DNA of 62,993 nt, the filler included, from Reticulomyxa filosa (taxonomy: Eukaryota; Protista; Foraminifera), in assembly GCA_000512085.1 (NCBI GenBank). It is 9 parts of 9 records of this genome, joined end to end, with 100 filler letters (N's around TTAATTAATTAA, not from the genome) between each part and the next. Parts side by side here need not be neighbours in the genome. Positions count along the whole stretch, not along the records: positions 25,149 to 43,423 come from ASPP01005748.1; 8 more parts are not named here. One strand, given 5' to 3'. Below, one piece after another: positions 1 through 62,993 of the stretch. Under the pieces are notes generated by a model. The model was not told the origin of the DNA. It worked only from the letters and a program-made list of their open reading frames with translations, and searched no databases. Positions within the stretch are counted from its first letter, which is position 1. Every line of letters starts with the position of its first letter. The position numbers and the translations under genes are program-made.

Positions 1-1624
1 ATCCTTTGTCAGTTCACTTCGTTCATTCGAGACGCGATTTTCATACTCATCTTGATCTTCTATGCGTTTTGGATTGATGATACTATCGCATTTTTACCTC
101 GAGTGTCCATGATCACACTAAAACCCAATGCAAACTCTATTTCATACATTTTCTGATTCAATACCACACAACAAATAATATGCTTTTTTTGCCATGGCCG
201 GGGGAAAAAAAAATTTTCGCGTACATCATCAATATAGTAATGCTTGTATGCTTCTGTCAATCCTTTTCGTTTTGATAATCTCTTGTCATCTGCCTTTCGA
301 ACCAGTGACAAAACTTTTTCTCTATATTCTAATTGTTCTTTCTTATTGCCATTACTGACAGAATTGTTTGGTATTTTAATATTCATCTTACACTATCAAG
401 TGATAATAAATAATAGATTTTATAAAAACTTTAATTAAAAGCCCTTTTAGCAAACGAAAAGTTCGTAACGTATCTTATTTTTTGCAATATTCCAAATTTC
501 TACAAGTAAAATTTGTTTCCAAAATTAGAATTAAAGTATCAGTAAAACATAGTGAAAACAATCAATTAATATCAAAATTTTATCCCAAAATGACTAGAAT
601 CCAAACATAACATTTTAACTCTTTCACATTATTACTTCTGCTTGAAATAATAGAGATTTATTAATGCCAAGAGAACTACCTTATCTCGGACACACTTACA
701 AAAATATATCAACTATATAGTACTTGCGTTTTAAAATCCAATAAAGTTTAAAACAAACTGAAAGTGGCCTTTAATTTGTATTGTTTCTTATTTGAAATAA
801 TTTTCTTTGCTATTATTGAAGAAAAGTTGTTGTTCTCATGCATTTATTTATCAAAAAAATTTTACGGGGCTGAACTTTCTTTTGTTGATAATCATTTGAA
901 AATAATAGTAATGATGCATTATCCGTTACAATGACAAATGCAATGACGGTGCTACTACTATTAACAAGATTTTATTGTCTCTGCATAGTTGAAGCAAAGC
1001 TGTCAGCTACAGTCTCCAGTTTGACATTTATTTCTTTCTATTTGTTTTTAGAGATGAAATGATAAAAACAAAAAAATATGTTTGATATATTGTTTATTAT
1101 TATTTATTTCTATAAAAAGTGTTTTCGTATAACGCTGTACATGAGCGAATGGCAAGACAAAACGACGTCATTAATAGTATTGTGATCACATATTTGAAGA
1201 AATTTCGCAAACAAATATCTAAAACATTATTTATATATTTAGATAAAATAGTAAGAAATTTTCATTGTAGTGCTACTAAAGGTAAATATGAATTAGAAAC
1301 ATTACTTGCACTAACTATTCAGGTACATTATTTACAAAAAATTAAAAGATAAATCTCATGATTAAATTTAAAAAAGAATAATAATATAAATATGATAGAA
1401 CCTAATGGTTTAACTTTAGAAGATGTATAGAATATAAATTTATTAAAATTCGCTAAACCTATTGCAGATACAATTAGAAAATATACAAATAGTATGTGCA
1501 TTTAATTCACCAAGATTTTTAAATCATTGTCCATTAATATTAGTAGATTTTCGGTATAAAACCATTATTAAAAATTTATGTATCATTTATTCGTGCAGTA
1601 TTAAAATTAACACAGTCATTAAAA

Positions 1625-2616
1625 GATTACTACAACTGTTCGCTTGACAACAGCTGCATTTTTTGACAAAGCATTTGCCATTGTCACAAGTTTGTAACAA
1701 TTGCAGGCCCAAGTGACTATACCCAAATAATTTTGATTCAACTCTTTGCAAAGCTTCGAAGAATCACCACTTGCTGGTTGAAAGATATTGCATTTCGTCT
1801 ACCCAAAATAAAACAAAAAAATAACAATAACAATATTATTATTATTATAGATCAGTGCATTCACTTTTTCTAATTTCCATTAACATGACAACAAGGGCAA
1901 ATGAACAACTCATATCTTCTACGACTCCCAAAATGGGGATTTTGACTTTTTTGCAAAACAAGATTTCTTTTCGGAATCCAACAGACCAACCGCTTGGAGA
2001 TATGGGTGCGCGGAACTTTGGATATGAATTGAACGATGCTGATGTGTTCACCACTAGTGCCAAAAGGGGCGTCAATGATTAGATAGTCCAACTTGTCCCA
2101 TTTCATATGTATCAAAAGCTGTCAAATGAGTCCTGTTTTGCGAGGTCCACGCCATATTACTGCGTCGTCGCCATTGTGCAACATGAATGCTATCAACATC
2201 ACACTCAGATTGTCTTTTGCATAGACTTGACTCCGACCACTGCTCAATTGTCAGACCTCTTGCTTTTCCACGCCCATCATTCAAGCCACACTTGGACCGC
2301 AGATCTCAATGTCCAAAATACCTACTTGAGAGCTCCAATAGCTCAACGTCCATGCCAATTGTGAGGACAATGTGAACTTGCATACACCACCTTTTCCGGA
2401 TAGTATCAATAGTATATATTTCACTACTTCAAAACGCATTACTATATCTTCCGCTTCTTGATTAGTTTTTTCTTTCTCATCTTTCAATTTTCCTGACACA
2501 CATGCGCTTTGATTGGGGTAACATGCACAACTCGACGCTTTTTCTGCTGATTCCGAAGCTGGGCCAACACAAACCTCATTTCGATTTCGATCGCAAGGAT
2601 AGTTTTCTTTTGTCAT
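1625..2616 (-). pseudogene. NUBP1: Cytosolic Fe-S cluster assembly factor NBP35/NUBP1, disrupted copy
   Basis: N-terminal Cys region CVGPASESAEKASSCACYPNQSAC, degenerate deviant Walker A ILSGKGGVCKFT (canonical GKGGVGKST), LDIEICGPS, WDKLDYLIIDAPFGTSGEH and RKEILFCKKVKIPILGVVEDMS are spread over several frames with stops. A post-intron exon at about 1800-1630 reads CNIFQPASGDSSKLCKELNQNYLG. Confidence 0.88.
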
Positions 2617-3989
2617 TATTCTAAAAAGTGTCCGATCAATTCAAAACGAATAGTTTTTTTTTAATACTTCAACTTCCAGGGTTCACACTTGACAAATACT
2701 GAAAGATAAGCTGTGACAAATTTTTTAATTTTTGAAAAAATTCATTTTATTTAAGCACATTTTTACTGCTTTGAAAAAGTAAAAAATGTAAAAAAAAACA
2801 TGAAACACAAAATACATTTCTTCTGGTTATTTTCAATATGTAATATCAAATATAATTTTATATTTCATTATAAATAATAATCTACATTAACACATGATAT
2901 ATAACATTTACGAAAATTAATAAAAGATTGCAGAGAATTGGAATATCAAATGAGATTTGCATTAGCATCATTATTAAGAGAAGCACATTTGTATTATTAG
3001 CTACACAAATTCGTATATAATAATTTTTAAAAAATTAGGTAAAGATTATAAGCATATTATTATCTACATTAGAAATATTAGCTAGTTTGTCAAGACAACA
3101 TTAATTAAAGAAAAATATATAATAGAACAGAAAAAGATGTATTAAGAAAATTAGGTATGATAAAACAGAATCTGTTAAAGCATTAGGTGCACAATTAGGA
3201 AGATTTGCATTGCGCTGAAAAATTGTACAATATTATTTTGCAATCAACAATCTCTTGTAATTATTAAATAAAGTAATTTAAACACAGTCTGTCATTTTAT
3301 TTTTTACTTTATTTACTTGGACACAAAATAAAAGATTTGTTTAAATTAAATTGTTGTAAACTCAGAATGATGCATAAATAACAAAAAACATTTTGAAATT
3401 CCAGATATTGATATCATTTGAGAATATAAAAGAGTTAATATGTCTTATGTCTTATTTTAGCACTTCAAGAAGAAATTCATTATATTTAACACAAAAATGT
3501 AACATTTACTTTTTTTTCATTGCGCAAATACAAAAAGTTCAAGGATCTCAAAAAAGTTTTTTTAAGATAAAAACATCATCTTAAATAACACATTTCAGAG
3601 AATTAGAAATGATATTGTTATGTTTTGGTGTATTTCTTAAACATACATTTTCGAGTAACGGCAATAACAATGAAACAAAGAAGGCAAAGGAATCAAAGGG
3701 CCAAAGAAAGCAAAAAATAAAAAAAATAAAGATTTTAACATAATTGGAAATAGATATCTTAAAGATACGTTGGTGATGGAATATATAGATGTTTAGAGTA
3801 ATGACAACAATGAAAATGATGACAGTGAGTAAACCAAGATCAAATAATCAAAAATTTCAAAACAAAATCATTGAACTCGCAATCGCACTACTATCGTTTT
3901 CCAACTTTTTTATAATACTATCTTTTTTTCTTTCAATTTCATCAAATGATATGAAGGGGGTAGGTAAAAAAAAACAAGACATATTTTAT

Positions 3990-6900
3990 ATGTATAACGA
4001 TAATTATTTGTTCGTGAATTTGAATGAACTTGCCAATAGTGTCCAGGTATGTATTGAAAGGTTTGACCTGCTCGTGTGTCCTCGCAGTTTCCCAAGCGAT
4101 TCAAGTGAATACAGAGATCGTCCCTGCCTTGAAAAATCCAAATATTATTATCCTTATTTGTAAGATCATTAAAAAATGTTACCACAGGTGATTGATTAAT
4201 GCAACAATATATATATATATATATATATCTGTTATCCAAGTTCCTTCTATACCTTGTTTCTTTTTTTGATAAAAGACAGACTCCAAAGTTGTTTCTATTA
4301 GACAACCTAAAAAACGTGCAAACGAACAGAACAAAGGACGCTAAAACAATTGGACCATGTCCAGCATCAACTCGGAAGACTGTTGCAAGATTTCCACACA
4401 ATTGTATCATCGCTTCGATATTGGAAGACGTCAAAATCACAGACTCCGACGTTGTGTCGATGAAGACTGAAGAGGACAATGATCAATACTAATGCCAACG
4501 ACGATGATGATATTGGAGATATGCAACATAGAAAGTGTAGTCAAATGCAGAGCCAAGGATATCCGTGTGGCCGTAATGAAAAGGACAAACTTGAGATCGC
4601 AAAGACTATGACAATCCAATTGGTTTTGTTTTCTATGGCCCCAACGCCGACACCCCTTGGTGATGAAATATACACTCTCGTGTGTCACTGCATTCAAAAC
4701 GGATGTATCAATGAGGTAGCCAAGGAATTCCATGAATTTGGATTCCACTGGTGAAGAAGAAACGAAGAAATATATATTACATGGGAGTAACAGCAAATAC
4801 ATTCTTAAGAGCACTGTTGCTATTCACCATACTGCTTTTCAACTGCAAGTTCACCGAGTACGTGCGAAGATATTTCTTCGCAAGTCAGCGCCGCCATTTT
4901 GATCAAAGGGAATATTTTGTCGAGTCGTTTCCAAATGAAAACGAAAATCATAAGCAGCTTATGTCCACCAATTTTCGTCACATCATTTTTTTTATAAATG
5001 CATGTTAAATCAATTTTTATTTACACATTCATGTTATTACATATATGTATATATACATTTATATACATATATATAATATATAATAATATTCACAAAAATG
5101 CGTATATACACAAACAAAATTAATAATGTTAACGATTTGAAGATCACCCGCTTCATTAAGCGTGACAATGAAAAACAACGGACACGATAATCAAGGTGAC
5201 CAATTTGACGTCCAAGAACAAGATATCGTTTTGGTCTTTTGTGGTCTGATGAAACTGAAGTATTGCACGCGGGGTGTACAATCGACTGCTATGCATAGTT
5301 TGTTTGGCAGTCTCTACTTCATTTTCCATATCGTCATCATAATTGTCATTATCATTATTATTATTATCATTGCCTGCTGTTGTCATATTTTCTTTCGACT
5401 TTTTTCATCGTCTTCAATGATCAATGCGATTGACTAGAGACCAATGTCGGAGTGTGTTCTCGAACCGTCGCGCTAACAAATTTGAACAGTTTGCCGACCA
5501 AAAGCCAAGCCTTTTTTTCTCCCATTCATTTGATCATCCCAAACTCAAGTTATAATAAGATCCAATTGTAACAACAATATACATATATTTATATATATGT
5601 ATATGTAGTATTGTGTATACAATGTCTTTTTTAAAAAAACAAACCGTAGTGAAAAGAACATCGACGAGCCAAAGACAGCAGCAAATATGCGAAAGCGAAC
5701 GAACTGGGCTTCGCTTGATGACGAAGGACTGTTGCGCAGTAGTACGTATTCCAAAGGGTCTCTTTCACTTCGGTTGTAAGACTCACTCTGTATATCATTA
5801 GTACTATCAACGTCACACTTACTGATGCTGTTATACGAATACATTGTATCAAAGAATGTTTCATAAATCCTTTTTTAAAAAAAGTTCATGACGATCATAC
5901 TTTGTTCCCTTCACTATCTTTTTTTTTTAAAGAAAAAGTATTTGTTCAAACATGAGAATAAAGTATACGTATAATAATTGAAACAGTTACAGTGATAAAG
6001 ATTCGGACTTGTGATAGAATTTCTGCGAGACATCGTCTGGGATTTTTCATCGGCTTTTTTTCAATGACTTGTTCGATCAACACATCCCACTTGCTGTTGG
6101 TGTCCGTGTCTGTGGAAGTCGACAGCACATGAGCACTGCCATCTTGACATCCTTCCAGTCTCCAATTGCGCAATGCATCGCAGCTACTGTATGAATAATA
6201 TCGCAATTTGCAATAAGAAACTCACACTTGCAGAACGAGTAGACGCCATATATGTACACGAAAGTCGATTGCGATTTGTCCAAAATCAAATGGTGTTACG
6301 ACACGTCCGGAGGCACATTGGTCTTCAACTTGTCAAACACTCGCGTCACTTCTTGCATGCGATTCAAGTGCGAGTAGTAATATGTGTGGATGTACTCGCG
6401 ATACAACACGTTGCTCACTGTGGTGCGGTCCTTCCCTTCCAGATTGATTTGCTTCAGACACTTCCAGTTCGCGTGCGCCTCTCATTCAACGACAGCAGCA
6501 CCTGCTCACTGCGTCCAACAGCGAATTGGGCATGGCATTTAGCAACACGTCAATGTGTTGTTGCGATGACTCGTACGATCCTATTTCTCTTTTTTTTTAA
6601 AAAAATACACTTGCATGTTACAAGTAAAAAATATAAAGTAAGTCAAAATACATGTTTACACTACTTGTTGTGCATACATTAACATATATATTATATCCTA
6701 CCTGTACATTCGAGCCAATGTGCATAGGAAAAACTGTCGATGTCTTTGTTTTGTGATGCTCTTGCCAACAAAGAATAGTATTGTGTGACCAAATCCCACT
6801 GACAAGCCATATAATAAAAAGCTATCAAATCCAACACCAATTACACATCCGTTGGGGCGACTCGCAACGCCTTTTGGTAATATCTATCTGCGTCGTTAAA

Positions 6901-7500
6901 TTTCAATTGTTGCAGCAATATCAATGCGTTCACTCGTAAAATCTAAAGTATTTTTAAATATATAAACATACACATATAACATATATATTTTTTTGATGTC
7001 ACTTCATTGATTTGTCGCTATTAACTGTCAGATTTTTATGGTCAATTCATATTCCTTTTTCGACCTACTTTTGTGCTGCCTTCCAACCCTTGACCACAAT
7101 GCGCAATTGCAAGATTCCCAATTAGCTCTGCCTTCGTTTTGTTGTCATGTCGAAGGCTTCATACCCATATGTGTGTATGTTGCGTTTATTTCACCAAACG
7201 TCAAAACAACTTTTTCCAAACTGGCTTTTTTTTCATCATCATCCCCTCTTTTTTTTTTGAAATAATTATTTACATAGTAAGTCACCATATTGAACTGCCT
7301 TTGGCGCGTGCTCAAGAACAAAATCCACTCTTCCAAACATTCGTACACTGCTGACATTAGCTGATAATATTTGTAATATGTTGGATATTTCGACATTCCT
7401 TTTTGTATTTCTCGAATTGCTACTTTGAATTTGCCGTTATGTAACAGCTCTTCCATTTTTGCCAGTTTTTCTATTATTTTATTTATTTTATTTTGGTTTG
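3990..7500 (-). pseudogene. NAA25: Probable NatB auxiliary subunit NAA25/MDM20 (TPR) homolog, frameshifted with in-frame stops
   Basis: Collinear fragments: EELLHNGKFKVAIREIQK (cf. DYLDNGNNKMAIQQADK), ADRYYQKALRVAPTDV*LVLDLIAFYY, KPMKNPRRCLAEIL, YSVNLQLKSSMVNS, ESKFMEFLGY (cf. FEKIPEFIAF). Intron-like (TA)n tracts are retained. Confidence 0.5.
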
Positions 7501-7789
7501 TTTCCTCGTTTTACAGACAGCGAAAGTTTAGCAGTTGTTTTTCTCTTAGTGTTGTTCCGATACATTTGTCTGGAAAAGATATCATCAAAATCAAAACAAA
7601 TTTCGCTATACATTGATAGCGTAAAAAAAACTCAATATCAAAATTTTATTGGTTTACAGTCAACAACTTTTTTTAAACTGCAAACAATAAATGCAACCAA
7701 GTGACTTTGCTGCCTCTTATCAAAAAAAATCCATCTAACCATGTTTGACATGAGTTGTTTCTACACTTCGATTGATGATTAATTTTGGT

Positions 7790-9960
7790 GAGGAATTGTT
7801 CGGGATTGGAATTTCAACATTGTCCGCCTTGTCATCAATCGGTCGTGCCCTTCTTCACTATCTATCACACACAATCTATGGTCCCCAACTATTTGAATGG
7901 TTTTGGTAAAGCAGGTTTATTTCCATGGATTCATCTGTCATCCAATCGTTTGGTCTCCACAAGTTCTTACAGTTATCGTTTCTTTGTCTTTTGTCTTATC
8001 ACTTTGTGTCGCTTCCGTGATGCTTGCTTGATAAGTAACTCTTTCCAACATTTCAACATCTGGCCCATTGTCACCACTTCCTCCTTCTTTACTTTGTTTT
8101 TTGTCTTTTTTTTTTCAAATCTCTATCTTTTTGTTTGGCGGTAATTGAAAGGACATCTTTTTCCAACGTCTTTTTCTCTTGTGTTTCTGCTTCTTTCAAA
8201 GGCTTCGGATACGCATACAGCAATGGGGCATTGGGTATCGCCAAGTCGCTATTCAATGCCATTACCATTGTCAGCTCAAAGCTTGAGCTGAGGAATGATA
8301 CCAATGGATACCAATACTAATATTGCCAAAACATTGCCATACCTGCATGCAAAACAAACAAACAAATCAAATCAAATTATTATTTTGATCAATGATGTGT
8401 ATATAAAGATCAAACCTAAAATGACAGTATTTTTTTCTGAGTTCCTTTTGCGCACAAAGAGATGATGGCATTTCGATCACAGGCGTCCATAATGCCCAGA
8501 CTGTAAATGGCCCCGGCCTGGGTCATGACAGACTAGCGCTTGCTTTTGATTGCCTTCATCACCTCGTTGCGAATGGCTTTAATTTGGGGGGTTTCCTTTT
8601 CGTTTTGTTGCTGTAACAGCATTCCCAAGCTGATCATTGCCACTTGCTTCATATAGTCTACGGGCCTTCCGAATTATCGCTATGCCCTGAGGATTGCCAG
8701 TTCCTTTTTTTTTACAATTTAACAAATATTATACATTATGATACATAAATGTACATATATATGTATATATACACATGTACTTGTATATGTATTAATAAAT
8801 ACCTGCACAATCAATATCAATAGCAGCTGCACCATATCGAACATGGCTATTATACGAGTTGCTAAGCAATTGGACGACTTTGGGTACTTGTTCGGGTTTG
8901 TTTACCAAGACGAAACCGATGATAGTGACGGCTGCTCGTCAGACGCCGTTGCTGACATCGCTCACGGCCAAGTGGAGCAGTTTGGAAATGGCCTGGCTAT
9001 TTGCAGTGAAGACATAGGCCAAGCCAATGGTATAGCACCCGCCGTGGCGAATGGTTGCACAATCGTCTGAAGGAAGAGGAGGAAAAAAAGACGTATAAAC
9101 CTTTGATCAAAGTTTGAATAACAGGATCAACATTTTCTTCAAAGTTGTAATGCATCAAAGCAATTCCAACAACCAAGTCACGAATAATTTTTTTGTGTTG
9201 CGTCTCATGGGCATAAGCGAGTATTTCTTGGCACATGCTTGTAACAAGACCAAAGCCATGCCAGCGGCTTCTTCGGGGACATTTTGATCGTTATAAAGGA
9301 TATCTTTAACAGCGGTCATGAATCGTTCCTCTTGCGAGCTCAAGGCAGCCAACGTCAATCCCAAACAACTGCCTGCTGTCGTATTTGCATTTGCACTTAC
9401 ATCGCTTGAAATCGGCTTTTTGAGAACAGTGGTAATCACGCCTTCTGGATGCTGTGAACGTGGAGATTTGGGAATGTCACCCTTTGGAAGCGTTCGTTTT
9501 GATATTCCGCCAAGTCAAAGGTCACTTGAGGCGCCAAACATTCTTGTTCTTTCTTTTGGTACAGTGCCCATAACATTCGGGATATCTCTTGTGGTTGTCC
9601 TGTTTTATCGACGCAAATTCACATACAACATATACATGATATATGCATGAATATATCGTGTTATTATATTGAAAGAACAGCGAACAAGACATAGAGGAAA
9701 CAAACGAAGTAACGCAATGTTAAACCCTTGGTAGTAGATTCGCCAGACTGTATGTCTCCAAGTCTGTCCAGTTGTGGTTCTAATTGTGCCAGCACGTCTT
9801 TTACTTTCTTTTCTGTCAAATGATGAAATTTTGATTTTGATGGTTTGTTGTTTTCCTTACTGGTGTCCATGTCTTCACTCATATCTTGCGTCCGATTGTA
9901 TCCATGATTCATCTTTATTTCAAATCAAAACAAGGAAGCGTGTCAATATATTATCATAAG
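7790..9960 (-). pseudogene. PSMD1: 26S proteasome regulatory subunit RPN2/PSMD1, truncated and disrupted copy
   Basis: GSCLGLTLAALSSQEERFMTAVKDILYNDQNVPEEAAGMAL, EILAYAHETQHKKIIRDLVVGIALMHY and MALNSDLAIP..LYAYPKPL..VLSITAK match RPN2 PC repeats and C-terminus. They lie in different frames with stops and apparent internal deletions. Confidence 0.9.
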
Positions 9961-11657
9961 CATAAATTGGATGACACAAAGGTGAAAAGGGGAAAGCAAA
10001 TTGAAGATGAACAACGTAATACAATTTAATTATTTATCATAATTTCAAGATGGTAAAAATTATAAGTGAAAAAAGCTTGCATACTTAAAGAAATAGTTGT
10101 ACAAAGAAAAACAATTAAAAAAATAACGACATTCAGTTATTACCTAGAATGTAAAAACGAAAAACTTGGCCAATAGAGAAATGCGCTATGAATGAAGTGA
10201 CATTTATTGAAAAATCTATTTAAGAGAAATAAAGAAGACAATTTTTATTATTCATGCGTATCAGGATATTATCCAAAATAGTTTTGCTTTTGACTAACTC
10301 CAGAATAAAAAATTTTGACGTAAATTGGAGTAATAAAAGCAAAGCACAGATCGTATACCGATTGATACTTTATAATTAAATTTCTTAAAACTAATTAAAG
10401 ATTTAACATCTTGCTGACAAAAGTGTTATTTACAATAAGCTAAAAAAATTATGACTTCAAACTTAAACTCACGAAAATATAAGAAAATGTTTTCATTTGT
10501 GACTGGCCCAATGATATGAATAGAATTATTATCAGTAATTATGGTTTTATGTTTAGGCAAATCCGCAACCACATGCGATTTGTTATTCGAATTGTGTGAC
10601 CAAGAATTATGCAAGTGTGTTTTTGTTCGCTTTCTATAGATCAATCTAATCAAGAAAAAGAAAGGGCTTGTGATGTCACTATCATCTGGCGAACAGGTCT
10701 TTTTTTTCAAAAATATTCTTTCCCAAGAAGAACAAATTCATTATATTTTTTTTAGTTATCAATTAATCCATACAAAAACATACAATGTTCGTTTGTTGTT
10801 TCAAAAGTGACGCACAAAGATAGCAAGATATTGAAACATACCCAAGTACTATGGGCCCCACAAAACATCTAAAAACAAATAAGAAACAAGATATAGAATA
10901 GAAGGTCAATACAAAGCAAGAGAACAGAAAAGATAGTGTCAAAATGAAAACAAACTATTGCTTTTTCTCCATCGGTCAAACACGCATAACCAGATTGACC
11001 CAATAAAATATTTTCTGGTTTTAAGTCTATGTAGACAATATCAAAGGTTTATAAATGTCACAAATTCATAACAATCTCGGTGACTAAGAGCTTGTCTTGT
11101 TCCAAAGAAAAGCGTTTCATAGTCTTCAAATGGAAGAAGATGTCCACACATCTGTAGTAGTCCAAAACAAAGTACAACTTCGAATCTGTTTAAAAGGTCA
11201 TGATTTGAGCACATTGCAACATTATCATTCTCCATGATGATAGTTTTTTTTTCAAATTAAGAAAAAAGGACCAAAAATAAAAGTCAGTGATAAAATACTT
11301 ATAAAATAAAAGATATTTTGTATTTTTTTTCATTTTTCAAAGAAAAAGAAAAAAATAATCTTTACAAATGCAAAAATTTATTTAATGCATTCAAATAAAG
11401 CATTCTGTGTAAATTGCTGATTTGTTATAAAGTTTTGATCTTTATCTATTTAATGTATCAGTCATTACAAATTGAAATAACTTTTCAAAAGTGTTTTTTG
11501 AAATTCTTTTATATTTCTGTGTTGACTCAACTACCTGAATAAAATAGAATGTATAACAATTTTGAAAAAGATAAATTCAAATTTCATTTATTTTTATATC
11601 TACGTCTTTCTACAAAGAGAGTAAATTATTAGCTCATATTTCAAAAAAATAAAAAGT

Positions 11658-11735
11658 AAAGCACCAAATTGAAGAATAATTGACGTCAAAGAAATACTTT
11701 ACAATATGTTAAATATCTTTTTTTTTTCTAATAAA
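11658..11735. repeat. Dispersed ~75-bp repeat, copy 1
   Basis: aaagcaccaaattgaagaataattgacgtcaaagaaatactttacaatatgttaaatatctttttt is near-identical to 22798-22878, in direct orientation. Confidence 0.9.
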
Positions 11736-12949
11736 AAATTTTCTGCAGATAATAAATTATTTTGAATGTTTTCTTGTTGTTAATGGGAGTTCCAACATCA
11801 TTATTATAACATGTATATGATTTTTGTGTTGAAGTTCTTAAGTCAATACCTATTTGTTATATCATGGTGCTTAATATTAGTTGATGGATCTACGGCAAAA
11901 GGTTTTTTTTGTTTTAGACAGAATTTCCCCGCATTTGCTCAGAGTCTGAGCCGTTGGAATCGAGCAGAAGCTCAATAGTCATTCTGTCATGTATCACAGC
12001 ACCAATGAGTATCTATTGAACGCATCTGACTTGACGAAGTTGCTGAAAGCATCTGAACAAGTATTGGGACCGTCGTATTTGCGTTTGTTTCTCTGCCTTA
12101 GTACGTGCAAAACGGTACATGCATGTACATATATATATAAATAATAGTAATATCTTTAAATCTTTTTTAAACACAAAAGGATTAGTCGCACGAGTCAGTA
12201 AAGACTAATTATTTATCAGTCCCCATTAAACTAGTCCAGCTTGTCTCGCTACAACAACAAAGTATAGTCTATCACTCCCACCCGAACTGATAAAGCTTGC
12301 GCTGCGTGCATTGGTCATATTCAGCCTGCCCGACGTCAACGTGAACGTGCTGCATTTCATTCACCAAACTGTGACCGTGTTCCTCGAGGTGCCTTGATGT
12401 GCTCCAAGTTTTTACTTCGTAGATTGAGCAGATGGAAACATAGAAGCATATCTCAACGCGCAAATAAAAAAGCTGGTGTCAATGACGATAAGCACGCCTG
12501 AGTACAAGTGGCTATGTCTTTGAATGAGGAAGATGAACGCAATGAAAGGTAAGGACAAGAACAAGGACAATGACGCATACGTCGACAAAAGAATAGTAAA
12601 GACAAATGAGCAAAAAAAAAGCAAGTGCAAATATCAACACAAATGCCAATGTTATGTCAATTGAGAGGAAAACAGTAACAAAAATAAAGATGAAATGTGG
12701 TGCGAGTTTTTCCATTTTCCCTTCAGTCATTGGTCTCTACAAATTCAGTGATCGTAACATCTTCGTTTTCTTCATCGTTGATATTTTACTGTCTTTTGCA
12801 AAAAATAATAAAATACTCATCTCAATATTGCTTTATACCCGCTGCCTCTGATGGATCTCCCAACACTAAGATATTCTAATCAACAACTTTGCATAGCAAC
12901 TGCTGTCCGTTGCAATGAACGACCATAATCAATAATAAACTATCGAGAT

Positions 12950-14730
12950 TTTTTCGTATTTTTTGACAAATGCTTTCGACAGAAAGTCATTGTTAATTTC
13001 GGTCATCGTATTAAAAATTTCCAAATTAAAGTCTTCAATTGGTTTATTTAAGGGTCGTTTTTGGGTGCGGTTCATCCATCATGGAATCCGTCAAGTCTTC
13101 AATGGATTCAATGTATAAAAGATTGTATAACAAATTTGGATGTTTATTGACATTGACATGTCTCTGTAAATTTCACAACACAACTCTTTTTCAAGAATCA
13201 AAAATATGTTGACATTTTTTGTTGATCCATTTAGTCTTTTGAATAGTATATCGGAAGACGTATTCCCAAAGCTTTGGTACTGGACAAGACCAGTTGGACA
13301 TTATCTTTGACTTGATGAACTTCCAATGAAAGGCGCTCTTCGCAAGTGAATGACAATGGAGTCCAAAAAGTCAGGTGTGTCGTGTCGAGCAAATAATACA
13401 ACATTGCGCAATTATAAACTGTCTCCAAAATGTGTTAGTTATCCAGCTTGCACTTTTCGTTCAATTTCATCTGGATATACAAATGTCGCATTATATCTTC
13501 TTCTGGCTTGCACAACATGGGATCAATTTAAGTCACACTTTCCATCGTTTGTTGTCTTTTTCAATTGCATTGAGCAATTGTTATCTACTGCTTTCAATAT
13601 CTCACTAACAGCCATTCTACTCAAATTAAAAAAAAAAAGGTTGTTGATTACGTATACTATACACATAAAAAAAAAAAATAACACATGCCCACACGATGTA
13701 AACACAAAACACACACGACATACACATACAACTATCCGTGCAACTTGTGTTAAGACATTGGCCATTCGCTCATGCCTTTGTTGAACATTCGCCACAAGCA
13801 CTTGTTGTGCAGCAGTGTCGCCTGCATTTGCGCTGTTGGCAGAATTTGGTTGCCCTTTGATGCTGACAAGCGCAAATTAGTCACACGCGACTCTAGCTCA
13901 TCCACCAATATTTGAGACACTACTGGTGCGAAATCAGCACTAACTGCCGACGACACCACTCGAGTTGGTGTCTTTTATGATCAAAAATAATTATTTTTTT
14001 TTGGATATTATCAGTTGTACATATATATAGCATACAAATAATATATATATATAAATTCATATGTATGATTATATGTTCGTGAAAGTAACGTTTTGTAAAT
14101 GTTGAATAGACTATTCCCAAGCCGTATTTTCATGGGCCAACTTGATTTGCATATCATTAACGACAACTGCCTTTTCTTCAGTAGTGGCAGCGTTTGCATT
14201 GGGAGTGGGAGCAAAGGCGTTAGTTCGATTACGCTCACTTTCGACGATAATATAGCTGAGATCTCCAATGCTTGGATGGCGTCATTGCTCTGTTTGTTTT
14301 TGGAAACAATGCGGTCCAGTTCTGTCTCTGGTTTTTCATTCTTCATTACACTGACGGCGGTCTGTAAATCTTCAGTCCGATCTTTCATTTCGGTCAACAC
14401 CTCCTTTTTCACAAAGGCGACAATGTGCACCATTTTGAAGATTTCGTCTTGCCATTATTGATTTGAACTCACCACTTGTTGCAACTCTCTTTGATCGGAA
14501 AAGAAGTTTGGTGATGCCAGCTTTTGCAAACTGAACAAAAAATTATTGTTACGTGATATCACATCACCCAACAATTCGTGTCTTGTGTCAATTGCTTTTT
14601 CAGTGTCGCTTTCGTTCTCGCTTCGTTTCGTCACTTGTTTGTAAGACAGTTCGTCCAAGTTACCCGTTCGGGCGTTGAACTCATTTAGCACTGTCTCGCT
14701 GACCGATTGATAAGGACTTGTACTTTCTTC
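12950..14730 (-). pseudogene. Decayed multi-exon helical/coiled-coil protein gene, family unassigned
   Basis: Successive coding-like ORFs (14455-14691, 14011-14433, 13750-13959, 13523-13801, 13231-13428) are broken by stops and frameshifts and separated by intron-like tracts. Confidence 0.4.
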
Positions 14731-15129
14731 TGATGTCTAAATCGCACAGACAAACTTCTTTTTATGAAAAAGAAAACAATGGATACAACAAAGATATTAC
14801 CATGATTATCATTCAATATTTCGTAATTTGTTTTGAACTACGAAAAACTTACCCGGTCCCTCCCAAAAAAAACGAAAGAATGTGTAGTCTTTCAACAGAC
14901 TTAAAAATCCAAAATTTTTGAAATAGCCAAAGCAACGTAATTTTCATCGTCTTTTACAAGATTTATTCATTTGAAATTGCTACACTAATTTATTTGTATT
15001 TCTTTCCAAACAACGCCAATACAAATATAATTGAAACTAAACAAAATGAACCAACAATTTAATTTTGATTACTTTCGGTTCCAAAAAAAATATTCAATCA
15101 GAGGGTTTTTCAAAACAGATTGACTTTGA

Positions 15130-16100
15130 TTGTTCAAAGAACATCAGAAGTGAAATATTTTGAATTGCTACTTCCAAGAATGTGGCAAATATGCTGAACA
15201 GTCACACACCAACTTGGGACATAATGATGTTCTTCATATTGAAATATATAATTTAACAGTGTGTATGACATCATTGTTACTTGCTTGATTCTCCTTCTTA
15301 CACTTGCAAATAAACTAATTAAAATTGTTTTTGGTATCACCAGAAGTTGAACAAACACATACTGACATTCATTTAGTTCACGTTCACTTTCACATTCAAT
15401 TCGAATGCAGCAAACGTACAAAAATCAATTGCTTGCTCCAGTTAATTCATTTACGAATGCAGCCATATTGTCAAACGTTCAATGTGAAAATGATGATGAC
15501 AATTCTTAGTTAATGTTAAAAGACTAATGTCTAATAACTCAAGACAAATTGCAATAGAACAAATATTCTGCCCAATTTTGTTTGATCTGAAAAGCGTTTG
15601 TTTCGATATCTTGACTAGCACTGCGCTCAATATTTTGCATGTGTTTCTATTTTGTTTTTTGATTATCGCTTCTTTGATTACTTGGATATATTGAATACTA
15701 TTACTAATTACATAACGTTTATTTTTCAATAATGTTACAGTATTTGTTTTGAATTTGTACTTCCAGATCTTTTTCACTAATGTATTGTTTTTCTAATTCA
15801 TAGTATTCTTGAAATATTGTAGCTTTGCTAATACTGAAAGTAATAGCAATCTTAGTATATTTTAGTTCGTATTTGATTTCATGTTGTATTTCTGCAAATC
15901 AATATGATCAACATATGTAAAATCATTGACACTATTATTTGTATATATTTTTTCATTGTAAATTGCCTCAATAACGTATTTATAATAATCCAGTTTGTAT
16001 ATAGTTCCAATTGTTTAATCGTTTTTCCATATGTTGCCAAGATCAGATGTAAATTTTTTCAAATTGTGTTCATATTTTTCATGTTCATTATATAAACATT
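15130..16100 (-). pseudogene. Heavily decayed gene remnant containing a RING-H2-like motif
   Basis: ICSIAICLELLDISLLTLTKNCHHHFHIERLTIWL resembles C-x2-C...C-x-H-x-FH-x2-C-x3-WL with one Cys lost. Flanks are full of stops. Confidence 0.4.
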
Positions 16101-17399
16101 TATCAAAATACTTGCTTACAAATCTATTACATAAATAATGTCCACAATGAAGAATTTCTATCTTTTGTTGTTTATGATATATATACAACGTAATTGCAAC
16201 GCATACATGACACTTTTTTGCAATTTACTTCAATTAAAAAACTCATGGAAATAGATATAACAAATAATCAATGCTATATTCAGTCAAAAATTGTTTTTTT
16301 GAATCTAATGTCTGCTATTGTATTGTTTCAAATTTCTTTCTTCTTTTATTTTTCCAAAATAATATTTTATTGATTACTTGGTAACTGTTATAATATAACA
16401 AATGTAATGTTTATCTTTTTGTTCAAGAAATTTGATAAAATCTTCAAAAATTTCTTTTCTTTCAGAAAATTTTACTTTTCCTTTTTTTTGATGCGGTCGT
16501 ATGTTATTCTTTATAATTTAGCATCACATTCACTTTCATTTTGAGTTTTACTTTTTGGTATATATTATAAAAAGTTATCAGTTGTATTGAATTGATATAT
16601 TTACAAGTTTTGATATCCAGTGATATGTTATTGCATTCGTTTTGAGTATTGTTGTCCTTTATATACAACATTTTATTGATTTGTATACATAATTCACATT
16701 GTCTTGATATTCATTTTGTCTACACTATTCATTTGCCTGGGAAAAAGTCATATTTGCTTCAAATCGTTATTCTAAATCACTGAATCACTTTCTGTTTCAG
16801 CCAGTTTCCGTATTATCTTATGTTTCCACGTTTTTTTTTGTTTACACTTCAGCTCATCTTTACAATACTATTCTTCATCTGAATCAGCGTTGTTTCTATG
16901 TTGAAATCATAACTACCTTTATCTTCTTTGCCTCTTTTCATTCAACTGATTTGCTGTTGGATTTACACACTTTAGTATCAGGTGTTTAGTTTATGTTTTT
17001 TTGGTTTGCATCAGTCACTTTTCTTGTTTTCACATGCAATTTATCGCTTTCGTTCCTAGTGGTAGCGCATGTATGTAATCTTCGCTATATTCGCTGCACG
17101 TGACATTGTCTACAATCTTACAATCGTATTGCTCATTCTACTTTTTGTTAGTGCTCAGATTACAAGTCTTCAATTGTAACTAACTATACTCATTGTCATA
17201 TACAAATAATCTTCAAACAATCATTATCTGTAGTTTCTCCTGCCCACTATCTTTTAAAAATTACGATTTATTCGACACTCCAGCTTCTTTTTTAAAATCT
17301 TCACACAATTGACTACAATTCTGTTTATCCAATTCATTACTTTTATGTTTATGTGTCTGACCTGTCATTGTCTGCTTTTGAGGTAGTCAGTCTGTTCTT

Positions 17400-18760
17400 T
17401 GATAATTCGCGTCGTTACATACAACAAAATGGAAGCAAATTGAAGGAAGCGTACAAAATAGCTTCGCTCGGTTTCATCGACTCTCGTGGCAACAGCATAT
17501 ATGCCAAATCGTCTTTGGTGGAAAAGCGATTAAACAATCGCAATAGCACTTGTTCATAAACCTCTTTTTTGAATACCATTTTATCAATTTATGTATCGCA
17601 GCTTCATATTTCTTGGCTTTCTTCTTTTGATATTGTTTTCTTCTTTTTTCATGATGCTCTTTCGTTGCTTTTGCGTCCTTCTCATCAATTACCTCTTGTG
17701 ACTGTGATATGGGAATTTCCAATACCTTGTTTTTGCGATGTAAAGTTACGACGGCAATGATATCGGATTTTCGAGCAATTGATACATGACATCAAATGCA
17801 CGAAGTAATGTTTCAATGGCCCCAAATGAGTCTTCTTATTTCACACTTGCGCCCACTGCATTTTGCTCTGTTAATGCTTCCACTTGTGCGTCCGTCTTCT
17901 CTTCTTTCATTTCATTCGTTTTAATTGCTTGTGCTTCTGCTTTAACATTGCTTACTACATTTTTGTCTTCTTGGAGTTTCTCCAATTCAGTCAATTGGAG
18001 TGAGGACGCTTTATCTCGACGATGCAACGTTAAAGTGTCAAACAAGATTACATCCAACAATAACATTTGAATTTTGTCCAATCCGGGAAATGTGGGGTTT
18101 CGACCTTTTGTTGAATGGCCTGATGTATTTGTTAGATAGTCATGTGTTCATACTTGGCAAAGTCTTTGTCTTGATGCCACTGCGCGTTTTTTAAAGACGA
18201 TTCCAAAGACTTTCAAATGCATTGCTGTCAGTATGTTGTTTGTGTTTGCATAGTTTGTCACGGAATGCTGCAAATGGACTATTGTCCATTTGCGTCTTAT
18301 CATTTTTGAATCCACAGCGGATTGTAAAGCTTTCCGTTGCATCAAGTCACAATCCGCGAATGCGACCGTGTGAAAAGCGTAATTCGCAGTTCATTTCATT
18401 GGCTTTGATATTTTTCTTTATCAAGTCGTTCATATCCATTTCCACCCATTCGCTTTCATCCAATTTCGACAGCGACATTTTGATCTTGTTTTATCCGCTG
18501 CCTTCTTGTTTTCCTTCCGTCAATTCGAGTACGTATTTCGTCAGACTATTTGTCATCATTGTCAATGCAATTAGCTCCGATCACAACCATTGCTACATTC
18601 CATCGGGGACGCGCTTCAGTATCAATACATTCGCAATCGATGTTGAAACATTTTCAATGGCAACTCAGTATCTTTTGCCAACAGTGTATTTGTTTAATGT
18701 GTTTGTGCCATACAAACTGGTTCAATACCTCTTCTTCATTGTTATTTTCATTATTATTAG
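17400..18760 (-). pseudogene. Decayed gene, possibly cactin-like
   Basis: NQFVWHKHIKQ (about 18700), ANEMNCELRFSHGRIRGL (about 18370) and QIHQAIQQKV occur in the order of cactin mid-region motifs (FVWxK, KLRSKIRIRDGRAK, GIEGKI). Multiple frameshifts; similarity is weak. Confidence 0.3.
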
Positions 18761-19011
18761 ATATCTTCGATGAGTTGTGACACTTTTCCTTTTTTGGATA
18801 CTGGCCTTTGTTGGTGACAACAATTTGTTATGATATGTAATACCCACAATCAGACAAAACAAAAACTTGGTTGTTCGTGGGATCTGTCGGATACTCACTA
18901 TATTCTTTAAGCAATTTCTTTATTTGTGTTATTTCATTCTCCAGCACCGTTCATTTCTTCATCCCTTTATTCTTTTTAAAAAAAAATTTTTTTTTTTTTG
19001 ACTGAACTCGG

Positions 19012-19379
19012 TCACTCCCATAGCTCAAAAAGAACTGGGTGATTCTTGCAACCCGTTGCATATTGCTCCGTTCGCGTATTTAATTGTCTATTTCCGGAGG
19101 CTAAATGTAGCTTGCCTCCACAGAACTGTCCCATCCTGCCAACTTTGCAGTTGCCGTTGTTGTTCTTTTGTCTCTCCATTACGCTACCGCTGGTTCCGCA
19201 CGAATAGCAATCGGTACATGGGGTCCAGTAGTATGTAAACGCGCTTCCGCGTACCATGACAACATTATCACCGATGACAACGACAATTTGTAGTCACCGC
19301 TCATATAAGTGCAACTTTGGGATAATATTCCTTTAGCTAGTACACAAAAGTCAATAAAATATTGAATTGCAAGCAACAT
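19012..19379 (-). pseudogene. Frameshifted secreted protein with MRH (mannose-6-phosphate receptor homology)-like motifs
   Basis: A signal-like N-terminus is followed by CTYMSGDYKLSLSS, FTYYWTPC..C and IKYANGAICNG across three frames. YxxxPC and YxNGxxC are MRH-domain hallmarks. Confidence 0.45.
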
Positions 19380-19929
19380 CTTTAAGATGGTGAGTTTTTG
19401 TTTTTACAAAGATTTTTTTTTTGTTGATATGGCGTTTCGCACTATTTCCTTTTTTTTCAATTAGAACACGGAAAAGAGAAAAAGAATGTTGTAAATAGTT
19501 TTTTCAAATGTGCTTTAAGAGAAATAAATTTAAAAGATGATATAATTTTTAAGGAAACGGTATAAGCTAGTTTTGATTAGAAAAAAGAGAAAAAGGGAAC
19601 GTATGAAATTTTTGCATCAATTATAATTTAAAATAGAAGAAAGATCTGTTAGTGCGAAGATTTAATTAAGATGTTATTTGTTATTTCTTCATCCCTTTGT
19701 CATCGTGGACAACTCAACATCAGTGGTGCTATCAATATTATAAAAAGCCAAGGTGCCTTGCTTAACCCAGTAGCCTTGGGGCATTAATCTCAATTTGAAT
19801 CGGTTTGCAGAACGATCTTTGGCTTGATGCAAGGCTTGCATTTGAATTCGAATTCAAATTTCAATGGAAATTATCATTACTCTAATATTACTGTAGTAGC
19901 AAAGTTACAAGCGCTGTCTAACAAAGATC

Positions 19930-22260
19930 ATGTGTGTATGTTTTTGTACTTGTGTCTTGAACTGCTGTCGAGTATATAACATACAGTACTTGTGCGAAAA
20001 GGACACCAAGTGCTATTATGCTTCTTCATATTCCAAAGCTGGCGTCGCTAAAGGGCCCTCGCTCCAACAAGACCTGATCAAGTATAACGCATCCCTTACT
20101 ACGGCTTTATCACTCCTACATGGATGCAGTGTCAACACTTTATCGCCACTGTCTTTGACAAGTTTGCTTAAAAGTTCATTCACATATCCTATTTTTTTAA
20201 AAAAAAATGTACATATATGTATATACATACATTTGTATATGCATTTTTAAATGATTGGAAGTGAATTACGCATGTTTGGAGAGGGGTTGCAAATGGCCTG
20301 AGCAGTTCCAGGAAAGTTCCGTGCTACCAACTGTACACAAGTCGCAATGCAACAGTAGCAATGAAGCAAGCTCTTCTCACAAGTACTGCAGCAGCGGCTG
20401 AAATGGTGGTAACGAAACTGAAACCCGTGACAAGCACACAGACGGATAGTCTGATGACATCATCATCGTCTTAGAATCGCGGGTGGATAATGATAATGAT
20501 AATGATGCCTGTCGCAACGGACATCCAATGATCGCATCTTTCAATTGGTGAGTAACGACTGATGCACAGAAGTGATATGTGCCTTGCCGGAGACTGCATT
20601 TGATGAGCATTCGCAATTGAAAAAGCATTACTCGGATCTCCCTTGCTTGGCCAACACACGCAATCTTTCCACTCTGCATCACTCCCACGATTCGATTGTC
20701 ATTATCCGCCGCAGTCCCAAATGTTAATCGACGTCGCACTCGATTGCTTCTTGAAGCAGCTCTTAACGGAACTTTGGCCAAGCCTTTCATTCTCCCTTGC
20801 TCCGTGGCATCGTTGCTCCATCCCAAATCCATTGACACTGCCGAGTCTCTCTTATCCATTCCTAATAACAATAATAATGAAGAAGATGCGAAAGACTTAA
20901 AGATAATAAAGCATTGAACCAAGATGACGGGAAAAGGAATGGCCAATGGGTCTTTGAATGGATACAATGAAGAAGTGGAGTCGAGTTTGATGCGACTGCC
21001 ATCCATGACAACAACAAAGGTAATAACAACGACAAAGGTAATAACAACGACAATGACGATAAAAAAGAATCCGTTCTCCTCACGTCGCCACAAGTTGTCA
21101 TCGAGTTAGAATGTGATGTCATCGACTTGGGAGATAAATTAGCCAATCAAAACAAACATGAACTTTGTCATATTTGGAAGGATTTCTATCGCAAACAGTA
21201 TCCTAAAAAAATAATAGTTACATATATTATATATATATTTGTATATATTGGTAATATTGTTTGCTGAAATATGACAGATGCAAAAGTTCAAGATTAGATC
21301 ACTTTTTATGATTCGAAACACTTGTCGTATTACGTCGTGCAAAGCTATATGGACGAAAAATTACAATCGCAAACGGTGAGGCATATCGCCACCAACGACA
21401 AAGAAATAGACGTTTGGAATCGTAAAGACATTAACCAGATCGTTCGTCAAATATTAAAGATTGTGGAGCAAGAGGAACGCAGCCATCGTCCAAGTCCACT
21501 AAAGAGCATGAGCTTGTGCATTCTGCAACATCGCTGCGGGATCATGATGGAGATAGTTAGCGTGACAGTCAAAGTGAAAGTCACTCCAAAAGCAAAAGTG
21601 AAAGTGAAATTAGCACGGATTAGAGCCGCGATGATAGTGGACACAAAGACAATGATCATAAAAAGCACACAACATGCCGTGAGAAGAAAGAAAATATACA
21701 AGAGTCGATGGAAATGACAGATTAATTAGACATGGACGGAGTGGTGCCGTATACGTACAAGCAATCCAGTCAGCTCAGCTAGATACTGGTAGAACAAAGC
21801 GAGATAGACAATAATGAATTTGAAGACTTTCATATTGACTATCACGACTTGAGTCGTTTCATTTTTGAAAAGCAAAATGATGTCATTGAAAGTATTGGCA
21901 AATACATTGATTTGGCTGGTTTGTTTCTTTTTTTTTGTTTGATTTGTTTATTGTAATTCAAATATATAAATATATATGTATATTTATTTATGTGTTTTGT
22001 TAGGGAAAATTTCGTTACCATATGTGGAACAAGTGTTAAATCAAGACTTGCAATTTTATGCAAAAAATATATTCAAAACACTTATTTCTCTCACCATAAC
22101 AAAGCAATTGATCATTGTGCCGCTATCTTATTCCATTTGTTCCGGAGATTCTTTTCTATCGACATCTTTTCGGTTAACACGTTTGCAATGCAAATCAAAT
22201 AAGTCTAGACAAAAAAATATTATGTCCATTATCTATATTCGCTTCTAAAAAGGACGTTGC
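19930..22260 (+). pseudogene. Decayed multi-exon gene of unknown family
   Basis: Plus-strand coding-like low-complexity segments (NNNNNEEDAK, DNNKGNNNDKGNNND) and EQSEIDNNEFEDFHIDYHDLSRFIFEKQ, with intron-like tracts, stops and frameshifts. Confidence 0.35.
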
Positions 22261-22797
22261 GTAAAGATTAACAACAAAAACTGAGACAGCAACTCCTCCA
22301 CATAAGCTCACGTTTGGATTTAAATAAGTCACGTTTTCATCTACAATATCGATATACTTACTTTTCACTCTTCTCAATGGTGACATTATGAAAATTGTGC
22401 TTCCCCCTTTTTATTTCCGTTTCTTTAGTTTTTTTCTCTTGTACATGCTTTTTGATTGCTTTTTTCATAATGCAAGTAGTGGTCTTAACTTAAGACATTA
22501 AATTTCAATTGCCAAAATAAAAGACTTTTGCACAAAGGGTTTTTTTTAACGATTGTAACATTATAAACTTGGAAATGAGTGAACATTTGTTTTGTACCTA
22601 TCATTTATTGCAATATTTTGAACGGAATAACACCTTACAGCTGGGTGTGCTATGTATAAGCATCTTAGCATTGTTCGTTCGGCTATGTGTAGGAGTGGGT
22701 AGCCACAGCGGAACGCACAAGCCTCCAGTGTATAGAGACTTTGAAGCATAACTACATTGAATGGAAATAACAGTAAATTTGTTAATAACAGAGTAGG

Positions 22798-22878
22798 AAA
22801 GCGCCAGATTGAAGAATAATTAACGTCAAAAGAAATACTTTACAATATGTTAAATATCCTTTTTTTTTGCTATTAAAT
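22798..22878. repeat. Dispersed ~75-bp repeat, copy 2
   Basis: aaagcgccagattgaagaataattaacgtcaaaagaaatactttacaatatgttaaatatcctttttt differs from 11658-11735 by a few substitutions and an indel. Confidence 0.9.
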
Positions 22879-22879
22879 A

Positions 22880-23800
22880 ATATAGTTTTCTACTTTTGAT
22901 ATTGATACTTGTTTTAATATCATGTAATATGTTTTAAATGAATAATTTTTATACTTTGACTTGACTATATCTATAATCTAATGAATAATTCATCATTTTT
23001 ATTACTGCAAAAAACAATAGTATTTTCATTACAACAGTAGTTGATAATAAAAATTTTAGTTACATCTTGAATGAACTAATTTCATTACAATTGAATAGTG
23101 TAATTGATACATTATAATAAGTTTATTTCCACATATGTACTGTTAATAAATAATAACAATCAACTATCATATTTATATTTATTTGTATGAAGTTCGTTGT
23201 ATATGATTACATCGAATAAAAATCTTTGTATAATTTCCTAGTAATACTTGGTGATTGATTAAATACAAATTTATATTTCAATTATTGTTCAAATAATTGC
23301 TAAAGTTTGTAACTAAATTTTTTTCATCTTTGAAAGATATCACATTTGATATTATCACATTCACTGATTGCAACCAGTATTTTTTATTATTTTTGTTTCT
23401 AAATTATTAATTATTGCATTAGAATTCAAATTATTTTGAATTTAGTGTTTTATTTCTAAATTCTTTTATTATAGATTCATCTGAATCAATAACATTATTT
23501 TGTATATTAACTAATTCAAGCTTTAAATTTTTATTTATAATCTTTCAATTCAAAACAAAATTAGCTATGACGAACAAGGTCTTTAAATGTCAATTGCTTC
23601 ATCTTTATTAATTTTTCTCTTTCACCAATATCACACATACTTGAAACTATTCTTATTTGATTTTTTGATTGTATTTTTTGTATTTCTTTGAATATCATTT
23701 ACATTCAATTACATCATAATCAAAAATCTTTGTAGGAGATCTAATTGATTACAATACTTTAAAATTAGTTTTTTCTTATATTTCTTTTTCACTTAACCAT
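22880..23800 (-). pseudogene. Highly AT-eroded caspase-like (peptidase C14 p20-like) gene remnant
   Basis: Manual translation gives ILVAISECDN (about 23380-23350), FxQLFEQ*LKYKFV, LFNCNEISSFK and DVTKIFIINYCCNEN (cf. caspase PKIFIIQACRG) in the expected order. Absent from the ORF track. Confidence 0.5.
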
Positions 23801-25048
23801 ATATCCACTTTTGTTTTTATAAGTATAGATAGTTAGTCGTTCGTAAGCGACATCTGATAGTATGTCTGCAATATAATTCTTTGTCATAATAGCTGTTATT
23901 GTTATTGTTACTTTGCATAATGAGCGATATAGCAGCGCATCCCCTTTGTGCTACTCACAACGATATGCGGCGTCGTTATTGGTGTCAATAATAGCTTTTT
24001 CAATGATATAAGAATGTATTTGTACGCGATTGACTTTTCACATCGGCTTCGCCTTTGTCCGAGACCGTGACTTGCTAAAGATCAGACCCGTGGTACTATT
24101 GTCTCGTCCAATGCAGCTGCTTTGACGTGTAGTGGTTGTTTTCAATCTTTTCCAAGCCTTGTTTCAATATTGAGTTAATATCCAGTGCAAATCCAAACCA
24201 ACCGCTTTCTTAAACAACGATGATCATATTACATTGTTTGTCTTTATCTTTGTCTTTGTGATATTGTTTCTTCTAATCGTACAAAGTGAAAGACATGCAG
24301 CAAATAGGTTTGTCTGACTCCAACAACTAAAGAGACGACTACCAGAGCTGGAACCGGACTGGTATATGTGCAAGCTAATGGAACATGCGCGATGAGAATG
24401 GGGTTACTTGTGATTGGCATTTGTGAAGATGCAAAGAAAACGATGAATACGGTTAGAAGATGAAAAAAAGAGGGAATATACAAGTTTAGGGGAATCATTA
24501 CATGTGTGCGAATCCAATACTCGTCCATAATCGAGTATGGCCAAACAGCCAATATGACAATGCAAGAACATGTGTCTTTGAAACTCTACGATGGGGTCAT
24601 TTGGCACACCCCATCCAACATTCGATTGCAGACAATGTGCTGTGTGTTCATGTCGATAGTGAAATTGGCCAGTATTCCATAGTTGAAAAACGTATACCAC
24701 TCGATACACCCCGGAGATAATATCGACAAGAACGAGGAGCCATTGGTAGTCTTTGGGAGACACACTTCAGCTTTGGAGTCGAAGAAAAAATCCAAGCCCC
24801 GCGAATTCGCCGTATGACTCAGACGATTCATTATCCAGTGCTCAATTTACACAAACTCGATCATCGCCGACTTGTTACTGTTCAACGACACCAAGTTCGA
24901 CAGAAATTGCACGCCGATGTTCCCCAGCTCGTCTAGAGTCACAGCAATAACGAGTCCATCCAGTTGTCCATTGCAAACAACTGCTTGAACGAGGATATGT
25001 CATAATCACGTTCAATAATATGCAAAAGCCTACGTATTGGGTCTTTTC

Positions 25049-25148
25049 NNNNNNNNNNNNNNNNNNNNNNNNNNNNNNNNNNNNNNNNNNNNTTAATTAA
25101 TTAANNNNNNNNNNNNNNNNNNNNNNNNNNNNNNNNNNNNNNNNNNNN
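25049..25148. other. Artificial contig linker N44-TTAATTAATTAA-N44 (identical linkers at 43424-43523, 44712-44811, 49806-49905, 50976-51075, 53156-53255, 60452-60551, 61552-61651)
   Basis: The same 100-nt spacer, with stops in all six frames, occurs eight times. Confidence 0.98.
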
Positions 25149-25179
25149 AAAAAAAAAAAAAAAAAAAATGGGCAACTAG

Positions 25180-27700
25180 TCGTGCCAGCGTGAGCCATAG
25201 TGAATCGAGCAGTCGGAGTTTTTATGGGGTGGATTTTGAGCACGGGGTAAAGTTTTCGCAGCCGCGAGTGACATACCACCCGACCAGTTCGATCCCTGTG
25301 GTTGCGGAAATCCACGACTTGCTCCGCGACAGGGATGCTCGACTGTTCTTTGTGAGCGACGAAGACCTGCGACGACTGACGCACTCGGCGAGTACATATT
25401 TGACGGAAAAGAGCATTTCCTTAGATCTGCAAGCGACCAATAGTATTCACGGGAAATCGAACGGTGTAGAGAGATTGTCTTCTTTCATGGCAAAGGCGCA
25501 AATTAATGGTTAAAAAAAAAAAAATTTAATAATAAGATAAGATAAGATAAGATAAGGAGGGGGGACTCATTTCAAAAAAAAAAAAAAAAAAAAGTTCCAA
25601 TGGAAGAGGCGAAAATGCATCAACAAAAAACAAACGCGGAAGATGAAAATAATAATGGCAATAGCAACAACGGCGGCGATAATAAAAAACCCGAACTCGT
25701 GTTTGCCGTGAACGAAGGGGAGGTGTCCTTCGATTGGGGCAGGTTTCTGCTGGAATTTGTGTACAATGCGCTGGACGTGGTGGGACTGCCATTGGTGATA
25801 TGGCTGGAGGGTGTCACTGGCGCACGCTCGCGCTGCTACTGGGGCCTGGACTATGGCTCCACGAGCGTCGCCGGACACTTTTGGTGGATGTTGCATTGGC
25901 TCGTCAATGCGCTGTTTTTGATTCATCCTCAAAGGGACTTGTACGGCACTGTCATCATTTGCTACAACTTTCTGTACATTGCACGTCTGGTCATTATCGG
26001 AATCAAATGGGGATGTTACGTTTTTTTTGTTGTTATTATTGTTTTATTGATATCGATTCAAAAAAAAAAAAAAAAAAAAAACTTGCGTGTGTATGTGAAC
26101 ATTAATTTGATTTGATATAATTTAATTTAATTTAATTTAATTTGGCTTGGCTTGGTTAAAAAAAAAAAAAAATGAATGTATCAAAGACTTACCTCAGGGC
26201 GTGTTTGCACTCATGCGAAAACAAGTACTGACTAAAGAACAATTCGCAATGATCCACTTATTAGGTGGGTGGATCGGTGTCAATCCCTCTGGCTTGGCCA
26301 GAGAAATTGGACAAAGTTGTGCTCGTCTTGAATTGGATGTACGTTGTGTTCTCTTTGCGTGCATATGTACATATATATATATATGTATATTTTATATATA
26401 CGTGTGTATATGCATATAATTGCGTGCAATATAAATAATAAAAAAAAAGATTAACAAATTGCAATTTAAATTTGCCTTGGCGGATAAATTTCATCAACGT
26501 TCTCGTAGCTCGACTATTTGTGGACAGCGCAAAATCTACTCGACGTGGGGAAATTTGCTGATCCCGTACATCATTTATACCAACTCCATCTCTTTGAAAA
26601 AGTACGCCAAGTTGGTGGTTTTGACCAGTTTAGTTGGCTCCATTTCGGTCGCTATTCTTCCTGTCTTGAAGCGCTGCTTGGTTTTCCGTGATAAATCTTA
26701 CTCGGGTTTTGAAATCATGTTTCTCATTCTGTTCACTATGGTATTGTTCCAAAATGCACAAACCTTATTTTTGTTAAGTTGGAAGTACAAATATATTTCT
26801 TTTTTTTTTTTTTTTTGCAAATACAAATGTTTGAAAGATTTTATTATTAAAAAAAAAAGGTTTGGAAATGTCATTGCCCTTGATTTCCGCAGAAGATATG
26901 ACTTGGTTCGTTTGACGACACGTCTAATTCGTCCTGGAAAAGACCCTTTCAACACAGAGTACATGCGCGATACTTACCGCCAACATTTGTTCCCTATCGA
27001 GTATCACGAACAAGATCCCGCATTGACGTCCTCGTCTTTACATTCCTTAGAGTTTTCTTGCCACGATACTGTGTACAACTGGAGCTTATTGCGCTCTTTC
27101 TTTTTGGACTTTGGATTGCATTTCTTGCGTCGAGAAGAAGGAGACCTGGCTGTCTTGGTTTTGACTATGGCTATGCTGTATGGCACTTACTTCGTTTTGG
27201 TGTTTTCCGACGGAATTGGCCCCAGATCGCAGGTCTTTGATGGCACATTTGTACTTGCACTCGGTGTGTTCTTAATGCTGCCTGCATTGTTCAGCTTAGG
27301 ATATGCCGATAAAGTCAATTCTAAATTGGATGAACAAAGATATTTCCTCGCTGAAACTATGCTCAAATTGAAAAATGAAGAGTTGAACCATAAATCAGTT
27401 TAGACTGCGAACTACACTTTCGATTGTTTGTGTCGAGTAGCTGCATATGTATTTATTTATTTACAATTTTTTTTTTTTAATGTTTGATAGGAATATGGAT
27501 GCAGCCAAAACTCAATTCGCCGGTCAACAATTTTAATGGAAAAGATTATTGACATGTTGAATTCTGATAAATTCAGAATTCGATTTTTGGGTTACAATGT
27601 TGATACAACAACCACAGGGGTTATTGCGACAGTTATCGGTTCCGTTGGGTTTGGAGTTGGAAGAGTTGTTGCAAACTCGATCAATTGAAAATAATAAGCT
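25180..27700 (+). CDS. Uncharacterised multi-pass membrane protein (5' partial, about 6 exons)
   Basis: ORFs 25190-25513, 25600-26115, 26147-26419 and 26459-27403 can be joined by GT-AG introns (e.g. about 26015-26187 giving IKWGY-LPQG, 26773-26859 giving TLFL-FGNV). Several hydrophobic helices. Confidence 0.7.
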
Positions 27701-27951
27701 TGTAAAATTTTTTTTTTCTGTCACCCTCCAAAATTAGATCGAGCACTTACATCTTCTTTTAAGAAATCAAATTACCGTAAAAAAAAATAGCAAAAACTGA
27801 ACAGCAGGAAAAGTAGTGGAAACAAGGTTAAAATAGTTTTCCACAAAAGTGGACCAACTTACCAAAAAAAATTTGCAAACTGATAAAGTGAGTAATACGA
27901 GTGTGTAAGGTCCATATGAAAGCAAAGCGCAGAAGGCAATTAAATCAAAGC

Positions 27952-30215
27952 TTACTTAAAAGAGGACAAATACTGGATTTCGCGAAGAAGATTTGCTTTG
28001 GCTTTGTCTTGAAATTTGTTTTGGCAAGCGTTGGTAAAATACAGCAATGGCCGATCCAAAAATTTCTGCAGTACTTCTGCTCTACGAGATTGAAAATAAG
28101 GGGTTGGAACATGACGATACTCCTTGCGTATGTTATTCGCGTATTCATCATAATCTTTTTCTTCAGTTCCTAAAATGCTTAAATCCAAATCCAAAAACCA
28201 TTTCAAAATAGCATCGTCTTTAAACGTTTCATCCGTTGGAATTTCATGTTTAATCGTGGCAAGGATGTAATTTTCTACTGTACTACACAACTCTTTGGAA
28301 AATATCTCTTCTGTTAAAACATGAACAGTTGTCAATACTTCTTAAACATCACATATACATATATATGTATACATAATGTGTGTGTATATAATCATAAATC
28401 ATTAAAAACAAAAAAAACCAGAGAGAAATTGATTCCAATGCTTTGCGAAAAGCAGGAATACTTCAACGCTCAATTTTTCATTATCGGAGCGTTTCGGGTA
28501 GTACACGATGTCATGAAAGAGAATGGACCATTGCAGAGCGAAAAAATCGAGTTTGGTGGAGCGACTAGCGGCGATGATATCTTGGATGTGGAGTTGGTAG
28601 AGACGGAACAAAGAGGCGATATGATGGAGTGTGTGATAATGGCGATGGGGTTGAGAGTACATATGAAAGATGACATCCCACCATTCCGCCAGAGTTCTTT
28701 GAATCTGCTGAGTCACGGATGATTGTTGCAGCTTGGTCGAGGTGTTTGTCCCGCTCGCGTGGTTGTTCATTATCAAATGGAATAACAAACGTTCAAATTG
28801 GTTATGTACAAACGCATAGTCATCGCAATACTTGCGTATCTGAGTGGAGCTTGTTTTTTGTAACGGCACCAGTTGTGGTCCATTTTCTTTTTTAGGTTCT
28901 CTCGTTTCTGTTGTCGCTTTCAATATCTCGCGTTGTTTTTCATCATCCACTTGGACTGGTATTTCTTTCGTCTTTCCTTCGTCTTTCTCCATCGCCTCTC
29001 CCGCATGCTCGACATGCACTACCAAGTCAATCACAACAAGTTGCAATTCATTCAAGTTCATTTCCTTGCGCTTCGCATTCACCATTTCTCCACCTTTTTG
29101 TGTTTCCTTCGATACAATCAAAGCTTGCATTGGAGTTTTTAACGCAGGTCCATACATGTCACGCAATGGTTCAACCTTTTGGTTTATATATAAATAAATA
29201 TAAGTTTGCTGACAAGGTAAAATTCGACTTAATAATGTTTTCCAAAAAAAAAAAAAAAAAAAAAAAAAAGTATACGTGCGTATAGTAATGTTCAATTTTG
29301 GAATAACCTCCACTCGAATATGTGGATTAATGAGTTTGATGAAGGACAGCAACTCCTGTTTTCTGGCTTGAAATGGCAGTACCATATGCAACAGATCTTT
29401 TTTTTTGAGCATGTCATCATCGGTTAGGCCAATGAACAGAGTTTTCTTGGCAAGCAAAGCGCCGATAGTGAGCATGACTTTATGTCCGGAATGCAAGTGA
29501 TCAAAGGTGCCACCAAACACAACCTCATTGAACTGCTCGAGCATTGGCTTTGATGTCGTCGTATCGTCGGAGCGTTCGATGTCCGTCGTTATTGTCATCG
29601 TCTTTGGAGTTGTTATCCGTGCATTTAAACAAGGAAGCAATTCAGACTTCTTTATTTTCTCACCATTATTGTTATTATTATTGTTATTGCTACTTATTGC
29701 TGTGTTGGTAATCGTTGGTATTTGCTCATTCTTTAATGATGTCGGCAATAGGATGATACGACTGTCAAATGTCAACCCGTGATACATATTCATCGTCTTG
29801 TCCATTATATTGTACAGACATGTCAGTGTGTCGATCAACTCTGACAACGTTGAGTCTTGTATACTCACATTTTCAATGTATACGTATAACCCTTTCCATA
29901 CGTATTGTGAACTTTGTCCGATTATTTCTTCAAACCACTTTTTGTCTATCTTGCTCACGTTCCCGGATTCTTCTTTGACACTCAAGGTCACGTATGCCTT
30001 CTCATACTCGTGAATCGCTCTTTGCACCTCTTCTACTATTTCGCTCGGTGTCACTGACTTCAAATATGCTGATAACAAATGGTCATTCAGTCCTAATGTT
30101 GCTGCTTTTCCTTTTTTTTCCCCCAAACATTATATCAATCCCACGCTCTTGTATGCAGAAAAAAACACAAAAAGACTACGCTACTATCGGTCTCAGAGGA
30201 TGATACCGTGGACAT
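27952..30215 (-). CDS. Phosphopantetheine adenylyltransferase (eukaryotic/archaeal-type CoaD) fused to a C-terminal HD-superfamily phosphohydrolase (COG4339-like)
   Basis: PPAT motifs VVFGGTFDHLHSGHKVML, IGLTDDDMLKKK, LRDMYGPA, ALIVSKETQKGGEMVNAKR and KTSSTQIR. HD-domain motifs YSQPHRHYHTLHHI, ILFHDIVYYPKRSDNE, ILATIKH, FLDLDLSILG and YANNIRKEY. Inferred ATG at 30215 with three GT-AG introns. Confidence 0.88.
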
Positions 30216-30589
30216 GATAGATATGCTGGACGTAAATTATCAATAGATTTTTTTGGAAAAACAAAAGTGGCCTTAAAGAGCGTTCACAGCAAGATCTTTG
30301 ACTTTTGGATAATCAATACATAAGTGGAAAAATATAACATATTTTACGCTATCACAAAAAAAGACATTATGGCTCAGTAAATAAAATTGATTATATTTAA
30401 TAAAAATTGCAATAAACTAGTACAACCAATATAAAAGTTTAAGTTACGAATATTGATTTATTATACTTACACAATCGTGAAAAAAACGCTTTGCGATCAG
30501 AGTCCTTTTTTTCCTAAAGAAAGAAAGAACTTGACCAAAAGTCGAAAATAAAGTACTCAATTAAAAAACATCAATCCATCCGGAGAGCC

Positions 30590-31323
30590 TTAGTTTGGGC
30601 TGGCTTGAAACTAGGTCTATTAAAAAAGAAAAGTTATTTCACATCATTAACAAAATGCAAACTCAAAGTAAATACCATGCCGAAACTGTTTTTGAAATTT
30701 ATTATGAAAATCTTCCAACGCATTTTTATCATCTAAAATGAACCCAATGGTCTCTTCTTTTTCAGCCCAGTCTTCATTTGCTTTGGTTTTTTCTTTTAGC
30801 AACGTATGAGTTTTGTTGTTGTATTTACGAAAGATTCCCATTTTATGCAAACCCTGACTGTCCTGTTCCACCCCTTTGCTTTGATGGATGACGTTTTTAC
30901 CGTCAAAGTAAGTTTCTGAAGAAACAGTTTTAGAGTGCGTGTAAGAAGTAGTAGATTGGTTTGCATTTTTAAAGATTTTTTCTGATTCTTTTTTTCGTTT
31001 ATGCTCGCATCTCTTTGATAATGTTTTTTTATTTTTGTCCAAGCCGTCTGGAATTGAACGATAATTGTTTTTTGTTGGAGGATCCTCCCCTTCGCTCTCA
31101 GTGCCGCTTCCATTGGCAAGCATTGAAGTTCTCGTATCCTCCAATTCCTCATATTCAGATGTTAGCAATTTATTTTTTTTTGTGAAGACCGGCTTAATTC
31201 AGACTGGTCCGAACTAACAAAACCTAAACTGAGCCGATTGAAAATAGATGAATGATCAGAGAAGAATGGATCATCAGCAAATAAATCCTGTTGTTTACGG
31301 TTACGTGTTGCCTTGCTTTTCAT
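30590..31323 (-). CDS. Uncharacterised hydrophilic protein; apparent frameshift at a homopolymer near 31175
   Basis: ORFs 31162-31392 and 30647-31168 abut across an A-run; composition is coding-like. Confidence 0.45.
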
Positions 31324-31660
31324 TCTTAAACTTATTGACTTGCTATAAATTTTTTTAATCTTAGAATGAGCAATAAAATTACGCAAAATCAATAAAAGTG
31401 GTGATCATAATTTGTTGTTTAAATACTTTTATTTTTCCAATGTTTACAAAGTATCCATTTTTTTTGGCATGTGCAAAGTTGAACCTACCATAAGTGAACA
31501 TTTTTTATGAGTTTTTTTTGCAATTAAAAGCACAGAGGATGCAAAAAAAAATCTGGTAAAAATTGGCCAAAAATGAAAAGTATTTGATTTTATTATTTTA
31601 GATTATATTTTGTATTAAAGTTAACACTTTACGGCAAAAAAAAGTTTAGGGAGAAAAGTA

Positions 31661-32553
31661 TCAATCAGAAGCAGAGGCAAGTCCTTTGGCAATAGCCAGA
31701 GATTCTTTTAGCATTTCAATTTTTTGAGTGACAACAGTGGGGTCATTGGACAAAGCATCATTAAAAACAAAAACTCGATTGCATGAGTTCCTATCACTTT
31801 TATGTCTATATAAAATAGGCAAAGCACATGAACGACAGTTCATTCGATATTGAATTTCCAAAGCCTCAACAGTTTTTTCAACAGTTGCCTCAGCTGCATT
31901 GTCAAGTTCTTTTTCTTTTGCTTTGTTGTCCCCAGTGTCAGCAGGCACGTGCACCACACATTGTCTGCGAAGCACTTTCACGCCACCTTCGTACAGTCCC
32001 GGTGTTCGAAACACTTGCGTGGATATGTCCACACAATAGCTTTCGTCTTGTTTCCGGATCAGACAATCGAACAGCGACGTCTCCATTACCATTGCGAAGC
32101 GTCCACAATGCGCACACCAATATCTTTCCAAGTATTTATCAGCTACCTCACTGTCAAATGAAGAATAATCGGTTTGGGCAAAGCGGGCATTTTGACGATA
32201 TTGTTCCTTTTTTTTTTTCCCCACGCCCCTTTCTTTTTCGATTCAATCGCAATTTCGGAAGAAATGAATGAATAAATAAAAACCACACTTAACAAATTCC
32301 TTTTCATCTCTCAGTCTTCTTCGGTACTCTAATTTGTCGTGTTGCTCTCGTTCCATCTGTTCCTTGGTTGAACTATTCGGAGCTAATAAGGAAACATTCG
32401 AGGAACCCAGTTGCTGCAAATTTTCTTCGGGAATGTCTGGGTGAAACTCGCTCGACCTCAATGGCCCTTGGGGAACTGTTTCCAATCAGTCGATTAAATT
32501 AATCAATTGAAAAAGACCACGGATGAGCGAGGAAAAAAACACAACTTACGCAT
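31661..32553 (-). CDS. STEEP1: STEEP1/CXorf56 (UPF0428) family protein
   Basis: YWCAHCGRFAMVMETSLFDCLIRKQDESYCVD...KVLRR...LEIQYRMNCRSCALPILYR...VFVFNDAL matches the family pattern. The inferred first coding exon ATGC|gtaagt at 32553 splices in frame to LPQGPLRS. Confidence 0.8.
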
Positions 32554-32907
32554 TTCTCTTTCGCGCGTTGCTGAGAATGATTAAACTTCAAAAAAAAAAA
32601 ACCCTTCACCAACACTGAACTAACAAGACCTAAAACAGGCAAACTATTGCAACTTGTAGCGTTCACAAGCTAATATACCCTTGCGCGTTCTTGTAGCCAA
32701 TTTTAAATAGTTACATTTTTTGGCTTGTTCTGGAGTATTGATTATCAATCTATCTGAAGAGCCAACTGACATAAGATTAGGAATGCAATAATTTTAAGTT
32801 TCAAGTTCTTGTCCAGAATAAAAAGCGTATATTTTTGGCAGTTCAGTGCACTTAAAAGGTTATTCGAAAATTTTTTTAAAATATAATCAACACATAATAT
32901 TCGTAAA

Positions 32908-35900
32908 ATGGGCTCGTATTGGCTTATATTGGGATTTGTACTTCATTTTTTCTGTTGGTCGACAAATGGAGACCCTATGACTGAGTCTTTTTTTAGTAAG
33001 TTGACTCGATAGGAATACAACACGACAAAACCTGTTTGTGAGTGAAATGAGAAAACAAATAAACTTGGGAGGGAAAAAACGAAAAACGAAAAATAAAAAA
33101 AACACTGAAACGAAATGAAAGGGGAACTATCCAACACTGGAATTCGCAAATGGTTGGCAAAAAATAAAGTTTTTGAGACGTCGACAATGAAGGCGTTGAG
33201 CCACAAAAAAATTAATGGGGACTTTCTGTTGGATAACCTGGAAAATAACTATGAAGAGCTGACTGAAATAAATGAAAGCGACCGCACAAAACTAAGCGAA
33301 ATTGTGTGTGAAGAAGTTGACTACGAACCATGTTACAAATTTGATAATTTTGACAACGAAGGGGATAATGAAAATGAGAATGAGAGTGAGAATGAAAATG
33401 AGAATGAGAATGAGGGCGATGAAGGAGAAGAAGACGGGGATGATGGTAATGATGAGAAGGAGGAAGATAACAATAAAGACGGCAATAAAGACGGCAATAA
33501 AGACGACAACAAATATTCTGAAGAATTGAAGGAGACTTGTTTGAAAATTTTGAAAAATGAAAAAGGAACCACAGAATACAACTTATGTAAAACTCTCATC
33601 GATATTATTAACCCTCAGACCGAGACACAAGAGCAACCCTCAAATACCGAAAAGAGCGACAAAAAAGGCAGTGGAAATCACAAAAGTAACAAAGATGACA
33701 AAGATAATAAAGATGACAAAGATGATAAAGATGACAGAGATGACAAAGATGACAAAGATGACAAAGATGACAAAGATGATAAAGATGACAAAGATGACGA
33801 AGGTGAAAACGACCAAACCGAAGATACTACAAACAATGATGATACATTTCAGGGAAGTGGAGATGGCAATGACGACGACAAGGACAAGCAGAAGAAACCA
33901 CCGAAAAAAAACAAGGACGAAAAGGTAACACCCAAGTTGTCATTGACTTATAAAAAAGAAACGGTTCAGTCCCACGAGAACAATGGCGTGAAATGGGTTA
34001 ACAAAGTCATTTTCACCATCACCAACGACCCTAAAGTTGGTCTACAAACACAACACTTTTTTTTTTGTTTTTTGGAAATTCATGGACTGTTGTATGTTCA
34101 ATTTTGTTTGAATGAATGAACAAGTAATTCAATGAATATGAGTAAAAAAAAAAAATAATATATATATATATGTATATACATATATATATGTCTTGTCATG
34201 TAAAAAAAAAAAAAAAAAAGTCGAGCGAAACAGAATCATATCAAGTAAAGTGGTGGGTGAAAAGCCACGAAGAGCAGATACTGATGCAACAGTACGACAA
34301 GAACGAACAGAGCGCATTGACAATCACAATATTCCCGGAACTTGCATACGAGTTTGTGATCATCGCGCTCGACAAAGAGCAGAACGAGCTGGAGCTATCC
34401 GCCGTGCAGTCGATAGACACCGGTGCAATGGAAGCCTCCACGCAATTTTGCACGAGCAGTCAGCTGACGATACGTGGCTACGGCAAGGGAAGCGTCAAAA
34501 TCGTAGAAGAAGACTTGCAGTCCGTGGGCGCCTCTAGTCGAATTGGTTGGACTATCAGCTCCGAAGGAAAGTGGACTGTCCTCGGGCCTTTGGCTACCGA
34601 TTGGAATTCTATTGAGGTATTCATTATCTTTTATATACATATGTATGTATATGTATATGTATATGTGTATACGTATATGTACATTTTTATGTCCTGTGAT
34701 ACTTTTTTAAATCTGTATTTCAAATTTGAGAGGGCACTCATTCAAATTTTTTTACTTTAAAAAAAAAAAAAAATGTGGTAACAAAATTTTTATTTGTGTG
34801 TGTGTGTGTGAATTTGTTTTGCACCAAGCATAAACAAATTGCAGAAAAAGTTCGAAATTTAATGTTCGACACGTACAACGTGGCTCGCGCCGAAGTGTCG
34901 CAAAACTGCTTTGTGGACAGCACGGATGAGAACTCGAACACCGGTGGCTCGCAGGCGTGGATGGTTCTGGCGCTGATCGGCATCGGCGTTGGTCTCTATT
35001 TCCTCCACCAAAAAGTGAAGCACGAGGAAGGTGGGATTGGAGGCTTGCTTCGCAATCTCGTCCACAAGTTGAGTGGCGGAGACGCTGTTCCACATAGCAA
35101 CATAAGCCAAAATACCAGTGCGAGAAAGCGCGATTATTCTCGCACGAGCATTAACGACGATGACAACGATGACGATGGTAATGATAGTGGCAATGACGAC
35201 ATTGCTGCGGGCAATCACAGTAATAATCGCAAAGACACTAGTCGCAGAGATGAAGAGGCGTATTCACATCATGGGACTGAACAGCAAGGTCGTAAACCTC
35301 AGCCAAAGGGTCTCTCCATCAAACATACCACAACCGATGATGTGCAACGCAATGTATCTGCAAGACCCAAATTTTCTCGTTCACAGTTTAAAGTGCTTTT
35401 TTTTTTTTCCCCTTTTTTTTTTGTATAGTGTCGTGCATAAACAAAATAATGTGATCAGATCCGCAAGAGAATTTATGAAAGGCGTGCTTCAAGAATTGGG
35501 CTACCCGGCCTTTGCTGCTGAACAATACTTGAAGCTACTGACGGATCACTCCTTGACCACGGTTTCACAGTTGGAAGCGATGGACAAAAAAGACTGGAAA
35601 TCACTCGGCTACACCGACGAAATCATCATTCAAATAACCAAAGAATTGAGCAATCTTGATGAAGTGTCCAAAAAAACAACCCAGAAGACCATCACCGATA
35701 ATTTCGATGACGACTTGCTCTCCATTCGTGATAACCAGTTGAGTGGTAGCAGCATGTCGCCCAAGATAAAAGATACTCGTCTCAAAGATAGTACTTCTGG
35801 CCCTGACAAAAAACAAAAACGAAACACCAAAGATACCGTAGTCAATGTAAATGAGGATCCAACTGGAAATAAAAATAAAGAAAGTTCTGTCGATTTTGAC

Positions 35901-35909
35901 GATTTCTGA
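32908..35909 (+). CDS. Type I single-pass membrane protein: signal peptide, acidic repeats, FN3-like domain, TM helix, cytoplasmic SAM-like domain
   Basis: Exon 1 MGSYWLILGFVLHFFCWSTNG (32908, donor gtaag at 32996, acceptor at 33121). FN3-like YQVKWWVK..IFPELAYEFVIIALD; TM AWMVLALIGIGVGLYFLH; SAM-like VLQELGYPAFAAEQYLKLLTDHSLTTVSQLEAMDKKDWKSLG. Confidence 0.7.
33694..33798 (+). repeat. 9-bp coding tandem repeat (gatgacaaa)n encoding (DDK)n
   Basis: About 11-12 imperfect copies visible directly. Confidence 0.9.
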
Positions 35910-36536
35910 ACGGACTTATACTGAGGAAAGGGAGGGGGAGGGACTTTTTTATTTTGTTTTTTTTAATTGCTTTTCCTCCAAATTCTTTTGGCTTTCGCTC
36001 ATTGCTTCAAAAACAGACAAACAAAATTTGAATCAAATTACAACTATTTTATTAATCTTTTTTTTTAAGTGGTTGTTAACATTGTGCAAGGGAGATGCTT
36101 TGTTGTGACCTATGGAAAGAAATTTCTTCCAATAACTATGCGAAATTCCATGAATTTATTGGCACACTCTGCCAAAGCTCAGTAAGCGCGCAAACAGATT
36201 CCAAATAAGCAATAAACGAACCACAATAAAAAAACTACTAATTATTTATAAAAATGAAAAATTATAAAAATATATCATTCATGGAATTTTCGAAATTGTG
36301 CAAAAAACTGAAAGGCTTTTTTGTTTCATGATCGAATTGCAATTCTGCTGTTAGTTTTCTGTTGTTATTATCATCTCAAGAAAATGAACTTTACGCTATT
36401 AATAGTTGCACGCATTTGTGTAAGCAGATTTTCGCAAAAAGTAATGAAAATGCAGTGGATTTTGATGTAAACCCTACATTCATATTTTTTTTATTGGATT
36501 TCCCTTTAGACATTTTCCATCAGAAAGACAATCACC

Positions 36537-38424
36537 ATGAAGCGAAGAAAGCCAGATGATGAATCAACAGATACAAGCCCTTCGAAGAAAATAAAGGCAA
36601 TAGGTAAGCAAGAAATGGAATATATGAGAAAGACAAAACCCAAACAACACAACGACAGCAATAACGAAGACGAAGCATATTTGGCAACACACATTGTATG
36701 CAAACTAGAAACACATGAAGCTGAGGATTGGAAATCACCAGAAGGTGCATTACGGTGGTTATTGCAATCTCCTTTGACAAACAAGGACCTGACAGTGGAG
36801 AAATTTAACAAGGAATTTTTACATGTGAAGCCGCTTTATATTTCACGCGAAAACGCAACGTATTACGAAGAGTTGGGATTTTCATTTGACAACCTGTGTC
36901 AAATCTCAGACAAGCACACGTTTTACTTGGGAGAGCACATAATGTGCAAGAAATACGACAAAGATTCGCATTTGGAATTGTCTCCGTTTGTAGCAAACGA
37001 GAACGGCGAAGAAGCCTTGGACGAGTTGAGCGGGCAAAAGCTGAAGAAGTTGCTTCGAGAGGAAGGGTATACGATCCAAATGCATCACTTGCAACATTAC
37101 AATACAGCCATCCATGAGTTATTGTACCAGTTGGAATGCTATTACAAGGTGCTATTTGGAAGCAACGTATACATCACTAAAAGGGGCACGCAAGGGCTCG
37201 CGCCACATTTTGACGACGTGGACGTATTTGTATTGCAATTGGAAGGAGAAAAAAAATGGCATCTGTTGCAATTGCCACCCTCTCAAGCCAACCCTATTCG
37301 CTCCAGCGAAAACCTTAATTTAGATGAAATTGGAGCTACGAAACTAATGGAATGCGTTTTGAAGCCAGGAGATTTATTATGTTAGTTACAACATATATAT
37401 ACATATATTTATATGTACATATACATATACATGTATGTATATATGTGTATAAGCATGTGTTTTAATTTAATTAATTAGATATGCCTCGAGGTATTATTCA
37501 TTATGCAGAGTGTACGAATGGATCCCATTCGACTCATCTCACAATCTCGAGCCACCAGAACATGAACCGGGGTGCGTTTTTGAGATCGTATTTGATTCGC
37601 ATAGTCGACGCGGCGCTGAAGCATGACCCGTTTTTACGCCAAAATGTCCCGATAAAATATTGGTCTGAAAATATTGGAAGCTTTACTGAAAAACAGCAGC
37701 AATCAGAGAGCAAGTCGTCGAAGGACAGCGATACTGAAACAATGTCCAAACCCAAATTTTGAACATGTTTGATCACTTGAAACAATCTTTTTTGATCACG
37801 ATGCCCTCAGCGACACTGTCGATGAAATGGCCATTGAGTTTACTGCCAGGAGACTTCCACCAGTCAAACTAATCCTAACGGTGAAAACAAAACCGATGCT
37901 GAAGAGGAAGATGAGGACGATGATGAGGACGATGATGAAGATGATGTTGAGTTGGATGAAGAAACAGACGAAATACAATGGATTGGAGAGAACAAATGCC
38001 GTGTGGTGATTGCTCCACAAGCCGATTGGATCCGAGAACCTGAAGAAGATGATGAGCCAGCAAAGAAAGATAACCCAAAAAAAAGGCGAATAATGCGAAT
38101 GACCCCAGTGGACTGTTTGATAATCAGTGTATGCTGATTTATCATTGCTTGAACAACTCAAAACGTGCTCATCAAATTGAGTTCCTTGATCAACCCAAAC
38201 CCAATCCTTTGATGGCGGAACACGTCTTTTTAAGAAAAGTACTTCAAGAGTTAATGGCCAATCAAAACCAGTGGATTCCACTCAAACAATTTATTTTCGA
38301 ACATGCATCCGATCCTGAGTCTACTCGATCAGATGAAGACTCAAAATACTCCATTTTGTTGGAATTTATTGCCGCTTTGATCGGAGAAAAACTTGTTGAA
38401 AAAAGGTCCTTTGCATCATCATAG
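36537..38424 (+). CDS. RIOX1: JmjC ribosomal oxygenase RIOX1/NO66 (RIOX family)
   Basis: GSNVYITKRGTQGLAPHFDDVDVFVLQLEGEKKWHL (HxD), VLKPGDLL-YMPRGIIHYA across an intron at about 37381-37478, HSTHLTIS, DEMAIEFTARRLPP and LIYHCLNNSK. The 3' part has several homopolymer frameshifts. Confidence 0.85.
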
Positions 38425-38667
38425 TTCCTGCCTTCCATATTGTTTGTTAGAAATCTTTGACAACATTTTTCTAGTTTGTTACATTTGTAAGTCTATTCTT
38501 ATTGGTTATTTCAATTTGAATTAAATTTAACATGCTCGTTGAGTTTATTTTTTTAACTTGAGTTGTAATGCTTCATTATTAAAACTTGTTTCATCCATTT
38601 TGTTCTTAAGTGCAAACTTCTTCATAATGGTAGTCGTGTAAAGGAAAAAAGAAACATAACAAAAATC

Positions 38668-40600
38668 ATGGCACAGCCCAACCAAGATGTCCTATTTGTT
38701 GTTGAAATATCAGTTAGTGGAAAACAAGTAGCACCATTGTCTGTTGGAAAAACTGATGATTGTGCGGTTCTTGCAACAGAATTTGCTCACAAGCATAACT
38801 TAAATGAGGTAATATATTTTTTTAGTGGGTTTATGAATAAAGAACTAAATCAAAATACAATCATAGTCTCAAATACCAAAGTTGACAAATGAAATTGAAG
38901 AGCTGCGACGGCAGTATTTGTTACAACAAATTCCACATACCTCTGAGCTTGAAAGTAAAGATGATCTTCCCACACAGGACACAAGTTTGTCGTGTGGGTC
39001 AGATGAAAATATTGAGCAACAGTTTCTTTCAAATATTGCCATTAAAACACCTGCGAAAGAAATAGATCAAAACAATGATGAGGTAGAAGAAGATTACATT
39101 TCTTCATCTACGTCCACAAGTGACATACTTGTAAATGCTGTTGAAGAAGATACAAACGGTGCTGAAGAAGACAGGAGTACCTCAAACACTGTTCAAGATG
39201 CTGACACTCCTACAGATTCCTGTGAACTTATTGTAGACACCACCCAAGACTGTATGAAACGATCTTTATGTCTTACGTTTTATTTTACTTATGCATGCTG
39301 AAGCTAAAAAAAAACTATTTCTCCTTTTTCTTTGTACAGCCCTGTTCAAAGAATTTTTCGATGCTCATTCACAGCAAGCACTTCCACGTTCTGATAATAA
39401 CAATGGACCACACCCAAAAGTAAAGCCACAAAACAAAAAAAACTTACAAGAATTAGAGTGGGTTGACGAGACAAACATTGCCTCGGTAGACAATCTAGCA
39501 AAAAAAACTATTCATATGAAATCCAGAGAGAGCCGGTTTGAAATGCTTTACAAAAATGGTATTTATGAAATTAAATTTTTTTCTATTTTATTGCATAAAG
39601 CAAAATACAAAAATTTTTAAAAATAACAGCTCAAATTAGACAAATTAAACTGAATGCACTTCAAGAACAAAAGAGAAGACATGACTTAAAACATATTAAA
39701 GAAGAGTGCAGCTTTAAACCACAAATTTCTTCAAGTGCCCGCACTTTGAAAAGAGATGGCAGCAAGGTATGGAAAAGAATTGTTGATCCAATGGGAACAA
39801 ATAAAACCAAGCAATTAGAAAAATTACGAGAAATATGGCTGGTCAGTTTTTTTGACTGTTATTTTAACCAAACAAAATCATACAATAAAACCTTGGCACA
39901 TATCTTTCAGGAATCAAATAAAATTAAAGAACAACAAGAGTGCACATTTTCACCTCAAATTTCAAAACGTACAAAAATGTTGGCACTTTGTAAAGAGATT
40001 AAACATGACACAGCTCAAAAAAATGTATGGGAAAGACTTTGTATTCCTCTTAGCGAGAAACCTCCTGCTGCAAACATCCAAAAAAGAACACATGCCAAAA
40101 CAGCCCCTCCTATTGAAAAGGCACATTCAACAAACAATATGTTGTTTGAAAGATTATACGAAGAACACAAAAGAGTTAAATTACGTCTGACTAAATCAAA
40201 AAGTTCAAAATTTGAACTATCTTTTCCTTTCTCTAACAGCTACTTCAAAAAAAAGACGGCACGTTCAAACACCCAGATGAAACAGACTTGACTTTTCATC
40301 CAAAATTAATATGTAATTATAAAAGCAAATCTAAAACAAAAGAGCATGATAATGTCAAGAAAAATCATAAGTCTTTTGGCGATAGGCTTCACCAAAGTCG
40401 GTCACATAATACAATTCATCATTCCCACGTAAGCAATATTTTTCTTTTTATTGCATACTTACATATTATCCATTTTTTTGTTGTTGTAAAAACAATTATT
40501 ATGGAAGTGTAGGATTTTGAAATAGAGGAATCCATCAGTTGATTGTGTGAGCAGAAAAACTCCAAAAATCGTACACTCATAAAAAAAATTATTGACTGTC
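38668..40600 (+). CDS. Uncharacterised multi-exon protein with repeated CxFxP and F/W-ERLY-like motifs
   Basis: ECSFKPQIS, ECTFSPQIS, LTFHPKL, RFEMLY, VWERL and LFERLYEE occur in GT-AG-joinable exons. Confidence 0.55.
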
Positions 40601-41322
40601 ATTATTCAATCGTTTAAAAACTAGTTCACGTTCCATTTTTAATTGTCCGTTGGTCTTTTTGGTTTAAGGTCGCTTTAAAAACTAAAATTTTCATAAGAAA
40701 CAAATGTTAATTTGTCTTTTTTTAAATACTAATTCCATGTTTATGTAAAACTATCACCATTGGCTTGCTTTTTGCAAAGGAAAGCTCGACTTGTGAAAAG
40801 CAATAATAAGCACTGTTTGTCAATTTATTTTACGAAAATATTGTTCAAATGCGAGTTTACACGCCAGTATTAGAAAGTGTGAGTCACAATTTTTGTGCTC
40901 GACAAATATTTCAAAGTGAAGAATTAATTATGCGGCATAGGGTTTCACAAATAGTTGACGTACATGAAAATGTATTAAGCAGCTCTGGACGTAGAATCAA
41001 GACATGTGGAAAAAAAAAAGGGGGCAAGTCATGCCCGTCTCGTTATCATGTAAACAAAAGTTTCCAATTGAATTTGACAAAAAAGATAAACAATGAGGGA
41101 AAAAAAGAGGAGAAAAAAAAAAAAAATAGTATATTTTTGTAACAAGACTTACAATCAACAAAAAAAAAATTTGTTCTTTTGCCTTTTTTTTTTTCCTCCT
41201 CCCAATCTTACTCTTGACAAAAGGTATCTTTACACAGGACACTGAAGCCACCGAGAAGAAAAAAAGCCAAGTAATGTTATTTTTCACAACGACTTATCTG
41301 GCATGTTATCCGACGAATTGGG

Positions 41323-43400
41323 CTACTTTGTGTCAGCAAAATTTCCTTGAGACTCGATATTTGGAGTAATTGGTTCAATTTGAATTTGAATGCCAGTACC
41401 GATTGGAGGGGCATCATTGTCAGGCTCTGGAGGGATGGGTGTGGCAGCTGCGACGCCCTGAGCTTGTGTTGACGCCAAGATATTGTTGACCTCTCTCAAG
41501 TCAAAGATTTTGGGCAGCGGTATCAGCTTCGAGCTGTGATCAACACTGCCAGCAGCCAAGAAATCGCCGTACGGACTAAAGTCCAAGCATCTCACTTCGT
41601 CGAGGAAGTTGATGGATTTATGGAAGTGTTCGTCGATTAAGGGGACCATTTCGTTCACTTCCAGCTCGTTCATCGGCCCGGCTTCTTGTTCGGACGCTAG
41701 ATTTTGATGCGTGCGCACGGACTTTGGATTGCTCGCGTTGTTTGCGGCTTTGGCGCTCATGCTGCGATGGCGGTTCATCGAAAAGCCAGAACGATTGCTA
41801 AAGCTAGAACTTCGTTGAGAAAGCGATGAGCCACGACTGCGAGGAGACGTTTTTGACGTTTTGGCCCTTCATATCATGTCATAATCATATCATAATCATA
41901 TCATATCATATCATATCATATGATAACATCAACAAACAAAAAAGAATTATCAAAATGATAAGTTCACACATAACATATGTAGGATTTGTCCTCACTCAAC
42001 GAAGTAGCAATGATGTTATTATGAATTGTGATAGGCTTTTCATCAGGATGCTCCAAATATTGCAAGTAAATGCATTGATCTCTGCCGCCGCTGGCGACAA
42101 AGCGATTGGACCAATCGATAGCGACGCACAATACGTCGCTGCTGTGCCTTTCGCAGTGTTTGATCTGCTCTCCCGAGACCAAATCCCAGACGCGAACGCT
42201 GTAATCGCTGGAGCCGCTGATGATATACTTGCCCTCATGGTCGAAGCGCAAGCAATTGACGGCGGCGCTATGTCCGCGGAACACACGCAAAATGTCTTTG
42301 TTTTGAATATTGAACAGCTTAATTGTGCCGGCGTACAGACCAGCGGCAACGTATTTACCGTTTGGAGATATGTCCACACATAGCACATCTCCCAAACGGT
42401 CTCCTTCCATCACTTTCAATTTCCAATTTTCTTTTCGACTTGCAATGTCCCACGAATACACATACTTGCCTTGACACCATATCAAGGTCTTGCCGTCGGG
42501 AGAGTACTTTACCTCTTGCACCTGTGCATATGAAACAACAGACAAATATGTACATTTTTTTTTGTCAACTACATGCATTATCACGTGCAACGCAAAAATA
42601 AATACATACATATATATATAAACTTCGTTAGTACGATGTCTTTTTTTTCGACGCATAGTATCGCGGGTATATCGCTTTGGACAATGATCAAGCACAACGC
42701 CATTTCGCCAATTCCAAATCTCAACGCCTTGCCCGCCGACGGCCAAGGCTTCGCCATTGGGCGACCACGCCACGCAATTGATGTTGAAGCGATGGTCGAG
42801 CACTCGCTTTGCTTTCAGCATGTCCCCGACAATGTGCGTGATCAACACCGTTTGATCCCAGCTCCCGGTCGCGACAATGTCTTGAAATGGGTGGAACTTC
42901 ACTGACATGATCTCTCCGTGGTGTCTCCTCTTGAATTCCAAACGATACACAATGCGCCAGTTCCACCACAGTATCCATGGGATCTTTAACAGCACGATTA
43001 TCGCCACCACTGCTGCAATGAAGAATATACCATACTATTTGAACATATACATATAAAAAAAATATATATATATGTATATGTATATATTTTTTATTCAAAG
43101 TTGAACACACTGCAAACGCAAGTCGATTACCGGGAGATTGGTGTGTGGCTTCGCGTGATAGATTTGGGTGAAAAACAAATAGGCCTGCAACACCAGTTGA
43201 GGAAAGACCTCGAAGATGCATTCCACAACAGTGTACGCCAGGAGTTGTGGGTTTTCGTAATTGGGGCCGATAAACACGGACCACGTCTTCTTCAAAGCGA
43301 TCCATACCAAATAAAACGGCATAAACAGTGTGCCCACAAGAATTCCAATTTCCCACATTGAACAAACTGCAATATCACTTGCTTTGTCAATTCGAAAATC
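41323..43400 (-). CDS. XK-related-like multi-TM domain fused to WD40 repeats (5' partial)
   Basis: VVECIFEVFPQLVLQAYLFF resembles the XK-family motif LEAFLESAPQLxLQxY. A further TM helix runs directly into WD40 repeats (HHGEIMSVKFHP..ATGSWDQTV, GHSAAVNCLRFD..SGSSDYSVRVWD, VRCLDFSPYGDFLAAGSVDHS). Confidence 0.75.
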
Positions 43401-43525
43401 TAAGCATTACATTGATATATATANNNNNNNNNNNNNNNNNNNNNNNNNNNNNNNNNNNNNNNNNNNNTTAATTAATTAANNNNNNNNNNNNNNNNNNNNN
43501 NNNNNNNNNNNNNNNNNNNNNNNTT

Positions 43526-43834
43526 TCTCAAGCTTGTAATATTCATGATTCATTCAATGAAATTTGTAAGAAATATCCAATCAATGTTATTGACTCTGAT
43601 AAAGATGTTGCAAAACAAGTTATTCCAAAAGAGTATTTATGTCCATTATCAAATTTAATTATGGATGATCCTGTAATTGCTTTAAATAGAATAACATATG
43701 ATCGATCATCAATTATCAATCAATATCAAAATATTCCAAATTATTCTTCTTTATTGATTGATGGAAATTTGCGATTTTATGCTGATTATGGTTTGAGACA
43801 AAATATTCAAAAATTTTTGAAAAAGTCAAAATGA
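43526..43834 (+). CDS. U-box domain protein, C-terminal fragment
   Basis: Open frame from the contig start: VIPKEYLCPLSNLIMDDPVIALNRITYDRSSI...LRQNIQKFLKKSK*. Not listed in the ORF track. Confidence 0.85.
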   Translation, partial: SQACNIHDSFNEICKKYPINVIDSDKDVAKQVIPKEYLCPLSNLIMDDPVIALNRITYDRSSIINQYQNIPNYSSLLIDGNLRFYADYGLRQNIQKFLKKSK

Positions 43835-44811
43835 TGTTTTATCATTTGTGTGAAATTTTACTTTTTTAAAAAGATTTATAACAAATCATTTTAAGTACAT
43901 TTTAAATTTTGTCTTGGATTGAATAAATATGGTGTCATCACAAATACAATCACTTTTTCATGTGTTCTAGTTGCTACTCAAAAAAAAGAATAAATAAATA
44001 GTTTATCAATTTAGACAACAGAGCTGAATATTTGATAATTTAACTCAATTTATAAAAAACAAGTTATTCTTTTTTTTACTTTTTCTGAAATCTCCACAAT
44101 CAAATGAGATTATTTTTATAGTGAAGTCTATTTATCAAGATTTGTATGTACCAACACAGCAAGTCAAAAATAAATATCATTCAAAACCTGTTTGTAGAAA
44201 AATCTTCATTACTATAAAATCCTTTTCAATTAGTTTGCAAAAATATTTTTGAAAAATTTAATAATCTATTCCAGAGACTAAATTGTTTTGTACAAAATAA
44301 TAAAGTGGGTAACTGTCATTCTGAATTGACTTTGTTATGACTAATCAAGATAGCAAAGAAGAGGGAGTTAATTAATTGTGTAATCTTTACAATTGTTTGT
44401 TCATCTGAATTACAAAACAAAATATAAAATAGTGTGAAAAAAAATTAATAAAATGAATAAATTATCATTTGAAAAACTCGTTCACCGAACTAATAATTGT
44501 TTGGGATCAAACGCGTTCCAAAAAGTCAACAATTGGTTGATATGAAGAACAATACTATAAAGTGTGAAAGAAAAGGACGTCAAGAGTTCCAAACGATTGT
44601 TTGAACAAAAGATGAATTATAAAATTGTGTGCAATCCATCCCCAAAAATGACAAAAGTCGAGATTGATAAGTTTATGGACAAGTAAAAATCAATTTCAAA
44701 TTTCGCAAAAANNNNNNNNNNNNNNNNNNNNNNNNNNNNNNNNNNNNNNNNNNNNTTAATTAATTAANNNNNNNNNNNNNNNNNNNNNNNNNNNNNNNNN
44801 NNNNNNNNNNN

Positions 44812-47041
44812 GAAGCGACAACAAGGACACTTCCAAGATGGCCACGCAGGGTCATCTTTGTTGTTGGCAGGACTTTCCAAATAGAATCTCAATAAGCAAG
44901 ACTTACAATATTTTTTAGTGCAGGTTTTCATAGTATGCTTTATCATATACACATGTCCACATATGATTACGTCTCCCAATTTTTTCTTGTTTTTACACTG
45001 ATGACAACTTAACATATCTTTATGTGCCGGCTCTTCCAATATCATTCGATAGCCCGTTTCGCTGGTCCCTTTTACGTGAGATACCCCCATGGTGTGTTCA
45101 CACTCTGTCTTTTCATTCATGTCCCTCTCCACGACATATTTCGTATTCGTCTTGCGCCGTTTCTTTTTGGGAGGAGGTCCAATTCGGTTCATGTCCTCAT
45201 CCACGTTTATACCCATTCCCATGCTTATATTCATAGGCATATTCAAATCCATTATATTTATATTGGTATTGGTATTGATATTGGTATTGGTATTGGTATT
45301 GGTATTCGCATTGGCATTCATATTCATATTCGCATTTGTATGCGTGTTCATGCCCGATTCTAGGTTTAGTGTCATGTCCATGCTCGCATCCATGGCATCG
45401 CCACTCGTTGCGATAGTGTGCCCACCGCCATTAACGACGGGGAATGAATAGCTTCTGTCGCTGCCAAGTCCACTCGAATGCCCTCCAAAAGCACCCGAAG
45501 CCATTGTCGAAATGGTTGGAAGAAACCCACCATTGCCATATGTACCATCCATGCTCACCAATTTTTGGTCTCTTTTTTTTTTTTGTTTTTCCCCCCCCCC
45601 CATTCCGTTGTGTATATGTGTACATACATATACAATACGATACAATATATACACAAGTATATATTGTATATTATTATATTGTATTTTGTATTGTTAAAAG
45701 ATCAAACTGAGATAAATCAATCGGTGCAAACATTTGCGTCCCCAGTCCTGCCATTCCGCCAAGCATGGAGGGCGGCAATACAGCGAATCCCCACGACATC
45801 TTGGGGAGATGTGTGCCATTGATGCTGCCGAGCTCACCGCCATGTTCGTCACTTGTCAGTATATTGCCTTTGCTGTCAACGCCGCCATTGCCTATGGACA
45901 AGTCGAAATCTATGCCGTTTCGGCATCCAAAAGGAATTGAAAAGGGTGCTACACATCAGTTTGGTTTTTTTTTTTTTTTTTTTTTTGATAATGCACTTAG
46001 CTCTTTCAATGTTTCATCATCCAAACTCAACTTTTTTCTCTAAAGTTTTTTTTTTTTTTTTTTTTTCCTCCCCTGCTCCTCTCCGTCCCCTTTTTCCAAA
46101 AAACAATTGATCCAATTGGACAAACGCAAGCAAAACAAACCAATAGTAGACGGGATCAGCAGATTGGGCTGCCAAAGAAAAGAGGTGTTATCAGTATTCG
46201 TATTTTCAGTTGTGTACATTGCTGTGTAGATATCATTGCTATGATTTTGTTGACTGTGGGCACTGTCACAACCATTGCCAACACTGTTATTATTATTATT
46301 GTTATTATTGTTATTATTGTTGTTGTTATGATTCGTAATTGTCGTAAGCGTGGCGGGATTGCCGTTGTTGCGACTATCGTCACATGTAAATTGATTTCGA
46401 CTCGCACGTGCCGATTTTGCAACACACGTCAAATCCTTTGGCGGCGATTGATTGACGCGCTCCTCTTTGGCAATGAGTGGATTGAAGGAAGAGGAACAAG
46501 GGGCTGGATTGACTTGTGGCTTATGCAAATGGCCGAGGTCACCGAGATAGCCAGCACTGTTCGCCAAAGCGATATCCAAACCAAGATTTGGCAAATGTAA
46601 AACTGATCTATCGTGGCCACTATTCGCACTCGTTATCGAATACACTGGATTATTGCCTTCATTGCTATTTGTGTGATTGTTACCATTATTATTATTATTA
46701 TTATTGCTATTGTCGTGGCTTTTGGAATTGACAATGGATTGGAAGGTTCCACTTGAACAGCTTTTGATCTCTTCTTCCATCCCGTTTTGTTGCGCACATT
46801 GCTGTTGAGACTCGAACATGGTCAACCGACCAATGTTCCCATTGTCGTTAATTCCATTCGCACTTGCATTTGTGAGTGTGTAGTAATGTGACAGGTCGAT
46901 TGGCGGGCGATGAAAATGATCTTCTCCCAAAGGATTGATCAAATTCAAATAGGAATGAGGCAGAATCTGATTTCGCAAATCAAAATAAATCCCTTTTTTT
47001 TTTTTCCCTTCCCTCCCCCCCCCCTTCTCTTCCTCCTTCAC
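44812..47041 (-). CDS. zf-4CXXC_R1 (CDCA7-type) zinc-finger protein with long N/M/G-rich low-complexity N-terminus (3' partial; start uncertain)
   Basis: SCHQCKNKK...ICGH...CTKKYCKSCLLRFYLE...WKCPCCR, preceded by NLS-like PPPKKKRRK. Upstream exons lie at 45674-45940 and 46150-46980. Confidence 0.75.
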
Positions 47042-48007
47042 CTTTCTTCTTCTTTCCTAAATTTTTGGAAAAAGCGGGGAATACATTGCTTTTCGCGAAA
47101 ACGCACTTTTAAAAAAAGAATTGTTCCCCCATCGGACTTTATCGATAATCAACAACAACAAAAAATCATTTGTATCAACACAGACAAGAAAAAAAAGGGG
47201 AAGCTGCAAACATCGACCTTTTCGTTCCCTCTTTTTGTAGTGTCTATTTTTTTTTTTAGAACTTTCCATTCTCTCGGTTTTATTGGTGTCTCACATTTAA
47301 TTTTTTAAAAAAATTGCATTTAAAGACACAAACTAAAACCACGTATCTAAAAAAAAAATGTTTCAAACAACAAAAAAATTTCTGGCCAACGAGGAAATTG
47401 CCTTTTCATACAGCAAACATAACTTTTTCCTTTGTTTTTTAAAGAATATTTCTCATGCACAAATCTGCAATTCAATTTCGATACTTGCAAAATAAAAAAA
47501 CCTTCAATAGCCCTTGTGAACATAGAAAAAGACCCCTTTAAAAAACGGACCTAGTTTACCGTTTTTCTTAATCAAAAAATTATACTCCTAACTTGTTGTT
47601 AGGTTTGGCAACAAAATACAACTTAATTGAAACGGATGTTGACTGATGATGAAAACATAAGAGTTACTGTGAACTAGGTCATAAGGATGTTTTATTTAGC
47701 ATCCAAAAAACTTTAAAAATTTTTAAATTACAAACACTGAATTAAGCCCAATATTTGTCCTCTTTTTTAAGTTTTTGAATGTATCTTCAATTAGTATTGA
47801 AAGAGTAGTAAGTTTGATAAAAACGAAATACTTGGATTCTTAGCAACGGAAAAAAGAACATCCATTTAGGATATTTTAAAGTTAAAACTGAAATATGTTG
47901 ATTAAATTGAATCGAAAACTCAATATCATGCTGACAAACATGTGAGATAAAAAAAAAGAAAAACTGAGCGACATTATAAAGTAGAGCTAGTCGCATTTAC
48001 GAAAACT

Positions 48008-48725
48008 CTATTCTAAATAAACGCTGAACAATGTTACTGTAATAAACATGGCTGCCTATTATTGTAATTATTACTGTTTATTACTTTTTTTTTTAAACAA
48101 TGATATTAAAAAATAAAACAAAACATTTTTCCATGACAATGAAATGTGATTGTCAAATCGATTGTCCCAGAGCCAACGACTGGCAATTATTAGCGAGTGA
48201 TCTTTGATTTGACCAACATACGTTTGAACAATAATCCGAAATCTAGAAACGTCTAGTTTTTGTTTTATAGTGGCTCTAATTTCTTCACTTATAACTTTGC
48301 TTAAATCTTTTGCTTTTTCGGGCGAGTATTCCAATAAGTGATTCAAATGCTTGTTCAAAACTTCTTGAATTATGCTTTGTGCCTGTATCCGTTGTTGTGA
48401 GTTTTTGCGTTGTTATAATGATTGAAAACAGTAGCAAATTGTCAACTTCGTGTGATTTGAAAAGGTTAATTGGCTCTATACGATACGTATTTTCCCAACA
48501 CTCTGTATAAGTCTGGCCATTTTGAGTCCCTCCTGTACTGTGCACAGATGCTTGCCGGTCTATAATCTTCGACTCCGTACGTCGCATGTTGCTTTTGCCA
48601 TCAATAGATGCTCCAGCCTTTGGCGGTAATTTTGAAGCTGATCCAGTTCCAGAGGCAACTGTCTTTTTTTCGATAGTTTCGTCCCCCTTCTTTGGGTTTT
48701 TCGTCCTGTTTTCGGGATTATTCAT
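48008..48725 (-). CDS. Tctex-1 family dynein light chain (TCTEX1D1/2-like)
   Basis: WENTYRIEP, EYSPEKAKDLSKVISEEIRATIK, RFRIIVQTYVGQ..IASRWLWDNRFDN and final exon AAMFITVTLFSVYLE*; two introns. Confidence 0.88.
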
Positions 48726-48928
48726 TTTTCTAGACTTATCATTACAAATTTTATATTTGACACCCTTCCTCATAATTTTTTTCGTGAACACTAGCTGTTG
48801 CTCGCAATTTTGAAAAATAAATGCAAACCTTCTATTATATTTTCCAAAAAACTGCCACAGAAAAAAAAGACAGTATGGACAAGGAACTTTTTTTTTTGCT
48901 AAAAGGTGAAGCTGTCAGATATATCAGC

Positions 48929-49805
48929 ATGAAATCTGTTTTATTATGCTTGTTTGGCGCTGCTCTGGTGGCAGGAAAATTTCATCCGTGTGCTAAAGAT
49001 CCATATGATCTGTTGGACGATGTAATTTTGCACGAAAGCCACCTGCCCCAAAATAAATATCCAGCAGACACTTTGCCATTGTCAATGGATTGGCGTTGGC
49101 AAAATGGAAGACGCTGGGTGACCTGGACAAGAAACCAGCATGCCCCGAACTGTATGTTTGCGATCTGACAAGGGGGGTGTGAGAGAGAGAATAATGTTGT
49201 TATGTTAATGATTTTTGATTGTTTCATTTGTTTGTCAATAAAATCTTAAACAGATTGTGGATCGTGCTGGGCCCAAGCGACAGCAAGTGCTCTTGCGGAT
49301 CGAATAATGATCCATAACGGTAACCAATTTCCAGAATGGGCCTTAGCTCCTCAGGTGCGAGTCTGAAATGCATATAAAAATGAAAAACATTAATCTTCTC
49401 TTTTTTCAAATGTTCCCCCCCCCTTTTTTTATAAATAAAACATGACTAAGCAAATTAACTTTGTTTGTTTTTCTTAATAAAAAAAAAAAATGTACGATTA
49501 AATGCAAATCCAAAGGTGCTCCTCAACTGTGACTTGTTAAGTGGCGAAATCCAAAAAAAAAAAAAAATTCTCGAACGTACACTTTTACATTTTTGTTTGC
49601 ATTTGCATACAAAATGGTTAGTGCCAATGACGGATGTCACGGAGGTAATGCCAACAAAGCATTGCATTTTATCATGGAACACGGACTTCCTGCAGAAACG
49701 TGCCAACCTTATGAGGCTACTGGCTGGGACACAGGTTTTTTTTTTGTTGGTTTCTTTGGAACCGAACTCCCCCCTTTTCCCCCCCCCCCCCTCTTTCCTA
49801 TTTCA
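48929..49805 (+). CDS. CTSZ: Cathepsin Z/X-like papain-family cysteine protease (3' partial)
   Basis: Signal peptide, short propeptide, LPLSMDWR, TRNQHAPNY-CGSCWAQ (cathepsin Z-type insertion before the active-site Cys), SALADRI, LAPQVLLNC, GCHGG and ETCQPYEA. Confidence 0.88.
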
Positions 49806-51075
49806 NNNNNNNNNNNNNNNNNNNNNNNNNNNNNNNNNNNNNNNNNNNNTTAATTAATTAANNNNNNNNNNNNNNNNNNNNNNNNNNNNNNNNNNNNNNN
49901 NNNNNAACGAAAATAGCAATGATAATGGAAACAGCAACGGAAACAGAAACATTAATGAAAACATCAAAGGTCAAGAAAAAATTTGCGTAAATACTAAATC
50001 AAAATATGTTAAGGTAATTTTCTTTTATTAATCTTTAATCTTAATCTTTTACTACATTGTTGTGTTTATATAAAGAAAAAAGGTAGAAAACGCAAATTAA
50101 AAAATATATTTGAAAATAAGCAAGACCAAAGATTATTTAAACCTGAATCGAATATATATATTATTGATGACTGATGCCATTGGAAAAAAGATTGGTGTTA
50201 TTGCACCGGTATATACTTAGAAAAAAAAATGATAGTTGAGTCAGTCAATTGAGTTTACTTTGATTTATATATATGTATATACAATTACATTATGTAAAAA
50301 ATAAAAAATATATAGATTATTAAAAGGAACAGTCGTCATTGGAGTGGACATTCAAAACATATTATAAAGAAATTATCGGATCAAATTAATAGCAAAGAAT
50401 TGGAAATACATAAGCAAAGCAATATTATTAAACAATTAGAGAAAAAATGTCAAAAGTATCTGGAGATTTGATTGAAGTAAAAAAAGTTTTTGGAATCGAA
50501 AATAATGCATGCATTTTGGAGGCAATATGCCATTACAATTGGGAACATTTGATTGAGAATGCTGTTATTCTTTTGAATGTAGTAAACAATCTAGTTAATA
50601 AAATTAAATTTATTGTTTGTGATTTAGAAAATTTTTTTGATTGGCCAATATATGTTATGATTATTCTTTTTTTTATATTTTTTTCGATATGTGCATATTG
50701 AAACGAAATGAATGTAAATATAACATATATATTATTGTTTTCATTTTTTTTTGTTAATTAATAATTAATTTGATATCAACATCAACTTGATTTAATTTGC
50801 AATATTAATATCATATTATTTGACTGTGTTTCATGCAAAGTATTTGTTGAATAAATAATTTGACAATTTTAATTGTCAAAATTATAAGTCGTCATAACAA
50901 GTTTTATACAGATCCTTAAAAACACTTTTCTTTAATAGATTTTACTGTCAGTAAAAGAACTCAGGATTCAGATAANNNNNNNNNNNNNNNNNNNNNNNNN
51001 NNNNNNNNNNNNNNNNNNNTTAATTAATTAANNNNNNNNNNNNNNNNNNNNNNNNNNNNNNNNNNNNNNNNNNNN

Positions 51076-51112
<37 letters not shown>

Positions 51113-51116
<4 letters not shown>

Positions 51117-52388
51117 ATAGAACTGGTACGATGATGTTATCCGAAGAATGCCATCTAGGCACAGTGCAACGATTGCTATCCTTTGAAAACGACAATTATG
51201 TGTTTTCCATCGGGATCGATGATGCATTTTGCTCGTTTCTGCCGCATACAAATCGAGTGGATCGGACAGAGGACAAAGACGAGATTCAATGGCAATGCTT
51301 CCGTGGACACTGCGCGCCCATTGTACAATTGTATCGCAATTCGTGGTGTGTGGTAAGTGATTATATCGTCGTGCAATTGTACAATGGCCAAGTCATGGTG
51401 TGGTGCGTGTCTACAGGACAATTGGAGAGAGCCTTGGACGATGCCGAGGGGATGCTCTTCATCCGAGATCAAATGTTGTCCATATGTCATCGCAGGCCCG
51501 ATTTGCCGCGTTTCTCCAAGCACTACTCGGAAGTGTATGATTTGAACCGACAGCCTTATTTGAACTGTAACATTTTGATGCTCGACATTGGTTTGTTGGG
51601 CAAGCAGCATTGTCGCAATTACCACCAAAAGCAGGGAGATGCTGTTCAAAACATGTTTGGTTGCAGCGATGTTGTGGATTTGGAGGATGACTTATTTGAT
51701 AATAACAATAATAATAATAATAATAGTAATAACAATAATAATAATAATGACAATAATGATAATACTTTCAATACTGAAAAGGAAATATCCCAATTAAGTG
51801 ACACATTGTCATTGCTCTTCGATTGGGGGGTAAGTCCAGAAATGGAACAATTGTTTCTGACGGGTTTTCGCTCGCTAATAACTGATATCTCTCCTTGCTA
51901 TGGCTTCTGCGGCGATTTCGACAGCATGACGTTGCTGTTTCCCATATCGTCGCATGCAGGGGGCAGATGGAAGATCCAGCCCAAAGTCACGGCCATCTAC
52001 ATGCTGGCGATTAACACCATTTGCATGTGGCTGCTGCAGCGTGCGCCGCAAGACAAGCTGTCCATTTGCTCGCAGCTGGTCACATACTACCACGTGCAGC
52101 TGCCTGACCAAATCCACGGATTCATTGAGCCATCACGAAACATCGTTGCCAGTTACTGCGTGAATAACATTGCCGAGATACGATCAGCGGCAAGGATGTT
52201 GTTGGAAGGCATTGTCACGAGAATGACTGATGACATGCGACAGGTGTTAATTCGAAAATGGAAATCAAAATTTTGCAAACGCGTGTCGGCGACCAATGCG
52301 TCCTCTTCGCAACTAAAGGAGACGATTCGTCCTCATAGAAGCGCTTCTCCATCGTTGACTGCACATCCTCATAATTCTTCTTCTTCAA

Positions 52389-52422
<34 letters not shown>

Positions 52423-53155
52423 GTCTTCTTCGTCATCATCATCATCAACAGCATCATCTTCATCGTCATCATCATCATCTTCGTCTTCGACAACATTTCA
52501 AAAGTCATTGTTTTCATTGCTTTCGCAACTCCAAGGAAACAAGTCCTCCTCCACGGCCAATCATGAGGATCACTATCGAAAGGAAGACGTACTGCACGAA
52601 CGTGAGACGCGTGCCCATGGCAGCGCCAATGGCAACGGCGTGAATGACTATGGCAATGGTGCTCACTACGACAACTACAATGAGCATGACAACGACAACG
52701 ACTATGACTACGATGACAAAAAAGACACGCCAAAACAATACTCTCACATAGGACCTCCTTCGGCTTCGCATTCGCCCTTGCCTTTGCTTCTCACCACGTC
52801 CATGTCCGAAACTTGCAGCGAAAAGAGGGACGTCATCGACGATGACGCACTTGTGAGCAGAAAGAGACATAGCGACTTTATCGTCAGCGCCGGCAAAGAT
52901 GGAGGGACGGCGGCCCCCCATCTCCGTGACCAGAACAAAACAGAGGAAGATGCTGATATCGACGCCGATGCCAATGGCGACGCTGCTATGATCAATCGAC
53001 ATGGCAAAACTCCACTGTCGGTTTTGTTGGGTGCCATTGTTATTTGCATTATCCATGAGCTGCGACGTAATATCATCGATGATGCTATTGCCACCAGTGT
53101 CGTCAATACTTTGGTCAATGTCTTGAAAGAAAAGGTTTGGTTTTGTTGTTTGTTT
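51113..53155 (+). CDS. WDR7: WDR7/WDR72 (rabconnectin-3 beta) homolog, internal fragment
   Basis: FRGHCAPI..DYIVVQLYNGQVMVWCVSTGQLER, LSLLFDWG, YGFCGDFDSMTLLFP and CSQLVTYYHVQLPD..FIEPS..EIRSAARMLL are collinear with WDR7; poly-N and poly-S inserts. Confidence 0.8.
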
Positions 53156-54079
53156 NNNNNNNNNNNNNNNNNNNNNNNNNNNNNNNNNNNNNNNNNNNNT
53201 TAATTAATTAANNNNNNNNNNNNNNNNNNNNNNNNNNNNNNNNNNNNNNNNNNNNCGGCCATGCCGAATTCCAACCAACATTTTCGTTGGAAACTTTCAA
53301 TGTGGTCAGTTCTGCAAAGATTCCACTTGCCATTGTATTAAAGTTTTACAATTTTTTGGCCTAATGTTTGCAACACATTGCACCAACAAAATGAATTCGC
53401 AACTTTTCATTTTATAAATGCGTCTTGTTAAGGCCAGCAACTTTCATAATTAAGGATACGAAATCTTCCTAAAAAATATTTTTCAAAAAATTGTTAAAAA
53501 AAGTAACAAGAGACATCACGAACAAAACATAGAATTTGATGGAATGTATGGCCTTAAAAACAAATCCTCATTGACTGCAAGGACATGTATCTTGAAGCCA
53601 CAACTTGTAGGAGCAAGTCTTTTTTTTATTCTCGCACACAAACGGAACAGTAAGAGAGTAATGATATTTTCTCTCTTCTGTGCTCAAACTCTGGGTGCTT
53701 CTAAATTTGTTTGTTTGAAGTTACTCACCTTTGTTACTGTCTTTCGATTTTTCGCGACGTGTCGCTTTGTGGTTTTTATTTAAATTCATCTTTTTAAAGG
53801 CAGTACAATGTATTCTTTTTTTATTCTTATTTTTTAATTCCAAAAGAAACTACAAAAAGTAACAACACTTTTTTTGTTTTCCCTTTTTTTATTTCGTTTT
53901 TAAAAAAAAACTACACTGGTGTTCATACTCTCGATAAGGAGTTGTTCGCCGTCAATTAAAAATTTTAACTATACTTGGCGACAAAAATATAAATGAGAAT
54001 TCGTGTTTAGAAGATTGTAAATGAATTTCGTGTATCACTTAATATAAACTAAAGGGGGTTGTCTGCGTGGTTAAAAAAA

Positions 54080-55237
54080 ATGCCACAGGTAGCGATTGTA
54101 ACCTCCTTTGTGTCTTTATTATTAGTATTGTGTTGTTCCATTGAACAAACAGTGGAAGTGAGGAGTGATGGCTCTCAATCAACGTCACGAACACTTTTGC
54201 AAAACCGCACGGGCTGGCAAGGAGACTATATGGATCTAACAAACATGCCTGACCTGCCAACATGGTGTATGGAATCGGAGCTTCCACAACAAAAAGTTGT
54301 GAACAGCAAAGTGTTTCCATTGGTATTGACTCCATCTTCATCAAATGTGCAAATGTCAGCTGAAGAGTTATTCGAAAAACTCGAGCATGACTATGCATCG
54401 TTATATTGGTACTTGGTAAAATATGGGAGCATATTTTTTCGAAATTTTCCGTTAAAGTCCGCGGCTAACTTTGATGAATTTGTGAAGCGATTTAAAAATT
54501 GGGAGCCATTGCCTTACATCGGTGGTGCCGCCGTGAGGAACAAAGTGCATGGCAACGTATACACAACAAATGAGTCTCCACCCGATGCCAAGATCCCTTT
54601 CCATCACGAAATGGCACAGACTCCAAATCATCCTTACTACTTGTTTTTTTATTGCCAACAACCCCCCACACAAGGAGGAGAGACTCCAATCTTGTCCAGT
54701 TATGAAGTATACGAACGTGCCAAGACAAGCATCCCTCAATTCATCGACAAACTGCAATCCACTGGAGTGCGATACGTACGTCATCTTCCCGACTCGGACG
54801 ACCATAGCAGTCCGATTGGAAGGAGTTGGAAATCGACCTTTTTGACCGACGACAAACATGAAGCGGAGCGTAAACATTTGCAATCGGGTGGGGAGTTTGA
54901 ATGGCTCCCTGATAATGTTATGAAGACTACCAGTGCTATCCTCCCAGCCATTCGATGGGACAACCGAACAGCTCACTTCACTTTTTTCAACTCCATCGTT
55001 GCGGCGTATACTGGATGGAATGACTCCCGCAACGTCGCTGAACGAGCTGTCATCTTTGGCGATGGCTCTCCTATCCTTCCGCAAGACATTCAGGTACTTG
55101 TTCAAATCATGAATGATTTGAGTGTTGCCATACCTTGGCAATTTGGTGATGTCATGCTCATTGACAACAAACAAGTCATGCATAGTCGTAAAGCCTTTAC
55201 ACCACCGAGAGACATCTATGCCGCTTTGTGCAAATAG
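54080..55237 (+). CDS. TauD/TfdA-family Fe(II)/2-oxoglutarate dioxygenase (clavaminate synthase-like), with N-terminal signal-like sequence; intronless
   Basis: GSIFFRNFP, YIGGAAVR, VYTTNESPP..IPFHHEMAQ (HxE), FFYC..PPTQGGETP, FFNSIVAAY and WQFGDVMLIDNKQVMHSRKAF. Confidence 0.92.
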   Translation: MPQVAIVTSFVSLLLVLCCSIEQTVEVRSDGSQSTSRTLLQNRTGWQGDYMDLTNMPDLPTWCMESELPQQKVVNSKVFPLVLTPSSSNVQMSAEELFEKLEHDYASLYWYLVKYGSIFFRNFPLKSAANFDEFVKRFKNWEPLPYIGGAAVRNKVHGNVYTTNESPPDAKIPFHHEMAQTPNHPYYLFFYCQQPPTQGGETPILSSYEVYERAKTSIPQFIDKLQSTGVRYVRHLPDSDDHSSPIGRSWKSTFLTDDKHEAERKHLQSGGEFEWLPDNVMKTTSAILPAIRWDNRTAHFTFFNSIVAAYTGWNDSRNVAERAVIFGDGSPILPQDIQVLVQIMNDLSVAIPWQFGDVMLIDNKQVMHSRKAFTPPRDIYAALCK

Positions 55238-55546
55238 CTCTTTTTTTTAAATTTTTGACATATTTGAAATTCTTTCGTTGCGGAGAAAACCTAATTATGA
55301 ATAATGAAAAATACTGTTTACTCAATAAAAACTACTTTTTTAACTCTTTCTCAACACACTCCCTTTTATTATTTAGCGCAACTTGGCATATCTTTTATTT
55401 TGTGCTCTAGAGCAGAATTGACAAGACAGAGCAAGTCAAATTTTAAATATTTCTTTTTTTATTTTTCGTGAAACAATTAACATTTTTTAACAATTTGGCA
55501 ATTAACTTGGAAAAAATAATTTTTTTGAAAACACTTGAAATTAGTT

Positions 55547-56900
55547 TTATGAAAAAGGAATAAAGTAATGAAGGCTACTTCCTTTCAATCCAAAATTATT
55601 TTGTGTTTCATTCAGATCAATACGCTCTTCGCTGTCACTCTCTTCGTGTTTGAGAATTATTTTATCAGTATTCATTTCGCAAAAAGAATTAACAGAAGAT
55701 TGACTAATTGGCACATTACAGTATGCACATTTGAGTTTAAATGCTTTCAAAGACTGTGCAAATTTATCTGTAAGTTCCATCCAACGCTTGATTTCTTGTT
55801 GTGAAATATTTTCAAGATCAGAAAAATTTTTGTTTTGCTTGTTTATGACATTTGACAGTCTTTTTCTTTCGCTTAATAAAAAGTCAATAAATTTGTCTTT
55901 GATTTCTGTCTTAAACAACAAACTATTGTAATTTGCAAGCATCTCTCTTCGAGCTTCAACCTCCTCTGGGAAATCAGAGACATCAACATCATAGCTTTTG
56001 GTTATAATTTTATTTGAAAGTATTGACACTGTTTGATGATAATGAGGGTAATTTTTTAGCAAATGGATCTATGTTATATTTAGTATTTTTTTAGGTTTGT
56101 TTCGTTGGTCCCTTTTTTCCCTTTTTTTGTTGAAGTAACCATTGCAAACGAATCTGAATCAGATTGCACTTGGTTTGCTGCTTGAACTAGGTTATGAATG
56201 TCCTTCAAAATTTGACGTAAGTTTTCTAAATTAGCATGCAAAATTGATAGTTTTTTATTTTCTTCGTCTTTTAATCTGCCCATAATTCCATCAAATTCTC
56301 GATGTGTTGTCAATTCAATTCGCAATCTATTAGCTTGGAGTTGATGAATCATTTGTGTAATTTTATTGATTTGATTTTCTACACACTCTTTTTGTGGAAT
56401 AATTGACGAATCAATCATTGTTTTTAATTCGTATCCATATTCTTGATACATTTGTTTTAAATTCTTGGAAATATGATTAACTCGTGAATGTCTCCCTTTT
56501 TCATAACAGATGTTACAAATACATTGTTGACATGAAAGACAATACATTGTCAATGCTTCATTTGGATGTTCATCACAATTTATTGTTGTAGTCGATGTAG
56601 TTTCTTCACTTTTTGTTTTATTTTTACTTTCTTTTTCTTCAACATTCTCTTTTTTTTTTTTATCGTTTTTATGTTTTTTGTCTTTTTCCTTTTTCCTTTT
56701 TTTTTTCTCCTTTGTCTTTTCCCATTTTTACGGCAAATAAAAAACTCAATATAATAATTCAAATTATTTATTTTCTTTCAATCATGAGATTTAAATCACG
56801 TAGCAGCAATCTTAAATATATCAAAGTTCAATACTACAAAGGTGAAGAAATAGAGTTTACTATAAAGTGGTTCCAAGGTTCTCTTGGATTTTGTCATAGC
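55547..56900 (-). CDS. B-box zinc finger / coiled-coil protein (5' structure uncertain)
   Basis: CDEHPNEALTMYCLSCQQCICNICYEKGRH..H B-box, then a coiled coil and a C-terminal CAYC...C...H motif. Confidence 0.7.
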
Positions 56901-57201
56901 TAGTAGTGCTTTGCACACAAATATGAATACAATTTTGAACGTATTCCATCAATTGTTATACAGTACACAGTTTGAAAATTAATTTTTATTTTTATGTTTA
57001 CTTAACACTGCTTCTGTTATTAAATTTTGTCATTGATCAATGTCAATTTGTTCAATGTAATAAAAAAGAGCTGCTGCCGTTCAAATAAAAGTTAAAAGCC
57101 TCTTGTGAGGATGAGATAAATTCAAATTTTTTTTAAACATCATTTAACTTGAAGTAAAGTCTTGAAGAAATTGGTGATCAATCATCGTTATAATAATCAG
57201 A

Positions 57202-58265
57202 ATGATGGATAATAGCGGTTATTTCGACCCAATTGTTGTTTCAAGTGACGAAGAAAAACTTACTTTGGAACAGCCGTTGCCGACTTTCAGCGAACTGCAA
57301 GAGATAAAAAATAAAAGAAAATTGGGAGATATGAGAGAGACAGACGTCGATAGCAACGATACTGACAGTGATAGTGACAACGACACACTCTCTCAATGGT
57401 TTGAGCCACCCAATAAAAAATTAAAACGTCTTCCGCTCCAACAAAGTACGTGCGTATATGTCAATCTATATATTTACACACATCACAATAAAACCATGCT
57501 TTCGTACCTACTTTCTGATTGATTATTATTGTTCTTATTCAACTTTCATGTTGTTGATTGGGTGTCAGTCTTTTTGAAAGACTGTTGTTTATATCCTTAC
57601 CTTTCTCTCATGTGCCACGTATATGTGCATAAAAACAGAGAATATCCAAGAGATAACAGCAGACCCGACAAAACAAAAAATAATGGCCGATGAGAGCAAA
57701 TTGAGGCAAAGATATTCCCTCGACCGAAAAGTTTTTTTACTTTTTCTTTGTTTTTGTGACCCTTAAAACAGCTGTCTTAAATGCTGAAATGGACACATAT
57801 GCTATAACCTGACCATCAACAATTAAAAAAAAAAAAAGCATTTGAAAACGTTGCAAGATCAAAAGCAAGAACTACTGTTTTGCGAAATAAACTATCTCAT
57901 TTCCTTTTTCTATAAATTGCTTTTTTAAATCCATGTATTTATTTATTTACTGAAAAGGAATCGATGTTCAAATTAAAAAAAAATAAAACAAACTTAAAAA
58001 AGTGAAAGAGTACAAGAACTTAAAAAAAGTAACCAAAAGCTATTGGCCAAGAAGAGCGAGTTGTTGCAACAAGTTTTGTATATGACTTTTTTTGAAACAA
58101 ACATCTTCCTGTAATAATATCAAACTATAGATTAATGAAAAAAGACAAGAAAAGTCATTGCTAGATATGCGACGCAAGATGAGTGGGGTCAAAGCGAACC
58201 GTGAACGTAGAGTCGCGTTGACGGAAGTATCTAGAGAGTATGTAATGGTTCGTTTGGGGCATTGA
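57202..58265 (+). CDS. Uncharacterised multi-exon basic/acidic protein, possibly disrupted
   Basis: ORF 57202-57522 plus downstream coding-like exons; frames were not fully resolved. Confidence 0.35.
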
Positions 58266-59855
58266 TTGTCTTGTTCTTTTTTATTTTTATTTTCTTATTT
58301 TAATCACAACAAATTTTGCATTGAACTATCCCATCTCTAATAACAACGAACAATCGCCAGTTTATTTTTTTAAGATAAAATTTTTTTTTTTGTATAAGAA
58401 GCTCTGCCTTTCAATAAACTAATTATAATCTATAAGATAAAAAAAAGGAAGCACGCGTTATCGAGACTTTTTCTTTGGAGTCAGTAAAAATTTTTTTGAG
58501 ATGGACTCAAAAATAATTCTGAGATAAGTATTTAATTACCAGTAAAAGATCTCACAATAATAATAAAGTAATTATTCTATGCATTGATGTCGGTAACTTG
58601 TTACAGATCTAAAAATGATATTCAGAGTCTGAATAACGCTGTCATTGAGACGAAAGTTATTTGATTTGGCTGGGACTGGGACAAGTTTAAGCGCTATAGT
58701 GGATTAAGTTCTATCAACAAACAACACTTTTTGTTGTTTCTTTGTCTTTGTGGATTATCTTTATTTAGTTCATTTTGTTGTCTAGTCGTTCAGTCTTCCA
58801 ATATGTTAAGAAGAACGTATTTTTTCCATAAAAGAAATTTGATCAAATCTTTTAAAAATATCTCAAATAATAGTTATTATTGTTTGTTTTGTTCAAACAT
58901 TAGCAAGATATTTAAGATTCGATTTTGTAAGTATTAATCAATAACTGCATAATGATCGTCAAATTTTTAATTTTTTTTTCAGGTTAGGTTTGTACACCTT
59001 ATCCAAAGGACATAATGCTCAAAAAACATATTAATTGGCCTAACGATTTACAACAAAGAGAAGTAGCTTTTGACATACGATATAATGATTTAATGTTATG
59101 TCATTCACTTTCCAGTTCTGCCTTAATGTCTTTAGTTTTTTCATTTAATCATATCACTTAATTACTACTTCATTCCTTTTATAATCATTGTCATAACTAT
59201 AACATGATCTATGTTTGTAAGCTATTAATGCATTTATATCTTTCGCAATTTCTGCATTTAGTTCCAAATGAAAATATTCTTGTTTATTTTTCATTCTTTT
59301 CTTTATTTTTGTTTTCTATTGAATTTGTTCAAAAGTTTTATGAAAGTATGCCTCTGCAAGAGCCCGTAACAGACGCAACACAAAAGGTGACAAGTTTTTT
59401 CTTTCTAATTTTCAACACACCTTCACTGTCAATAAAAATACCTCATTTAAGATCAATCACGTTCTTAATGCTGAAAAGAAAGCATTTTCAAAAATAATAT
59501 TTTTTTCAAAAAAGAAAAAGCACAACTATCCAGGCAATAAATAGAATAATGAACTTTATTTTTATTGCAACTATGTACCTTTGGAAGACCTTTCAAAACA
59601 GACACAAAAAGAATGGGATTAAAACAAAGAGAAAATCAAATACTTGCATTCCGCTCATTAAAAAATCACGCCGTTTTACAAATGATGGCCTCCACACACT
59701 TAAATGTTTGATAAAAAAACAAATCAAGAAAAACACACAAAAAGTACAAAGCAAAAAAAAAAGTAATAATAACAAAAAAGAAAATAATGTGAAAGTGATG
59801 GCAATAGCAACAAAAATAAAACTATTTCGAAAAGTCGTACAAAAAAAGGCATATG

Positions 59856-60355
59856 TTAAGACTGTTGTTCAGATTGTACATCAGAATCCAAATCTAGTTC
59901 TTCCTCAGGCAATAAAAAGGCACCAACGCTTCCAAAGTAACCTTCATGTTTCAGAAAGCAAGCTCGCATGTCACCTTTGCTCCAGTAGTGAATAGAGTAA
60001 GAGATCATGGCCATCGAGATATCATTTTGTCGTAAGAAATTTCCAGCAAAAAGAATGTTGGTGATATTGCAACGAATAGCATTTAAATAAGCCAATTGAG
60101 CCACATTCATGGCGATCATATCCAACAAAGAGCGTGCAATATCGGCCGGAAGGACTTCTTGTTGAGGATGTTGAATGCCCATCAATTTGCCAAAGCAAGA
60201 GGCAACAACGTCACCAGAAAGATTGAAAGCTTTATAATCACCTCCATAGATATCACTTACTGTCATATTAACCTTGTTAGGGTCACCTTTCGCTGCAAGG
60301 TCAAAGGCTTCTTCAAACGTTATATCATGGGAAATGGTCAACCGACACAAGCCCC
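59856..60355 (-). CDS. PANK: Type II (fumble) pantothenate kinase, last exon (5' partial)
   Basis: LAAKGDPNKVNMTVSDIYGGDY..LSGDVVASCFGK, DIARSLLDMIAMNVAQLAYLNA, FAGNFLR and YWSKGDMRACFLKHEGYFGSVGAFL. Confidence 0.93.
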
Positions 60356-60551
60356 TTCATATGTGTATTTTTACGTTATCATTAAAACTATATACAACAT
60401 ATGTGTATACATTTTGTATATATTGTATATACCGTACACTCTTTTTTTATTNNNNNNNNNNNNNNNNNNNNNNNNNNNNNNNNNNNNNNNNNNNNTTAAT
60501 TAATTAANNNNNNNNNNNNNNNNNNNNNNNNNNNNNNNNNNNNNNNNNNNN

Positions 60552-60806
60552 TGATAGTGCTTCGAAAAGTAAAGTTGATACACCGCTGCTTGCTTCGATA
60601 GACGTGTTGTAACACGATTGCTGCTCCAAACAACGAACTGTACAGCTGTAAGCTTTAGAATTACCGCCTACTGGACAATTGATCTTCTGGCCGACGCACG
60701 TGCTGTTGGTACAGTTCACCACACAATCCGCGTTTGGACAGTCAATCGCCTTTGTCCCGATAATGCTCAATATGACAAATGATAACAACAAACTCAAGGA
60801 GAACAT
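60552..60806 (-). CDS. Secreted cysteine-rich protein (3' partial)
   Basis: Signal peptide MFSLSLLLSFVILSIIGTKA followed by CPNADCVVNCTNSTCVGQKINCP..CTVRCLEQQSCYNTSI. Confidence 0.65.
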
Positions 60807-62993
60807 TACCAATATTTTTTTAGTTTTGTTCTAAAAAAAAGCACCGCAAAAATCTTACAAGTTTCTCACAAATAAGTTTACTTCACTGCCAACCTAAACT
60901 AAAAGTAACTTTTACTTATACATCGTAATAAAAACGAAAATTGATCACCTTTTTGAAATTTCTCTGTTTTTAGTTGTGTAGTGTCCGAAAATATCAAATA
61001 TTTTTTACGTGAATGTTATCTTGTGTTAAAGCGACATGTCCAATTACATTGTTTTGTTCATTTGATAAATCATAAGCTATATTTAGAAGCTTTAGCAATA
61101 ACTTTAAAACAAATAAATGAACTTGCATACTTTTCAGAATTGTAGTTTAATGAACAATAAACTTATGTTGAAACTCTTCATGAAGAAAATTCATCAGTAA
61201 AAACTAATGTATGACAGCTGAACAGCATAGTATGTTGAACATAAAGATAATACTTTGTGAGTTGATTTTCCATCGTTGCAAAGAATAACTAGTTATAATG
61301 TGTATACTACAGTAGAATGCAAAAGAAAGTTGACACATAAAATTACACATTGTATATATGATTGATTTTCTTCTGAAAAAATAACATTTAGACATAATTT
61401 TTTTTTGAAAATATCTACGAATAGTGTAATTTTTAAATATGATTTTGAATTTAGTTTTTTAATTGTTTCAAAAATTTAAATGTTTGCACAATAACATTGC
61501 AAGTTAATTTCTAGTTTAACTTCTACTGTTTCTGCTTTTTCAGGTTTTTAGNNNNNNNNNNNNNNNNNNNNNNNNNNNNNNNNNNNNNNNNNNNNTTAAT
61601 TAATTAANNNNNNNNNNNNNNNNNNNNNNNNNNNNNNNNNNNNNNNNNNNNTTTTTTTTTTGAGTTTTTTTGAACTGGGGAAGTTTTGTTGTGGCCAACT
61701 CTACGAAAATTACCATTTGAAAAAAAATTAATTTGAAAAGTTGTTTTTACTATTAAAATTAAAAAAGATGGCATATTCTAATTACTGAAATCGTATGAGA
61801 AAGTAGATAAAACATTTATTGTTAGACATGAGACTTTATTTGTAACTTTCACACAAAAACAAATATAACATATTTATTCTTATTCAAATAGTTTTGTTTT
61901 CTTATTTGATTGTTTCCTCAAAAAGGGGAAGACTTCAGGAATCTTCAATTCAAAGTTCACTTGCAAAAAAGGTGTAAAAGTAAATGAACTTGCTACTAGT
62001 ACAGCCTTTGAGTACTTTTCTTGCTCCATCATTTAAAAACTGAAAAAGGAAAAAGAAAAGCATATTCAAGAGTGTCTCATATGCAACTGACAACGTCAAA
62101 AAGGATTAAATTTTTTAGATTATGCCAAAATCAATTCAGGAATTTTGTTGTTGATATTTTTTGTCTTTTTTCTTTATGAGTGGTACTTTTGAAAGTATCC
62201 AAATTAATATTGATATTCCTTGTTGTAACATATTCCATGCAATAATTTTATTCTTTAAAAAACAAAGAGAGATATGCAATTCAAAGGATATTTGACGTCT
62301 TAACAAATTACAACAAGATGCAAATCACAGGTATGTAAAGTATGTAAAAGATAAAGAATATTTAGTATTTAAATCTTGAATAACAGAAAGTAATTGAAAC
62401 AAAAGGACATAAAAAAAATTCCAAATAAACAAAAAACTTGTGTAACACTTTTTTTGTGATAACTTCACCAAAGTGCAAACTCATAAAAAAAGAATATTAA
62501 TTGACTTTATTTATATCTAAAGAAAGAGATTGCTTTAATACACAACCAAAATTCTCTATGTGAAGGACAATGTTAGATGGATCTATGGAATGAAGTTATT
62601 ATAAAAATACAATCATTTGATCATGTAATACATTTTCATAAAATAATATTTGAAATAAATAAATTGGAAAATGGCGTGGACTTTTGTTAGAAAAGGATGA
62701 AATTGGAGTAGAAAAAATGGCTACTTGCAAACAATTTCTAAATTGGATATTAATTCATCCTTCTGTTTTTGATTTGAAAAATTGGAAGAAAAAAAAAGAG
62801 TTGATTAAATCAACATATAATAAAAGGTGATTGCATTAAGTAATAATCCATTGATTTTCCAAATAGTTGAACACTCAAATACGTATCAAAAAAAACAGAT
62901 GAGATATACAAAAAACCAAGGAATATTTGAATATGTACGATAAAATATATCATTCCTTTTTCAGAATCTACAGCAAATTGAAAATTCTCTTCA

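Follow-up and report, generated by a model that had tools for sequence, protein, structure and literature searches.

A spliced gene of Reticulomyxa filosa predicted to encode a PPAT fused to a COG4339-type HD domain, an architecture that recurs across protists, bacteria and archaea

The synthesis of coenzyme A (CoA) is textbook biochemistry, but the degradation and recycling of CoA and the control of its pool are only partly mapped. Pantetheine-phosphate adenylyltransferase (PPAT), the fourth enzyme of CoA synthesis, converts 4'-phosphopantetheine and ATP to dephospho-CoA and PPi, and in animals it forms part of COASY together with dephospho-CoA kinase (DPCK). Pairings of a cofactor-pathway enzyme with a hydrolase are also known, as with NadD and YqeK, an HD-type Ap4A hydrolase, and in PANK4, which joins a kinase fold to a DUF89 4'-phosphopantetheine phosphatase. 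Evidence from recurrent fusions has predicted enzyme functions correctly in past cases. Here we describe a gene from the foraminiferan Reticulomyxa filosa that is predicted to join PPAT to an HD-superfamily phosphohydrolase domain. Positions refer to the window, the whole 62,993-nucleotide stretch of DNA that was analysed.

The gene and its two domains

Direct reading and profile alignment place a single gene with at least three exons on the minus strand at 27952-30215 (Table 1). Its two introns are GC-poor, against 36-44% GC in the exons (40-44% in the flanks of intron 1). Intron 1 happens to be in frame and free of stop codons, and its excision restores exactly the spacing that homologues have around the DxYGP motif. 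Intron 2 has in-frame stops; its removal restores the frame through a split codon (G, then AA) and keeps the conserved NE..S..F..FA segment. Other splice choices were rejected: GTATTC as the donor of intron 2 would lose the conserved F..FA segment, while GTATAC as the donor of intron 1, or an intron within the E/K-rich insert of exon B, breaks the frame.

Table 1. Features of the PPAT-HD gene, in window coordinates.
Feature	Position	Strand	Exon	Details
Candidate first exon	30167-30215	-		ATG at 30215-30213; frame analysis
Exon A: conserved N-terminal region, then first PPAT half	29308-30126	-	A	Profile, Pfam, BLASTP
Intron 1	29176-29307	-		132 nt, GTTATT..AAAAG, T-rich, GC 21%
Exon B, the fusion exon: second PPAT half, linker helix, first HD half	28419-29175	-	B	
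Intron 2	28311-28418	-		108 nt, GTTTTT..AACAG, phase 1, GC 22%
Exon C: second HD half	27952-28310	-	C	28310-27955, then stop codon 27954-27952
PPAT domain	near 29544 to ~28807	-	A, B	
GGTFDHLHSGH (HxGH motif, PPAT)	29482-29514	-	A	
E/K-rich insert	~28858-29019	-	B	
TSSTQIR (SSTxIR motif, PPAT)	28834-28854	-	B	
Linker helix	28774-28824	-	B	Ahead of the HD domain
RHYHTLHH (HD domain)	28621-28644	-	B	
FHD (HD domain)	28510-28518	-	B	
ATIKH (HD domain)	28246-28260	-	C	
FLDLDLSILG (HD domain)	28168-28197	-	C	
IRKEY (HD domain)	28117-28131	-	C	

The position of the start codon can be read in two ways. The long ORF is open only from 30129, and the ATG at 30215 is out of frame with it, such that use of this ATG would need an extra, putative intron of ~62-65 nt (30166 to 30105 or 30102). 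Alternatively, a putative start lies at the ATG at 30130, if the A8 run that follows it contains a 1-nt error. The candidate first exon begins MSTVSS, which resembles the MSTNVSS start of P0001, a protein of Nonionella. The sequencing runs listed for this genome are three 'synthetic metagenome' runs, all of DNA; two contain two short, low-depth pieces of the gene and the third none, and neither short piece spans an intron or the A8 run. The ambiguity at the start leaves the PPAT-HD fusion untouched.

The exons were searched one at a time, and A, B and C align in that order to one Nonionella stella protein, P0001: exon A to residues 62-248 (BLASTP 7e-31), exon B to residues 250-445 in a single continuous BLASTP alignment (3e-35), and exon C to residues 458-570 (50% identity). 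The closest relatives are foraminiferal, at 32-50% identity. Exon B alone matches both the PPAT profile (positions 81-156, 68 bits) and the HD profile (positions 6-86, 72.5 bits), and therefore the junction of the two domains falls within a single, unbroken exon, as the preliminary description had maintained in arguing that the fusion is no gene-model artefact. We conclude that this is one spliced eukaryotic gene, predicted to encode a bifunctional PPAT-HD protein.

The PPAT half is divided between exons A and B. Exon A covers positions 2-80 of the PPAT profile (103.5 bits) and has a Pfam CTP_transf_like match, and both motifs of the nucleotidyltransferase fold, (H/T)xGH and ISxTxxR, are found in the domain. 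The E/K-rich insert, 50-odd residues long, sits in a variable PPAT loop. NCBIfam PRK00777 matches the ORF at 1e-28; the 574-aa ORF with intron 1 read through scores 100.3 bits in two stretches, against a cut-off of 104, and exon B alone gives a further 42.8 bits. The unspliced homologues P0272, P0067 and P0045 score 120, 106 and 106 bits against the same cut-off. Taken together, these profile matches indicate that the N-terminal domain is a PPAT of the archaeal/eukaryotic type (PRK00777; COG1019), with its motifs intact. The earlier identification of this domain as a PPAT is supported, with close homologues above the cut-off.

The HD half was recognised with a profile built from 7 fused domains, which exon C matches over positions 89-198 (124.7 bits, 1.8e-40). 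All 21 of the 21 invariant positions of the family are kept, and 3 of the 16 nearly invariant ones differ (D117 to I, E183 to Q, R187 to K). The ligand pattern H ... HD ... D is complete (RHYH-TL-HH, FHD, LDLD) and aligns with the H, HD and D of YedJ. Both the HxGH motif and the HD metal ligands read as intact, as had been proposed. The C-terminal ~200 residues are, judged by these matches, a full member of a COG4339-type HD family.

This family is very large, with 16,606 representatives (50% identity) at E<=1e-3, most of them ~210-220 aa long. From its IMG product name, 'predicted metal-dependent HD superfamily phosphohydrolase', we take it to be COG4339 / IPR009218; its members are often mislabelled 'NMDAR2C subunit'. 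They are mostly bacterial and standalone, with many eukaryotic ones too. At E<=1, Pfam HD (PF01966) gave no match to the window pieces or to the homologue domains, and P0087 alone reached it sub-threshold, at 17.3 bits. Pfam and NCBIfam returned nothing on the HD part, and the family has no Pfam model. A sequence search of the PDB gave only marginal matches; these were YedJ and BH2835, whose H, HD and D align with those of the family. In the literature searched we found neither a characterisation of the COG4339 HD family nor a description of the PPAT-HD fusion; IPR009218 appears in one paper, as an entry listed under the name 'HD phosphohydrolase domain'. The family had been put forward as mostly prokaryotic and uncharacterised: both points hold, the second in that no characterising paper was found, with the qualification that eukaryotic members are numerous.

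Recurrence of the fusion and modelled structure

Fusions of PPAT to this HD family fall into several kinds. PPAT-HD proteins with a eukaryotic-type PPAT are found in foraminifera and ciliates, and 36 were among the proteins retrieved, including those of Nonionella stella, Bolivina argentea and Pseudocohnilembus persalinus (KRX01950.1); an ESM Atlas cluster has 232 eukaryotic members, mostly from ciliates. A three-part PPAT-DPCK-HD arrangement occurs in the streptophyte alga Spirogloea muscicola (P0010/P0012), the choanoflagellate Bicosta minor (P0307) and P0122, and a CoaE domain is present in the relatives P0010, P0122 and P0186. Finally, a bacterial-type PPAT, CoaD, precedes the HD domain in more than 100 clusters from DPANN archaea, CPR bacteria and Planctomycetes. 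Among the proteins retrieved there were ~120 such CoaD-HD fusions of ~365 aa each (TIGR01510 166 bits, cut-off 103), from Woesearchaeota, Aenigmarchaeota, Pacearchaeota, Harrisonbacteria, Uhrbacteria, Tepidisphaeraceae and KSB1. HD-GNAT fusions, with a GNAT acetyltransferase, were found four times and a HAD-HD fusion once.

The eukaryotic-type and bacterial-type PPAT profiles showed no cross-match at E<=1e-5, and the HD domains of the CoaD-HD proteins form a separate group in a quick tree (SH-aLRT 92). Given a different PPAT family and a separate HD group, CoaD-HD represents a separate fusion event, and we conclude from these comparisons that the PPAT-HD pairing appears to have arisen separately at least twice, in protists and in bacteria/archaea. 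Independent fusion to two PPAT families argues for functional coupling, and we think it likely that PPAT and HD domain are so coupled.

These results bear on a further point of the preliminary description. The proposal that the fusion is a Rosetta-stone clue to the HD family is much strengthened, since the family is fused to eukaryotic-type PPAT, CoaD, PPAT-DPCK and GNAT. The architecture is not peculiar to this genome: it is present in foraminifera, ciliates and prokaryotes, and IMG, NCBI and the ESM Atlas already contain it under automatically assigned names. The window gene is a genuine member of a catalogued, uncharacterised architecture and no one-off.

Genomic context was surveyed for seven bacterial members that stand alone and for five of the CoaD-HD genes. 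It is variable in both groups, and no conserved CoA gene or other conserved partner was found. Single instances of a CoA-transferase, a BcrAD/BadFG ATPase and a GNAT neighbour could be there by chance; these, and an isolated TrmFO-like neighbour, were not counted.

The fold was modelled for the HD domain of a homologue, P0005:285-485. An earlier alignment of 7 sequences gave a pLDDT of 70.6 and meaningless Foldseek matches, and was superseded by an AlphaFold2 model from 63 sequences with a pLDDT of 97.8, in which the homologue domain has an all-helical HD/PDEase fold. VIA-align matched this model to PDE5, PDE9, PDE8, PDE4 and PDE2 with Z of 14-15 over 192-200 of 201 residues, followed by 2pq7 (12.8), YpgQ (10.5) and YedJ (10.3), with YqeK (8wmy) at Z 6.9 over 136 aligned residues; Foldseek gave a probability of 1.00 to PDE2/PDE4. 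The modelled fold is thus nearest to the catalytic domains of class I cyclic-nucleotide phosphodiesterases. A phosphodiesterase-like fold by itself points to no substrate.

A test of complex formation showed the linker helix docking on the HD domain with a value of 0.73, against 0.00 for the best control; 51 of 78 solved complexes attain this mark, as do 2 of 108 mismatched pairs. Agreement among the three runs extended to at least 54% of contacts, with a partner pLDDT of at least 88. Confident contacts of the first chain involve residues 268-282 only, that is, the linker helix, and therefore we do not count the result as contact between the PPAT core and the HD core, nor as a meeting of active sites.

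A possible role in CoA turnover, and its alternatives

How might these parts work together? The protein would run from an N-terminal region that foraminiferal homologues also have, through the PPAT and a structured linker helix, to the COG4339 HD domain. The latter would be a metal-dependent phospho(di)esterase of compact, all-helical build. It carries the H-x3-H ... HD ... D ligands, and several of its invariant residues (Arg, Tyr, Asn, Glu) could bind an adenine nucleotide that bears phosphate. It would act on a CoA-family nucleotide, whether CoA itself, dephospho-CoA or some derivative, of which it may hydrolyse the 3'-phosphate or a pyrophosphate/phosphodiester bond. The outcome would be either the recycling of 4'-phosphopantetheine to the PPAT step, or control of the dephospho-CoA/CoA pool in both its size and its quality.

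We hold with somewhat better than even confidence that this explanation as a whole, a bifunctional PPAT with an HD domain acting on a CoA-family nucleotide, is correct. Since the HD domain has two PPAT families as independent fusion partners, besides PPAT-DPCK and GNATs that use acetyl-CoA, we infer a CoA-family substrate, though the choice of this substrate class is tentative and its chances fall a little short of even. Any single reaction assigned to the HD domain is, taken alone, unlikely to be the right one. Furthermore, most members of the family are standalone, in hosts with ordinary CoA pathways, and so a functional tie to PPAT is not required throughout the family.

The best of the alternatives draws on AcpH, a non-canonical HD-family phosphodiesterase according to the citation of Thomas, Rigden and Cronan (2007) in PMC8557913. 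If the HD domain were its functional analogue, it would free 4'-phosphopantetheine from holo-carrier proteins for PPAT to return to CoA; the AcpH product being the PPAT substrate, the fusion would then unite two consecutive steps, and the phosphodiesterase-like fold suits the analogy. We nevertheless consider this improbable, because it leaves the GNAT and DPCK fusions unexplained and no carrier-protein genes occur in the neighbourhoods examined. Kinship to AcpH in sequence is ruled out, with an hhalign probability of 0.13 between the family profile and E. coli AcpH and no Pfam ACP_PD match.

The preliminary description suggested hydrolysis of Ap4A or damaged dephospho-CoA; in this version the HD domain would be a YqeK-like hydrolase that clears side-products of adenylylation such as Ap4A, in the manner of NadD-YqeK. 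PPAT has the HxGH nucleotidyltransferase fold in common with NadD, the HD protein YqeK appears among the structural neighbours of the model, and a fusion of adenylyltransferase and hydrolase fits the pattern of Ap4A removal. By structure, however, YqeK falls far below the phosphodiesterases and several other HD families; a sequence-profile link is absent in Pfam, NCBIfam and PDB searches, including any NCBIfam or Pfam match of the HD domain to YqeK (COG1713); and Ap4A accounts for neither the DPCK nor the GNAT partners. We regard this role as very improbable.

The PPAT reaction is reversible, as stated in passages of PMC3169398 and PMC12784347, and this favours a reading in which hydrolysis of PPi or a nucleoside polyphosphate by the HD domain would pull the reaction forward or protect it. 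The NTP pyrophosphohydrolase YpgQ is a structural neighbour of the model, and NCBIfam PRK01170 describes an archaeal 'PPAT/NTP phosphatase' fusion. Against this, we know of no HD-fold inorganic pyrophosphatase, and PPi diffuses freely, such that little would be gained from fusion; the GNAT fusions again go unexplained. Our credence in this reading is correspondingly slight.

It could also be that fusion serves only co-expression, regulation or sensing, with an HD substrate unrelated to CoA, for example in nucleotide housekeeping. Thousands of standalone members in variable genomic contexts would agree with this, and the HAD-HD fusion hints at general phosphate-ester metabolism. Two independent fusions to PPAT families together with PPAT-DPCK and GNAT partners are, however, unlikely by chance, and the HD domain always follows the CoA enzyme on its C-terminal side, joined to a docking helix that is conserved, which suggests a built unit. 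The probability we attach to an unrelated substrate is low. As for an artefact (two adjacent genes or a read-through pseudogene), the gene structure is known from DNA alone and the start codon is ambiguous, but both domains lie in one stop-free exon, the exons line up in order with foraminiferal proteins derived from transcriptomes and all invariant residues are intact, leaving it a negligible chance.

The value of the single R. filosa gene lies in the family-wide pattern to which it led. The PPAT-HD architecture connects the PPAT reaction with a hydrolase family that is both very large and uncharacterised, and the pattern of fusions narrows 'function unknown' to a few candidate activities. 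Hundreds of prokaryotic entries named 'pantetheine-phosphate adenylyltransferase' would, on domain content, need re-annotation as predicted bifunctional proteins. A bolder proposal, possible though rather doubtful, is that COG4339 is a missing enzyme of CoA turnover in the three domains of life, a phosphodiesterase-like hydrolase that would either turn CoA, dephospho-CoA or a 4'-phosphopantetheine conjugate into a product that the fused PPAT can reuse, or act as a CoA 3'-phosphatase that opposes DPCK. If so, CoaD-HD would be a minimal cofactor-salvage module in the genome-reduced DPANN and CPR organisms.

Comparison with known systems

Among hydrolases of related pathways, AcpH resembles the HD domain as an HD-superfamily phosphodiesterase of 4'-phosphopantetheine metabolism, but has no detectable sequence relationship to the COG4339 HD family. 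NadD/YqeK and PANK4 share the principle of a cofactor-pathway transferase or kinase paired with a hydrolase; they differ in that YqeK is structurally distant, DUF89 has an unrelated fold and COG4339 is in neither. The class I phosphodiesterases have the same H-x3-H ... HD ... D metal site and superpose on the homologue model at an rmsd of 3.5-3.7 A, but at ~270-330 residues they are longer than the ~200 of the HD domain, are only 11-15% identical to it and carry the signature HD-x2-H-x-G, which is missing here (FHDIVYYP in the window), as is a match to Pfam PDEase_I.

A typical COG4339 protein stands alone, whereas the HD domain of the window is fused and spread over two exons. The CoaD-HD proteins of DPANN, CPR, Planctomycetes and KSB1 are closer, having the same HD family, PPAT-then-HD order and enzymatic step, but their PPAT part belongs to TIGR01510 in place of PRK00777, and they are named only 'pantetheine-phosphate adenylyltransferase'. 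In COASY, the same eukaryotic-type PPAT opens a multi-domain CoA enzyme; unlike COASY, the window ORFs have no CoaE/DPCK match, and the partner of PPAT is a predicted hydrolase rather than the next biosynthetic enzyme. The relatives in Spirogloea, Bicosta and P0122 combine the two, being COASY with an HD domain added.

Gene structure and the PPAT/HD junction

The gene is on the minus strand, in a piece of eukaryotic DNA whose GC content is 30-45%; we modelled it by reading the DNA and by aligning the exons, one at a time, to profiles of homologous proteins. The ORF listing gives two open frames at the locus, of 574 codons (28402-30126) and 127 codons (27952-28335). Because intron 1 is in frame, the longer ORF reads through it, and searches with the protein were run either exon by exon or with this uninterrupted ORF.

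Exons and introns of the fusion gene, with exon matches to the Nonionella stella PPAT-HD protein P0001
Feature	Position	Strand	Details	P0001 residues (E-value)
Exon A	30126-29308	-		62-248 (7e-31)
Intron 1	29307-29176	-	132 nt, GTTATT..AAAAG, GC 21%, in frame
Exon B	29175-28419	-		250-445 (3e-35)
Intron 2	28418-28311	-	108 nt, GTTTTT..AACAG, GC 22%, phase 1
Exon C	28310-27955	-	stop codon 27954-27952	458-570 (1e-32)

The exons have a GC content of 36-44%. Exon B alone matches a profile of phosphopantetheine adenylyltransferase (PPAT) over its second half (positions 81-156, 68 bits) and the HD profile over its first half (6-86, 72.5 bits), with the remaining HD domain found in exon C (89-198, 124.7 bits). 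Since the three exons are also collinear with a single foraminiferal protein, the central observation of the preliminary description, that the junction falls within one exon and the fusion is not a gene-model artefact, is right; that the gene and its fusion are real is, to us, practically certain. The splice donors are GTTATT or GTTTTT rather than GTAAGT-like (29307-29302, 28418-28413 and possibly 30166-30161, all minus strand); these, and the AAAAG and AACAG acceptor ends, may be typical of the source organism.

The 5' end is less straightforward. The long ORF is open from 30129 only, with TTG as its first in-frame codon, and the ATG at 30215, where the preliminary description had placed the end of the gene, is out of frame with it. 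An intron of 62 or 65 nt, with GTTTTT at 30166 and ending in either AAAAG (30105) or GCAG (30102), would join this ATG to the ORF, and the resulting MSTVSS start resembles the MSTNVSS start of P0001. Another candidate start is the ATG at 30130; it would be in frame if the A8 run after it had one surplus base. Public runs holding any of this DNA, all of them DNA and none RNA, amount to two short pieces at low depth.

Within Pfam the N-terminal domain matches CTP_transf_like only, and its best NCBIfam family is PRK00777, pantetheine-phosphate adenylyltransferase of the archaeal/eukaryotic type (1e-28). The score of 100.3 bits (cut-off 104) was obtained with the domain split by the read-through intron 1; intron-free homologues of the same architecture exceed the cut-off (120, 106 and 106 bits). 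Both nucleotide-binding motifs, GGTFDHLHSGH and TSSTQIR, are found, the former confirming an HxGH motif reported as intact. Between the last PPAT strand and SSTQIR lies an insert rich in E and K, about 50 residues long (28858-29019, minus strand); it is in frame, its composition is not intron-like, and it is missing from the foraminiferal homologue, loop length here also being variable among homologues. The N-terminal region carries a run of eight asparagine codons (29666-29689, minus strand), and a similar low-complexity acidic repeat, of KDD/KDG type, fills an ORF at 33115-34119 (plus strand).

Distribution and origins of the fusions

A word-index search with the ORF returned matches of about 30% identity that span 95-97% of the combined PPAT and HD region. 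When all fetched proteins were scanned locally with profiles, 36 had the HD domain after a PPAT of eukaryotic type. Named sources include two foraminifera, N. stella and Bolivina argentea, and one ciliate, Pseudocohnilembus persalinus (KRX01950.1), and an ESM Atlas cluster holds 232 eukaryotic proteins, mostly ciliate and of about 538 residues, with the same fold at the C-terminus. The proteins P0010 and P0012 of the streptophyte alga Spirogloea muscicola, P0307 of the choanoflagellate Bicosta minor, P0122 and P0186 also carry dephospho-CoA kinase (DPCK), in the order PPAT-DPCK-HD, and thus amount to COASY plus a further HD domain at the C-terminus. Elsewhere the HD domain lies N-terminal to an AANAT-like GNAT acetyltransferase (four representatives: P0089, P0151, P0155 and P0159) or, in P0055 only, C-terminal to a HAD phosphatase.

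In P0286 the HD domain instead follows a bacterial-type PPAT, CoaD (TIGR01510, 166 bits; cut-off 103). Searching with this protein gave well over 100 clusters at 90% identity, about 365 residues long and at 97-100% coverage, from Woesearchaeota, Aenigmarchaeota, Pacearchaeota, Harrisonbacteria, Uhrbacteria, Tepidisphaeraceae and KSB1. The presence of CoaD-HD in both DPANN archaea (P0337, P0342, P0348, P0357, P0365, P0429; locus L019:5001-6101) and CPR bacteria may point to transfer of the gene from one of these lineages of episymbionts to the other. The DPANN proteins carry the TIGR01510-family CoaD, not the archaeal PPAT type.

Profiles of the eukaryotic and bacterial PPAT types showed no cross-match at E<=1e-5. 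We placed 127 HD domains in a quick maximum-likelihood tree, where those fused to CoaD grouped together almost exclusively (SH-aLRT 92), in the same half as standalone proteins of bacteria. The other half, on a split with support of just 78, holds every fusion of eukaryotic type, the fusions to GNAT and HAD and the standalone proteins of eukaryotes, exon C clustering with foraminiferal sequences (support 85). From the separate PPAT types and this grouping, we conclude that the PPAT-HD fusion arose at least twice.

Family and fold of the HD domain

Searches of Pfam and NCBIfam found no model for the HD domain. A profile of seven fused HD domains matched 16,606 representatives of a 50%-identity library at E<=1e-3 (4,636 of them at E<=1e-30), mostly 200-230 residues long. 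Their source names include 'predicted metal-dependent HD superfamily phosphohydrolase', 'HD domain-containing protein' and 'N-methyl-D-aspartate receptor NMDAR2C subunit', the last a propagated annotation error widespread in NCBI records of bacterial members (P0197, P0217, P0251 and others). The preliminary description called the family mostly prokaryotic, and Atlas clusters of the fold are indeed 88-100% bacterial; it is not solely so, however, since standalone members occur in the molluscs Babylonia areolata (P0048, XP_076462765.1) and Dreissena polymorpha (P0261), the chytrid Synchytrium microbalum (P0052) and the amoebozoan Amoeba proteus (P0054).

All 21 invariant columns of a 63-sequence alignment are kept in the window protein, in agreement with the earlier reading of its metal ligands as intact; D123 was taken from the exon C reading FLDLDLSILG, where the fragment alignment had put the exon B tail. 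Nearly invariant positions differ at 3 of 16. We modelled the HD domain of a homologue, P0005, with AlphaFold2 and a deep alignment (pLDDT 97.8). Exhaustive structural comparison ranked catalytic domains of class I cyclic-nucleotide phosphodiesterases (PDEs) first (Z 14-15, 192-200 of 201 residues aligned, rmsd 3.5-3.7 A), ahead of the small HD phosphohydrolases 2pq7 (12.8), YpgQ (10.5) and YedJ (10.3) and of alarmone hydrolases (about 8); values below about 13 are possibly generic for helical proteins, whereas the PDE matches exceed this and span the whole domain. Foldseek gave a probability of 1.00 to PDE2 and PDE4, and weak sequence-profile links to YedJ and BH2835 align the H, HD and D residues. 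The H-x3-H spacing of RHYH-TL-HH would match that of the acid/ligand pair in phosphodiesterases such as PDE4. The model shows a predicted metal-dependent, phosphodiesterase-like HD fold. The PDE signature HD-x2-H is missing, so this is a compact enzyme of HD/PDEase fold rather than a PDE family member.

The order of the domains is conserved, and so is a helix that separates them. When the P0005 HD domain was paired with its preceding segment in a complex test, the score was 0.73 (best control 0.00), with contact agreement between runs of at least 54% and partner pLDDT of at least 88. Of 78 solved complexes 51 reach this score, as do 2 of 108 mismatched pairs. All confident first-chain contacts came from residues 268-282, the linker helix, so the result indicates a structured connector and says nothing of the catalytic cores meeting.

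Proposed function and relation to known CoA enzymes

The partners of the HD domain, namely both kinds of PPAT, PPAT-DPCK and acetyl-CoA-dependent GNATs, all bind dephospho-CoA or CoA, from which we infer a CoA-family substrate. Functional coupling of the HD domain to the CoA pathway is probable, and on balance we favour, if cautiously, a bifunctional PPAT-HD gene whose HD domain acts on a CoA-family nucleotide. Judging from these partners, it would hydrolyse a phosphate ester or diester, either regenerating 4'-phosphopantetheine for PPAT or trimming the dephospho-CoA/CoA pool.

Each specific version of this reading is, taken singly, unlikely: a CoA 3'-phosphatase that works against DPCK, a pyrophosphatase of CoA or dephospho-CoA, or a remover of damaged analogues. 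An AcpH-like release from carrier proteins, similarly doubtful, is attractive in its chemistry but without sequence support. Weakest structurally is the Ap4A hydrolase of YqeK type proposed in the preliminary description, YqeK matching the P0005 model at Z 6.9 against 14-15 for the class I PDEs. The gene neighbourhoods of seven standalone bacterial members and five CoaD-HD genes gave no clue to function. Neighbours of the window gene are a STEEP1-domain protein (31661-32224, minus strand, 1.4e-18), a RIOX/NO66-like JmjC_2 hydroxylase exon (36537-37385, plus strand, 1.7e-20; an identical ORF is in the ESM Atlas) and a multi-repeat WD40 protein (41964-43010, minus strand), none CoA-related.

Our literature search found no description of the PPAT-HD fusion and, as the preliminary description had supposed, no function for the HD family; IPR009218 received a single incidental mention. 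The architecture is already in public databases under automatic names, some metagenomic members in IMG being called 'HD superfamily phosphohydrolase/phosphopantetheine ...' and the CoaD-HD clusters just 'pantetheine-phosphate adenylyltransferase', and the window gene is one more member. The chief interest is that a very large orphan HD family has been independently fused to both PPAT types, a directly testable association. Set against characterised systems, the window gene is a new variation on multi-domain CoA enzymes.
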